From Octopus vulgaris (lineage: Eukaryota), in the NCBI GenBank assembly GCA_951406725.2, contig OX597827.1, forward strand, positions 73,532,001 to 73,596,000: a DNA stretch of 64,000 bases, in the 5' to 3' direction. Position 1 is the first letter of the stretch. The number at the start of each line of letters is the position of its first letter. Below the pieces are notes generated by a model. The model made no database searches and was not told where the DNA came from. It worked only from the letters and a program-made list of their open reading frames with translations. Positions 1 through 64,000 of the stretch are shown piece by piece. The translations under genes were made by a program, and so were the position numbers.

Positions 1-232
1 CCCTATATACATAAAAAAAACGAAAGATAATTATAAAACAAAGAAACCAAGCAAAGAAAAGGGAGAACTATTATCGCCTCATGTTGTATTATGTCTTACT
101 GCAACAAAGTACCTTTTTTATGTGAGAGACGTCTTCCCAAAATCTCAAGTGTAGCACTAATATACGTACACACATACGATACAGTGTGATACAAATACAC
201 ACAAGCTTACACACACACATGCATATATATAA

Positions 233-868
233 CTAGCAGTATCGCCCGGCGTTGCTCGGGTTTGTAAGGGAAATAACTATATAAGCATTTTTAGAGAGTT
301 ATAGCAAAGAATAGCAAAAAATGCATTAAAAATGGAATAAAAAATTATGGTAATTTTTTTTTTAAATCGTTGACTCATCGTAGACATTTTTAGAGAGTTA
401 CCTTCCCTTATATAATAGCGAAAAAATGCATTAAAATGGAAAAAAATGGTGGTAAAATTTTTTTAAATCGTAGACTCATGTAGACGCTTTCTTAGCCATT
501 TCTGTTTTGGTGTCTTCAAGCCATGAAGTCGTTGTTCTAAAAGGACGCTGGTCTCCTTGACAACGCATTACGACGTTGATTTCCTTACACTCCCTTCCCC
601 ACAGGTGCAGGTGTGAGCGTGGACGCCAACTCCGCCGCCATCGACACACGAAAAAATATGCATTAAAATGGAATAAAAACTTATGTTAAATTATTTTTAA
701 AATCGTAGACTCATCGTAGACGCGCGCTAATACTCAGACGGGCTCGATATGAATCACGACTATAAGATACCCGAATTTGGTTAAACTGGACCGCGAAATG
801 TGGGAGTAGTTAGGAATCTAAATCGAAGGGGACAGACACTCACACAACTACAGTTTTATATATAGAGA
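233..868 (-). mobile_element. Non-autonomous Helitron-like element
   Basis: On the - strand it begins TCTCTATATATAAAA and ends with a CCCGAGCAACGCCGGG hairpin followed by CTAG. It lies between host A and T, and contains internal repeats (aaaatgcattaaaatgg..., atcgtagactcatcgtagac). Confidence 0.7.
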
Positions 869-1502
869 TTAATTAATCAAAGGACATACTATATATGTCT
901 ACCTGCTGGAAATGACAGTCAAACTCATATTTGAATCGCCATGATACACTGATAATAACTACAGAGATCAACCGCCCGAAGGCAAACGGGCTAAGACAAT
1001 CTTTCAGCATAATTCAAGTATTTGGACTCACGTGGACCGGTTTCTGGACTGGCAATATAGTCTCACCTCCCTCAGCACGCGTTACCATGAAGGAGAGCCC
1101 CAACCCGTCACGTTGAAGTCTACGCTGCAACTGAATCGTTTTGCGCCGAATCATGGCAGCCACCATTGTGAAAATAATTTCAACACAGAACAAATAATTC
1201 AAGAGAAAATATTTGCGAAGATATCATTGACTATTATTATCTAGTGTAACATTTGGTTGATTTATGTTGCTAAAAATAGTGTATTTTAGCGATTTAAATA
1301 AGAGATTTGACAGTTACATCCAGCAGGTATCCATACTTAGTATGTCCTTTGATTAATTTTTATCCTTCGCTATTTAATGACTTTTGGGGGCTTGCAATTG
1401 CCTATATTATTAATTGTGTTGTCATTTTGAAATTGTTACACTATACAATAATAGAGTTAATAATAACTTCGCAAATATTTTCTTCTGAATTATTTGCTCC
1501 GT

Positions 1503-1638
<136 letters not shown>

Positions 1639-3248
1639 TATATATATATATTCAAAGAAACAGATTCGTTCGTAATGTGCATGGATAAAGGACCCGTGTT
1701 TGTAACAGGAATATGTATATAAATTACACATATACGACGGGCAAAGTGATGACAGCATAGAAGCGTTTTATTTAGGCACTGATATGACCATAACTTATCA
1801 CCTGAATCAACGGAGATCTGACAAATCTCTATATTTGAAATTGTTCTGCTCTCAGAAAATAATATTAAAGCGAAACAACTGATGATTTAGGTATTAAAGA
1901 TTGTTGGAATATTTAATGACGATGCCTTTAGATGGAAAGAGTATAGGTTAATGAGGGAGATATTTGAGAGATTATGTTAAACTCAGTAATGCTGTAAACG
2001 ATAGGAGTGAATGAATCTCTATTTTTGTTACCTATATTCATTTATTGTAGCCAGGAACTATTTTCTTCAAGTAAAATAATATCAAAAAAAGAAGAATTCG
2101 AAATGAAGGTATGTAATATACGTTTTAATTTTATTTAACTATTTTCGGATTTACCATCATACAGAAGTAAAAATATCAATAAACGAGGGAGAAGAAAAGT
2201 TTAACTTATGCAGAAGAGAAGCGAGTGTTGAAAGTTTAAAAGAAAAATAATAATTTACTTACATCGATGAATACCCCGTTCATATTGAATTTCGCTAACT
2301 CATCTTCCATTTATGAAAAAAACAAACCAAAGTAAAACGATTATTTTCTAGAAAATTAACATAGAGCATGATAAATACCTGTATTATTGAATTTCATAAA
2401 ATAGATTTTTAGAATTATTATGCATATAAGGTCCAGTTTCAAATAGAACAGAGGTATGCATGCTGATCGTCACTATACGTGTAACATGTTAAAACTTATT
2501 CAGTTATAAAGTATATTCTTAATGTATTAAGCTTTGCTGAAAATGTTTTAGCCACGATGTTATTTAAAAGCAAATCTGAATACTGATAAAAAGAAGATAT
2601 TGTTTCATCAGAAACGTAGAAAATATTTCTTTGATCTTGTTTATACTAAGCCCAACATAACAATGAACATATTTGTCTTAGTAAAAAGATAAATGGTGAA
2701 ATTGAGCTCTGAAAGTAGAAAGTGTAGGTTTTCTCTTCGGATGGTACATTGTGCAAATCTTATCTCGAAGAATTACTAGGGATCTTGATATTCTTGACGC
2801 TGAAGATCACGTTGTCACTTGTTATTAGAATATATCATTACAAATTTCAACGAAAACCCCAGCAAACTGGTTAGCCTATGCATCAACGATTTGTCCTTTG
2901 GTGCATCATCACAAACATACTATTCTTTTCTTACAAGAACAGAGACGTGTGACGAGAAGCATGACGGTTTCATAAAGTGCAGCACTTGTTACTAACGGTT
3001 AAAAACATCATTGCTATATGTTTTGAGGATTCAAAATGATTCAATGTCTCGAATCTGCTATGTTGTACTTGCTTATATTACGATGTGTTATTATATAACA
3101 CTAGAGATGTTGTGACAATATTCTAAATCTGTGAAAACTTTGCACAGGATGTTCTCAGGATTCGATGTGAGCACTGACTTCAAAAATTGATTGGAAAAGT
3201 CAGATGATTATTGATTTAGAGAAGAAATTAAAATTAAACATATCTATG

Positions 3249-3348
3249 NNNNNNNNNNNNNNNNNNNNNNNNNNNNNNNNNNNNNNNNNNNNNNNNNNNN
3301 NNNNNNNNNNNNNNNNNNNNNNNNNNNNNNNNNNNNNNNNNNNNNNNN
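3249..3348. other. Assembly gap (100 N); further gaps at 5657-5756, 7398-7497 and 8873-8972
   Basis: Runs of n. Confidence 0.99.
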
Positions 3349-3391
3349 AAATTTTGTCCTCTTGATGCTCATCTGCTTATATATCATCTGC

Positions 3392-3433
<42 letters not shown>

Positions 3434-3439
3434 TATATA

Positions 3440-3835
3440 TGTAGTACGAGCAAAATGCCCTCCCCCGTCCAATGGACGGTGCTGAGTTGTCAAACATTTG
3501 AACCAAATTTTCTCAAAACAATTTGTCCGACCGTCCCATTTTGTGGCACTTATTTCAAGCTAACTGGCTTTTTTGCAAACTGCACATGCATTTTTCTCAC
3601 CTACGTGTAGTATCGATTGCAACAGCTGATGTATTTGCATGTATAAATGCACGTTCCCACGGTTTTATCAATTGCATTCTCACCTGAAATTGATTTTATG
3701 CAATTTTTAAGACTTATACACGTCCTGATAACATCGGTAACTACATATCAAATTTGAGCGCAATTGGATGAAGGATGCCCGAGATCCTAGAAGACACACA
3801 TGCAGACAGACAGAACGGATTTTATGTAATAGATA
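3440..3835 (-). mobile_element. Probable non-autonomous Helitron-like repeat
   Basis: The right end (caaatttgagcgcaattgg...acagacagacag...ttttatgtaatagat) has the same style as the 233-868 element. Boundaries are approximate. Confidence 0.35.
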
Positions 3836-4196
3836 GGTAGGGTAAAATTCAAGCTGTGTCCTCTTGCAAGCACATCTGCTTATTCTCCCATCACAATCAG
3901 TATGTAGCTGTATATTTATGTCAGGTATTTATACTAGTTAAAAATTTAATAAATGTTGTTTGCAGAGTTATTATGTATAAGACAGGAAGTTGGAGAGAAA
4001 TTGTTGGTATTATTTATTCACCATTACACATGTTTCATATATTAAGATGAATTACAAAGTTGTACATTTGTACATGTTGGTAGAGTGTGTAAGAAATTTC
4101 AAGAAATGCACCTCTCCAATTAAATCAAAGGCAATGAAGAAAAAAGTTATGAAAATGGAAAATATATACAAAATAAATGATGTATGCAAAAACTGA

Positions 4197-4652
4197 GAAA
4201 GATTCATTCGTTTTTAAATATTTTATACTAAAAAAAAAAAACAGAAACGAGAAATGAGCACTCGTAATATAAACAAACATGTTGGACGATACAAGGGGCT
4301 GTCTACTTCTTTTACCAATCAGATATTATTGATACCCTAACCCTAACTAATCTTAACACTAACCCTAACCTTAACCCTAACCCTAAACACTAGCACTAAC
4401 CCTAACCCTAACACTACCCTTAAAACTAACACTAACCCTAACATTAACCCTAACACCAACCCTAACACTAACCCTAACCTTAACCCTAACCCTAACCCTA
4501 GCACTAACCCCAATCCTAAACATTAACCCTAACCTAAAAAGTAGATTACTACCCCTTGTATCGTCTAATATGTTTGTTTATATTCCACAGTGCCTGTTTC
4601 CTGTTTCGTTATTTAGTTTTAGTATAAATATTTAAAAATGGATGAATCTTAC
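4197..4652. mobile_element. MITE-like element with ~120 bp imperfect terminal inverted repeats around a telomere-like array
   Basis: aagattcattcgtttttaaatattttatactaaaa...aaacaaacatgttggacgatacaagggg on the left is the reverse complement of ccccttgtatcgtctaatatgtttgtttat...ttttagtataaatatttaaaaatggatgaatctt on the right. Confidence 0.7.
4335..4537. repeat. Degenerate (CCCTAA)n / TTAGGG telomere-like array
   Basis: Repeated ccctaa, cactaa and ccttaa hexamers. Confidence 0.85.
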
Positions 4653-4930
4653 TAATTTTTTGCCTACATACTCACCAAGGTTTCAGGTAAAATTTGACTG
4701 TTATATTGATCGTTGCAAATGCTGTTCAATATTCGACACGTCTGATGTTTCGACAACATTACATTCATTACAGATTTCTTCAGTGATGTCAGCAACCTTT
4801 TTTCAAGTGGTATTGTTGGACCTTTTTTCTTGTGTGCCATTGCGAGAACACTGTCGCGTCCTGAAATTAAATTATCAATTTAATTCACTACTTTCTGTAT
4901 ATATATATTTTATTATATGTAGAAAAATAC

Positions 4931-4975
<45 letters not shown>

Positions 4976-5064
4976 ACTATAGCCTCGGGACGACCATAGC
5001 GAGTGGATTTGGTAGACGGGAAAATGAAAAAAGCCCGTCGTATATATATGTGTGTGTATATATA

Positions 5065-5167
<103 letters not shown>

Positions 5168-5281
5168 ATATTTCGGAATGGTCATATTGCCAGTTTAGCC
5201 AATAAAAACACACGCACTATATATTTGGTGTTATTTTGCTTCAGTGATATTTATTTTTTACATTAATCTTAATCTTATTTC

Positions 5282-5326
5282 GGCCAAAGTTCTTTCGTCA
5301 CACTCCTGTGACCGCATCAGTGGTCC
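5282..5326 (-). ncRNA. Variant hammerhead-like motif in a repeat end
   Basis: - strand reads GGACCA-CTGATGC-G-GTCAC(aggagt)GTGAC-GAAAG-AA-CT-T-TGGCC, with core A9 changed to C. The adjacent repeat end (5160-5230) recurs inverted at ~62382-62455. Confidence 0.4.
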
Positions 5327-5756
5327 TTTGTTTTCTTCTCACTTACTTGTGTCTCTCCTTACTAACCGTCAGCCATTTTGTATTTCTATTGTATGTCTTC
5401 ATTTGCGCATGCTTATATCTCTATGTGCGTCTATGTTTATTTAGTGTTTGGGGGGGATGTCTGTAATATTTGTATCTTCTGGTTATATACATTCTTGTAA
5501 TTTGTATTTTGTTTTTGTTGTTGTTGCTTTTGTTCTAATTTTGTTCATGTGTTTACATCCACCCATTATTATCATTACATATGCTTGTATGTATGTATGT
5601 ATAACAACAATATTAGTAATAATAATAATAAATCTAATCGAGAAAAAAAAAAAAAANNNNNNNNNNNNNNNNNNNNNNNNNNNNNNNNNNNNNNNNNNNN
5701 NNNNNNNNNNNNNNNNNNNNNNNNNNNNNNNNNNNNNNNNNNNNNNNNNNNNNNNN

Positions 5757-6460
5757 GGTGATGTTGTATTATGGTGGTTGCTGTTGTAGTTTGTGGGGAT
5801 AGAGCGTTTTGTTCCAGGTAAATGGGTGAATTTGCAGTCTCTATCAGTGCACAGTCTATGGCGAAGAGAATATCGGCAAATGATGGGGTTTCGAGTGGGT
5901 GTGTAGGTGCGTGTATGTGTGTGAGCTGTGAAAGGTGTAGATGATAGTTTGAAGTTTTGGCGACCTTTGTGACCTGTAGGAGGTAAATTCCTTGAGATAG
6001 CATTAGTAGTAGTAGCTGTAGTAGTAGTAGTAGTAGTAGGTAGAAGAGATGTTGACGGTGGTAATGATTGAGGAGGTCGATTCCAAGACAAAGATGTTTG
6101 TCGATATATAGTGGGAGTAGTACTAGTAGTAGTAAGCAGAGGAGATGGTGTTGACAATGATGATGATTGAGCTGCTGGGGCAGTGAAAGGAAGGGGTGGT
6201 GCTTCCTGCTGTGTGACCCTGATGACTGGGGGGTCAATCGTTTCATTTAGCAAATCGGCCATTGTAGATGAATCAAGGAGTGGTTCATCCTGTTGTTGTT
6301 GTTGAGGTTGTTGTTGTTGCCTCTGAGGTTGTTGCTGCTGAAGTTGTTGTTGTTGCTGTAACTGTTGTTGTTGTTGTTGTTGCCGCTGAGTTTGTTGTTG
6401 TTGAGGTTGTTGTTGTTGTTGTTGCGCCGGTGATGCGTTCGAAGAGAAAACACATCTCAT
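5757..6460 (-). mobile_element. PolyQ/Thr-rich ORF with a CCCH-like zinc finger, probably a LINE ORF1 fragment
   Basis: The translation contains ICRYSLRHRLCTDRDCKFTHLPGTKRS. A decayed homolog (TPNIYCCPQHKIFLQQYCTLIPLPGIRRT) lies at ~10140-10240, upstream of a LINE endonuclease. Confidence 0.5.
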
Positions 6461-6493
6461 TTATCGAAGTGTTTATTTATTAATTTAAAAGCA

Positions 6494-6583
<90 letters not shown>

Positions 6584-6584
6584 G

Positions 6585-6709
<125 letters not shown>

Positions 6710-6765
6710 ATTGATTGATTGATTCCAGTTTCAGCTATGAGATGTGGCCATGCTGGGGCACCGCC

Positions 6766-6827
<62 letters not shown>

Positions 6828-6879
6828 TATGTATATGCATATGTGTATATATGTATGCATATGTATATATATATCCTTA

Positions 6880-8872
6880 AATCCGTAAAAATGCTTTAGC
6901 CCGAAGGCCGCGGCCATGCTGGGGCACCACCGCTGAATGAGCTACACTAGTTTGTGAATCCACCTCTGATACGTGGCACTTGATCAACAAGGGAGTTCGA
7001 TGCTGCTGCCCGCATCCGTGTCTCCTGTCGTGAGGTAGGTTCATCTGGGACTCCCAACAAGAAGAGATCCAGTTTAGTTTTAAAGAAACCCACATCCACA
7101 CCATGTAAGTCTCTCAGGCATTTAGGGAGGATGTTAAAGAGCTGTGGTCCTCTGAAACCCAAGCTGTTGCAGTATCTGGACCTGTATTTTGATGGTGATG
7201 TTGGAATCCTTGGCACCACGCAGCGGCGCCCCGTTCTGCGGTTGGAGTAACTTTGAATGCCAAAGTTTGGGACAAGACCCTCCAGGATTTTCCAGATGTA
7301 TATCACTGCATATCTCTCCCGCCTCCGCTCCAGGGAGAAGAGGTTTAATACCTTCAGTCTTTCCCAGTAGCTGACATTTTGCATTGAGACGATTTTCNNN
7401 NNNNNNNNNNNNNNNNNNNNNNNNNNNNNNNNNNNNNNNNNNNNNNNNNNNNNNNNNNNNNNNNNNNNNNNNNNNNNNNNNNNNNNNNNNNNNNNNNCGT
7501 GGGAGACCTTTGTGTCATCTGCATAGCTAGCAAGGGTGGTCATCGTAGCAACTGAAGGCATGTCTGAAAGGGCCACTATGAACATCAGTGGCCCCAAGAC
7601 AGTGCCCTGTGGGACACCGCTTGTTATTTGCGTTTCCCTGGAGGTGGCTCCATTGCTCACAACTGCCTGTTTTCTGTCTTTTAGGAAGTTGTGCAGCCAC
7701 TCTCCAAGTTTCCCGCCTATGCCGAGACCACGCAGTTTGTGACAGATCATACCATGGTCGACTTTATCAAAGGCTTTTGCAAAGTCAAGATATATTACAT
7801 CCACATTTGAGCCATTTAGTAGCTGTTTCAACACCCAGTCATAGTGTTGCAGGAGCTGTGTTAGGCAGCCTCTACCTGGTCGAAATCCATGCTGGGTGTC
7901 AGACAGTAAGTCATTTTCTTCAAGGAACATGATTAGTTTCTTACGGACTATTCGTTCCATGACTTTGCTGATGTGTGAGGTCAGAGAGATAGGCCTATAA
8001 TTTTTAGCATCTGCTCTGCTACCTCCCTTATGGATAGGGCATATTACCCCCTCTTTCAGTTTGACTGGGAGCTTACCACTTGCAAGAAAGCTCTGAAAAA
8101 GAAGCTGTAGCGGTTTTGCAAGGGCTCGTTTGCACGATTTGAGAAGGATCGCTGGGAATCCATCAGGTCCAGCAGCTGAGTTTGTGTCAATCTCATCAAT
8201 GGCTAGTGTGATATCATCTTCTTCGATGTTGATGTACTCAATTTTTGTCTCTTTGGCCGCTGGTAAAGTGGCAAAGAATTCTTCTGGGTTGTTTACTTGC
8301 CTGTGTCCTAGAGGTGTAGTGAATACACTTTGGAACTGTTCGTTCAGTATTTCACTTATCCTCGTGGGATTTCCTGTGAGAGAGCCATCTTTTTGGAAGA
8401 GAGGTCCTATTCTCTGGTGCACTGTGGCTGTCTCTTTGGCAAACTTAAAGAAAGCTTTAGGGTTTGATTTTATATTTTCTATTACCCAAGCTTCTTTATC
8501 TGCTCTCTCCTTTTCATGGGACTGATGTAGACTTTTCTCAGTTTCCATTAGCATTCTTTCGAGCCGAGACTTCTCACCACTTTTGGTGTGCTTGCTCAGG
8601 CGGTTTGCAATCCTTGTCCGTCGTCTCATAAGAATCCTCCTTTCTCTAGGGATCCTGTTTTTATTCTTGTGTGTGCTGGCCCTGCACATTGGGACATATT
8701 TGTCACATATGGCTTGTATTATGGACATGAAGTGTTTGTGTTTCATGTTTATGTCCGGTGTGGAGAGACATTCAGGCCAATCCTGTTTGAGGATCTCTTT
8801 CTCAATCGACTTCCAGTTGGCTTTATGAAAGTTTAAGTTGGAGAGATGGTGGGTGCTTCGTATAGGCTGTGT
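6880..8872 (-). mobile_element. CR1-like non-LTR retrotransposon ORF2 (reverse transcriptase) and 3' UTR, interrupted by a gap
   Basis: ORF 6947-8746 has NYRPISLTS, QHGFRPGR, YLDFAKAFDKVDH, GVPQGTVLGP and YADDTK, plus the CR1-type C-terminus SYWERLKVLNLFSLERRRER...FKTKLDLFL. Confidence 0.92.
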
Positions 8873-8972
8873 NNNNNNNNNNNNNNNNNNNNNNNNNNNN
8901 NNNNNNNNNNNNNNNNNNNNNNNNNNNNNNNNNNNNNNNNNNNNNNNNNNNNNNNNNNNNNNNNNNNNNNNN

Positions 8973-10330
8973 TGATGCTGTTTGAAACGAGTGAATAAGC
9001 GAAAGGCGAGTCAATGAGTGAACGATCCTGAGTGATTGCATTCCATTGTGAAGATCCATGCGGTCAAAGAGTGTTCTGGTGAGAAATCAGACTTGTTATG
9101 GTCAGAAAGAAGAGTATTTTTCCTCTGCAATATTACAGACAGTGTCAGTGTGGTGACTAAACTTTAAGTCCGATAGGTTTTTGCTGAAGCTTGTTGGCTC
9201 TCGCATGAGTTGGAAAAGGAAAAATTAGTGAATAAAGTGACTCCACTGTTGTTTTGTCTTGGACTGAATTGCTTTCAAGTTATAAAGAGACTGAATTGCT
9301 TTCAAGTTATTAATAGACTGAATTGCTTTCAAGTTATTAATAGACTAGTCAACGCAGGGGAAATTGAAGTCGTCTACCATTAAAATGCTACCAGATTGAC
9401 ACTGTTGAATAAAAGATTTAATATTGCTAAGTCATTCTTTGAAGAACAGTAAAGGCTCTTGGAATGGCCTGTAGACCCTAATTATAACAAAATCATTGGG
9501 ATTTGTTATACGTATGGTGCATGAAACATCCGTATCTGCAGTGAATGCGTCACGTAGCAAAACGGTAAATCCTCTCTTTCTTTTGCCGTTGCGATCTGCA
9601 CGGGTCACAGAGATATTCCTCATTGGTCGGTAGCCCAGTGTTAAATCTTTTATCTCTTCGCATTAAAGGATGACCTGATGATTTGTGCATTCGGCAAAAA
9701 TGGTAAGATTAGAGTAGTGGCTAGATTACATTTTTTCAACGGTCCCGAAAGAGACTTATGTTTTAATGTCAGCGAGGGACCAGTTTATGGACTGGGAGTA
9801 ACGACAAAGGGACAGTATGACAGTCAAGACATTTATCTGAATCTCTTTTGCCAGGTTTCGGATGGATAAGAAAGAATAATTTGTCTGGTTAAGGAATATT
9901 TGGTGGATAAAGCTGTGGTTACATTGACGGTTTTGTCGTTTGTTTGTTTTGTTTTTGTTGCTACAGGATTTTCTCCAGTTTACTGGGTTGTTGAAAAGGT
10001 TTGTGCTGGGTCTGTTGATTTTATTCTTGTTTCAGATGGATGGTTTCTTATTTCTTTACTTGTGGGAAAACCTCGTGTTGGTAGTACTGCACCTGAATAT
10101 GGCTTTATGAAGCTTGTGATGTTGACTAGGAGTGTTGTTTTGATTGTACGTCGGATCCCGGGAAGAGGAATTAGCGTACAATATTGCTGTAGAAATATCT
10201 TGTGTTGGGGACAGCAGTAGATATTAGGGGTACGATTTCATTTGGGTCTTAGTTGTGCTTCTGTTGTAGCAAGAGTGCTGTGTTTGGAGTTCTGTTAACC
10301 AAACACTTTGCTCCAGGCTGGTGGTTGAAA
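8973..10330 (-). mobile_element. Decayed LINE: apurinic endonuclease region plus end of ORF1
   Basis: RADRNGKRKRGFTVLLR...IIRVYRP, a DFNFP-like motif (gacttcaatttcccc on -) and an SDHN motif (tctgaccataac on -) are present. Multiple stops. Confidence 0.65.
9262..9346. repeat. Three-copy 27-28 bp tandem repeat
   Basis: gactgaattgctttcaagttat(t)aa(a/t)a occurs three times in tandem. Confidence 0.85.
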
Positions 10331-10399
10331 TAGCGGTTACCATACGGGCAGTCTCGCTCGTAAAGAATAGCGTCATATTTTTGGACTTCGACTAAAATA

Positions 10400-11900
10400 T
10401 GTGGAAAGGGAGGCAGTGGACTAAATAAAATTGGGCTTCGTAAAGGTTTAACTTACTTGAGGTCAGATTGGCCACACTGCTCGTGACCTCGCTCCAATTT
10501 ACGTAAGAGCAGTGTGTCCCTCCCCCACCCTTGTTGGCATGGGAAAATATCCAATCACACCCAATCTATGAGACCTGAGGTCATTAAGGAAGCGATCTTG
10601 CTTGAGTCTGACCCCAGAGCATCGTAAACTTAAACATCCTACAGTGAGTGTATCTAACAAAAAGCTTACCTTTGTTGGGGAAGGGATCTCCCTTCTCAGT
10701 CTCGTCCGTGTATTGCGAGGATTCTTTGGTTAGGCCGTCGTACATGGACGGACAGAAGTCCTTTCTGGGAGAGCCTATGTCATGAGGGAATGGAGAAATT
10801 TATGCTATCTATGCAATAAATTTGTATTCCCTCGTGTAGGATGGTAAACTGTTCTTTGTAAAGTTCTGCAATCGGTATGTCTTGGAGTTCATCTGCAAGG
10901 AATTCATTCTTGTCCTTTATTGTCACTAAACTGAACCTCGCTACAGTTGGGAAGAGGTGGGGAGGATCCTTTTTTATGACTGGGAGGGGTAGATTAGGCT
11001 GTTTTCTTTTACTTTTGTGTTAGGTTTGGCGTGGGGGACTATCGTGTGTGTCTGAAAGGCAAGATTTTCTCTTGATGGTACTAGGAATAGAGGGACACTC
11101 TGCTCTTACGTAACATGCTTTCCTCTCCAATCTGGATAGTTTCTGCAATTTCTGCGAGGTGGGCAAAGGCTGCTTGAATGATTGTTTAGATCCCTGGCCT
11201 TTCCAGTTTTATTGCTCAATTTTAGTGGCTTCGAGGATCGATATTTTAATCTCTAATCGCATAATGTGTACTGCGCAAAGTCAGGTAACGTCTATCCCGG
11301 GAGGAATTTCTCCCACCGTTATTTTGGCAGTGGCCTTCCTAAGTAGATTGGTAGCAGCACTACCTCAGTTATTTTAATGGTTTTATTGAGTGTTGCCTGG
11401 CATTTTCCTCACTTTTGAAATGCACAACAGTTGTTGAAAATCTCTTCCCTCTTGTTAGAAATGTAATGTCTGACCAAATATGTTGTAGATATTTCTCCAA
11501 GTCTTCTTTTGCGGCCTTTTCTAATTTTTCTCCATCGCCACGAAACTTTTGTACACCATTATTTTTCTTGTATTATTTTCTTTTAATTTACTGGAGAGGG
11601 TAATTTTCAACTCGTGTCCTCCCCTTTGAAACATTCCATTGTGTTTGTTTCGTGCATCCGGTTCAACGTTTTTTCCACGAGATACCTGCTACAGCAGCGA
11701 AATTTGTTATCTTCTTCACCTGTTCTGGTTGGCGATCTTCAAAGACGACCTTACCTGTCGGCATGTTAAGCATGCTATCCATTGTTTTAAAATGTGTTTC
11801 CCTCAACAGAGTAGAGACTCATGGTTTGGGAATTAAAAATTCCCATAAATGGCACAAAATATAGCAAACTTAACAATTTTCCCTCCTCAAACGAGCGGAA
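10400..11900 (-). mobile_element. Decayed L1/Tx1-like element: ORF1 plus start of ORF2
   Basis: ORF1-like KEDLEKYLQHIWSDITFLTRGKRFSTTVVHF...LLPIYLG is similar to the 12700-13550 copy. It is followed by an endonuclease-start-like LTVGCLSLRC..KQDRFLNDLRS. Confidence 0.5.
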
Positions 11901-12399
11901 AATATGTTCGAAAAGTCTGCAAACGCAGAACGTAGACAATATTGTAACAAGAAAAAGAAAACTCAGATGAGTTCAAACAAAAGACAATCCTATAATGCAA
12001 ACCTCCCGTATGAGATAAACCAATCCAAGGCAAACTTGCGCTAAGAATAATTATTTTATTCGCGCCACAATAGGCAAACATAGACGGAGCGATACAAAAT
12101 GGACACGGGGTCGGAACAGACAGCACAATTGGGGACATAAAATACAGAACAATGAATGGAATGATTATATTACAAATGAGGATGAACGTCTTAGCTGAGC
12201 CCCACCCAAAGGCAATCACGTTTTACTGTTCATTTACAATTTTCGAATTATTAATCGTTTAAAACCATTTTACTTATTTTTTCCTTTACCATATAAAATA
12301 TAGCGCGAGTTCGTTGTTTTCTACCACCGGAAGGAAGGAGTCACACCTCACCTCCAACTCCAGTGAAGTTATGTCTGATTTGAATGTTTCGTTTACTGT

Positions 12400-13770
12400 A
12401 TTGTAGTTTTGTTTGTCTTTTAAAATGGATTTCGTGTATGGTGCACAGTCTTGGGGTAGTTTTACTCTAATGGTGTTTTTAAAATTTTATTACACTTTTT
12501 CAATTGATATATTATTCTGTATGTCATTATGCATGCTGCGTTTTTTTCTCGTGGTTTGTCTGTGTTGTGTATCTGCGTGTGAGATTTCGGGAGTTCTTTT
12601 GCGGCGGGGATGGTAGCAGTGGTGTATACTGTGTGAGTGCGTTGTTCTGTGTCTTGTTTGTCTGGTGTGTGTCTTGTTTCTATGTACAACCCTTCTTTTT
12701 TACATTGATGTGTGCTTTTCAGTGTTGTGTTGACTCTTTCTCTCTTTTCCCTTCACTGTACTTCTCCTCAGAATCCTCACTTATGTCCTGGTATATCTGA
12801 CTCCGCTGCTTCTTGTGTATGTTCCACCATCTTCGCGGCACTCTCAGGCTCGCTCCGGCTCTCGGCTGCATCTCTCTCTCCTTATACATTTTTGGGGCAG
12901 TTCTTTTTGATGTGCCCCTTCTGCCACAACAATAACAGGTGGGAGGTCTCCCTTCCACTGTTACCGTCAGTTTTCATCTCATCTGGTAATTTTATATCAA
13001 GGACCTCATTTGGATAATTAATTCCAAACCCTAACCCCGTCAATTCAACTGTTGTGTTCTGGTTGCTTGGACAACTTTCGCCTCTTCCTTCGAGTTAGTA
13101 AGTATGGCTGTCGCTATCCATATTTCCGTTATCACTGGTGGAATCCTGCCAATCCTCACTCTAGAGATACATTTCCCTAGGTACGTTGGCTGGAGTACAA
13201 TTCTTCCGTTCGTATTAGTACAGTGGAATGTTCGACTGCCACCTCTAGGGAAGCAAATCTTAACTCCAGAGTAATGTATTACCTTCTTCTGGTATAAAAG
13301 GAGATGTCTCCTCTTATTATGTCTAGGCATTTTTCTAAGGCATCTTCCGGTGCCATCTCGATCTTCTTTTCCTGCACATAACCGTACCCTTTCTCACTCT
13401 TTCGGTTCTTTCTCCTGGAAGGGTCAACTTTGCGTTCGACCCCTCCCTTTCTATTAGTTGCATGCAGTCGCACAATGCCTCTCCGTCAATAATAACCTCT
13501 CACTTTTCCAACTGCCTCACTGTGTTTCCTTTTTGTGCCACAGACGCGTAGCTTCCACTTCGCGCTCCCTCGCGCTCGACATCCATTTCAGAGATTTTTT
13601 TCCGCCCCAAATGGGAGGAAAATATTGGAAAGAAAAAAAGCACCAGACTGTTGAATAAGTTATGCGTTTTGAAAACAAACAGTAACACCTGGACAAAATA
13701 TTTTCAAAACTTCAACAATTCTGGGCAAGAAACTTCGAACAAAATCACACTCACTATGTTAAGAGATGAC
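12400..13770 (-). mobile_element. Decayed L1/Tx1-like ORF1 (gag-like, CCHC knuckle) with 5' UTR
   Basis: EDALEKCLDIIRGDISFY...LQPTYLGKCISRVRIGRIPP...VEGRPPTCYCCG..GHIKKNCP, read across frameshifts. Confidence 0.65.
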
Positions 13771-13849
13771 TGTAACAACTTGCGCTAATAATAAAGTGAT
13801 TTTTTATTTCCCACAAAGGGAAAACAAAGAAGGGGACATCACAATCTGA

Positions 13850-14640
13850 TTGGATGTTCAGATGAACGAATGATTGTAACAACAAAATGAATTTTTAAAT
13901 TTACAGAATTATATAAAACGAATGATGGAACAGACCGGAAGACATTACGGATGGAGTGGGGATGCGGGTTCATCTCGAACCTCACAAGCCCCGCCTCGCC
14001 ACGTGCCTGAGACTCGTCCTGTGTCGCATTCAAGAGGTAACGTTCATACGCAACATTCGCGCAATATTCTTCCATCGATTATGAAACATTTTCGTAGACA
14101 GGCATTTTCTCTCTAGCCTTATTTTCTTTTTAAGGTGAAAGGTGAAGTAATTCACCAATTCAGGGCCAGAGATGAAGATACTTGAATTTAAGCCTTTCAA
14201 TCTCGTCTTCCAAATCACCTCTCTCGCAATTGCTACTACAATGAGAAAACAATTCTTACCTTCTTTCGATAGGAAATCAGGCGGGTCAATTGTCACTATA
14301 GACTCAGTCGATAGCTGAACTCTTCCTGCACTTCACAAGAGTTGTTCAGCCTAAACCCACACGTCTGACACCATCGAACACTGAGCAATAGCGTACGGGA
14401 CGGTTTCCCTTTCCCGCTCACATACTGGACAGGTCGATGGACTATGGCCACCATGCCTTGTGAGCTTGTCCGGAACAGGTAAGGCTTCTCGGTGACACTG
14501 CCATGCCTGAGACTTCTGAAAGTTGTCCAGGGTCTTCGGCCCGAATGTACGTTGGAACAGACTGGCCAGCTGATTATCATCGAGGCCTAGGTTTCCCCCT
14601 CAGTGCTCGGAATAAAGCGATTTTTTATTACCCACAAGGG
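13850..14640 (-). mobile_element. 3' end of an L1/Tx1-like ORF2 (zinc-finger and C-terminal region)
   Basis: ETVPYAIAQCSMVSDVW...SIVTIDPPDFLSKEGKNCFLIVVAIAREVIWKTRLKG...KIRLERKCLSTKMFHNRW. Confidence 0.7.
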
Positions 14641-14759
14641 GCTGACATAGAAGGGACAATACAAGGACATGTAGGGACATATAAGAAATTAAAAAAGGAA
14701 CGAAAGTGCATGTTACAATGAATGACAAAATGAAAATGAGAGATGAAATGAAGTATTCA

Positions 14760-16070
14760 CAGCCCCCACCTCTGAGTCACTTCATTTTCACCTTTTTTCA
14801 TTTTCCTTTGTGTACTTGGTGACTTGTAAGATATCGAAAGCGTACTCCTTTAGTATTTGCGTGTAATCTATGTTCCATGGTAATCTTTGAAATGTCTAGT
14901 TCGACTTCCCGCATTTTATATCCTCCTTTGAATTTTATAACCTTTACCCTCTGCTCCTCGTCCAACAACAGGCATCCTTGTTCATTGTCGAACTTGCAAG
15001 TGTCCACCACTCTCATATTTTTCCACTTTTATTATTTCTTCACGCAGGTCCTTATTAGTATTATCATATATAATAGCAAAGTTACTTCTTTTCTTTTTTC
15101 GGAAGGTGGGGAGGATGAACGGCTTGTGTCTGACTGCATTTTTTGTGGTGGGTAAGTTCAGTGTCTGTAGGGAGCGGGTGGGAGGAAAAGGTTGTGGGAG
15201 GGTGTTGGGTGGGGATGAGGTTCTATATTTATTTTACTTGGTTTCTTCCTTTTTCTTTTCCTTTCCTTGCCTCGTGTTACCCACTCGCCTTCCGCCTCCG
15301 CTGGTGGCGGCGGCGCTACTCCTTCTCCTGCCGGTTCCTCCTCTCTCCCGCTGTCTTGTAGAGGGCAGTCTGCTCTAATGTGGCCTTTCTGGCCACATTT
15401 GCAGCGTCTGGGAATTCTAGCCACCGTCAAATACCACTGCTTCCGGCAACTCTTCTACTACTCCCCGATACCCGCATCACCATGTTTAGGGACTGCCCCT
15501 CCAGCCTCATGCTTCCGTCCCAGTGGCCTGGGGAACCGCCATCTCCTCGTCGCTGCCGAACAAGACAGCGGTCGCCATCCAGGCCACGTCGATGTCTGGG
15601 GAGACTCACTCCACGCTGACCCCCACGGAACGCCTTCCATGACACATCGGCAACATCACCTCTTCATCAGCCCTTAAGACTGTTGCCGCACTCAAACCTA
15701 CCATGATTACATAATTTGACTTCCTTCAAGACCGCCCCAAGTGCCTTCTCTACCCAATTCTTCTTCACCTCGTTGATCCCTTCTGCATCCACCGAGTCCG
15801 CCTTGTACGCCACCGCATATTCCATCCCATCAACGATAGTACCCATTGGGGTCGCCGCCCCCACATTAGCTCCCTCCCCCTTATCACCCCTGAACAGTCC
15901 CTCCACTGGTTTCCTTCCACATTGCACCCCGACACCCTTGCCACCTCCACCACAAAGCAGCAAAAACCAAAGTGTTCAGCGAACAGAACAACAATATTTA
16001 AACCACAATACAACTGCAATGCAAACCAAATTCCTCAAAACTGAGAATAATGACAACGTGAAAGTACTAC
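14760..16070 (-). mobile_element. Decayed L1/Tx1-like ORF1 (CCHC knuckle)
   Basis: VKKNWVEKALGAVLKEVKLCNHG... and ARIPRRCKCGQKGHIRADCP, followed by a basic KRKRKK stretch. Confidence 0.6.
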
Positions 16071-16366
16071 CTGCTTTTATATCAAGTTGATACAATCAGT
16101 TTATCCCATCCCCCTCCGACTGATTTTTTATGAAAATTTTGTTTATAAATGTCAAGTTTTTGTCTTATAACTGCTATCTTACATCTGGTAACTTGGGATG
16201 ATACAAACTTGGTATATTTTATGTATATACTACATTTTTATTACTGTTATGTACAGAAAAGTGGAGCTATAGAAATATGTCACTTATTCAGAAAATACGC
16301 TCTCAAAATATATTGAAAAAAAACAACTTTGTACTAATTACTAATTCAGGCTTCTATATTTTTCAG

Positions 16367-16624
16367 TTAATATTGCTGAAGGTAAACAAACAAATCAATC
16401 AAGTACTTATGGAGAGAAAGGAACACTAGTTTTCTTTAATGGAACATGTATGGAGAGGAATGTAGGCATGACATCCGACAAGGCGGTTGACGGCAATTTT
16501 GATCCTGGAGTCATACATAAATCATGTACACATACTGAGAAGGAAAGAAACCCATTTTGGCAAGTGACGTTTGATAAGCCATACAAGATATCTCAACTGA
16601 GAATATACAATCGAATGAAAAGCC
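16367..16624 (+). CDS. Host gene exon: F-type (fucolectin/FTP) lectin domain, N-terminal half
   Basis: Acceptor ttttcag| and donor |gtaagt, phase 1-1. Translates NIAEGKQTNQSSTY...SDKAVDGNFDPGVIHKSCTHTEKERNPFWQVTFDKPYKISQLRIYNRMKS. Confidence 0.9.
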
Positions 16625-17099
16625 GTAAGTATTGTTTAAAATGCTATTCCCGTTACTGTTGTTACTTAGTCTCATTTAGACCTGATTAAGCAGGACGATG
16701 ACCAAGGGGGTTCCAACTGTGACCATCCTATCTTTTTTAAGACAGTGATGTATGGTTTGACGGGAAGGTCAGTGTTGCTATTTTTAACAGTTCCAGCGGC
16801 ACGTTACAAGCCCTGTCGGTTCAAATTACATTTGTTCATTTGCGTTCAAATAGTGTATATAATTATTATACAGTTAATTGAAAGAACATTATAATAGTTG
16901 GTGAAATTTGAACTGTTTTCTCTCCACTACTGATTCTTTGAGAATGGAAATAATTTTTTGTTTACATTTTACTTTGAACTTCAGAAGAGACAAACCCTAT
17001 GATTGGTAGAAACTTGTATTGATTTAATAATATTGTGGCTATGAACTCAGGAGATAAAATCCATCCAACAAAAATTCTTTTCTGATCTATATTTGAGAG

Positions 17100-17244
17100 A
17101 TGTGAAATTATGTACATTATTTACATTATTTACATTTCACGGATATTTGTACGCATCTTGTTTGTTGTTAACACAACGTTTCGGGGTTCTCATTCCTCAG
17201 GTATTTTACCGATGTTGTTGTTGTTGTTGTTATTATCATCATCA

Positions 17245-17321
<77 letters not shown>

Positions 17322-17331
17322 GTTGTTGTTG

Positions 17332-17378
<47 letters not shown>

Positions 17379-17930
17379 CGGGTCACTGCCTGGGATAGTA
17401 GCCCGCGCTCTTAACCTAAAGGAACATCGCAAAGCTGTGACACGAGGAGATATTGACAAATCGGGTATAGCTGATCATGTATAGAAAAATACGGAGACCA
17501 CCTCCGCTTGTGGGACGAAGTTAACATAATAGGCATAAAACAGCACTGGAAAATACGAAAACTAAAAGAAGCAGCACATATGCTAAGACATAATAACTTC
17601 TTATGCAGACTGAGTGCAGATATGACCAGCATATGGGAACCGGTATTAAGGAAGGATAGGAAAATATTAGATTTATAAGCCCTAATATTCAGTCCATAAT
17701 TGTCCACGGTCATATGGCGTTGTGGTAAAGGGCGCAGGTTACTAACCCCAAGATTCCGAGCTCGATTATAATAATAAAATAACCTCAGGAAAATACCTTA
17801 GCAATGAGAACTCAGGTTCGAAATTTCCCCAGGACACCTGATGAAGGCTGGAGAATATATCAGCCGAAATGTTGCGTTAACAACAAACAAGACGAGGTCA
17901 AATATCCGTCAAATGTTAATAATATTAAAA
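17100..17930 (+). mobile_element. Penelope-like element 3' end (GIY-YIG C-terminus and pLTR) with an inverted partial pLTR upstream, in (TTA)n
   Basis: LKEHRKAVTRGDIDKSGIADHV...WDEVNIIG..QHWKIRKLKEAAHML. Positions 17110-17210 are the reverse complement of parts of 17790-17925. Confidence 0.75.
17833..17878 (+). ncRNA. Hammerhead ribozyme-like motif (slightly mutated)
   Basis: GACAC-CTGATGA-A-GGCTG(gagaatatat)CAGCC-GAAA-TGT-T-GCGTT. The inverted partner near 17170 preserves GAAACGTTGTGTT. Confidence 0.6.
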
Positions 17931-18149
17931 TTCCTTTCCATCTATAGCACTTTTAATTGCCAGTGCATTGCGTGAATTTAGATCATAGTGGATTTTAATG
18001 AATGGCGTTTGTGTTTTTATGACTGAATCGTTATTTAATGATGGATTGTTTTCTTTCTATTAAAATTACTTTGTTTTTAATACAGTGTTATAGCAGAAAC
18101 GGTTGAATCTAATGCATTGATTTATAAAAGCATACATCAACACGCGTAT

Positions 18150-19120
18150 CACATCTTCCCTAAATGACCCCTCCTCCTCCTTCAAACGCGCCCACAACCT
18201 ACGTGACCTCTTGGTCCACAGCTTCTTCCCTAACGCAGCCTCCCAACCCGGCTCATTCCCCAGCTCCCGCCAACGCTGCCATACTTGCCCTCACCTCTCC
18301 AACACCACCCTCCTCACAGGCACCCATCACCGACCCTATCTTTTCACTGACTCCTTCACGTGCACTTCTAGCAATGTCATCTACTGCATCTCCTGCTCTT
18401 TCTGTAATCTATATATCGGTCAAACGGGACGCCACTTGGCTGACTGGTTCGCGGAACAACTCCGAGAAATCCGACTCGGAAATGACAACGCGGTCTCGTG
18501 CTATTTCCGTTCTACCAGTCATTCTTTGCAACACCACTTTGTGTTCGGATTGTCCTTGCACAGGGCCATCCGGAATCCCGTCTTCGACGTGAACAGCAAT
18601 TAATCTTTTCTCTTTGCTCATTGCGCCTCATGGACTCAACTCTCCTCCCCTCTTCATTTAACCCTCCTCCCCTCTCCTCTCTTCCTCTCACTTCCCAACC
18701 ACCTCTTCTTTCTTGCTCTAACACCTACTTCTCTTCACTCCTACCTCCCTCTCCCTTCCCCCTCTCCCTTCATCGGCACCCCTCCTTCGTAACCCCACCC
18801 CTACACAATCAAACTTCATCTTCCCTATACAACCCATTCCACTACCACTCCATCCTTTTCACCTCACTCCCACATACCCCACCCCTATCCCCACACTCAG
18901 TCTAACCCACACCCCACTCTTGTCCCCCTCTGTCCGGAATTCGCCGTGATAGATTGCTTGCCACCAAACATTCTTTATTTTCTCTCCCTGTTTATTTCTG
19001 TGTTCCTTTCTGCCGAAGAGCGTAGGCTCGAAACGTTTAAGATATTCTCACTTCCCGAGCGTTAAACTAATACATCTGTTTGTTTTTTACACAACTGTCT
19101 TCGTCTTGTTTTTTTTTGTA
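18150..19120 (+). mobile_element. Penelope-like element GIY-YIG endonuclease fragment and 3' end
   Basis: RCHTCPHL...FTCTSSNVIYCISCSFCNLYIGQTGRHLADWFAEQ. A hammerhead-like gagcgtaggctcgaaacgt lies at ~19018-19036, and the end is repeated in degenerate form at ~19280-19385. Confidence 0.8.
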
Positions 19121-19177
19121 AATTATTACTATATATATACATACATACATATATATACATATCGCTATATATGTATT

Positions 19178-19261
<84 letters not shown>

Positions 19262-20077
19262 TTCACCCTGATTGATCGCTAGCCACTAAATCTTTATGAT
19301 TTAATTTTCTCTCTCTGCTTATTTCTGTGTTCCTTTCTGTTGTGCAGCGTAGGCTCGAAACGTAAAAGACTTTCTCACCTCCCGTGTGCATATCTTTTGC
19401 TTAAAAACACATTTGCTTTCGGATAGCATCAGGTAAAACACCCTACATGACATCGTGCTGAGAGTTTTCCACGGACGCTACCCTGCTGCGAATGAGGGTT
19501 TCTAAATATGCAGCCGTGGATTCTGTGTTGCCCATTCGAATGGTTTTTGTGGTGTGAAGGAAAATTTGGGAATGTAGTGGTAGTATTTGCGGATAGATGG
19601 AGGTGGAAGAGATGTGTGTAATAAGAATGAGGAGATAGGACAAAATGAAGACAGGAAGAGAAAATAAGAGGAAGCGAGAAAAAGAAAAAGGATAAAAATT
19701 TATAATAAAAGAGACAAGAATAAAGTGAAAAGAGTGAAACAAGAAAAGAAAATAAAGAGAAGAAAGGGTGAAAGAAGGGAGAAAATGAGTATCAGTTGGT
19801 GGTCAAGATAATGTGAGGGGGTGGGAGAGGAGAAGGAAGGGGTGGATAGGAAGAGATGAGAAAGTAAGGAGTGAATAAATGTGAAATATGTGCGTAGGGG
19901 TGATATCATAGGGCTTTATTTAGGTATGGGTAGAGAAAAGGTATAGGTAGGGGTGATACCAAAGTAATTGGTAGTTTTAGCAGTAAAATTTAAAATAGAG
20001 GGAAGAATACAAAGATACACGTACGCGCGTACATAGGTATATATACATGTGCGCATATGCATAAATACACACACACT

Positions 20078-20131
<54 letters not shown>

Positions 20132-20374
20132 CATGCATACGCATATTCATACATATGTACATACACGTGCATGATATCGCGCATCCATAAAATTATTCAT
20201 ACACGCATATGCGTGCGCATTCATATACATATACATGCATACGCACATGCATATGCGCAGGGACAGACTTAGTATATTACTCGACGATCTCCAGAAGAAG
20301 ATACCATTAATATACAAGCGAAAAATATACGCACTCACAGGTAAGTTCACCTGCAGATAGCAATGCACACTGTT

Positions 20375-20610
20375 AAGGCGGCGAGCTGGCAGAAACGTTA
20401 GCACGCCGGGCGAAATGCGTAGGCGTATTTCGTCTGTCGCTACGTTCCGAGATCAAATTTCGCCGATGTCGACTTTGCCTTTCATCCTTTCAGGGTCGAT
20501 AAATTAAGTACCAGTTACGCACTGGGGTCGATATAATCGACTTAATCCGTTTGTCTGTCCTTGTTTGTCCTCTCTCTGTTTAGTCCCTTGTGGGTAGTAA
20601 ATAAATAGAT
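20375..20610 (+). mobile_element. SINE (octopus-type)
   Basis: aaggcggcgagctggcagaaacgttagcacgccgggcgaaatg...gtcgactttgcctttcatcctttc..ggtcgataaattaagtaccag. Degenerate copies lie at ~30330-30470 (-) and ~40385-40630. Confidence 0.7.
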
Positions 20611-20877
20611 ACCAATGCACACACTATTTGCCGCGTATACTTTTCATCCTCCAGCCTATCTCGATAAAGAAATAATCGTACCTGTGACTGAATATAGAGA
20701 ACACGTTTTACAATGGAGTGTAGGTATTTGACATCTACTTCTAGCATAGGCGCTGGTCATGTCCAGCAGCCCTTATTTATAACTATATCTTTATAATTAT
20801 ATACGTAAATAAGTAATGTTACCTGTACGGTCACTTTTATGTGTTAGGACACTGATGTAATAATATATATATATATA

Positions 20878-21177
20878 ACAATGATAAATCTGAGAGCGAG
20901 TTATAAACAGTAGCGGTAACACATCGTGACGCATATTTGCCATTTGAATATGACTAACACCTAAGGGTGGATGCTACTGTAGTTTGTAGCCCCAGGAAGA
21001 TATCTCCTCCAGCTGGCTATAGACACACTATCTGTGTCCTCTCAGTATTTGTGAAGGGAGTCATCCTCCCCGTCTTCAACTCATGATACACACGGACCCG
21101 AGTTTCAAGGTGTTTACCTTTCATCAGCGTGTGACAATCATGGTTGTCGACGAGAAGTCAGCTCCCTTCACAAATAC
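20878..21177 (-). mobile_element. Hammerhead-bearing repeat (Penelope pLTR / retrozyme-like)
   Basis: Positions 20878-21027 are near-identical (inverted) to 63713-63864. It contains a canonical hammerhead and a short internal inverted repeat (gtatttgtgaagggag / ctcccttcacaaatac). Confidence 0.7.
21089..21133 (-). ncRNA. Canonical minimal type I hammerhead ribozyme
   Basis: - strand reads CACACG-CTGATGA-AAGGT(aaac)ACCTT-GAAAC-TCGG-GT-C-CGTGTG: 6 bp stem I, intact core, 5 bp stem II and a GUC cleavage triplet. Confidence 0.85.
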
Positions 21178-21587
21178 ATATACTTTTTAGATATATATAT
21201 ATATATATATATTCTGTTATATCTGGGAAGAATCATTCTCTTTTAGTGCCTTATAATTTATCACCGGTAAAATTTCCACCCATTTACTTATTAATTTTTC
21301 TAGCATTTTCGTTGCGTCTTGCAACACTTCCGATAGTTGTTGACTCTGTCCGTTATCCAAGTTGCGTTGCTGAAGGCAGACACAACAGAATATGCTTCAA
21401 CACACGATAGAATGAATTTATGTACGAACCATAAAAATCACAACTTAGTTTCTTCCTCTTATTTTGGCATTTATCCTATTTTATGTCTCATCTCAATCAA
21501 CATTCGCTAGAAAAGTGTTCAATATTTATAAGTTGAAATTATTATTCGAGTCAGAAGAAACAGTTAATACTCGTCACATATATTTCA

Positions 21588-23290
21588 TACTAACCTGGCG
21601 TTGTCTGGGTTAAAGAAAATAATGAAATTTTAGTATGACTTTTAAATCTCATAGTAAAATGAAACATGGATTATGCAGTTCTCAACAGTTATTAGCTGAG
21701 CTACCAACTGTATATCTAAATAGCATGTTTCGTCCGATGTTCTCACTTTTAAAATTCTTTAAAACCAGGTAGTTCTTTGTCTTTGCAATCACCTTCAATT
21801 GTCAGTACATATTTGAACACGTTAGACCTGAAAATGCATAAATTTGAGAAGAACCGGCTGTGGGCGCTCCTATCCTGTTAATAAGTACATTTAGCCAGAA
21901 TTCTATCAGATGATTTGAGTATAAACAAATGTATTGAAAAAATTTAGAAATCGATCACAGTTTAATTATCTAGAGCGTCTAATATACGATATTTGAGTGT
22001 GTCCTTTAATTGGAGTATAAATGGAAAGATTTTGGGTACTTCCAACTCGCGAATATCCTACATATAATTCCCCATTAGAGAAGCAAGGAGAAGCAAGATA
22101 AAATGCAACAACCTTGAGAGATTGTCCTCAAGACTTGTTTATTGACATAGCGAAACTTAGTTTCATTGGGAACTGGAACCGTTTAAATTCAAAGGGGAGG
22201 TCATATGAGATTAACAGGATCCGTGGAGTGAAGACATTCTCACCCTTATACTTCTCTGTCATAATTGGTAACTCTAGGACATGGGGTCGCATCGCTTTCC
22301 CTACTAGTGTGGTGCCATTGCAAAGACTAAGTAGCTCCATATTCCTGAGAAACATGATTGGGGCCCCCTTTTTAAGTGTTAAGTGGTAAAGTGGCATTCC
22401 AGATGGCTGTAGAGAGTTCAAGAACTCAGTTGGATAAACTACAGCCTGTTCTTGATCAATGCAGTGTCGAGGGATTTGAAAGATTGCTCTTGTCTTAACG
22501 ACAGCCGGAAGACATCCCAGTTGATTTTGTCGACATCATTACCTGGATGGTTCGCTCACAGATCCATTGACTGTTGCTAAAATGTTTGCAATGCTTGGGA
22601 GCACATGCATTATGGGATCATTGATAGTTGGTACCATCTCACCACTGGGTAGCCGGTGTTGTTGCATTTGGCTGGCATATGGTAGTTGCCCATTCCCTGT
22701 CTTCAGAAGCTGGTGTGAAAACAACCCGGCAGTTTGATTACCAAATAATTGGGCCCTCATCTGAACTGCCAGGTGCAGTTTAGTCATCTGGCTCCACAGT
22801 TAAAAGTCAGGCCTGTAGTTCATCTGCTTTTGTACCTTTTGGGATCACAGAGAGGGTTTGTCTGAAATCTCCAACCAAAACTACAGTGACTCCACCTATG
22901 ACAATGTCATTTCTTCTCAAATCTCTTAGGCTCCGTTCAACAGCCTCAAGCGCCCCACGGTGAGATATGGTGCATTCATCCCAGACAATCAAGCACGTCT
23001 TGTGCAAGACCTTGGCCTTTGCGGATGTCTTAGAAATGTTGCAAATTGGAGTCTCTATCCTAACTAAATTTAAGGGCACCTTGAAAGTAGAATGAGCTGT
23101 TCGTCTCTCCGATAAGAGAGTAGCTGCTATTCCTGAATATGCTACCGCCAATGTAATGCACCCATCTAGACGGACTTTTCCTAGGTTTAAACCTCTTGCC
23201 AGTAACCTCCGGAGCATCCAAAAAGAACAGGCTACCGTTTTCCTCCCTGAGGAATGATGCAATTGTAAGCTGTTCATTGTTCAGTCAAAA
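21588..23290 (-). mobile_element. Helitron fragment (PIF1-like helicase, decayed)
   Basis: AVAYSGIAATLL..RTAHSTFKVP, LIVWDEC, VVLVGDFRQTLSVIP, LKKGAPIMFLRN, FKRFQFPMKLSFAMSINKS. A 3' hairpin-like cctggcgttgtctggg lies at ~21595. Confidence 0.88.
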
Positions 23291-23557
23291 GCTTTAACTC
23301 ATACTCTGTTACATACTGAGTGTAATGTTGAGGGACTTCTTGGTACAAAAGAGTCGAAACAAATACTCAAAGAAAGCACAAAGAAAGACAGTCAATGTAG
23401 TTGGAACTGGAGCTCCGTGAAATATCAATAAGGCAATTTGTTTCAAAAATATCCAAAATATGTATTGCAAAATCAATGTACAATATAGAGCACCACAAAT
23501 TTTGAAACCATTATTATTATCATCACCGTAACTATAACTATTATTATTATTATTATA

Positions 23558-23643
<86 letters not shown>

Positions 23644-24037
23644 CATTATTATTATTATTATTATTCTCCATTTAAATCGGGTTTGGATTCGTCAATAAAA
23701 TTCTTTCCTCCGCCTGTTCTCTCGACTTCGCTTGAGTTGTGTAGTTTGTAGAATGGGAATGCTATAAATATTTTCTGACCACATGCATCCAGATGGTCGC
23801 TTAAAGGGTCTGGCGGATATCAGCGTCCCTTATCTGTTGTCGTTGCACACGTGAACGTTCCGATAATGCATTCCCAGTCTGACCGACGTTTATCTGTTCC
23901 CAATTCGGGCATTTGATGCAGTATACTAGCAAACTTGCACAAAGGAACGAATTAAAGGATATAATCACGGATCTATTTCGTTTTGGGATTTGGTTTGCAA
24001 GATTCTTTATATGAGTTCGTGTGTTGAAGCATATTTA

Positions 24038-24228
24038 GTTGTGTCTGAGGAGAGTCTTTTTTTTTGTGCTTTATAATGTAACACACTCACCGGTAAAATT
24101 TCCAATTATTTCTTATTTTTATTTTCCTAAAATTTAAGAAAATAAAAATAAGAAATAAGTGGAAATTTTACCGGTGCGTGTGTTACATTATAAGGCACAA
24201 AAAGAAAATGACTCTCCCCAGACACAAC
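24038..24228. repeat. Near-perfect ~190 bp foldback of a repeat end
   Basis: gttgtgtctg.ggagagtc...ttataatgtaacacactcaccggtaaaatttcca.ttatttcttatttttattttcct is followed directly by its reverse complement. The same family occurs at ~21220-21400. Confidence 0.85.
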
Positions 24229-25090
24229 ATAATCACAGACCTAACTTTGATTCTAAATAAAAGACAGGCGAAAACTTGACACTTGTTAACAAAGGCAAAG
24301 TTTGAGCTCAACAACAATGATGATTCATTCGTTGTATCCAAATGCAACGGTAATCAAAGAATATTTGCCAATGCAAATAGGAACTGCAGAAAGTGTGTAT
24401 AATGTGTATAATTCTACAAACTACCCGACTCAAGTGATGTCAAGAGTAAATAATTTTATTGATAAATTCAAATCCGTTTTAAATGGACAATAGATGGTAA
24501 TGGTGTTGGTAGTGTTACGCATATTAACATTGATTTGATTGAAATCTAAAATTTCTGGAAAATTGTAGGAATAGTAGCAATGGAATTCAATGAAAAGAGG
24601 AAGGTTATTGACAACATTCTTCAATATAGCCACACAATTATTTCTTTAGTTGCGGTCAAAATAAGGAACCCTTGACGTGCCTACCAAACCAAGGCGACTA
24701 AGGTGCTTACCAATAGCCTAAAATATTTCGATGAATAAAGCGGGATAACTGCTAACCAATTTGGCACATCTACTAACCCATGACATCTAAGCCACATACT
24801 GATTGATCGAAATACAGCTAATACTTAGTTGGCGCACTCACTAAACCATGATATGTTAGCTAGTTACTGATTGGTCAAAACACTGTTCGTAAGATTCAGT
24901 CTGCTGCAGCCAATCGGAAGGTATTTAAAGTCACAACTACTGCATAAACCTGATGATTGCGTAAAAACAAATATATATTCTGTTATTATAATATTGTGAA
25001 ATTCTAAATATTTTATATGGTAAAACATTAAAATCAGACTAGGTTAGAATTTGATTTATATATTCCTCTTTACACAATCATACAAACCCG

Positions 25091-25217
<127 letters not shown>

Positions 25218-25269
25218 CGAATAAGTGGACAGAGAAATAAAAGGCATTCAACCAATTTACTGGGAGTTA

Positions 25270-26712
25270 CATGTATGGATCAAAATAGTTTGATTCAAAT
25301 CTCTTGGTACTCTAGAGTTTCAAGCACGATGTTAGTCGTCAGCCATTTTGGATTTGAATGACAAAAGTTGATTGTAGGGTGGACTGCGATTGGTCGAGGA
25401 AGGTCACACGGTGTCGTGTTTTATTGTTGGTATATGGGTAACAGTAGCTGGAAAATACCGCAAGGTGAACAGGAAATTGACCACTTGGAGGTCAAGAAAT
25501 AGACTAGAAGTCAGTCAGGTTGTTGGCGGTTAGTAAGAAGTGGCGGCATGTGCAAGTATATAGTTCTATAAGTTGGGGTGTTGAAGCGTTCATATAGTTT
25601 TGTGTACACGTGTATATTGATGCGTGAGAGCACATTTGTACATAGGCGCACTCGCGCACATTTGCACACACACACATACAAGCGCATGCTTAAACGAACA
25701 CATATGCACATACCCACGCATACGTACACACACATCTAACCGCACGCATCATCAGACGTAAAAATGCACCCTCACCTCCCCCAACATGCTATTTCCGAAA
25801 CCCTATCACGTTCCCCGCCCCCGAAGGATTTTCTGTCTCAAGGGCCGTAGTATACAGAGCCACTCTTACTCCATCCGACGGCCTTACTAGTCACTATACG
25901 GGTATGACAGCTACTGACGTATATGCACTCGTTCAGATTCAGGGACAGTGGGAACTCTACTTCTCCGTCTCTTTTTCTCTGGAGACTCCGTGATCTCCGA
26001 GATGAAATACCCAGCATTAATGCGACTAGCCCCACGATATTCACCCGGCGCCCCTATTAGCCAGCTCTGCCTCTGTAAAAACCTGCATATCCTCCAAGAA
26101 CCCTCAGTATCTATCAAGAAAGAAATACGATTCATCGTATTGTTGTCCCCAGAGATATTCATTTCTGGTAAATTTCAGCCCTCTGACAGCCGACAACCTG
26201 GATATACCACGTTACCAACAACTGCTACCTTGTATCGCCTGTATCAAGGTCACTATTACAAATCAACCCTATGAGCAGGGCAGCCATTTACAAATTCCCA
26301 ACTTTTGCCAGCTCTCACCACATTCCAACCCCAATACTTATCAATTCCCAGTGCTTTCCAATCTCCGACGCTTGTTTTACGTCTATATATGACGCATCTA
26401 CATGAGCGCATCTACACACTACATGGAGAACTATAGACTTGTGCATGCCCCTGCTTCCTACTCCCGGTCAACAACGTGTCCGACTTCTAGTCTATTTCCT
26501 GCCCTCCACATGGTCAATTTCCTGTTCGCCAAGTCGTATTTTCCAGCTAACTGTTACACATTGACCAATATCAAATCACGACACTAATTGCAGCCCACCT
26601 CACGGTAATGACGATCGACTTGTCATTCAAATTCAAAATGGCTGACGACTGGTAACGTGCTTGAAACTCAAGATTGTCAACGAATTTTATCAAACTATTT
26701 TAATCCATACAT
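25270..26712 (-). mobile_element. Decayed Penelope-like element bounded by inverted hammerhead-containing repeats
   Basis: 25270-25395 and 26585-26712 are inverted copies. On the - strand, 25305-25345 reads TGG-CTGACGA...GAAAC-TCTAGA-GT-A-CCA, with a palindromic stem III and degenerate stem II. A weak SYI-like GIY-YIG remnant lies near 26370-26400. Confidence 0.5.
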
Positions 26713-26714
26713 AT

Positions 26715-26754
<40 letters not shown>

Positions 26755-26755
<1 letters not shown>

Positions 26756-27650
26756 GCAGAGGCATCCGTCGTTGCCTGGGAATAAAATTGTTCCTAATAT
26801 ATCGGAATAATAAGAGCTTCTAGGTAAACAACATTCTTTGTTTTCTGGTTTAGAGAATAGACAAATAAGTCTTGCAAACTACCTAAACTGGAGCAAATTT
26901 CGCCATAAGAATTTGACTATAACAAAATCAAGCCAGTAGATTTGAAATACTAACCTTGAACTGTATTAACAGACATTGCAAAGGGAAGTCGCACTGGGAA
27001 TTGTGTTCGTTTGAACTCAAAGGGCATATCTGTTGGTTTGATTGAAATTCTTGGAACGAAAACCTCTTCTTCAGAGGCACATCCAGTGATGATGGTAGCT
27101 TCTGTCACATTAGGTGACAATGTCTTGACAATCAACCCTGTCCCATTGCATAATTTAGGAGGATCTAAATTTCCTAGAAGCATTATTGGGACTCCTACCT
27201 TTAGAAAATGTTTATGTGGAGGAATTCCAGGTGGCTCAAGAGAATTAAGGAACTCTGTTGGGTAATGGACAGCTTGATTTTCATCAAGGACTGAAGTAAC
27301 TGATTTGTATTTCTCCCATAAATTTATTGTTGCCTCTGATGTCCTGTAAGGTGTTACCAAGAGCTTCCATTTCACCTCTATGTGACATGGTGCGTTCACC
27401 CTAAATGATATGGTGGCATCGGCACAACACTTCTGCTGAACCTGAATCTTTGCATATGTTACAAATTAGACTGTCAGTTGTCACGAGGTTTATTGGTAAT
27501 TTAAAAGCAGAATGAGCTGTTCGTCCACCTGTGAGAATGGTGGCAGCAAAGCCAGACAATGGTTCATCAACTGCAAATTTTTTTTGCCTTACTTTGGGGA
27601 GAAGTAATGTTTCAAAACTTTTTATGTGTGTCACCAGGAGCATCAAGAAA
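26755..27650 (-). mobile_element. Second Helitron fragment (PIF1-like helicase)
   Basis: SGFAATILTGGRTAHSAFKLP; [42 protein letters not shown]...[17 protein letters not shown]. Confidence 0.88.
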
Positions 27651-27929
27651 GAAAATTCCCCGGCTTTTTTCTGACGGTTGTAGAACCCTGCCCGCACACA
27701 CAAACACACATACACAAAGATACATATACATACAGTATCAAACCACAAAGAAAATAGATGTGTGTGTGTGAGAAAGAGAGAGAGTGAGGGGTATATTGTC
27801 ATATATACATACATACGTAAATAATAGTCGTACATCTTTCTTGTATCTATGTGTGAGAGAGAGAGAGTGCCACTTAGACATCACTCTTCCTCACACACAC
27901 ACGCTCACATACTTACATACAGAAAGATG

Positions 27930-28635
27930 TGTCCGCTTGACGATTGTCCTGATGAAACAAAATAACTTTCCTCAGATTTCTTTAGCGCTTAGTCTTCATA
28001 CATTTTCGTGACTGCCTCAGCAACTTGGCATAGTACCCGCCATTTATGTGTCAGCCACTTCAAAAATAGTCAATAAATACAATACCTTTGCATCCTGAAA
28101 ACCTGAAACCATCACCTTGCTGCATGTGTAACGACCTAGGCCACCTTTGAAGCAGAGGAGGTGGGGTGTTTCTCCTCCATCTATTGTCTTTTTGACTGTC
28201 TCAAAGTGATAAACCCAAAACTCATCTCGGCTTAGGAAATATTCAAGGAAACTAGCTAAAACTGCCTCAAACAATGTCAGATTTTCTTTGATGTTATACG
28301 ACTGGTGCGCTTTTCATCAGGTGTCAATAGAAGTGCCACCCACCACGCAGAAACATTCGTCATGACAAGTTCATCATGTTTATTGTACAAAGTGTTTTCA
28401 TGTCTCTCTCTCAAGGTATTTGATAACAGCACAGTGTCAAATTTTGTCCATTTTCAAGAGAAGTCGCTATTAGTAATATTTGAAGTCGTCTTTGAACAGT
28501 CAGATTTCAGTTTACCTGGAAGGAAACAATACAGATATTAAGAAGTAGAGTTGATATTTAATGCATGCAAGATTACACAGCTCTAGCATCACTCCTTCAT
28601 AGTCGTCCTATGAATCTTTCAGCCCACCCTCGTAT
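27930..28635 (-). mobile_element. Decayed mariner-family transposon fragment
   Basis: DEFWVYHFE..., KVMVSGFQDAK and an AWWV-like (WVPR) region are present. A TIR-like tcagcccaccctcgta lies at the right end. Confidence 0.6.
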
Positions 28636-28906
28636 ATCTAAAATATCTCCACTGTAAAATTTTCATCTCAAAGCTAGTTGGAATTAAACAACATAAAACA
28701 GTCTGAAATTTTTATCAATGTCTGTTTGCTGTACCACGTAGAGAGGAGTGGATGTTCCTGTGTATTCATTCACGCACATTCATACGTTACTACACACATT
28801 AATGATGCACAAGGCAAATAACCACAGATACAGACACAGAAGTATACACCACCTTGTTAAAGATAATTTCCTTGTTTTCAATTACATTTATCTCTCTATA
28901 TGTCTT

Positions 28907-28985
<79 letters not shown>

Positions 28986-29054
28986 GTCTGTACTTATGTA
29001 CATATACGTATATATATTTTTGATTCTTTTCAACTCATTGTGTTATCAATGTAA

Positions 29055-29350
29055 AGGCGTGTGGCTTAGTGGTTAGGGTATTCGGCTAACGATCGTAAAG
29101 TCGTGAGTTCAATTCCCGGCGACTAATTTCACATTGCCCCAAGTCCTTTCAGCTGAAAGAATGAGTTGTATCTGTATTTCAAAGGGCCAGCCTCGTTACA
29201 CCCTGCGTCACGCTGAATCTCCCTAATAACTACGTTAAGCGTACAGATGTTTGTGGAGTACTCAGCCACTTGAACGATAATTTCACGAGCAGGCTCTTCC
29301 GTTGATCAAATCAACTGAAACCCTCGTAGCCGTAACCGGCGGAGTGCCAG
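29055..29350 (+). mobile_element. tRNA-derived SINE
   Basis: ggcgtgtggcttagtggttaggg (A box) and gtgagttcaattccc (B box), followed by a non-tRNA body. Confidence 0.7.
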
Positions 29351-29487
29351 TACATATTGTGTTACCGATTATTTAATTAGACAAATTATTAAAATGGTAA
29401 ACTCTTCGCTTGATGATCTTTCTTTTCAAATTATTCTCAATATAAATAACATCTGATTCCAATTTTACTCTTATATTTTGGTTCTAG

Positions 29488-29670
29488 GTGACAGGCTGAA
29501 AGGATTTAAAGTTTCTGTTGGATCATCACTTTGTTTCCAAAGTTACTATAATGAATACAATAAAGAAGTAATTCATGTTAAATGTAGAAATCCACTCAAT
29601 TCAAGTTATGTCAGGATATCGTTAAATGGAGATCGGAGAATGCTTACTCTTTGTGAAGTGGAAGTGTTAC
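29488..29670 (+). CDS. Host gene exon: F-type lectin domain, C-terminal half
   Basis: Acceptor ttctag| and donor |gtaagt, phase 1-1. Translates (R)DRLKGFKVSVGSSLCFQS...VKCRNPLNSSYVRISLNGDRRMLTLCEVEVL. Confidence 0.9.
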
Positions 29671-30600
29671 GTAAGTTATGTTTATTTGTTATTTCACTTG
29701 GTAAATATTGATTTATGAAAATGTTAAGGAGCTATCGATTTTGAGATAAAGTACAACCGTTTATCTTGACTTCCATAGTGGACTGATAACTATGTTATCG
29801 ATCCTGAATGTTTAATAAGGTAAAATGTATTGAGCGGGGTTTGAACTCCGAACATAAATGAACATACTAATTACCATTAGACGGTTGGTTCGGTTTTGAA
29901 ATCTTTCTGCTTCCCCACCTCTTTGTCCCTCCCCCGCTGTAGTTTTCCTAAATAGTAACGCTTTAGTGATACGATTTCAATTCACTATTACAGGCTAAGC
30001 AAACACTTGTCAAATATACTGGCATACTGCTTACCTACAGTCAAGAACTCTATATCCAATGAACAAAGTTATTCTGTAGGCCATACAATTTCCGACTGCT
30101 GTTGACTGGAGTCTTCATAAAGCTAATTAAGATTGATATACCAAATATTTCAATGGTGTACTTTATGAACTAAATATATATATAATTTTATATACCAGTA
30201 CACTCTCGCCAACTTATCTTATTTCATTTTACACGATTCGATAAGATAATGTGTTTTGAAACATTCGACTTGTGCATGGTTATGTCCATTTTTGAGGTTA
30301 CTAAAATATTACTCCTTATTTCTTCTTTCAAGCCCTAAAACTTTTGTGGGAGGAGTCAAGTCGATTACATCGAACCAAGTGCTTGACTGGTACTTATCTT
30401 ATCAAGCCTGAAATGTAAAAATCGACTTCGCCGGAAATTGAACCCAGAACGTAAAGACGGATGATATGCCACTAATAATAAAATTTAAACCATATTCATT
30501 CTATAAAATATCATTACAACTGAATATTTATGTGCTAACGCTCGTGAAATACTTACAGCAACCGTGATATTTTCTTTTTGAATCATTTTTGTTATTGCAG

Positions 30601-30744
30601 AATGTGTTCCTGGATTCTATGGAGATATGTGTATGGAACGTTGTGAACTCTGTGAAGGCGCTAAATGTGATCAATTCACGGGACGCTGTGAGGAAGGTTG
30701 CATCATAGGATATTACGTGCCCTATGGTTCCCAGAAGTGCAAAG
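30601..30744 (+). CDS. Host gene exon: EGF-like module 1
   Basis: ttgcag|...|gttaga, 144 bp, phase 1-1. QCVPGFYGDMCMERCELCEGAKCDQFTGRCEEGCIIGYYVPYGSQKCK. Confidence 0.85.
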
Positions 30745-32504
30745 GTTAGATAAACTTTTAATCTCCTGCTCAATAATATTACTGAGGGATTATTAGTTTT
30801 CATTGTAAATCTTTCTTATATCAGTTTCTAGAAATATCCATATCCGTAATAACCTTTGAATATTAACATTATCAACCTTATATGATCTGGTATGATCATT
30901 ATTTAATATTCTGTTTGGAAAATCTATGGGACTTAATCTGTCTCATTAACTCGATTACTTTCTACTATTACCGCCGAGATATTAATTTTTATGCGGAAAT
31001 ATATTAGAAATCTTACGACTGTTTATGGCACAGATTGCTTTCCCTGTAATATCTTTCTTCTCTTCATCTGTGTCTTTCCTTATTTTAACATTTCGGTCTC
31101 AATTGTTGTTTCTCAGTTTTTCTGTTCAGTTTACAAATATACAATTTACTCTTAGTTTCAAATATATATTGTTCTTAATATTCCCAGCAAAGGCAGACTC
31201 TCTAGAATCTTTGTTATGCCGAAATTAAAGATGACCAAAGTAAATCAGAACTCTGCACTATGTAAAAAGCCATTTTCTACTTGCATTGTCGCAATAAACA
31301 CGCTATAGGCTCTACTTTTAATGAATGTTTACCGCTAGAATATATTGATCAATGTCTCCTGTCCTCTAATCATCATCACATCTGTGCTCCAAGCATCAAA
31401 CTGAACGTGAACCAAAATGGGTAGTGTCCCTACATGGTCCCTCGACATGATGGAAATACCAGCAAAATAATCAGAGAAGTATACCTCACCTCCTTAAAAG
31501 GAGACTGGAATAATGTGTGTTGTAACAGTACATAGAGTATTTCTGAAAAACAAAAAACCGGGATGTTCATCTTACAATTAACTTTAATTATCTGGATACA
31601 TACATATTTCTAATTAATAAAATGGGAGCAGAAGCCGTCTTTTCATCAAAAAACCCAAAACTTAGTCGTCACCGATCAAATCAAATGATCACTACCTAAT
31701 CATAGCAATTCAGGATGCGAGATAGCTGAACAAATGCTAGTGTACTTGGAGCAGTTCCGAAAGCAGTGGCGCCACAGATACAGAAAAATTAACTTCGAGG
31801 AAGGAATAAGTGCCAGCTCTGGCTGAAAAATAAACAGTTCCAGCGGAAAACATTTAAATGTTTGTATAATCCGCTAGAAATAGCAGTGAATCTTCCCTTA
31901 CACTCCACACTATTGTCTGAAATAACAAATGGATAGATTAGATAATATAAAACTAGGTACACAATATATAAAGAAAAACTGGATGGCCACATGAGTAATA
32001 CCTCTGATGATATATCCGTTCCAACAGGGCCACTCTGAGGGATAAACTACAACTGGGATGAACATTTTGTTTTGTTTTTCTTACTCAAACCTGCTGATTA
32101 CTGAATATCATTATCTGCCTATTTTCTAGTTGTTCTAGAGCAGGTCACTCACCACAACTACTCCTTTCAAAGAAAATCTCCAGGCTTTAAGAGACCGCTA
32201 CTCACCCATTCATAATCAAGGCAGCCTAGTTATAAGCACTGTTACACAGAGGCTCAACATACTTTATTCATTCAATTTTAATTTCTGCTCTTCACCCACT
32301 CAACACAACTCCACCAAAGTCTCATTACCTATGTCATCAGTTTTACCATCTCAGTGCGCAATTGTCAAATATGAAAACTTTCTGACACTCAAACCCAACA
32401 AAATCTATCTCTTCCGACGACAATGTTTTCCCATGTTTTGCTCAAGAACACAACGCCTTAAGCACTAAGTCACGCGCCTCCACATAGTTCTATATAAATA
32501 TGTG

Positions 32505-32595
<91 letters not shown>

Positions 32596-32619
32596 TTATA
32601 TATATATTTTTCTGTAGTT

Positions 32620-33955
32620 TCAGCTCAGAGCTACGGCCATGCTGATGCACCGCTGTTTTGCTACACTGTTATTACTAGAGTCTCCTTCAAAATGTGACAC
32701 TTGGTGAAGAATGGCGTTTGATGTAGGTACCTTCATTTGCCCCTTTTGCTGTGAGGTAGGTTCATCTAGGAATCTTGACAGGAAGAAGACCAGCTTTGAA
32801 TTAAAAACGCCTACATCTACATTGTACAGGTTCCTCAGGCTCTTTGGGAGAATATTAAAATGCTGTGGGCCCCTGAACCCCAGGCTGTTGCAGTAACTGG
32901 TCCTGAAGCGCGATGGTGTTGCTGGGATCTTTGGCACTATGCAGTTTCGTTGGCATTGGTGTAGCTTTCAATGCCAACATTTGGCCAATTCTTTCCAGGA
33001 TCTTCCAGATGTATATTGCTGCATAAGCCTCTCGCCTTCTCTCCGGGGAGTAGAATCTTATCTGTTTCAGCCTTTCCCAGTAGCTGATCAGTTGCAAAAA
33101 GACGATCTTCTTTCTGAATCTTCTCTGGATTGCTCTAAGGTCCGCTGATAATTTCATACTGGTAATTTCATACTGCTGGGAGCAGTAATCCAGGTGGCTG
33201 AGGACGAATGTCCTCCAGAGAACCAACATCGTTCCTTATCTCTGATTCTGAATGTTCTCAGGATCCATCCAGCCAGTCGTCTGCACTTTGTTTCCATCCT
33301 GGAAACGTGCAATTGGAAAGAGATATCATCACTCATGTTGATCCCCAGGTCCCTCACTGATTTAGGCTCTAGGATTGAAATTTGTTGTGGACCAGTGTAA
33401 CCTATAAGTTTTATATTCAGTTTTCGACGCGGGTAGCGCAGGGTTTGGAAAGTTTCAGCATTAAACTGCATATTATTATTGTCAGTCCATCTGTATATTG
33501 AGTCCAACATCTGCTGCAGATGTACAACATCGCTGTGGTTCTGTATTTTCTGCGAGACTTGTGTATCGTTTGCGTATCTTGCTAGGGTGACTATCCGGAC
33601 ATATTAGGGCATATTTGAGAATGCCACTATAGAAAGCAGTGGTCCCAAGACAGTGCCCTATGGAACACCACTCAGAGTTTGTTTTTCATAGAGGTGGCTC
33701 CATGAGCCACAACGTTCTGACCTCTATATTTCAGAAAGTCCTGTAACTATTCTGCAAGTTTTCCAGCTATGCCGAGATCACGCAGTCTGCTGCATATCAT
33801 ACCATGATCCACTTTGTCAAAAGCTTTTGCAAAATCAGGGTATATTACATCCACATTTGATTTGTCGAGTAACTGCTTCAACACCCAGTCATAAGGCTGT
33901 AAGAGCTGGCTGGGTCAGGCAGCTCCTACCTGGTCGAAAGCCATGCTGGGTATCA
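32620..33955 (-). mobile_element. Second, decayed CR1-like LINE copy (RT to 3' UTR)
   Basis: Frameshifted DFAKAFDKVDHGMIC, ISYWERLKQIRFYSPERRRE and CNSLGFRGPQ. Collinear with 6900-7900. Confidence 0.85.
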
Positions 33956-34155
33956 CTCAACTAGGACAGAGTGAAGTGAAAAGTGGAGGGAAATGAGCAA
34001 GGAGAGAAGGCAAAGAAATGTGAGAGAGGGGGAACGAAAGAACGAAGAGTGGAATGAACAAATAAGCGTAAAAGGGCTGATAGACAGAAATAGAGTCGTG
34101 CAAGATTTAGAAAACTGTATACTTACATAAAGGAGACTAAAGAGTGCGTACGGCG

Positions 34156-34209
<54 letters not shown>

Positions 34210-34399
34210 CAAAATGGGACAAGAACGCAAAACATCCAGACAGTCAGGTGATACAAAAAAGGGAGAACAAAAAATTCATATAGACGATACAAAGAAAACA
34301 AGAATGGGTCATTCGGATTACTTATTTTATATATATCTATATGTATAAATAAATATGTATATGTATGAATATATACATATATATATATATATATATGTG

Positions 34400-34438
<39 letters not shown>

Positions 34439-34920
34439 GTGTGTGTGTACCAAATCCACCAACAAGGCTTTGGTCAGCCCGACGCTATAATAGAAGACAT
34501 ATGCACAACGTGACATGCAGTGGGATTGAAACCGGATCCATATAGTTGGAAAGCAAGCTTCTTACCAAACTATCATTCATTAATAACTCTATCACCACTG
34601 AACACCATTTGTGATATAGGGAGACGACGTATGCAAAAGATCCTGAAGGAAGTCGTTTGTCTTCTCGTGATTCTCTATAATTATCTATATTTGATATTTC
34701 ATCGAATTTTATTTTACGCGAATACTTTCATCTCATTCTCTGTGGTTACATTCCATTGATCCACGTTGAAATACAATGAGGAATCAAGTATATACTCATC
34801 TCTATCTAGTGTCTGTAATGCTAAAAGAAATAACAATATCTAGCATATTAAGTCATCTATACTATGTCATAAAACTCTTATAATAGCAATTTATGGCTAA
34901 CATGGTTTTTATTATTTCAG

Positions 34921-35049
34921 AATGTCTCAGCGGTAAATTTGGTCGTAATTGCACAAAGTCCTGTCATTGTTCCGAAACATGTAACCACACCAATGGATTA
35001 TGTCCAGGAGTGTGTGATGCAGGATACACCGGGTACAACTGCCAAGAAG
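34921..35049 (+). CDS. Host gene exon: EGF-like module, type A
   Basis: tttcag|...|gttatt, 129 bp. ECLSGKFGRNCTKSCHCSETCNHTNGLCPGVCDAGYTGYNCQE. Confidence 0.88.
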
Positions 35050-35310
35050 GTTATTTCCAATACTTTTTATTCCAATATTTTAAAATTCTCTACATTTGAT
35101 TTAGTGTTTCTTAGCATAAATCAACTTTCTTATTTATCATCAAAAACTACTTCAATATTAACTCATAAGTTATGTTTTAAGATAAGATAATAAAAAAGCG
35201 TATCATTGATGTCTCACATATATTTGTAGAAGAGAACTCTTACAGCCATAACTTTTATTGTGTGGAGCTAATAATATCTAATCTATTGTGTTTTGTATTA
35301 ATATTTTCAG

Positions 35311-35445
35311 AATGTGAAGCTGGTAGATTTGGTAAGAATTGTGGAAGGACATGTCATTGTATCGACGACGAAAACTGCGACAGAATAACTGGAAAATGCT
35401 CAGACGGATGTTCTGCTGGATATAGAGGATCCTCTTGTCAACAAA
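35311..35445 (+). CDS. Host gene exon: EGF-like module, type B
   Basis: ttttcag|...|gtatga, 135 bp. ECEAGRFGKNCGRTCHCIDDENCDRITGKCSDGCSAGYRGSSCQQ. Confidence 0.88.
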
Positions 35446-35735
35446 GTATGATATGAAATTATAATACATTTCATAAAATTATGTTTAAATCTCTGCATCT
35501 GATTCTTATTTTATCTTTCCTTTCATTTAATTAACGTGGTAATGGAGACGCAGACTAACCAGTTTATTTTCCAAACTTACATTCATTAAATACTTCGTGA
35601 ATTCATATCGAGATATATTGAGATATATGGGTTCTATGCGCTTGTATGTATGCTATATATATGTATGGATATGTATTTGTACATATACATGTATATGTAT
35701 TTATGCATATACATACATATATATATATATATAGA

Positions 35736-35806
<71 letters not shown>

Positions 35807-35844
35807 GTGTGTGTGTGTATAAATGTATATATATATATATATAT

Positions 35845-36193
35845 ATTGATAAAACGGTAAGATAACAAAAGAAAGAAAGAGACCTCAATATTATGTAAAT
35901 AGAGGAAATTTATCTATACAATATGTTACATTACTCGGTAGTCAAGATAAAACTCTGAGTTTCAGATGCCGAAGTGGAAATCCACAACACCATCTCATCG
36001 GTTATCTGGCTATTTGAAAACGTTATGAAAAAAATTTTATGAAAAAATATATGAAAAAATATTTAACGGTATATTTTTTCATAGCGTTTTCAAATAGCCA
36101 GATAACCGATGAGATGGTGTTGTGGATTTCCACTTCGGCATCTGAAACTCAGAGTTTTATCTTGACTACCGAGTAATGTAACATATTGTATAG

Positions 36194-36196
<3 letters not shown>
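35845..36196. mobile_element. Foldback of a hammerhead-like repeat end inserted in (TA)n
   Basis: 35911-36032 and 36074-36196 are near-perfect reverse complements. On +, 36100-36162 reads AGATAA-CCGATGA-GATG...CATC-T-GAAACTC-A-GAGT-T-TTATCT. Confidence 0.75.
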
Positions 36197-36225
<29 letters not shown>

Positions 36226-36359
36226 TTATGCTTATATATATATGTCTCTCTATATATATACATGTAAATATATATATATCTATGTGTGTATGTATATAAT
36301 ATGTACATACATACGTATCAGTGTAATACACACATATATATAGCTCACACACACATGTA

Positions 36360-37566
36360 ACTTTTAAACAAATTATCTTAATATGGGGTAGGACCGCCTT
36401 TGGCAGTAATTACACCTTCAATTCTACAAGGTATGGACTCGCACAAACTTTGAATTGTTTCCAAAGGAATCTTTGTCCATTCTTCAACAAAAACAATCTC
36501 CATTTCTTGTAGTTTTGATATCGATATGGTCGAGGGTATCGGCTCTTTACTTGTTTTCATAAATGCACAATAAATGCTCAATAATATTGAGATCTGGTGA
36601 CACTGGTAACCCGATGAACTTCACTTCACTAGAATGATATTCCTGCCATTCAGTAACAACTTTAGCTGTGTGAATTGGTGCATCATCATCCTGAAAGATT
36701 GCGTTTCTCTCAGGAAACAGTTCCGCAACCATAGGATGAATTTGATTAGATAAAATGCTTAAATAGCCTTTACCATTAATTCTGCCATGAAGGGAAACAA
36801 TTAGGCCGGGGAATTTCCAAGATATATCCCTAACCCAGATCATCACAGATTTTGCTCCATATTCAACAGTTGGAAGAAGGCGGTCTGGATCAAATGGTTC
36901 TTGCTTCTTTTGGATCTCTCCACACGTTAACTCGACCGGTGGTCGGAAATAGGGTGAAGAATGCTCTAGGACCAATTCTGTTGTTTTTTACTCCACCCTA
37001 AAAAAATTGCGACGTTTGATTTTCAAAGTAGTGGTTTTCTGAATAAGCACTCCCGTAAAATCTGGCTTTGTGCAGCTCTCGGGAAACAGTTTTTGTGGAA
37101 ACAGGATTCCCAATGTAGTTCTTCAGCTCTGCAAGAGTTTTGGGAACTGTACTTTTGTGATCCATTCTAACAATTCGCGTAGGAGTCCCTATCTGAAAGT
37201 TTTGGTTCTCTTCCGGAGTTTTGTTTCGAAGAGGAGGTTTTTCCCACTTTCTCAAAGGCTGCATTACTTTCAGGACAGTACTTCTTGATAAACCAAACAT
37301 TTCGGCTGTTTTTGTTATGCTAGCACCTGTCATATGAGCACCAACAATTCGACCTCTTTGAAAGTCCAATAGATGTGTTATTTTAATAGATTTTAATTAC
37401 CTTTTTCTAATGATAACTGAAAAGAAACAGCAATTTTAGCAAGACATATTATGCGACAATAATAAATCAGAAAATATATAAAAATAATTTTTTGATGGTT
37501 TTTATAGCTATTTCAAAATTTTGATGCTATAATAGTAGGCGTTTCCATTATTTTGTCCAACCTCTG
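36360..37566 (-). mobile_element. Tc1-like transposon copy 1 (frameshifted, left TIR lost)
   Basis: DFQRGRIVGAHMTGASITKTAEMFG, FQDDDAPIHTAK and SPDLNIIEHL. The TIR gtttccattattttgtccaacctctg|ta is at the right end. Confidence 0.88.
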
Positions 37567-38152
37567 TATATATTCATCATAGATATAAGGTAGATGAGAA
37601 TACTTGAAGAAGACATACAGAAATCGATTGAACTAAAGGATAGGCTATAATATCCATGTTAAAAACGTCATTTCAATGAGATTAGGTATCATTAACAATC
37701 ATCATCACCAGTGTACATCCGTTCTGTATGTTGGTAGCCGTTTGTGCGGTTCTAGGTGTCCCAACCCGGATCCATATGGGTAGGAATCAAGCTTCTTACC
37801 AAACTTTCATTCATTAATATCTCTATCACCATTGAACACCATTTCTGATATAGGGAGGGGACGTATGCAAAAGTTGCGGAAGGAAGTCGTTTGGCTGCTT
37901 GTGATTCTTTATAATTATCTATATTTGATATTTCATCGGATTTTATTTTACGCGAATACTTTCATCTTATTATCTATAGTGACATTTCATTGATCCACGT
38001 TGAAATACAATGAAGAATCAAGTATATACACATTTCTATCTAGTGTATGTAATGCTAAAACAAATAACAATATCTAGCATATTAAGTCATCCATACTATA
38101 TCATAAAACTCTTATAATAGCAATTCATGGCTAATGTCTTTTTTTATCTCAG

Positions 38153-38281
38153 AATGTCGCAATGGTAAATTTGGTCCCGAATGCACAAAGTCCTGTCATT
38201 GTAACGCAACATGTAACCACATAAATGGATCGTGTTCAGGAGTGTGTGATGCAGGATACACCGGATACAACTGCCAAGAAG
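38153..38281 (+). CDS. Host gene exon: EGF-like module, type A
   Basis: tctcag|...|gttatt, 129 bp. KCRNGKFGPECTKSCHCNATCNHINGSCSGVCDAGYTGYNCQE. Confidence 0.88.
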
Positions 38282-38545
38282 GTTATTTCCAATACTTTTT
38301 ATTCCAACATTTTAAAATTCTTTAGTGTTAAGTGTTTAGTGTTTCTTAGCGTAAATCAACTTTCCTATTTATCATCAAAGACTACTTCAATGTTAACTCA
38401 TGAGTTATGCTTTAAGATAAGATTATAAAAAAGCGTGTCTTTGATATCTCACATATATTTGTAGAAGAGAGCTCTTACAGCCATAACTTTTATTGTGTTG
38501 AGCTAATAATATCTAATCTATTGTGTTTTGTATTAATATTTTCAG

Positions 38546-38680
38546 AATGTGAAGCTGGTAGATTTGGTAGAAATTGTGGAGGGACATGTCATTGTATCGA
38601 CGACGAAAACTGCAACAGAAAAACTGGAAAATGCCCAAAAGAATGTTCTGCTGGATATAAAGGCTACAATTGTCAACAAA
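38546..38680 (+). CDS. Host gene exon: EGF-like module, type B
   Basis: ttttcag|...|gtatga, 135 bp. ECEAGRFGRNCGGTCHCIDDENCNRKTGKCPKECSAGYKGYNCQQ. Confidence 0.88.
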
Positions 38681-38943
38681 GTATGATATGAAACTATGAT
38701 ACATTTCATAAAATTATGTTTAAATCTCTGCATCTGATTCTTACTTTATGTTTCTGTTTATTTCATGATGAGAACTATACTGGATTATAACCAATATAAT
38801 TTCCAAACTTAGATTCATTAAATGCTTCGTGAATTCATATTGAGATATGTTGGATGCATGCGTTTCTATGTATGTTGAATATATGTATGGATGTATGGAT
38901 GTATGTGTATGTATTTATACATATACATATATATGTATTTACG

Positions 38944-38980
<37 letters not shown>

Positions 38981-39028
38981 AAATACATGTATTTATATAT
39001 CTATATACACACATACCTATGTAACACA

Positions 39029-39069
<41 letters not shown>

Positions 39070-39090
39070 GTGTGTGTGTATACATAAATA

Positions 39091-40267
39091 CAGGAGTTGA
39101 ACAAAATAATGGAAACATCTTGAAATTTTAAACAAGTTATCATAATATGGGGTAGGACCGCCCTTGGTAGTACTTACAGCTTCAAGTCTACGAGGTACGG
39201 ACTCGTACAAAGTTTGAATTGTTTCCAAAGGAAGTTTTGTCCATTCTTCAGGTAAAACAATCTCCATTTCTTGTAGTGATGATATTGATATGGTGTAGGG
39301 TATCGGCTCTTTACATGTTTCAATAAAATGCACGATAAATGCTCAATAATATTGGGATCTGGGGACTGAGGTGACCCGATGAATTTTTCAACATCACTAG
39401 AATGTTTTTCCTGCCATTCAGAGACAACTTTAGCTGTGTGAATTTGTGCATTATCATCCTGAAAGATTGCGTTTCCCCCAGGAAACTTTTCTGCAACCAT
39501 ATAAGGAATTTGATCAGATAAAATGCTTAAATAGCCTTTACTATTAATTCTGCCAGATATTCCTCCATGTTTAATAGTTCGAAGAAAGCAGTCTGGGTTA
39601 AATGGTTCTTGCTCCTTTTGGCTCTCTGCACACGTATACTCGACCGGTCGTCGGAAGTAAGGGAAAGGGTGCTGTAAGGACCAATTCTGTAGTTTTTTAC
39701 TCCACTCTAAACGCTTTGCGACGTTTGATTTTGAAAGTAGTCGTTTTCTGATTGTAGCCCTCACGTGAAATCCGGCTTTGTGCAGCTCCCTGCAAACAGT
39801 TTTTTGTGGAAACAGGGTTCCCAATATGGTCATTGAACTCTGCAGCAATTTTGGGAACTGTACTTTTGTGATCAATTCTAACAATTCGCGTATCTGAAAG
39901 TTTTGGTTCTCTTCCGGAGTTTTATTTCGAAGAGGAGGTTTTTCCCACTTTCTCAAAGGCTGCATTACTTTCAGAATAGTATTTCTTCATAAACTAAACA
40001 TTTCGGCTGTTTTTGTTATGTTAGCACCTGTCATATGAGCACCAACAATTCGACCTCTTTGAAAGTCCAATAGAACTGTTATATTAATGAATTTTGATTA
40101 CCTTTTCCTAATGGTAACTGAAAAGAAGCAGCAATTTTAGCAAGACATATTATGCGACAATAATAAATCAGAAAATATATAAAAATAAGTTTTTGATGGT
40201 TTTTATAGATATTTCAAACTTTTGATGCTATAATAGTTGGCGTTTGCATTATTTTGTCCAACCCCTG
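39091..40267 (-). mobile_element. Tc1-like transposon copy 2 (both TIRs, TA target, decayed ORF)
   Basis: ta|caggagttgaacaaaataatggaaac ... gtttgcattattttgtccaacccctg|ta. Motifs FQDDNAQIHTAK and SPQSPDPNIIEHL. Confidence 0.9.
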
Positions 40268-40893
40268 TATATATACATCATAGATATAAGGTAGATGAGA
40301 AGTCACGTTGAAGATCGAATGCACTAATCTAAACAATATATATTTACTTCTCACTAAGACATCTCATTTACCGTCGTAACAAAGCAAGCGGAATCATTAG
40401 GACGACCGGCAAAAGTCCTTAGCGGAATTTCTTCCGTCTTTACATTCCGAGTTCAAATTGTCGCTGAGGTCGACTTTGACTTTTTCTCGCTGGTAATAGT
40501 ACTTAGTGGTTTTTTCTGCCCAAGTACACGTTCTGAGTTCAAATGCCGATGGAGTTGACTTTTTCTTTCATTCTTTCGAGGACGATTAAATAACTACCGG
40601 TTGAACACTGGGGTCGATGTAATCGACCCACCGTCTTCGGAAAATCCGTGATTTAGAAGACTTAATTAGCAGTAGCAGGAGATGTGTGGTACACTATTGA
40701 GGGGTATGATAGAGTATTATAGAGACACTGTCTGAAGAGGTGAATACATGTCTTCACCAGCTGGAAAGATAATTTGAATCCAATACTCTTAGTAAAAGAA
40801 TGAACGCCACATTTTCTTTTATTCATAGCCTAAAATAAAGGTTTTAGCCTCATGACAAAGGTTTGGTTGTGTTACATATCCAGCCTTTTCGTG

Positions 40894-40941
<48 letters not shown>

Positions 40942-41518
40942 AGTCATTCGATTGCGGCCATATTGGAGTACCCCATTGAGGAAATGTACGCAAACGAATC
41001 GAGCGCAATAATTTTTTTTTCATAAAATTTTATCTATTTTTTTTGCTGAACCGCTGTTCATAGCTCGATTAAAACTGATTGCTAAGCGCATTGTGGGTTC
41101 ACGGTGTAATATCTTGGTTATCACATGTGACATTATGATAATACTCTATATCAAATAAAACATTATTTCATTTATCTTATGAATCGTGACAAGCCAAATG
41201 TAGAAGAAATGCCAAACATATAGAAAGTATCGTTTAGTCGTTGGTACTTATGGCGAAATATCAGTCATTTGTATTTATTATTTCATAATATTGCTTAAAT
41301 GTATAACTATTGGTTGACGGTTTAGGTAAAATATATTTGAGACAGGTTGCGGTATCAAAGCGACAAAAGTATTTTGGCAAATTAAATTAAAATTTTGAAG
41401 TGACTCTAACGGGTTTTGTGTGTTTTAAATGGCTTATAAACACTTTCCATACTGCAATTGTTTTCGTTCCAGCGCACGATCTCAGATCAGGTCACTTGCT
41501 ATGCGGGTACATCTCCGT

Positions 41519-41578
<60 letters not shown>

Positions 41579-41809
41579 TAGAATAGTGGATATATAATTG
41601 TCAATTCGGTATAATTATACGTCTATTTTAGGTCCAGGATAAAGAAATATGTCATTCATTCATTTACTAAAAACATTGCAAAGGTAAAGGAAATACCTTA
41701 GTCAGAATTATGAACTCAGACATCAAATTACTGGATCAAGCATGAAACTCACTTAATTATACATCGATTAATTAGGATGAAATTTAACATAAACGAGATG
41801 CAGATTGGT

Positions 41810-42540
41810 TTCCTGTCGGTGAGAAGTATGGCAATTATAGAAGTATTTAGCTAAATGTAAGCCACTAAACGTCACATTCGTCGATTTGGAGAAAGCATTA
41901 GACAGTGTTTCTTCTTCTAGTCACTGTAGGAACGAGTAGATAATTTGATGCTGAGAGTCGTTCAAGCTATTTACAGGGATTTGTAAGTAACGCGTGAGTA
42001 ACAATGCGTACAACGATGAATTTATTTATGACGGTCCTCTGTGTCATAAGAGAGCTATTTAAAGCCAGTCGCTCTTCAGGAACCTTCCTATGCTAATGAC
42101 CTTGCTTCCATAGCAGAAGCTGTATTAGAATATGAAATGAAATTTCAGGTATAGAAATAAAATATTGAATCAAATGGCCTTAAAATTATTTTAACGAAAT
42201 TGAAGTTTTAATTCGAACGAAAATAGACAATATGCTAATCTCTTCAGGTAAATGGTCCTATTCAAAATGTAGAAGTGATATAGGAAGAAATTCCATACAG
42301 TACTCATTACAAAGAAGGGCCATATAAGAGGTACAGCAGTATCACAGGAAGTTTAACGAAGAAAATAGGTTTTGTGGACGATTCTTGGGCGCAATGAGCA
42401 CTAAGAGAAATGGGAAATAGATTTTCTGGAATATATAAGAAGACCCTTAGAAGTCGTAGATAGTTTCTGTTTATTAAGAGAACTAAATAGCAGTGAGGGG
42501 TATGTACTGAAAGTATATCTGTTAGAATAAGAACTAAAGT
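41810..42540 (+). mobile_element. Decayed RTE-like LINE RT fragment
   Basis: FVDLEKALD (ttcgtcgatttggagaaagcattagac) and YANDLA (tatgctaatgaccttgct) motifs, with many stops. Confidence 0.55.
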
Positions 42541-42549
42541 ACTAGTCTT

Positions 42550-44900
42550 ATGTCCAAGAGAGGCTGCACTTGATGCCAATTCTACTGCCTTCTTCAAGTT
42601 TCCGGGCAACATATCCATGCATAGACTTCTTGTTATTTTGTATGCTGAGTGCTTTCCATCCAGGCCTTCTTTTAGATAAGAGAGCCCATCAGCTTTTGAG
42701 CTGTATAGGGAAAGTGTGTTTCTTGAGGAGTTCACTGCCAACTCGTACAATGATCCTCACTTAACTTTTCAGCATTGCATTTACTTTTTAATTTTACTGC
42801 TGTTGTTCAACAAGTGCTGACTGAGTGTGATACCAAACGGCATTCATTCGAAGTCCGTCTGCTCTGATCTCAGGCCTCTACTACCTTCATTTCTTCTTAG
42901 GTAGAGCGTGTAAACATCACTGTTTCTGTGGAGCTACTCACTTCCTGTCAGGATTTTGCGGGTTTTGATATCTATGGAGCGGATTTCCTCTACAGACCAA
43001 TCAAGGATCCCAAATGTTGGGATCAGCTCTGCATTGTGGGATATTGTTTTGTTATATGAGGAGAGTGTAATATTCTGGGGCCACTCTATCTTTATTCACA
43101 GTGCCTTCATATGATACATTTTCGTTTATACCTAGGTACTTCTAACATTTTGTGTGCGGAATTGGGGAGACAGAGGACAGTTGATGCACAGGTTTTGGGT
43201 TTGGGGACTGACTTTCCTCGTTTTAAAACCAAATATGAACATTTCTTTCGACCAAATTCCATGCCTATAACAGCTGAAAATGTTATTAATTCCATTTGTT
43301 TTTTGGTATTGTTAACACTTTTAGCATAAATTTTGAGCTTGTCTACAAAGTAATTATGAGTTACATTGATATGTCTGGCAGTTGAAGGTCCTAGCATGTA
43401 ACCATTGTTTTCTGCAGTAGGAACGATTATGGATTCAGTGCCATATTGAAAGGAGGTACAGAAAGACTATCTCACTGAAATATTCCCTTTAAGATGCCTG
43501 CACTATTTGGAACAAATATTCTGTTCTCAGTTGGAAGGAAGGATGAGAACTATTGTCCATGTCTTTGTGAGTCTCTCTATAGCAAAACTTAGGGTGGTAA
43601 GTACTTTTGCTAGGTGCAGGCACTTCAACAGCCATGAATGATGGATAGAGCCGATTGCCTTCTTACAGTCAAGCTATACTGTCACAAGACTTTCTACGCT
43701 TTTTTCGTACTTCAGACAGTACAGCTTTCTTTGTTAAAAGTTGTTCGGCACATCCCAACACCCCGTCCTTTCCGCCAGCCTGTTCATCAGTCACAATGTT
43801 GTTCAACTCTCAATGGTCCTGAAAGAATTGATTGCAGCAACATGTGTACAGTTTGTGCATAATGTTTAGGCAAGCAATGGGCCTGTAGTTCCCTGCCATT
43901 TCGGTGATTTCATTTTTGGCAACAAAAATTGTTCTTGCTATAACAAGCCAATTTGGTGTATCGTTCTGACCTTCTATAGTCCTTCAGAACATACATATCA
44001 ACTGGTTTCCTATAAAATGTCAGATTCTTAATGTTTTCTTCAAGTTTTGTTTTCCATCTAGGTTGTTTCCGTTTAGTAATTTCTTTACTTTGTTTACTGT
44101 AGATTTCTCCTAGGTGTTCTTTAAGAGTAAAAGCGGCTGTGTATATATAAGATTATTTAAATTCCAGTAATTAACTTCACGTGATTCCATGTTATCTACA
44201 GGGACATCGTTGATAACTTTAAACATTAGATCGGTCGGAGTTTTTCTCACTGTCGATCGGAATGGTCTGCTGCTCAACGAAAACTTCGAGAAAGTAGCAA
44301 AATGTTTTGCGAATTGTAACTTTAAAATGTTCTTGAGTTGGTCGTATTCCGCAGTCTTCGCTCTTGTGTCTGCCAAGGTTGGAGATACACTCGAATTTAG
44401 CGATGGCGGGAGCGATGGTTTGTTTACATTATTTTTAACGCCACTTCTGGCACATTTTGTCCCATTCTCAGTGTTTTGGGAGGATCGAGGTTTAGTTGAC
44501 TTTTTTTCATAAAAGATGCTTGTTGTCGGAGTTATTTCGCTGTGAAGGCATTTAAGTTGGGATGAGCTTCGTCCCAGTTTTGTTTTAATCGCTTCATGTA
44601 TCCGATTGAAGGGACATGTCCAGCTTTTTCATAGCAGCGAAGTAAATCTTAGTTTAGTTGCTGGGTACAAGTAAAATGAAAAGAGTCCTTACGTCTTCTT
44701 AAATTACTCACTGGCGAAATAATTGTATTTTCATCGGTGGTGTTAGTTTTATCTGTGGTGATGTTAGTTTCATCTATAATCGTGTTAGCGAGATTCCACG
44801 TGGTGAAGATGTGTATATTAAAATCTTTTGGTGAGTAAAAGATGTTTATCGTATTAATTATTGCAGAAATAATCCACTTACCGATTCAAGTTGGAGAAGT
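42550..44900 (-). mobile_element. Decayed R4/Dong-like non-LTR retrotransposon
   Basis: AGNYRPIACLNIMHKL, EQAGGKDGVLGCAEQLL, a GIFQ.DSL-like motif, THNYFVDKLKIYAK, IGMEFGRKKCSYL and SMHGYV. Confidence 0.7.
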
Positions 44901-44984
44901 CGACATATTTCTAAAAGAAGGCGTTCAAAACGGACATTTTAAACGGTCTTCTACACCTGCACGTCCGGTGCTGACAGCGCCATT

Positions 44985-45300
44985 ATGTATGTATGTATGT
45001 ATGTATGTATGTATGTATGTATGTATGTATGTATGTATGTATGAATGTATGTATGTATGAATGTATGTATGTATGTATGAATGTATGTATGTATGAATGT
45101 ATGTATGTATGTATGTATGAATGCATGTATGTATGTATGTATATATGTATGTATGTATGTATGTATGCGCGTGTGTGTATGTATGTATGTGTGAATGTAT
45201 ACATGTGTGTATGTATGTATGTATGTATGTATGTATGTATGTATGTATGTGTGTATGCATTTCTGTATGTGTGTATGTATTGGTGTATGTATATATGCAT
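44985..45300. repeat. (TATG)n / (ATGT)n microsatellite
   Basis: Read directly from the sequence. Confidence 0.95.
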
Positions 45301-46142
45301 GTAAGTATATATCCGTCCATCCATACCTCCACATATATACGTATTTACATGTGCATGTATGTTAGTGTGTGTTTGTTTGTGATCGTGTAAATATATATGA
45401 AGCAGTCAATACATACACGCAAAAACACCTGACTTCTAAACAGACATATTCTTATAGACTTCAATTTTGTGTCTGGATATCCCTGACATTATTTCTTGGT
45501 TGCCACTTTTAATTGATTTAATCTGAAAACAGCCATATATTCTATATTTCATAAATCAGTTCGTTTTATTACATGTGGTAAGCCATATATACAGGGAATG
45601 TTTATAAATATAAACAGATATCGTTAAATCGCTTATATTTATGGTGAAATATCAGTAACTTGTGTCTTTTATTCCATAATGTTCGTTAAAAGTATAAACT
45701 TCGCTTGATGGTTTAAATAACATTTATTATTCTCTTTTTAAATTTAGGCAATTATTGAAATAGTGAATTACTAAAAGTTAGGGAGAAACATTTCCTTATG
45801 ATGATGGAAGATTTCTCACAAGATTATTTGTCCTATATATGATGTCATTAACTGATCGGATATTTTGTATTATAGTCATTATATTTATGACCATACAGAT
45901 TGTAGTTGTGTGTTTAGGTTTTTATATTTATTAATGGAGCTATTTTCATTGAAGGATTTAAACACATCACTGACGTAAGGAAATGAAGTATATAACAATT
46001 GTAGGTGTTATGTTAGTATAGATTTTTGTGTATTCCACACGCTAATCTGATTAAGCGTCTTCATGATTTCAGTAAACAATGTACACAATGGTATCGTAAA
46101 TATGTTCTGAGAGGAATTCCCATATAATCATCTTAATATTAG

Positions 46143-46271
46143 CCTGATATAGTAACACATTTGGTCTCCAATATAAAATATCTTGTCGTTGTTCCGAAAA
46201 ATATTACCACAGTAAAGGACCGTATCCGGGTGATTTCAATGTAGAATACACCGGATTCAGTTACCAAGAAA
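46143..46271 (+). pseudogene. Decayed type-A EGF pseudo-exon
   Basis: 129 bp after ttag|, reading x*YSNTFGLQYKISCRCSEKYYHSKGPYPGDFNVEYTGFSYQE. The first Cys is TGA, 6 of 8 Cys are lost and the donor GT is lost. The upstream intron is homologous to that of the 60526 exon. Confidence 0.8.
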
Positions 46272-46889
46272 TTTATTTTCAGTACAAGGGCACTTTTAGC
46301 AGATGAGGGTTTTGTGGCTAAGGCATTCAGGTTTTGTAAGTGGGTTAAATCCTTGGCTTATGTTACGTAAGCCTATCGCAGTGTGACTTGATGGCACACG
46401 AATCATTTCCACTGATGAAATAAACATTGTAGCTCAAGGATAAAATTTTGAGATTAGGAGATAACAGAATAAACTGTAAATAAACGGTTGTAGGTAACGA
46501 GAACTGCTGCTGTATCTTGCATAAGAAACATCAGGAATCCTCAGACATTGGTTTAGAGGTCCAGGTTCATGATTGCTGACGGCTGCAAGAATAGAGAGGG
46601 GAGAGAGAGCGAGTAAGTCAGTTCGAGAAAAGCGTACAAGCTATGCCCGAAAGAACTCCAGACATAAGTATCTCATTCTTTTTCTATATCAAATACTACA
46701 TTATACATAAATTTCTCCTTTTCTTGAAACAGTAAAATATGATGTGAAGTAAATGCTGTTTGTAAGAGTTCAAGAGAGTCTCTATAAATACACACACACA
46801 TACACTCACACACACATACACGTATTCGTTGATTACTTTATATATTATGGCCGTAATGATGAGCAAGAAAAGAAAAATTAAATATATAG

Positions 46890-47060
46890 GGAAGGCGCAG
46901 ATCTGGCCCTGTGGTGGGAAGCTTGTTTCCCAAACCCATGGTTGTGGATTCAGTCACACTGCGTGGCATCTTAGACAAATGTCTTGTAATATAACCTAGG
47001 GCCAACCGAAGCTTTGTGAGTGGATCGGTAGGAGGAAACTGAAAGAAAGCCCATCGTATA
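46890..47060 (+). mobile_element. tRNA-derived SINE (decayed)
   Basis: ggcgcag...tggccctgtggtgggaagcttg...ggattcagtcacactgcgtggcatc...ggaaactgaaagaaagcccatcgtata. Related pieces lie at ~4975-5045 and ~34450-34570 (-). Confidence 0.6.
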
Positions 47061-47985
47061 TCCCAGGTGATGGGTCAACCTCACACACTGGGTGGTCCAT
47101 AATAAGAGACAATATGTATATGTAGGAAATTTCTAGGCAGAGAATTCACATTATATAGAAGAAAGACATGGGAATAAAGTTCACAGCTCATCTTATTCGA
47201 GAAGGTATGGAAATTAGTCTGTAATTCCATGAAGGTATAGTCCTTTAAGTATAATCCAGGTAAATCTAGGCAGTATGTGGAATGTTGTATTCAGATTGAA
47301 TGAATAGATTAATTGATTATCTTATAAGAAAAAAATGGTGTTTTATAGTGTGAGGAAGACAAACATCAGGATAGATTTGAAAGAAAGTGGTGGTGTGAGT
47401 GAGTGAATAGAAAAGAGACAAGAAAGGAATACGATAGGTACTGGAAATAGAAAGAGTGAGAGCGAAAGCGAAAATATAAAGAAAAGAACAAGTAAGAGAA
47501 AGATAAAAGGGAAGAGACCGACATTATTCTTCGTCAGGGTGGATTCCGGGTGCGAGGTTAAGGGTTAAGGTATTGGTAAAGCGGAGAAGGAAGGCATTTA
47601 TGCTATTAAAGGGTAATTCAGTAGATAGAAGAATTCTAGGTTCAGCGTGGTGAGAAAGAATAAACTTTAGTTCAGTGGTCAGTAAGGGAGGTAAAATTCT
47701 AGAAATGGATGCCTTAAGAATTAAAAAGAGCATTGCAGTAGGGGAACTTCTAAGATACTTATGTTGAGGTAAATGTATAAATAGATGAAGGAAAAACGCA
47801 CGTATATTGAAATGATGAATGTAGTTAAGAAAGTATTATGCGTGTTGATTTGCTTGCATATGGACCTGTGGAAGAACCTAAATGTAGAATAGAACTTATG
47901 TTTGCATGAAGAGACTGCTTCATGCTGTCTATTAAATAATTGTGGTGAATCCCATTAATAACCATAAATACAGTCTTTCTCCACT

Positions 47986-48040
<55 letters not shown>

Positions 48041-48138
48041 CCAACGATGGTACGGACGCCGCAGTATATATATTATGTAGAAAAATATAAACTGGGACAA
48101 GAACGTAAAACAGTTAGAAGACGATACAAAAAACAATT

Positions 48139-48172
<34 letters not shown>

Positions 48173-48190
48173 TATATGTCTTCTTCTTTT

Positions 48191-48358
<168 letters not shown>

Positions 48359-48939
48359 AAAAGAAGAAGACAAGGAAAATACTTTAACTCATCTTTAATT
48401 ATAAGTTAAACATGTTTCCATACTGACTCCATTTGCAACACCAGTTTACGCGAGAATTCTAAAACAAAATTTATGTTATATATGCTGTTTGGGGCATCGG
48501 AGAGGCTTATAGACTTTAATTTAGTATCTGGATATCTCTGACGTTATTTCTTCATTGTTACGTTTAATCCAAGTATTATCCTAATACTCTATATTTTTTA
48601 AAAAGGAAACTACTTAAATTGTCTTATTTCTTTTGACAAGCTAATTGCAGACGTTGTACATTTATTGTAACGAGCTAATTGTAGACTGTTCCTTACAATT
48701 CTTGAAGAGTTCCATAATATTAGTTGTCCTATTTAGAGATTCCATATTATACCCCATTTAATTGAGGGGGTCTTGTCTTCCGAGAACTTGCTGACATCAC
48801 TAGTGCTGAATCGTCAGATATTGGTTTAGAGTTCTAGTTCCATGATTGCTGACGGCTGCAGGAATGGAGAGTGATGGGAGAGAGAAAAATAAAAGAGACA
48901 CAGAGAGATAGAGAGAGAAAGTGTAAGTCAGCCCAGAAA

Positions 48940-49607
48940 CGGTCCCAGATGTCAAGAAGGTAATTTTCTATACTTCATTCCAAAATTATTAAATTATGTT
49001 TTATATTTCATTTAATGTCTCTACCTGTTCAATCTTGTTTATGAGAACATATTACGTCAAGCGAAACAATGTTTAATGTTTGTTTACAGGCATGCAAAAT
49101 CTTAATTATATTTCTTAAGTAGAAACGTATTATAGACATACATTTTATTATATTCAGTAAATGATATCTAATATAATTTGTTTATACCAATATTTTCAGA
49201 ATGTAAAGGAGATAAATTTGGTGTAAATTGTAAAGATATATGTCACTGTGTTGACAACAAAAAGTGCGACAGACGAAATGGGACATGTCCAGATGGGTGT
49301 GCTGCTGGATATGACGGTGATAATTGTCAACAAGGTATAATTTAAGTCTACATTATATTTTTAAAAATATGTCTCAGCCTGTGAATTCGTCTCTTTCTAA
49401 ATATTTCCTGGTATTTTAATAATGTGCGAGTGGAAATGAGGACTACACGGGTTTATAACAATTATGCTTTTCAAGCATTCATTCACAAAAATCTTCGTAA
49501 AGAAATCAGGAAATATTTGACTCGTAATAACTATGTATATATCTGTAAGTGTGCGCGTGCGTGTCTGTGTGTTACATAATCATTCGGAGACATACACACA
49601 CACACAC

Positions 49608-49678
<71 letters not shown>

Positions 49679-50379
49679 ATTCTTACTTAATGTACGTGGA
49701 TATAATGCACAAAGTCAAAAAACTGCGGCGTTCGTCACGTGATCACATCTCACATTCATGTGTTGTGATAAAAATCAGACAAAACGTTAAATTGTTTAAA
49801 TCTAGATTTTTTTTTTCACCGTCATTTGTTGCAGGTATTCAGTAGCCATGGAATATGTAAACAAATTTAGTTCTACTGAAACAGGAAGACAGTAATTAAT
49901 AAATCACTAGTTTTCCTGTGTCCGTAGAGGTACACGCATTAATGTATTGATACGATAACACAAGTAACGTGCAAAACACGTAATATAGAAACAATCTGAA
50001 ACTATGACCTGGCAACAATGGACTTATTAAAAATGTCAGGAACAGAATAAATGCCACTATTTCCATGCTTACAACTTATCACAGGTGTATAGTGGTAAAG
50101 GGTGGTAGTAATGTAACTACTATATTCGTGATAAATACTTCGGTAACATTTCATTGCCCAAAAGTTAGAAACGTTCACGAGTTGACGTAATGAATATTTT
50201 AGAAAAATATGTTAATTACTTTAAATATTTTAGAAATAGATGTTAATACTGCCTTCAAATGAGGATTGCCGGGCATGTTTTATCATGCACAGCATGAAAT
50301 CAATTGATGTTGGAATATGTATTAAAACTACCTTCAATTTTGCTCCTGAAGGCAGGTCTACTTTTTAAAATGTTCATTA
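48940..50379 (+). repeat. Displaced duplicate of 52809-54233 (last 20 bp of exon A, intron, exon B and downstream intron)
   Basis: Collinear and highly similar to 52809-54233. Flanked by a ~70 bp direct repeat (48870-48939 and 50381-50454). Confidence 0.88.
49200..49334 (+). CDS. Host gene exon: EGF-like module, type B
   Basis: ttttcag|...|gtataa, 135 bp. CKGDKFGVNCKDICHCVDNKKCDRRNGTCPDGCAAGYDGDNCQQ. Confidence 0.82.
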
Positions 50380-50834
50380 CAGTGAGCGGAGAGGGGGAAA
50401 TAAAAGAGAGACAGAGGGATAGATAGAGAGAGAAAGTGTAAGTCAGCCCAGAAAAGCTTACAAGCAATGAACCAAGATATTCCAGACAGAAGTATCTCGC
50501 TCTTTTCTATATCAAATACTACATTATGCAAAAATCTTTTCTTTTCTTAAAACTGTAAAATAAGATGAGAAATAGATGCTGTTTGTAAGAGTTCAAGAGA
50601 CTATCTACAATCACACACACACACACAGAAAGGTAAATGTATTCATTGATTACTTTATCTCTTATTGTTTTCATGATGATTAACACGAGTACATCTAAAT
50701 ATATGCAGAAAGTTCAGATGTGGCTTGCATTGCAACAGGTTGTACTGGGTTATATCTTACCAGTAGCACTCGAAAGTGACCTGACATAGCATACATACAT
50801 ACATACATACACACACACACATACGCACACACAG

Positions 50835-50879
<45 letters not shown>

Positions 50880-50894
50880 CATGCATATATATTG

Positions 50895-50951
<57 letters not shown>

Positions 50952-50961
<10 letters not shown>

Positions 50962-51560
50962 TATTAGAGACAAAACCACTATTTTGCAAAACAAACAAGG
51001 AAAGACTTAATCAATACATAAAATTTTAATAAATAGTCAAAAAAACCGCCACTACAATCGTTTCTTGTCTTGATCGACAATCTTCAGGTGGACTTCCAAT
51101 TACAAGTCAGTTTCAAATCAGCATGAAATCAATTGATGTTGGAATATGTATTAAAACTACCTTCAATTTTGCTCCTGAAGGCAGGTCTACTTTTTAAAAT
51201 GTTCATTACAGTGAGCGGAGAGGGGGAAATAAAAGAGAGACAGAGGGATAGATAGAGAGAGAAAGTGTAAGTCAGCCCAGAAAAGCTTACAAGCAATGAA
51301 CCAAGATATTATTTGAAACTGACTTGTAATTGGAAGTCCACCTGAAGATTGTCCATCAAGACAAGAAACGATTGTAGTGGCGGTTTTTTTGACTATTTAT
51401 TAAAATTTTATGTATTGATTAAGTCTTTCCTTGTTTGTTTTGCAAAATAGTGGTTTTGTCTCTAATAATATTTTATAATATTTTACTATAAAATTGGATT
51501 TAATCCTAAATCTGATTTTTTCCCCTGTAAATTTGGATTTATTCCCTAATATTTATTATT
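50952..51560. mobile_element. Hammerhead-bearing foldback (167 bp inverted arms) with a 192 bp captured host loop, in (TA)n
   Basis: Arms are 50952-51118 and 51311-51477. The loop 51119-51310 equals 50290-50481. The right arm continues to ~51560. Confidence 0.88.
51338..51380 (+). ncRNA. Minimal type I hammerhead ribozyme (inverted twin at 51049-51091 on -)
   Basis: CCAC-CTGAAGA-TTGTC(catcaa)GACAA-GAAAC-GATT-GT-A-GTGG: intact core, GUA triplet and near-palindromic stem III (ACGATTGT). Confidence 0.8.
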
Positions 51561-51949
51561 ATATATATATATATATATACATGCACACATACACACACAC
51601 ACACACACACATGTATATTTATATATATATAATGGACTAAACCGTCGTTAGACAATGTCTTAGCAAACAGCGACGCAGATGATTTGTTTGCAGTGATCAA
51701 ATGAAATCGACATTATTTGCACTGGGGCAACGGGTGCCCCATGCCAGGTGACGAAATGATCGCAGAGCAACGTGGAATGAAGTGTTTTGCTCTAGAAGAC
51801 AACGCAACGCCACGTCTGGAGATCGAACGCATGACCTCGCAATCCTTAACCACTGAGCCATGCGTGTTCACACACACATACACACACAGTCACAGACACA
51901 CAAACACACACACACATATAGATATCTACATATGCATACATATATATAC

Positions 51950-52003
<54 letters not shown>

Positions 52004-52163
52004 GTGCATGCTGTTTACTTGGGTACATATAAAAGTGAATATGTATGTATGCATGGATAGGTATCCATACATATGTGAATAGATGTATTTCAGTGACTTT
52101 ACGTGTTTATGTGTGAGTACCTGCCTTCCTGCAAATGCAAATTCACGTAGGGACATAATTGCT

Positions 52164-52225
<62 letters not shown>

Positions 52226-52273
52226 CATATATATATGCATATATGTATGCATATATATATATATGCATACATG

Positions 52274-52339
<66 letters not shown>

Positions 52340-52345
52340 CATATA

Positions 52346-52425
<80 letters not shown>

Positions 52426-52592
52426 TAATCCAAACATGAAAGTACAAAGAGAAAACACAAACGCAAGGACGTGGAACAAATATTGTATTATTTGATACTC
52501 AGGAAGGAAGGGAAGAAGGAGGGTTTTACGTTTCGAGCGGAGCTCTTTGTCAGGAACATAGGAAAAGGAAAGATCCAGAGAAGGGAAAACAC

Positions 52593-52655
<63 letters not shown>

Positions 52656-52699
52656 AGGCGGAATACTCCGGATTCGTTTCTAACAATACTTTATTCCAG

Positions 52700-52828
52700 A
52701 ATGTTCCAGTGGTAGCTTTGGTGATAGTTGCAAAGAGCATTGTCATTGTTCCCTACCATGTAACCACGTAAATGGATCATGTCCAGGTGATTGTGATGCA
52801 GGATACAGCGGATCCAGCTGTCAAGAAG
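52700..52828 (+). CDS. Host gene exon: EGF-like module, type A
   Basis: ttccag|...|gtaatt, 129 bp. [43 protein letters not shown]. Confidence 0.88.
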
Positions 52829-53062
52829 GTAATTTTCTATACTTTATTCCAAAATTATTAAATTAGTTTTTATATTTCATTTAATGTCTCTACCTGTTCA
52901 ATCTTGTTTATGATAACATATTACGTTAAGCGAAACAAATGTTTGTTTACAGGCATACGATATCTTAATTATATTTCTGAAGTAGAAAAGTATTATAGAC
53001 ATACCTTTTATTATATTCAGTAAATGATATCTAATATAATTTGTTTATACCAATATTTTCAG

Positions 53063-53197
53063 AATGTGAAGGAGATAAATTTGGTGTAAATTGTAAATAT
53101 ATATGTCACTGTGTTGACAACAAAACCTGCAACAGACGAAATGGGACATGTCCAGATGAGTGTGCTGCTGGATATGAAGGTGATAATTGTCAACAAG
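53063..53197 (+). CDS. Host gene exon: EGF-like module, type B
   Basis: ttttcag|...|gtataa, 135 bp. ECEGDKFGVNCKYICHCVDNKTCNRRNGTCPDECAAGYEGDNCQQ. Confidence 0.88.
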
Positions 53198-53486
53198 GTA
53201 TAATTTAAGTCTATATTATATTTTTAAAAATATGTCTCAACCTGTGGATTCGTTTCTTTCTAAATATATCCTGTTATGTTAATAACGTGCGAGTGGAAAT
53301 GAGGACTACACCGGTTTATAACAATTATGCTTTTCAAGCGTTCATTCACAAAAATCTTCGTAAAAAAATCAGGAAATATTTGACTCGTAATGACTATGTA
53401 TATATCTGTATGCGTGCGCGTGCGTGTCTGTGTGTTACATAATCATTCGGAGACACACACACATACACACACACACACACACACAC

Positions 53487-53536
<50 letters not shown>

Positions 53537-54544
53537 CTTACTTAATGTACGTGGATATAATGCACAAAGTCACAAAACTGCGGCGTTCGTCACGTGATGA
53601 CATCTCACATTCATGTGTTGTGATAAAAATCAGACGAAACGTTAAATTGTTTAAATCTAGATTTTTTTTTCAGCGTCATTTGTTGCAGGTATTCAGTAGC
53701 CATAGCATATTTAAACATATTTAGTTCTACTGAAACAGGAAAACAGTAATTAATAAATCACTAGTTTTCCTGTCTCCGTAGAGGTACACGCATTAATGTA
53801 TTGATATGATAACGCAAGAAATGTGCAAAACACGTAATATAGAAACAATCTGAAACTATGACCTGGCAACAATGGACTTATTAAAAATGTTAGGAACAGA
53901 ATAAATACCACTATTTCCATGCTTACAACTTATCACAGGTGTATAGTGATAAAGGGTGGTAGTAATGTAACTACTATATTCGTGATAAATACTTCGGTAA
54001 CATTTCATTGCCCAAAAGTTAGAAACGCTCACGAGTTGACGTAATGAATATTTTAGAAAAATATGTTAAATACTTTAAATATTTTAGAAATAGATGTTAA
54101 TACTGCCTTCAAATGAGGGTTGCCGGGCATGTTTTATCATGCACAGCATGAAATCAATTGATGTTGGAATATGTAATAAAACTACCTTCAATTTCCCTCC
54201 TGAAGGCAGGCCTATTTTTTAAAATGTTCATTAAATTGCTCGTGTGTGTATTTATCGCAGAATTGGTGGGTTTTCTTAAGCTTTCACTTTAATTTTTTGC
54301 AAGCGGTATTTTTACCCTTCTTTTTTCAAATATTATAACTGTTTATGTAGAAGTCTTGCTAGCCACCTCATTATTACTGTTTCTAACAGTGATAATACTT
54401 CACATATTTACTCATATATATATATATATATATATATCGAAATTTGCCATGATGAATCGGTTTCTGACTGAAGAATGAATGCTCTGAATGACAGTCTGTT
54501 TTCCGTGTTCGTCAATTCGTGAATTTCACGCTCTTTATATACAA

Positions 54545-54692
<148 letters not shown>

Positions 54693-55092
54693 GAGGAAGG
54701 AATAGAGAGGGAGGTTAGAATTCTGTTTTACCAAAACTGTAGCTCTAATGTATAACGTGAAGATAACGTCGACAATTTTCTCAGACCACACGACAGAATT
54801 GAGGAGGTATTGTTCAAAACCAACTATTGAAAGAATCTGCCACAGTGCACTACAAGATAGGTCAACAATCTGAAGTCGATTTGTTAACTGCAGACTCAAA
54901 GAGGATAAGGGAAGTACTAAATAAACAATTCTCGGGTGTCTTCTCTCCACTGGGAAACATCAAGCGCTGCAGTTCCGTCCAACTTGTCAAGCATAATACC
55001 GAAGGGAGACCCAAAACTTGTGAAAGTCTGTGCTTCAGTACGGCCCTAACCCCTGACTGAAAACAGTAAGAGAGTAAAAGAAAATATATATA

Positions 55093-55604
55093 CATTCGGT
55101 TATCCCATAAATAATGCAGTTTTTTAACCTTCATTTTTTTTTAAACTTAAGATAAATAAAGTACTTTTTTAATCTAAATTTTTCTACAATACTTTTCCAT
55201 CTTGAATGACCAAAACCAAGCTGCTGTACTAGTTCCTCAACAGTTACGATGGGATTTTGTTCCGCCAGAATTTGCAAGACATCTTTCTCGAGCTCTACAG
55301 ATCTTCCAAGATGTGGCTCGTCTTCTATGTTGTTGTTTCCGGCTCGGAATTTCTGGAACCACAGTTGAAACTGGCTTACACTTATTGTCCAATCCCCATA
55401 CACTGCATTAATATCCCTCGCATTTTCCGTTTCTTTGTTGCCTTTGTTGAACTCATAATAAAACAAACTTGCACTAAGAATAAGGAAGAGGGAACATTAC
55501 TATCTGCTTCATAGCAGGTTGATGCAGGTAATTTATCCCATCCTATTTCAACTTTTAGTTCATGCGATTGAAAAACACCGCATTATTTATGGAATGACCC
55601 AATA
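55093..55604 (-). mobile_element. Internally deleted mariner element
   Basis: TIRs att(c/g)ggt(t/c)at(c/t)ccataaataatgc at both ends. Transposase N-terminus MFYYEFNKGNKETENARDINAVYG...QLWFQKFRAGNNNIEDEPHLGRS. Confidence 0.85.
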
Positions 55605-55919
55605 CATGTGTATATATATATATTTATATATATATATATATGTATGTATGTATTTATATATATTAAATCCAAAAACACGAAGAACAAACACAAGAAAAAA
55701 AAACAACAACGTAAAGAGTGATACATGCAAAGTATTAGCAGTGCTCAAGGGAAGGAAAGAACATTGGGTTTACGGTTCGAGCGAAGCCCTTCTTCAGAAA
55801 CAGGAGACTGAAAAGTCCAATAGATGGAGGAAAATTATCGCCAACGATTCACATTTTGAAAATACGGGAAACAGTTCGAAGACAGGAAGTGTAAGAGAAG
55901 GAGGTATGACTCTGTATGT

Positions 55920-56930
55920 TTTAGTATGTGCGTGTGCGCTAGTCTGCGTGTGGGTGTGGGTGTAATGGTATGTGTGTGTATGCGTGTGTGTGTGGAGTTT
56001 GTGTGGTCTTGGATGTTTATATGTGGATGTGTGAGTGAACTTTGTCTCTTAAAGTTGGAAACATTCAGCAGCATGGTAACAGGAGTGGTGGTCCTTTGTG
56101 GAGTTATGTCTCTTCACATGTGCGTAGAGGAATGGTCAGTAGAAATGTGTTTGGGAGGCAGTTTGAAGTATTGTGTGCATGTGTATGTATGTGTGCGTCT
56201 ATGTATATGCTGTGTGTGCGTCTATGTATATGCTGTGTGTGTGTCTTGTGTGTGGTGTATGCATATGGTGTGTGCGTGTGTGTGCGTTCGTGTGCACATA
56301 TGTGTATGTGCGTATGTGTATGTTCGTGTGTATATGTGTGTGTGCATGTGTATATGTGTGTGCGTGTGGACGTTGGGTTGTGTGTGTGTATATGTATGTG
56401 CATGTGTTTGTATGTGTGTGCCTGTGCATGTGTGTGTGTGCGTGTGTGTGTGTGCGTATGTATATGTTGTGTGTGTACGTGTGTGCGTGTATGTGTGTAT
56501 GCACGTTTGTGTATGTGTGTGCTTGAGGTTGTGTGTGTTAGGTATGTGTGCATTTCTACGCGCGTGTGTGTGTGTGCGTGTGTGTATGTGTATATGTGTG
56601 TATTGTTTGTGTGCTTGTATGTGCGTGTTGTGTGTGTATGATATGTGTGGTACATGTGCAGTCGTGTCTGTGCACGTGCGTGTATGTGTGCGTATGTGTG
56701 TTTATGTATACGTGTGTATGGTTGTGTGTATATGTGAGTATGTGCATGGAGTTGTGTGTGTGGAGTTATATTTGCGTTCGTGTATGCGTGCGTGGGTGTG
56801 TGTGTGTATGCGCATGCGTGCGTGTGTAAGTGCATGTGTGTGTCTGTGTGTATGTGTGTGTACCTGCATGTATGTGTGTGCATGTGTGTGCATATGTACG
56901 TGTGTGAATGTATGTGTGCGTGTATATAGA
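55920..56930. repeat. Degenerate (GT)-rich low-complexity tract
   Basis: About 1 kb of tgtgtg/tgtatg/tgcgtg. It is the source of the spurious VCVC and HTHT ORFs. Confidence 0.9.
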
Positions 56931-57249
56931 AATAAAATAAAATATGATAAAGAAGGTCGGTAAAAAAGGGGCAAAAATGGAGAAGGTTACAAGATGAAAA
57001 AATTAAAAATTAATAAAAAATTCAAAAATAACAGATATAAGATAAAAAATAAAAAGTAATGAATAAAAAGTAAAAAAATTAAAATTTAAACAAAATTAAA
57101 TTAATGAAATAGAAATTTTAAAAATTATAAAAAATAATACAATAAATTTTTTTAATTCGACGGAAAAAACGATAAAAAACAATAAAAAATCGTAAAATAG
57201 GTAACAGTGCAAAAAAGTAAATGGTTATGAGAGAAGATAAAATAAAATA

Positions 57250-57800
57250 AAATAAAAGGGTTTAGAGGCAGTCGTTATGAGGAGGGGGTTATGCTGAGTA
57301 CGAAGGGAGTTTATGTTTGTTGACTGAAAATATAACGCTTTTCCAGGCGGAGTCGAGAGTGTGGATCTGTGGTGCAAGGCGAGGCCAAAAATGGAGATAT
57401 AAGAGGTGAAGTGGTTGGCCAAACGGAAATGACGGGCGACGGGAATGTTCGTGCGTAGCCGAACATCTCGTAGATGTTCCGTGAACCGGTCGGCCAGGCA
57501 GCAGTCCGTCTGACCAACGTAGAGTTTATTGCAGAGATTATCTCTAATGCAATAGATAAGGCTTGAAGAGGTGCAAGAGGAGTTTTTAATGTGGAGGGTT
57601 TGGTATTTGAATCCAGTGAGGGAGGTGGTGTTGCTGATGAAAGGGCAAGTGTAGCAGCGGGATCTATAGTAAGGAAAGCATCTGGGTGGGGCTGGGAGGG
57701 AAGCGGGGAAGGTGCTACGGATTAGTAGATCGCGTAGGTTACGGGTGCATTTAAAGGACGGCAGGGGTGGGTTGGGGAAATGGGGTGGGTGGTGGTATCT
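57250..57800 (-). mobile_element. Penelope-like GIY-YIG endonuclease fragment (same family as 18150)
   Basis: RNLRDLLIRS...RCYTCPFI...CTSSSLIYCI..NLCNKLYVGQT....DRFTEHLRDVR....PVARHF. Confidence 0.85.
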
Positions 57801-58035
57801 AGCTGGAGACAACGGAAGACCCATAGGATCCTCTGACTAAGGGGTGCTAATTTAAAAAAGACTTCAGCAACTGTTACTCAGAATGTAAAACGAAAGTTCA
57901 TCGGACATTTGTGATAATCCAGAAAAACTAAATTATGTGATTATATATAATATGAGATCTTAATGAATACAGTTCAACGAAACTAGTTATTCATCAAGAA
58001 TTATAGTTTCTGTACTTAAAATAATATTATACAAG

Positions 58036-58083
<48 letters not shown>

Positions 58084-58869
58084 GGAGTAAGCACATAAAT
58101 GTGAAACAAGGATGTATAAAAGAGTACTCAAATACCAGAGGTAAAGTAATATACTTTATTTGAAAGCAGCAGAAATATAGCATAGAAAAGAAAGAAAGAA
58201 AGAAAGAAAGATAGGTGGCTTAATATGTATAACGAATGTACACAAAATAAAATTACGTATTCATATGTATACAAAAGTGTATATTAGCATATAAATACAC
58301 ATATAAGATTACATATATAAATATATGGAAATATGCACGTAAATACACATCCACACAAATATAAGTGAATACATGCATGCATATACATCCTTATGTGTAT
58401 GTGCACAAGTATAAACATACAAGTTTACTTACACTCATATATAGAGGCATAGATAAGAATACATATGCATGCCAACAATACAAATATCCACATAAAACAT
58501 GTCAAGGTCCCTACCTATATATACAAACAACACATTTTTTTTTTAAATGCTGAGTGCATAATAATAAAATTCGGATAAAAGACATACAAAATATAACACC
58601 CTATATCGAATTATCTATAAATTAAACGATTAAAGTGGGTTTATAAAATACAATAAAATGAAATAAAATAAAATATAAGTAGAATCTTAAACAAGGAAAT
58701 AATATATGCATACAACAGTCGAAGGTTTTTCTTAAGAAATATGTCGAAATATATACAATATCCTAGCGATGCGAAATAAATCAAGTATTATAAGCAACAA
58801 ATCCAACAGTGTGATTAAAAACTAGTCCAAGATTCAAAAAATATATACACTAACCATATGGTATACTGC

Positions 58870-59340
58870 TAGTTGACATTTTAAATTTAGTTGCGTGTCT
58901 GCAGGATTTCAAGTGTTCGCGTCTTTGATTTAAAGATTTGTTGTCCTGGAATAAAATATAATATTTTTCCAGCAGGCATAAATCACATTCGATGGGTCTT
59001 TCATGCGCAGCGAGCTGTAAGGTGAAACTCTATTTAAAATTCTCCATGTCATGTTGAAAGTCGGGTTTCGTTTTCTTTTAATTCGTTTGAGCTGTCTATC
59101 TGCACCTTGGCTCTGTACTTGATTCTTTTCTCCAGATGGGAACTTTTGTCCGTTGGATGGAAAATGTATATATGCATGTATAGTTGGAAGGAAAATGTAT
59201 CTATAGTAGCCTCAAAACATCTTCCCATCATTGATCGGGTAATTGAGCAATGTATATACGTTTTTGTTTTTCCACTGCACTTGTTTATTCAGGAACCTCC
59301 TCAGGAAGGCTGCAGAGTGTGCCAGTCGAATATTCAATTT
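58870..59340 (-). mobile_element. Decayed Penelope-like GIY-YIG C-terminus (different subfamily)
   Basis: - strand FNMTWRILNRVSPY...KYYILFQDNKSLNQRREHLKSCRHATKFKM matches the typical PLE endonuclease tail. Confidence 0.6.
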
Positions 59341-60525
59341 CTTCCTACGAAACACGCGGCGGATTGCAGACACTTAACTTTCGGTTGAACCATTCTATTC
59401 TTAGATATTCGGTTTTTCTGTTGATGTCCTGGTGTTTATTTAATAATTCGTTTTTTAATAATGTTTTTTTAATTTCTTGCCTCGCTATTTACGGACTGTT
59501 TTTATATTATTTTTTACTTCGAGTTCCATTGTAGAAAAACGATTTACTAGATGTCCTTCTAAACCCAGATAACGTGTGCACAAATACACACACACACATA
59601 CGCGCGTGCATAGGTATAGAAAGATAAATAGATAGATAGAGAGAGAGAGAGATATATATATATACATACATACATGCATATATACATAAATATATACATA
59701 CATGCATATATGCATATCCTTATCTTTCACCATTTTTGTTTCCATTATGCGGCCATGCTGTGGCACACATTGAAGGGTTTAGTCGAGCCTACGTACATTT
59801 GTGTATACGTATATGGATGCATACATACACGCATACATACATACACGTGCATATACACTTTCATTTAGTGTTTGGGTATCTTTGGCATTCTTCATCAGTT
59901 ACCATTTTAATGTGAAATTCTCCTAATACTCTCAGTTAAATCAAGCCCCTTGTTTCATTTGTCTTGTTACTTCTCACAAACCACAAATAAAAGGATACTT
60001 ATGTTATATAAACAGAAATTGTTATAATGTTTGTACTTATGGCGAATTATCAGTAATTTGTGAGTATTTAACATTCCATTATGTTGCTTATAATATATAC
60101 TCTTTGTCCGATGGATCAATACGACCATTTTGAAAATAGACACATTCTATGATTGAGGCGTGTGAATTATTAAAAGCTAGGTAAATGGATTTTATGACAT
60201 TGAAGGAGATTTTCTTGTAATATTAGTTGTCTTATTAATGACGTCGCAAAATGATAGAATATGAGTATTATTGTCAATATATTCATGACAGTACGGTATC
60301 TAGATGTGTGTATTTTTTTACATCTTTTGATGGACACAAAAGTATTGAATGAATTAATAACATCACTGACGTTACATAACAGTTGCAGAAGTTATATTGG
60401 CATAACATGTGTGTGTTCGACACACCAATCTCATTGTATTTCTTCATGATTTCAGTTAACAACGTACATAATATTATTTTCAATTTATTCTGCAAGAAAT
60501 TCACATGTAGCCACTATTACACTAG

Positions 60526-60651
60526 TCTGTTCTAGGTTTACATTTGGTCCTCAGTGCAAAAAGTCTTGTCATTGTTCCAAACCATGTAACCACATCAATG
60601 GATCGTGTCCAGGTGAATGTGACCCAGGGTACACCGGATTCAACTGCCAAG
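60526..60651 (+). CDS. Host gene exon: EGF-like module, type A (one codon shorter)
   Basis: actag|...|gttaat, 126 bp. VCSRFTFGPQCKKSCHCSKPCNHINGSCPGECDPGYTGFNCQ. Splice signals are weaker. Confidence 0.7.
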
Positions 60652-60896
60652 GTTAATTTCAATACATTTTATCCTAATAGTATTAATTTCTCTATATTTC
60701 ATTTAATCTTTTTAGGCGTAGATAACTTTCTTACATATCATAAGAGACAACTATAATGTTATCATAACTCCGATATGCAATGAAATATATGCTGTTGATA
60801 TAATTAGAATTCTAAAGTTAGAAACTATTAGAGACAAGCGCTTTATTACTTTTAGCTAATGATATCTAATGTAATATTTTATATTAATGTGTTCAG

Positions 60897-61031
60897 TGTG
60901 CAGAGAGGGTAAATTTGGTGCCAATTGTAGTGGTGTATGTCATTGTGTTCACAACAAAAACTGCAACAAACAAAATGGAAGCTGTTCAGATGGATGTTCT
61001 GCTGGATATGATGGTGTCAGTTGTCTGCAAG
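60897..61031 (+). CDS. Host gene exon: EGF-like module, type B
   Basis: gttcag|...|gtataa, 135 bp. VCREGKFGANCSGVCHCVHNKNCNKQNGSCSDGCSAGYDGVSCLQ. Confidence 0.85.
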
Positions 61032-61253
61032 GTATAATTTAAGTTTATATTTTCTTTTAATAAAATGCATGTCTCAATTAATACATCTGTTCGTTTCTTA
61101 GATTATCCATAATATTTTAGTAAATCTTTATGTTTGTACAAACGAAAATGAAATCAACATTGTCTATAAAAGAATATATTCTCTAAGCATTCATTCATTA
61201 ACTACTTTCTAAGTTATACTGAAAGATAGCACTCCCAAACATCATATTAATTT

Positions 61254-61302
<49 letters not shown>

Positions 61303-62476
61303 CCCATATTTTGATGACCTTAGTTTAATATGCGTGCATAGTAACTTGAATCAAACAATTTTAAATATGAATTACTCCTTCGATAATTATTCTAATTGAA
61401 GAGGTAGTTCGTATCTGTCAATATTGCACACATTTCACATATTGGTTTATGATTGTGATAGATTGTGTGACATTTATACGAAAGATAAATGTGATGCCAT
61501 ACTATTCATGCCTTACTCATTCCCAGAATATGTGCCTGTGGAATGATATAAATATATTTTGCCAGTAAAAGCAGGGTATGGTCATATTATACATTACAGT
61601 TTTAACTACATAATTCGCTGTATTGTTATATCTCACAACAATATTTATGTATATTAATAATGCTTTAAATATGAAACTGGAATTTATGTTAGAGATTATG
61701 CTAGACTGGGAATAAAAGCAGAAACCAAATGTAGAACCGATACCTAAACACATGTTTTGTAACAAGATGGTATATATAGTAAATTATCAACAATTGTCTT
61801 TTTCTTTTATTATATAGCATATTAATTAATATCTACATCGTAGGCTAATGTCATAAATAACCTAAATATTACATTTTTGTAAATCCCACCAACAATACAT
61901 AACCATTGTTAGAGGTTGGAAAATGCTGATAGTTAACTGAAATTATTTTCATATTATACGGTACATCTCATTATACGGTACATATGCTGCAATATCAACA
62001 TCCTAGACTGATTTGTATTTCACTCATGGCATTATTACTCTAAACTGACTAGTTATCTTTAGATATCAGCGTTTATTAATCAGAGGAAAGCCAAAAAATG
62101 ACTGATCTACACGAAGGCTGTATGGCTTTGATGCATACAATATTCGTGCTGGACGAGTTCATAAGTTGACCAAGATACTCAAATGGAATAACATCAATGA
62201 GGCTTACTTTTCAAAACAGTCCCCCCTGCATTCCATACATTTCTTCAATCGGAGTTGCAGTGCTTGGATCCCATTGCTGAAGAAGCTTTCAACCCGTTGT
62301 TAAAAAATATGGACAGCGGATATGACATCATCGCCATTGCGATCCTAGTTCCCAGCCAAATGTTTTTACGCTGAAGCATAGTAATACCAAATATATAATG
62401 CGTGTGTTTTTATTGGCTAAAGTGGCAAAATGGGAATTCCTAAATACAACGATATATACATATGTATATATATATG

Positions 62477-62517
<41 letters not shown>

Positions 62518-62674
62518 TATATATATATATTATATATATATTATATGTATATTACGTTCCTAATTAAAATGAAATTTTAAAACGGGGGATTAGTGTATAT
62601 GTGGTTGTAGTACAAAACACACAGACGCATGTTCGTACTTATATACATACAAACACATACATATATCTGCATAT

Positions 62675-62720
<46 letters not shown>

Positions 62721-62795
62721 GTCTTTCATATGTTATATACATACGTACATATATATACAATTGAAATTTACAGAATCTATCTATCTATCTATACA

Positions 62796-62834
<39 letters not shown>

Positions 62835-62837
<3 letters not shown>

Positions 62838-63169
62838 AAAGACCCCTTTCGGTCATGAATGACCATGGGATTGCACCTAGAAAGTTACCCTCCTAGACAC
62901 AAGTCTGGGCAAGGTTGTTTATGGAAGACCAGCAGTCGCCCATGCATACCAGCCTCCCCTCTCCACGCCACCAGTGTTATCCAAGGGAAAGACAAAGGTC
63001 GATACAGTTTGGCACCAGTGACGTCGCAACTCATTTCTACAGCTGAGTGAACTGGAGCAACGTGAAATAAAGTGCCTTGCTCAAGAACACAACACGCAGC
63101 CCGGTCCGGGATTCGAGCTCACAACCTCACGATCGTAAGCTCGATGCTCTAACCACTGAGCCATGCGCC

Positions 63170-63172
<3 letters not shown>
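62835..63172 (-). mobile_element. tRNA-derived SINE, near full length
   Basis: - strand gaaggcgcatggctcagtggttagagc (A box)...gagctcgaatccc (B box)...gtgttcttgagcaaggcactt. A decayed relative lies at ~51640-51870. Confidence 0.8.
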
Positions 63173-63262
<90 letters not shown>

Positions 63263-63582
63263 GAAGGTTTGGAGATGATGTACAGGTATTATATATTAGA
63301 AGAAATGAGGTAATCAGAAGATCGGATGGTTTATATTTATAGATATATATTTATATATTACATTTTTTATATATATATCATATCACTTAGATCATTAGCG
63401 CTTTCTCCCATTCTAGTGGGGTTTATGTATATTTATGTCTATATGTATGTGCATATATATATAGGAAGAAAGAGAGAGAAAGGAGGAAGATTGATAGAGG
63501 GAGAAAGATTGTGCGAATGGGTGTGGGTGCATGTGTGTATGTGTGTATGTGTGTGTGTGAGTATGTCTGTGTGTGTGTGTGT

Positions 63583-63617
<35 letters not shown>

Positions 63618-63863
63618 CCTCTAGAATGGGAGAAAGCGCTAATGATCTAAGTGATATGATATATAAAAAGTAGCGGTAACACATCGTGACGCATATTTGC
63701 CATTTGAATATATGTGTCTATAGCCAGCTGGAGGAGGTATCTTCCTGGGGCTACAAACTACAGTAGCATCCACCCTTAGGGGTTAGCCATATTCAAATGG
63801 CAAATATGCGTCACGATGTGTTACCGCTACTGTTTATAACTCGCTCTGAGATTTATCATTGTT

Positions 63864-64000
63864 ACTCTTTTACTCTTTTACTCTTTTACTTGTTTCAGTC
63901 ATTTGACTGCGGCCATGCTGGAGCACCGCCTTTAATCGAGCAACTCGACCCCGGGACTTATTCTTTGTAAGCCCAGTATTTATTCTATCGGTCTGTTTTG
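63864..64000 (-). mobile_element. SINE 3' tail (truncated by window end)
   Basis: - strand ...ggcggtgctccagcatggccgcagtcaaatgactgaaacaagtaaaagagtaaaagag. Confidence 0.7.

Follow-up and report, generated by a model that had tools for sequence, protein, structure and literature searches.

A Penelope-like foldback insertion in Octopus vulgaris carries a copy of neighbouring DNA at its centre, as do a few other members of its family

The DNA analysed here, called the window throughout, is a stretch of 64,000 nucleotides of Octopus vulgaris (contig OX597827.1, positions 73,532,001 to 73,596,000, forward strand) from a genome of 2.8 Gb. Between positions 34500 and 61100 it holds tandem EGF-repeat units with exon pairs at about 35.0/35.4, 38.2/38.6, 49.3, 52.8/53.1 and 60.6/61.0 kb, and this gene cluster is duplicated again on C14 at 73.4, 73.8 and 74.5 Mb. 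The foldback studied here and the segment that matches its centre are both intronic in a plus-strand EGF-repeat gene with exons of 129-135 bp. The nearest complete upstream exon gives a weak Pfam match to EGF_STAB1-2 (E 0.022), which lies below the cut-off of that family. The features of the locus are the following:

49200..49334, plus strand: nearest complete upstream EGF exon, a Cys-rich frame between AG and GT
50290..50481, plus strand: template, 192 bp of host intron DNA with native flanks uninterrupted on either side, identical to 51119-51310
50849..50955, no strand: (TA)n target tract, left of the insertion
50952..51118, minus strand: tail-less arm, a 3' terminal-repeat copy with outward-facing 3' end; outer limit ± about 5 bp within the TA tract
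51049..51091, minus strand: left-arm type I hammerhead motif, mirroring that of the right arm
51119..51310, plus strand: patch, an exact direct copy of 50290-50481 in place of the usual 0-20-bp centre
51311..51477, plus strand: tailed arm, portion common to the left arm
51338..51380, plus strand: type I hammerhead motif of the right arm, predicted cut after 51376
51478..51560, plus strand: tail of the Penelope-like element (PLE), about 83 bp, on a single arm only, family-wide
51560..51579, no strand: (TA)n target tract, right of the insertion
52700..52828, plus strand: next EGF-like exon downstream, 129 bp

The insertion is a short non-coding terminal-repeat insertion that consists of two head-to-head copies. 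A preliminary description had reported inverted arms of 167 bp with one mismatch inside a (TA)n tract, and a centre identical to a segment 829 bp upstream. All of this holds: the mismatch lies at 51075, TA runs flank the foldback on both sides, and the 192 bp are an exact copy of 50290-50481. The distance of 829 bp is correct from start to start, while 470 bp separate the template end from the left arm. The arms extend as described, but 51478-51560, not mentioned before, is the one-sided tail of the family. Both arms end at the identical base, the usual centre is absent and the patch shows no microhomology at either of its two junctions. Neither a clean target-site duplication at the locus nor a clean empty site among the paralogs without the element, which are 75-92% identical, was found. 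Elsewhere in the family, unusually long target-site duplications of about 65-90 bp including TA runs were seen (L006:1400-1960, L154:3790-4520). Taken alone, the locus in the window is an intronic curiosity without signs of function.

The direction of copying can be read from the flanks. Upstream, the flank of the template aligns to a paralogous unit (48945-50379 versus 52814-54233), and downstream it aligns to 46601-46907. As the template passes without a break into paralogous sequence at either end, 50290-50481 is the original and the centre of the foldback is the copy. The template contains a junction that was said to be missing from a paralog, and indeed 54144-54233 matches only its first 90 bp, at 94%. 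Matches to the 3' half of the template were found only in the C14 gene cluster; a piece resembling this half lies at 48870-48940, where it has been joined onto the end of an EGF exon. The junction argument for a local template therefore holds, but as C14 has three copies of the locus, the template was either this site or their common ancestor.

Template, gap and foldback are present together at 73.58 Mb, 73.81 Mb (inverted) and 74.54 Mb of C14, and the surrounding duplications, at least 6-10 kb long, have private substitutions and different microsatellite lengths. Three assembled copies with private differences and the same junctions argue for one event and make a misassembly unlikely. At the 74.54-Mb copy the arms are identical to each other and the patch is 100% identical to the template; the event is therefore young, although older than the duplications. 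Could the foldback nevertheless be an assembly artefact, or the 192 bp an ordinary part of the element interior? One arm of the 73.81-Mb copy is degraded at its outer end, and no contig listed from five public short-read runs (of 24) bridges an arm-patch junction, although absence is not demonstrable from such contigs. They do contain the template in its native flanks (X2 covers 50176-50450, and X7 crosses the template end into the native flank). Against an ordinary interior, none of the unrelated loci that were fetched has the 192 bp next to its arms, and 115 of 146 head-to-head pairs have centres of at most 20 bp. Since the same phenomenon also occurs with other sequences at five independent loci, we regard an artefact or an ordinary interior as highly improbable.

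The arms are 3' terminal repeats of a PLE assigned to the Hydra clade. Their earlier reading as PLE terminal repeats is borne out by the parent family, which has a PLE open reading frame (ORF). This family comprises short foldbacks of about 400 bp as well as long copies, and its tail-less outer end has 874 exact matches in the genome. The long copy L036 (about 5.9 kb) shows the layout of endonuclease-bearing PLEs, namely terminal repeat, ORF and terminal repeat, followed by an inverted truncated copy and a one-sided tail. Such inverted, truncated and tailed copies are a regular feature of PLEs. In L036 the ORF is split over two frames, and the tail stretch is located about 50 bp upstream of the ORF start. 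This full-length Hydra-type copy (L036:2295-8193, C1:218.25 Mb) has an asparagine-rich stretch between reverse transcriptase (RT) and nuclease, as in Adineta PLEs. The long copies L032, L033, L034, L039 and L044 form almost perfect inverted repeats, whose arms measure 1-3 kb and are 94-99% alike; these would be strong hairpin formers if transcribed.

The ORF pieces of L036 include KWK, DKT, YRDD, CxCx5C, YIG, CxxC..E and CxH, without CCHH. For the single proteins, P0001 has YRDD, KWK and further PLE-type motifs, with RWR in three relatives, while P0002 and its relatives have VVY...YIG followed by R, H, E and N-type positions, which resembles GIY-YIG at the motif level, with a single cysteine between VVY and YIG. 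Searches of Pfam and of PDB sequences gave no match to RT or GIY-YIG, and a search of longer proteins found nothing. The predicted structure of P0003, a 44%-identical relative, retrieved telomerase reverse transcriptases (TERTs) at ranks 1-5 (E 6e-8 to 2e-7), at a low TM-score of about 0.3. Named relatives of the element protein come from Octopus bimaculoides only. The Hydra clade is characterised by RWK, DKT, a CxCX5C linker, CxxC and CxH around E/N, the lack of CCHH and (TA)n targets (Craig et al. 2021, PMC8557442). The motifs and (TA)n sites of our family match these traits, by which it is assigned to this clade; the Neptune clade was considered and dropped on the basis of the motifs. The RWK-like motif, the C-terminal GIY-YIG-type domain, the hammerhead in the terminal repeat and the inverted 5'-truncated copy with one-sided tail are likewise shared with that description. 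In contrast, the tail measures about 83 bp instead of the 30-40 bp quoted for PLEs, and the body of about 6 kb or more, including L036, departs from the tendency of the clade to single-ORF elements of <3 kb (PMC8557442). The asparagine-rich ORF stretch and the large short non-coding subfamily also differ from this description, which in the passages concerned makes no mention of locally copied centres.

Each arm had been described as carrying an intact minimal hammerhead. The sequence motifs are present: 51338-51380 has a helix I of 4 bp, CUGAAGA, a helix II of 5 bp, GAAA, a helix III of 2 bp and a self-complementary loop, and its predicted cut falls at an NUH site. However, the predicted active fold is not the one of lowest energy (-4.1 and -5.4 versus -5.9 and -6.5 kcal/mol for the best fold; z about 0), and an Rfam scan for hammerheads gave no match. 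Pair 10.1-11.1 is U-A, where G-C is usual. As the motif retains a short helix III, it belongs to the type with a small palindromic helix III and not to the minimal type that lacks this helix. The helix III segment pairs with itself (-5.8), as in the dimer-type motifs described in PMC4209133. The boxes are conserved across family copies and one diverged relative, and a 34-nt core pattern has 634 exact genomic matches. Moreover, the full-length L036 and one arm of L219 start at the predicted cut, which hints at activity. With the two motifs on opposite strands, one transcript would have a single sense motif, and this would be paired into a 167-bp hairpin.

A role of the ribozyme in capturing host DNA, as suggested before, is unsupported, since three of the six locally patched copies lack a hammerhead in both arms and two more have it in one arm only. 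The hammerhead is probably a mere passenger. The family resembles the animal non-LTR retrozymes (10.64898/2026.07.22.740005) and the elements with minimal hammerheads in PLEs (PMC4209133) in being non-coding, derived from PLE terminal repeats (pLTRs) and equipped with a type I hammerhead. Retrozymes, however, are head-to-tail tandems, whereas the octopus copies are head-to-head pairs; a short tandem was found at L109 alone, where three hammerhead-bearing units of 107-109 bp lie within a foldback as a retrozyme-like mini-array (L109:4739-5373). Dual hammerheads on opposite strands, 100-700 bp apart, were noted in Schistosoma in 2014 (10.64898/2026.07.22.740005, PMC4209133). The window contains a second hammerhead-like motif of a different sequence family at about 21087-21131 on the minus strand, and nearby 20876-21027 matches 63713-63864 in inverted orientation at 97%.

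How the two arms arise was addressed in a survey of 214 loci, a non-random sample made up of the top-scoring matches and first-listed places of five sequence searches, mostly from C1-C8. The stretches surveyed were 3-10 kb long, and one copy represents the three C14 duplicates. Head-to-head pairs were counted if both arms were at least 88% like the arm of the window locus (n = 148). One tailed and one tail-less arm were found in 143 of these pairs, and likewise in 111 of the 114 pairs from the portion of the sample not selected on the tail-less end. Among 124 short pairs, the tailed arm was shorter on its inner side by at least 15 bp in 28 and the tail-less arm in 24. Because either arm may be the shorter one, neither is simply the other's snap-back copy. 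Insertions with a single arm comprised 45 tail-less and 18 tailed ones (194 loci). In 44 of 48 pairs the two arms had all subfamily markers in common, and differences numbered 1.4 within a pair versus 3.1 between pairs. This greater likeness is compatible with a single RNA shared by both arms, but fold-back copying or gene conversion would account for it as well.

The PLE protein PAc (Anolis Poseidon; Frangieh et al. 2024) cuts and extends both strands in vitro, shows two RT starts that bound the tail, and does not need hammerhead cleavage for insertion (PMC11167929). Taken together with this work, our arm counts would favour two primings over a self-priming fold-back, probably on one RNA or on RNAs of one source. 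PAc belongs to another PLE clade, and the joining of cDNA ends was not studied there. The Penelope elements of Adineta vaga (Arkhipova et al. 2013, PMC3846280) resemble the octopus copies in having host sequence between pLTRs, head-to-head repeats and palindromic joints. Template jumps have been proposed for them, and self-priming is favoured in that study, whereas the octopus arm counts point to two primings. A further difference is that the host DNA in Adineta lies between direct pLTRs and was moved to a new site, while in octopus it occupies the inverted joint and in most cases is a copy of sequence next to the insertion.

Is the foreign centre of the window locus a single case? For the count of centres, L077 and L219 were excluded, since their apparent local patches proved to be chance neighbours of unrelated copies; this left 146 pairs, and the count rests on the fetched loci. 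The element library came from six long copies, whose own centres were separately and nearly fully covered by other loci. Besides the 115 short centres, 22 were longer element sequence and nine (about 6%) were foreign. Six of the latter are local, two come from other chromosomes and one is telomeric repeat. A comparison of the spacers with their own surroundings at the fetched loci, of the kind that the preliminary description had proposed, found the phenomenon again at five loci beyond the window. The idea of a nearby source stood for these six, but patches may also come from another chromosome or from telomeric repeat.

The six local templates lie 0.1-2.5 kb away and the patches measure 60-1,580 bp, four being direct and two inverted; five templates are on the tail-less side and one on the tailed side. 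A rule that the template is direct and on the tail-less side was true for the first four cases and was broken by L261 and L266. Next to the direct 192 bp of the window locus, L071 has a direct patch of 130 bp that is 100% identical to a template 236 bp away (the next best scored genome match reaches 84%). The direct patch of L067 spans about 1,580 bp (99.4%, 871 bp away) and is preceded by a 13-bp snap-back of the element's own end; its arms have about 17 bp in common. In L249 the direct patch of 120 bp is part of a neighbouring palindromic repeat (checked against the fetched loci), and in L261 the inverted patch of 73 bp belongs to a young repeat of which identical copies exist at distant sites. 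The inverted patch of L266 (about 60 bp, tailed side) is partly microsatellite, and its arms have about 27 bp in common. Junction microhomology of 2-6 bp was seen in four of the six local cases (L071 3/3, L067 3/0, L249 2/0, L266 6 at one junction) and was about 0 in L261. The L249 template is in turn a small palindromic element, built around (ATT)n(AT)n(AAT)n (L249:4706-4910) and perhaps a foldback of another family. At L071:4695-4840 the tailed arm has clustered differences and is 90% identical to a typical copy, compared with 97% for the other arm; either error-prone synthesis or assembly noise may account for this.

Of the remaining foreign centres, that of L154 is derived from C5 (98%) and that of L252 from C13 (99%), where 332 bp (L252:1490-1865) match a unique site and the first 47 bp are mirrored on the other arm; instead of a patch, L252 may represent a chimeric RNA or 5' transduction. 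At L140:4016-4146 the centre consists of about 120 bp of (CCCTAA)n, an interstitial telomere that arose at the joint.

Without the window locus, the rate of local patches is 5 in 145; adding 16 further pairs known as close coordinates gives 6 in 162. In a subset made up of 98 of the first 100 tail-less ends, four were local, 20 of these ends being surveyed over 4 kb only; this extrapolates roughly to about 35 (14-88) local duplications for the whole family. As a control, random non-simple pieces of 120 nt were drawn from comparable loci, and 30 of 2,691 had a near-exact copy no more than 3 kb away; compared with this, five local ones among the eight other foreign centres correspond to P of about 1e-8. 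Copying of exons, which had been considered possible in principle, was not seen, nor does any captured piece resemble an exon. In three templates the longest frames without a stop have 59, 41 and 176 aa, the last being low-complexity or repeat-like.

In our judgement, the centre was probably patched at insertion, by copying of exposed flanking DNA before the cDNA ends were joined. The enzyme would cut both strands, and each free 3' end would prime reverse transcription. One priming would take place at the end of the tail and the other about 80 nt inside, which would yield tailed and tail-less arms with their 3' ends outward. Mostly, the two cDNA ends would be joined directly with 0-20 bp between them. 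Occasionally, however, a cDNA 3' end might anneal to a single strand bared by resection of the flank, where annealing on its own strand would lead to an inverted copy and annealing on the strand of the other end to a direct copy. After extension by 60-1,580 nt the end would be released and then joined. The polymerase could be a host repair enzyme or the RT itself, and the hammerhead would be unnecessary. The window locus would later have been duplicated twice with its gene cluster. Resection and annealing are the simplest single account that covers all six local cases. The earlier proposal of a switch of RT or repair machinery from the element to host DNA and back was right about local templating, but the layout is better explained as a patch between separately primed ends.

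Polymerase theta leaves short and microhomologous patches, and its templated insertions are generally <25 bp (PMC12426944). What we observed is 192 bp with zero microhomology in the window and 60-1,580 bp with 0-6 bp elsewhere. This exceeds the typical length of polymerase-theta inserts and implies a more processive host polymerase or the RT. Otherwise, templated sequence insertions at repaired breaks (TSIs, class 2 TSIPs) and theta inserts resemble our cases in their flank-derived, distant or telomeric patches and short microhomology (PMC5110952, PMC12426944); TSIs come from distant sites (PMC5110952), whereas the octopus patches are mostly local. Locally templated DNA is also known at L1 and R2 insertion junctions (PMC11702581, PMC11371274). 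Those cases concern non-LTR elements in cultured cells and mostly a single cDNA end, while the octopus patches are found in fixed genomic PLE copies at a joint of cDNA with cDNA and reach up to 1.6 kb.

A different timing would place the patch after the insertion, when a cruciform or central re-cut of the palindrome is filled with a nearby copy by host repair or replication slippage. The blunt junctions of the window locus, and its arms that end at the same base with the usual centre lost, also fit a later cut at the palindrome centre, and in L071 the patch matches its template at 100%, compared with just 91% between the arms over 67 bp. On the other hand, L067 and L266 are nearly without a palindrome, and the overlap of about 17 bp between the L067 arms is too little for a fragile one. 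Unequal inner truncation is equally common in patch-free pairs (52/124), and the 74.54-Mb copy on C14, with both identities at 100%, shows no age gap. A later origin of the patch thus appears rather unlikely to us.

We also consider it unlikely that the telomerase-like RT of the PLE is itself the agent, which on reaching the end of its RNA would move over to flanking DNA or nascent RNA and copy up to 1.6 kb of it. In its RNA form, for which our expectation is similarly low, the RT would jump from its own RNA end to a nascent host transcript, or any RNA, and copy it before the ends are joined. The orientation of the window patch equals a bottom-strand cDNA of plus-strand host pre-mRNA, and its junctions are blunt. 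Two patches from other chromosomes and one of (CCCTAA)n would fit as well, since RNA-templated and telomeric patches are known at engineered breaks (PMC5110952), and the first 47 foreign bp of L252 stand on both arms as if already in the copied RNA. The local patches, however, occur in both orientations and on both sides within 2.5 kb, which exposed DNA explains without assuming transcription. If the RT-jump reading were true, each double-primed insertion would have a few-percent chance to duplicate neighbouring sequence, and the family would have made about 35 (14-88) duplications able to hold a whole EGF exon of 129-135 bp. PLEs inserting into intronic (TA)n would in that case provide an unrecognised route by which exons are duplicated locally in tandem gene clusters.

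Returning to the patching from exposed flanking DNA that we prefer, we found no report of flank-copied centres in PLE foldbacks in the open-access literature. The flank-copied joints are a known form of retroelement junction repair in a new setting, and they are real and repeatable. How inverted PLE insertions are formed has been described as open (PMC8557442, PMC11167929, PMC3846280). The one-tailed pairs, their independent truncation and a joint that captures copies of the flank argue for two primings followed by end joining. The hundreds of young copies in the octopus genome are a testable record of how PLE insertions are completed, in which the joint is a natural read-out of the polymerase that finishes the insertion. 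For the genome itself, the family is a repeatable, small source of local duplications of 60-1,580 bp.
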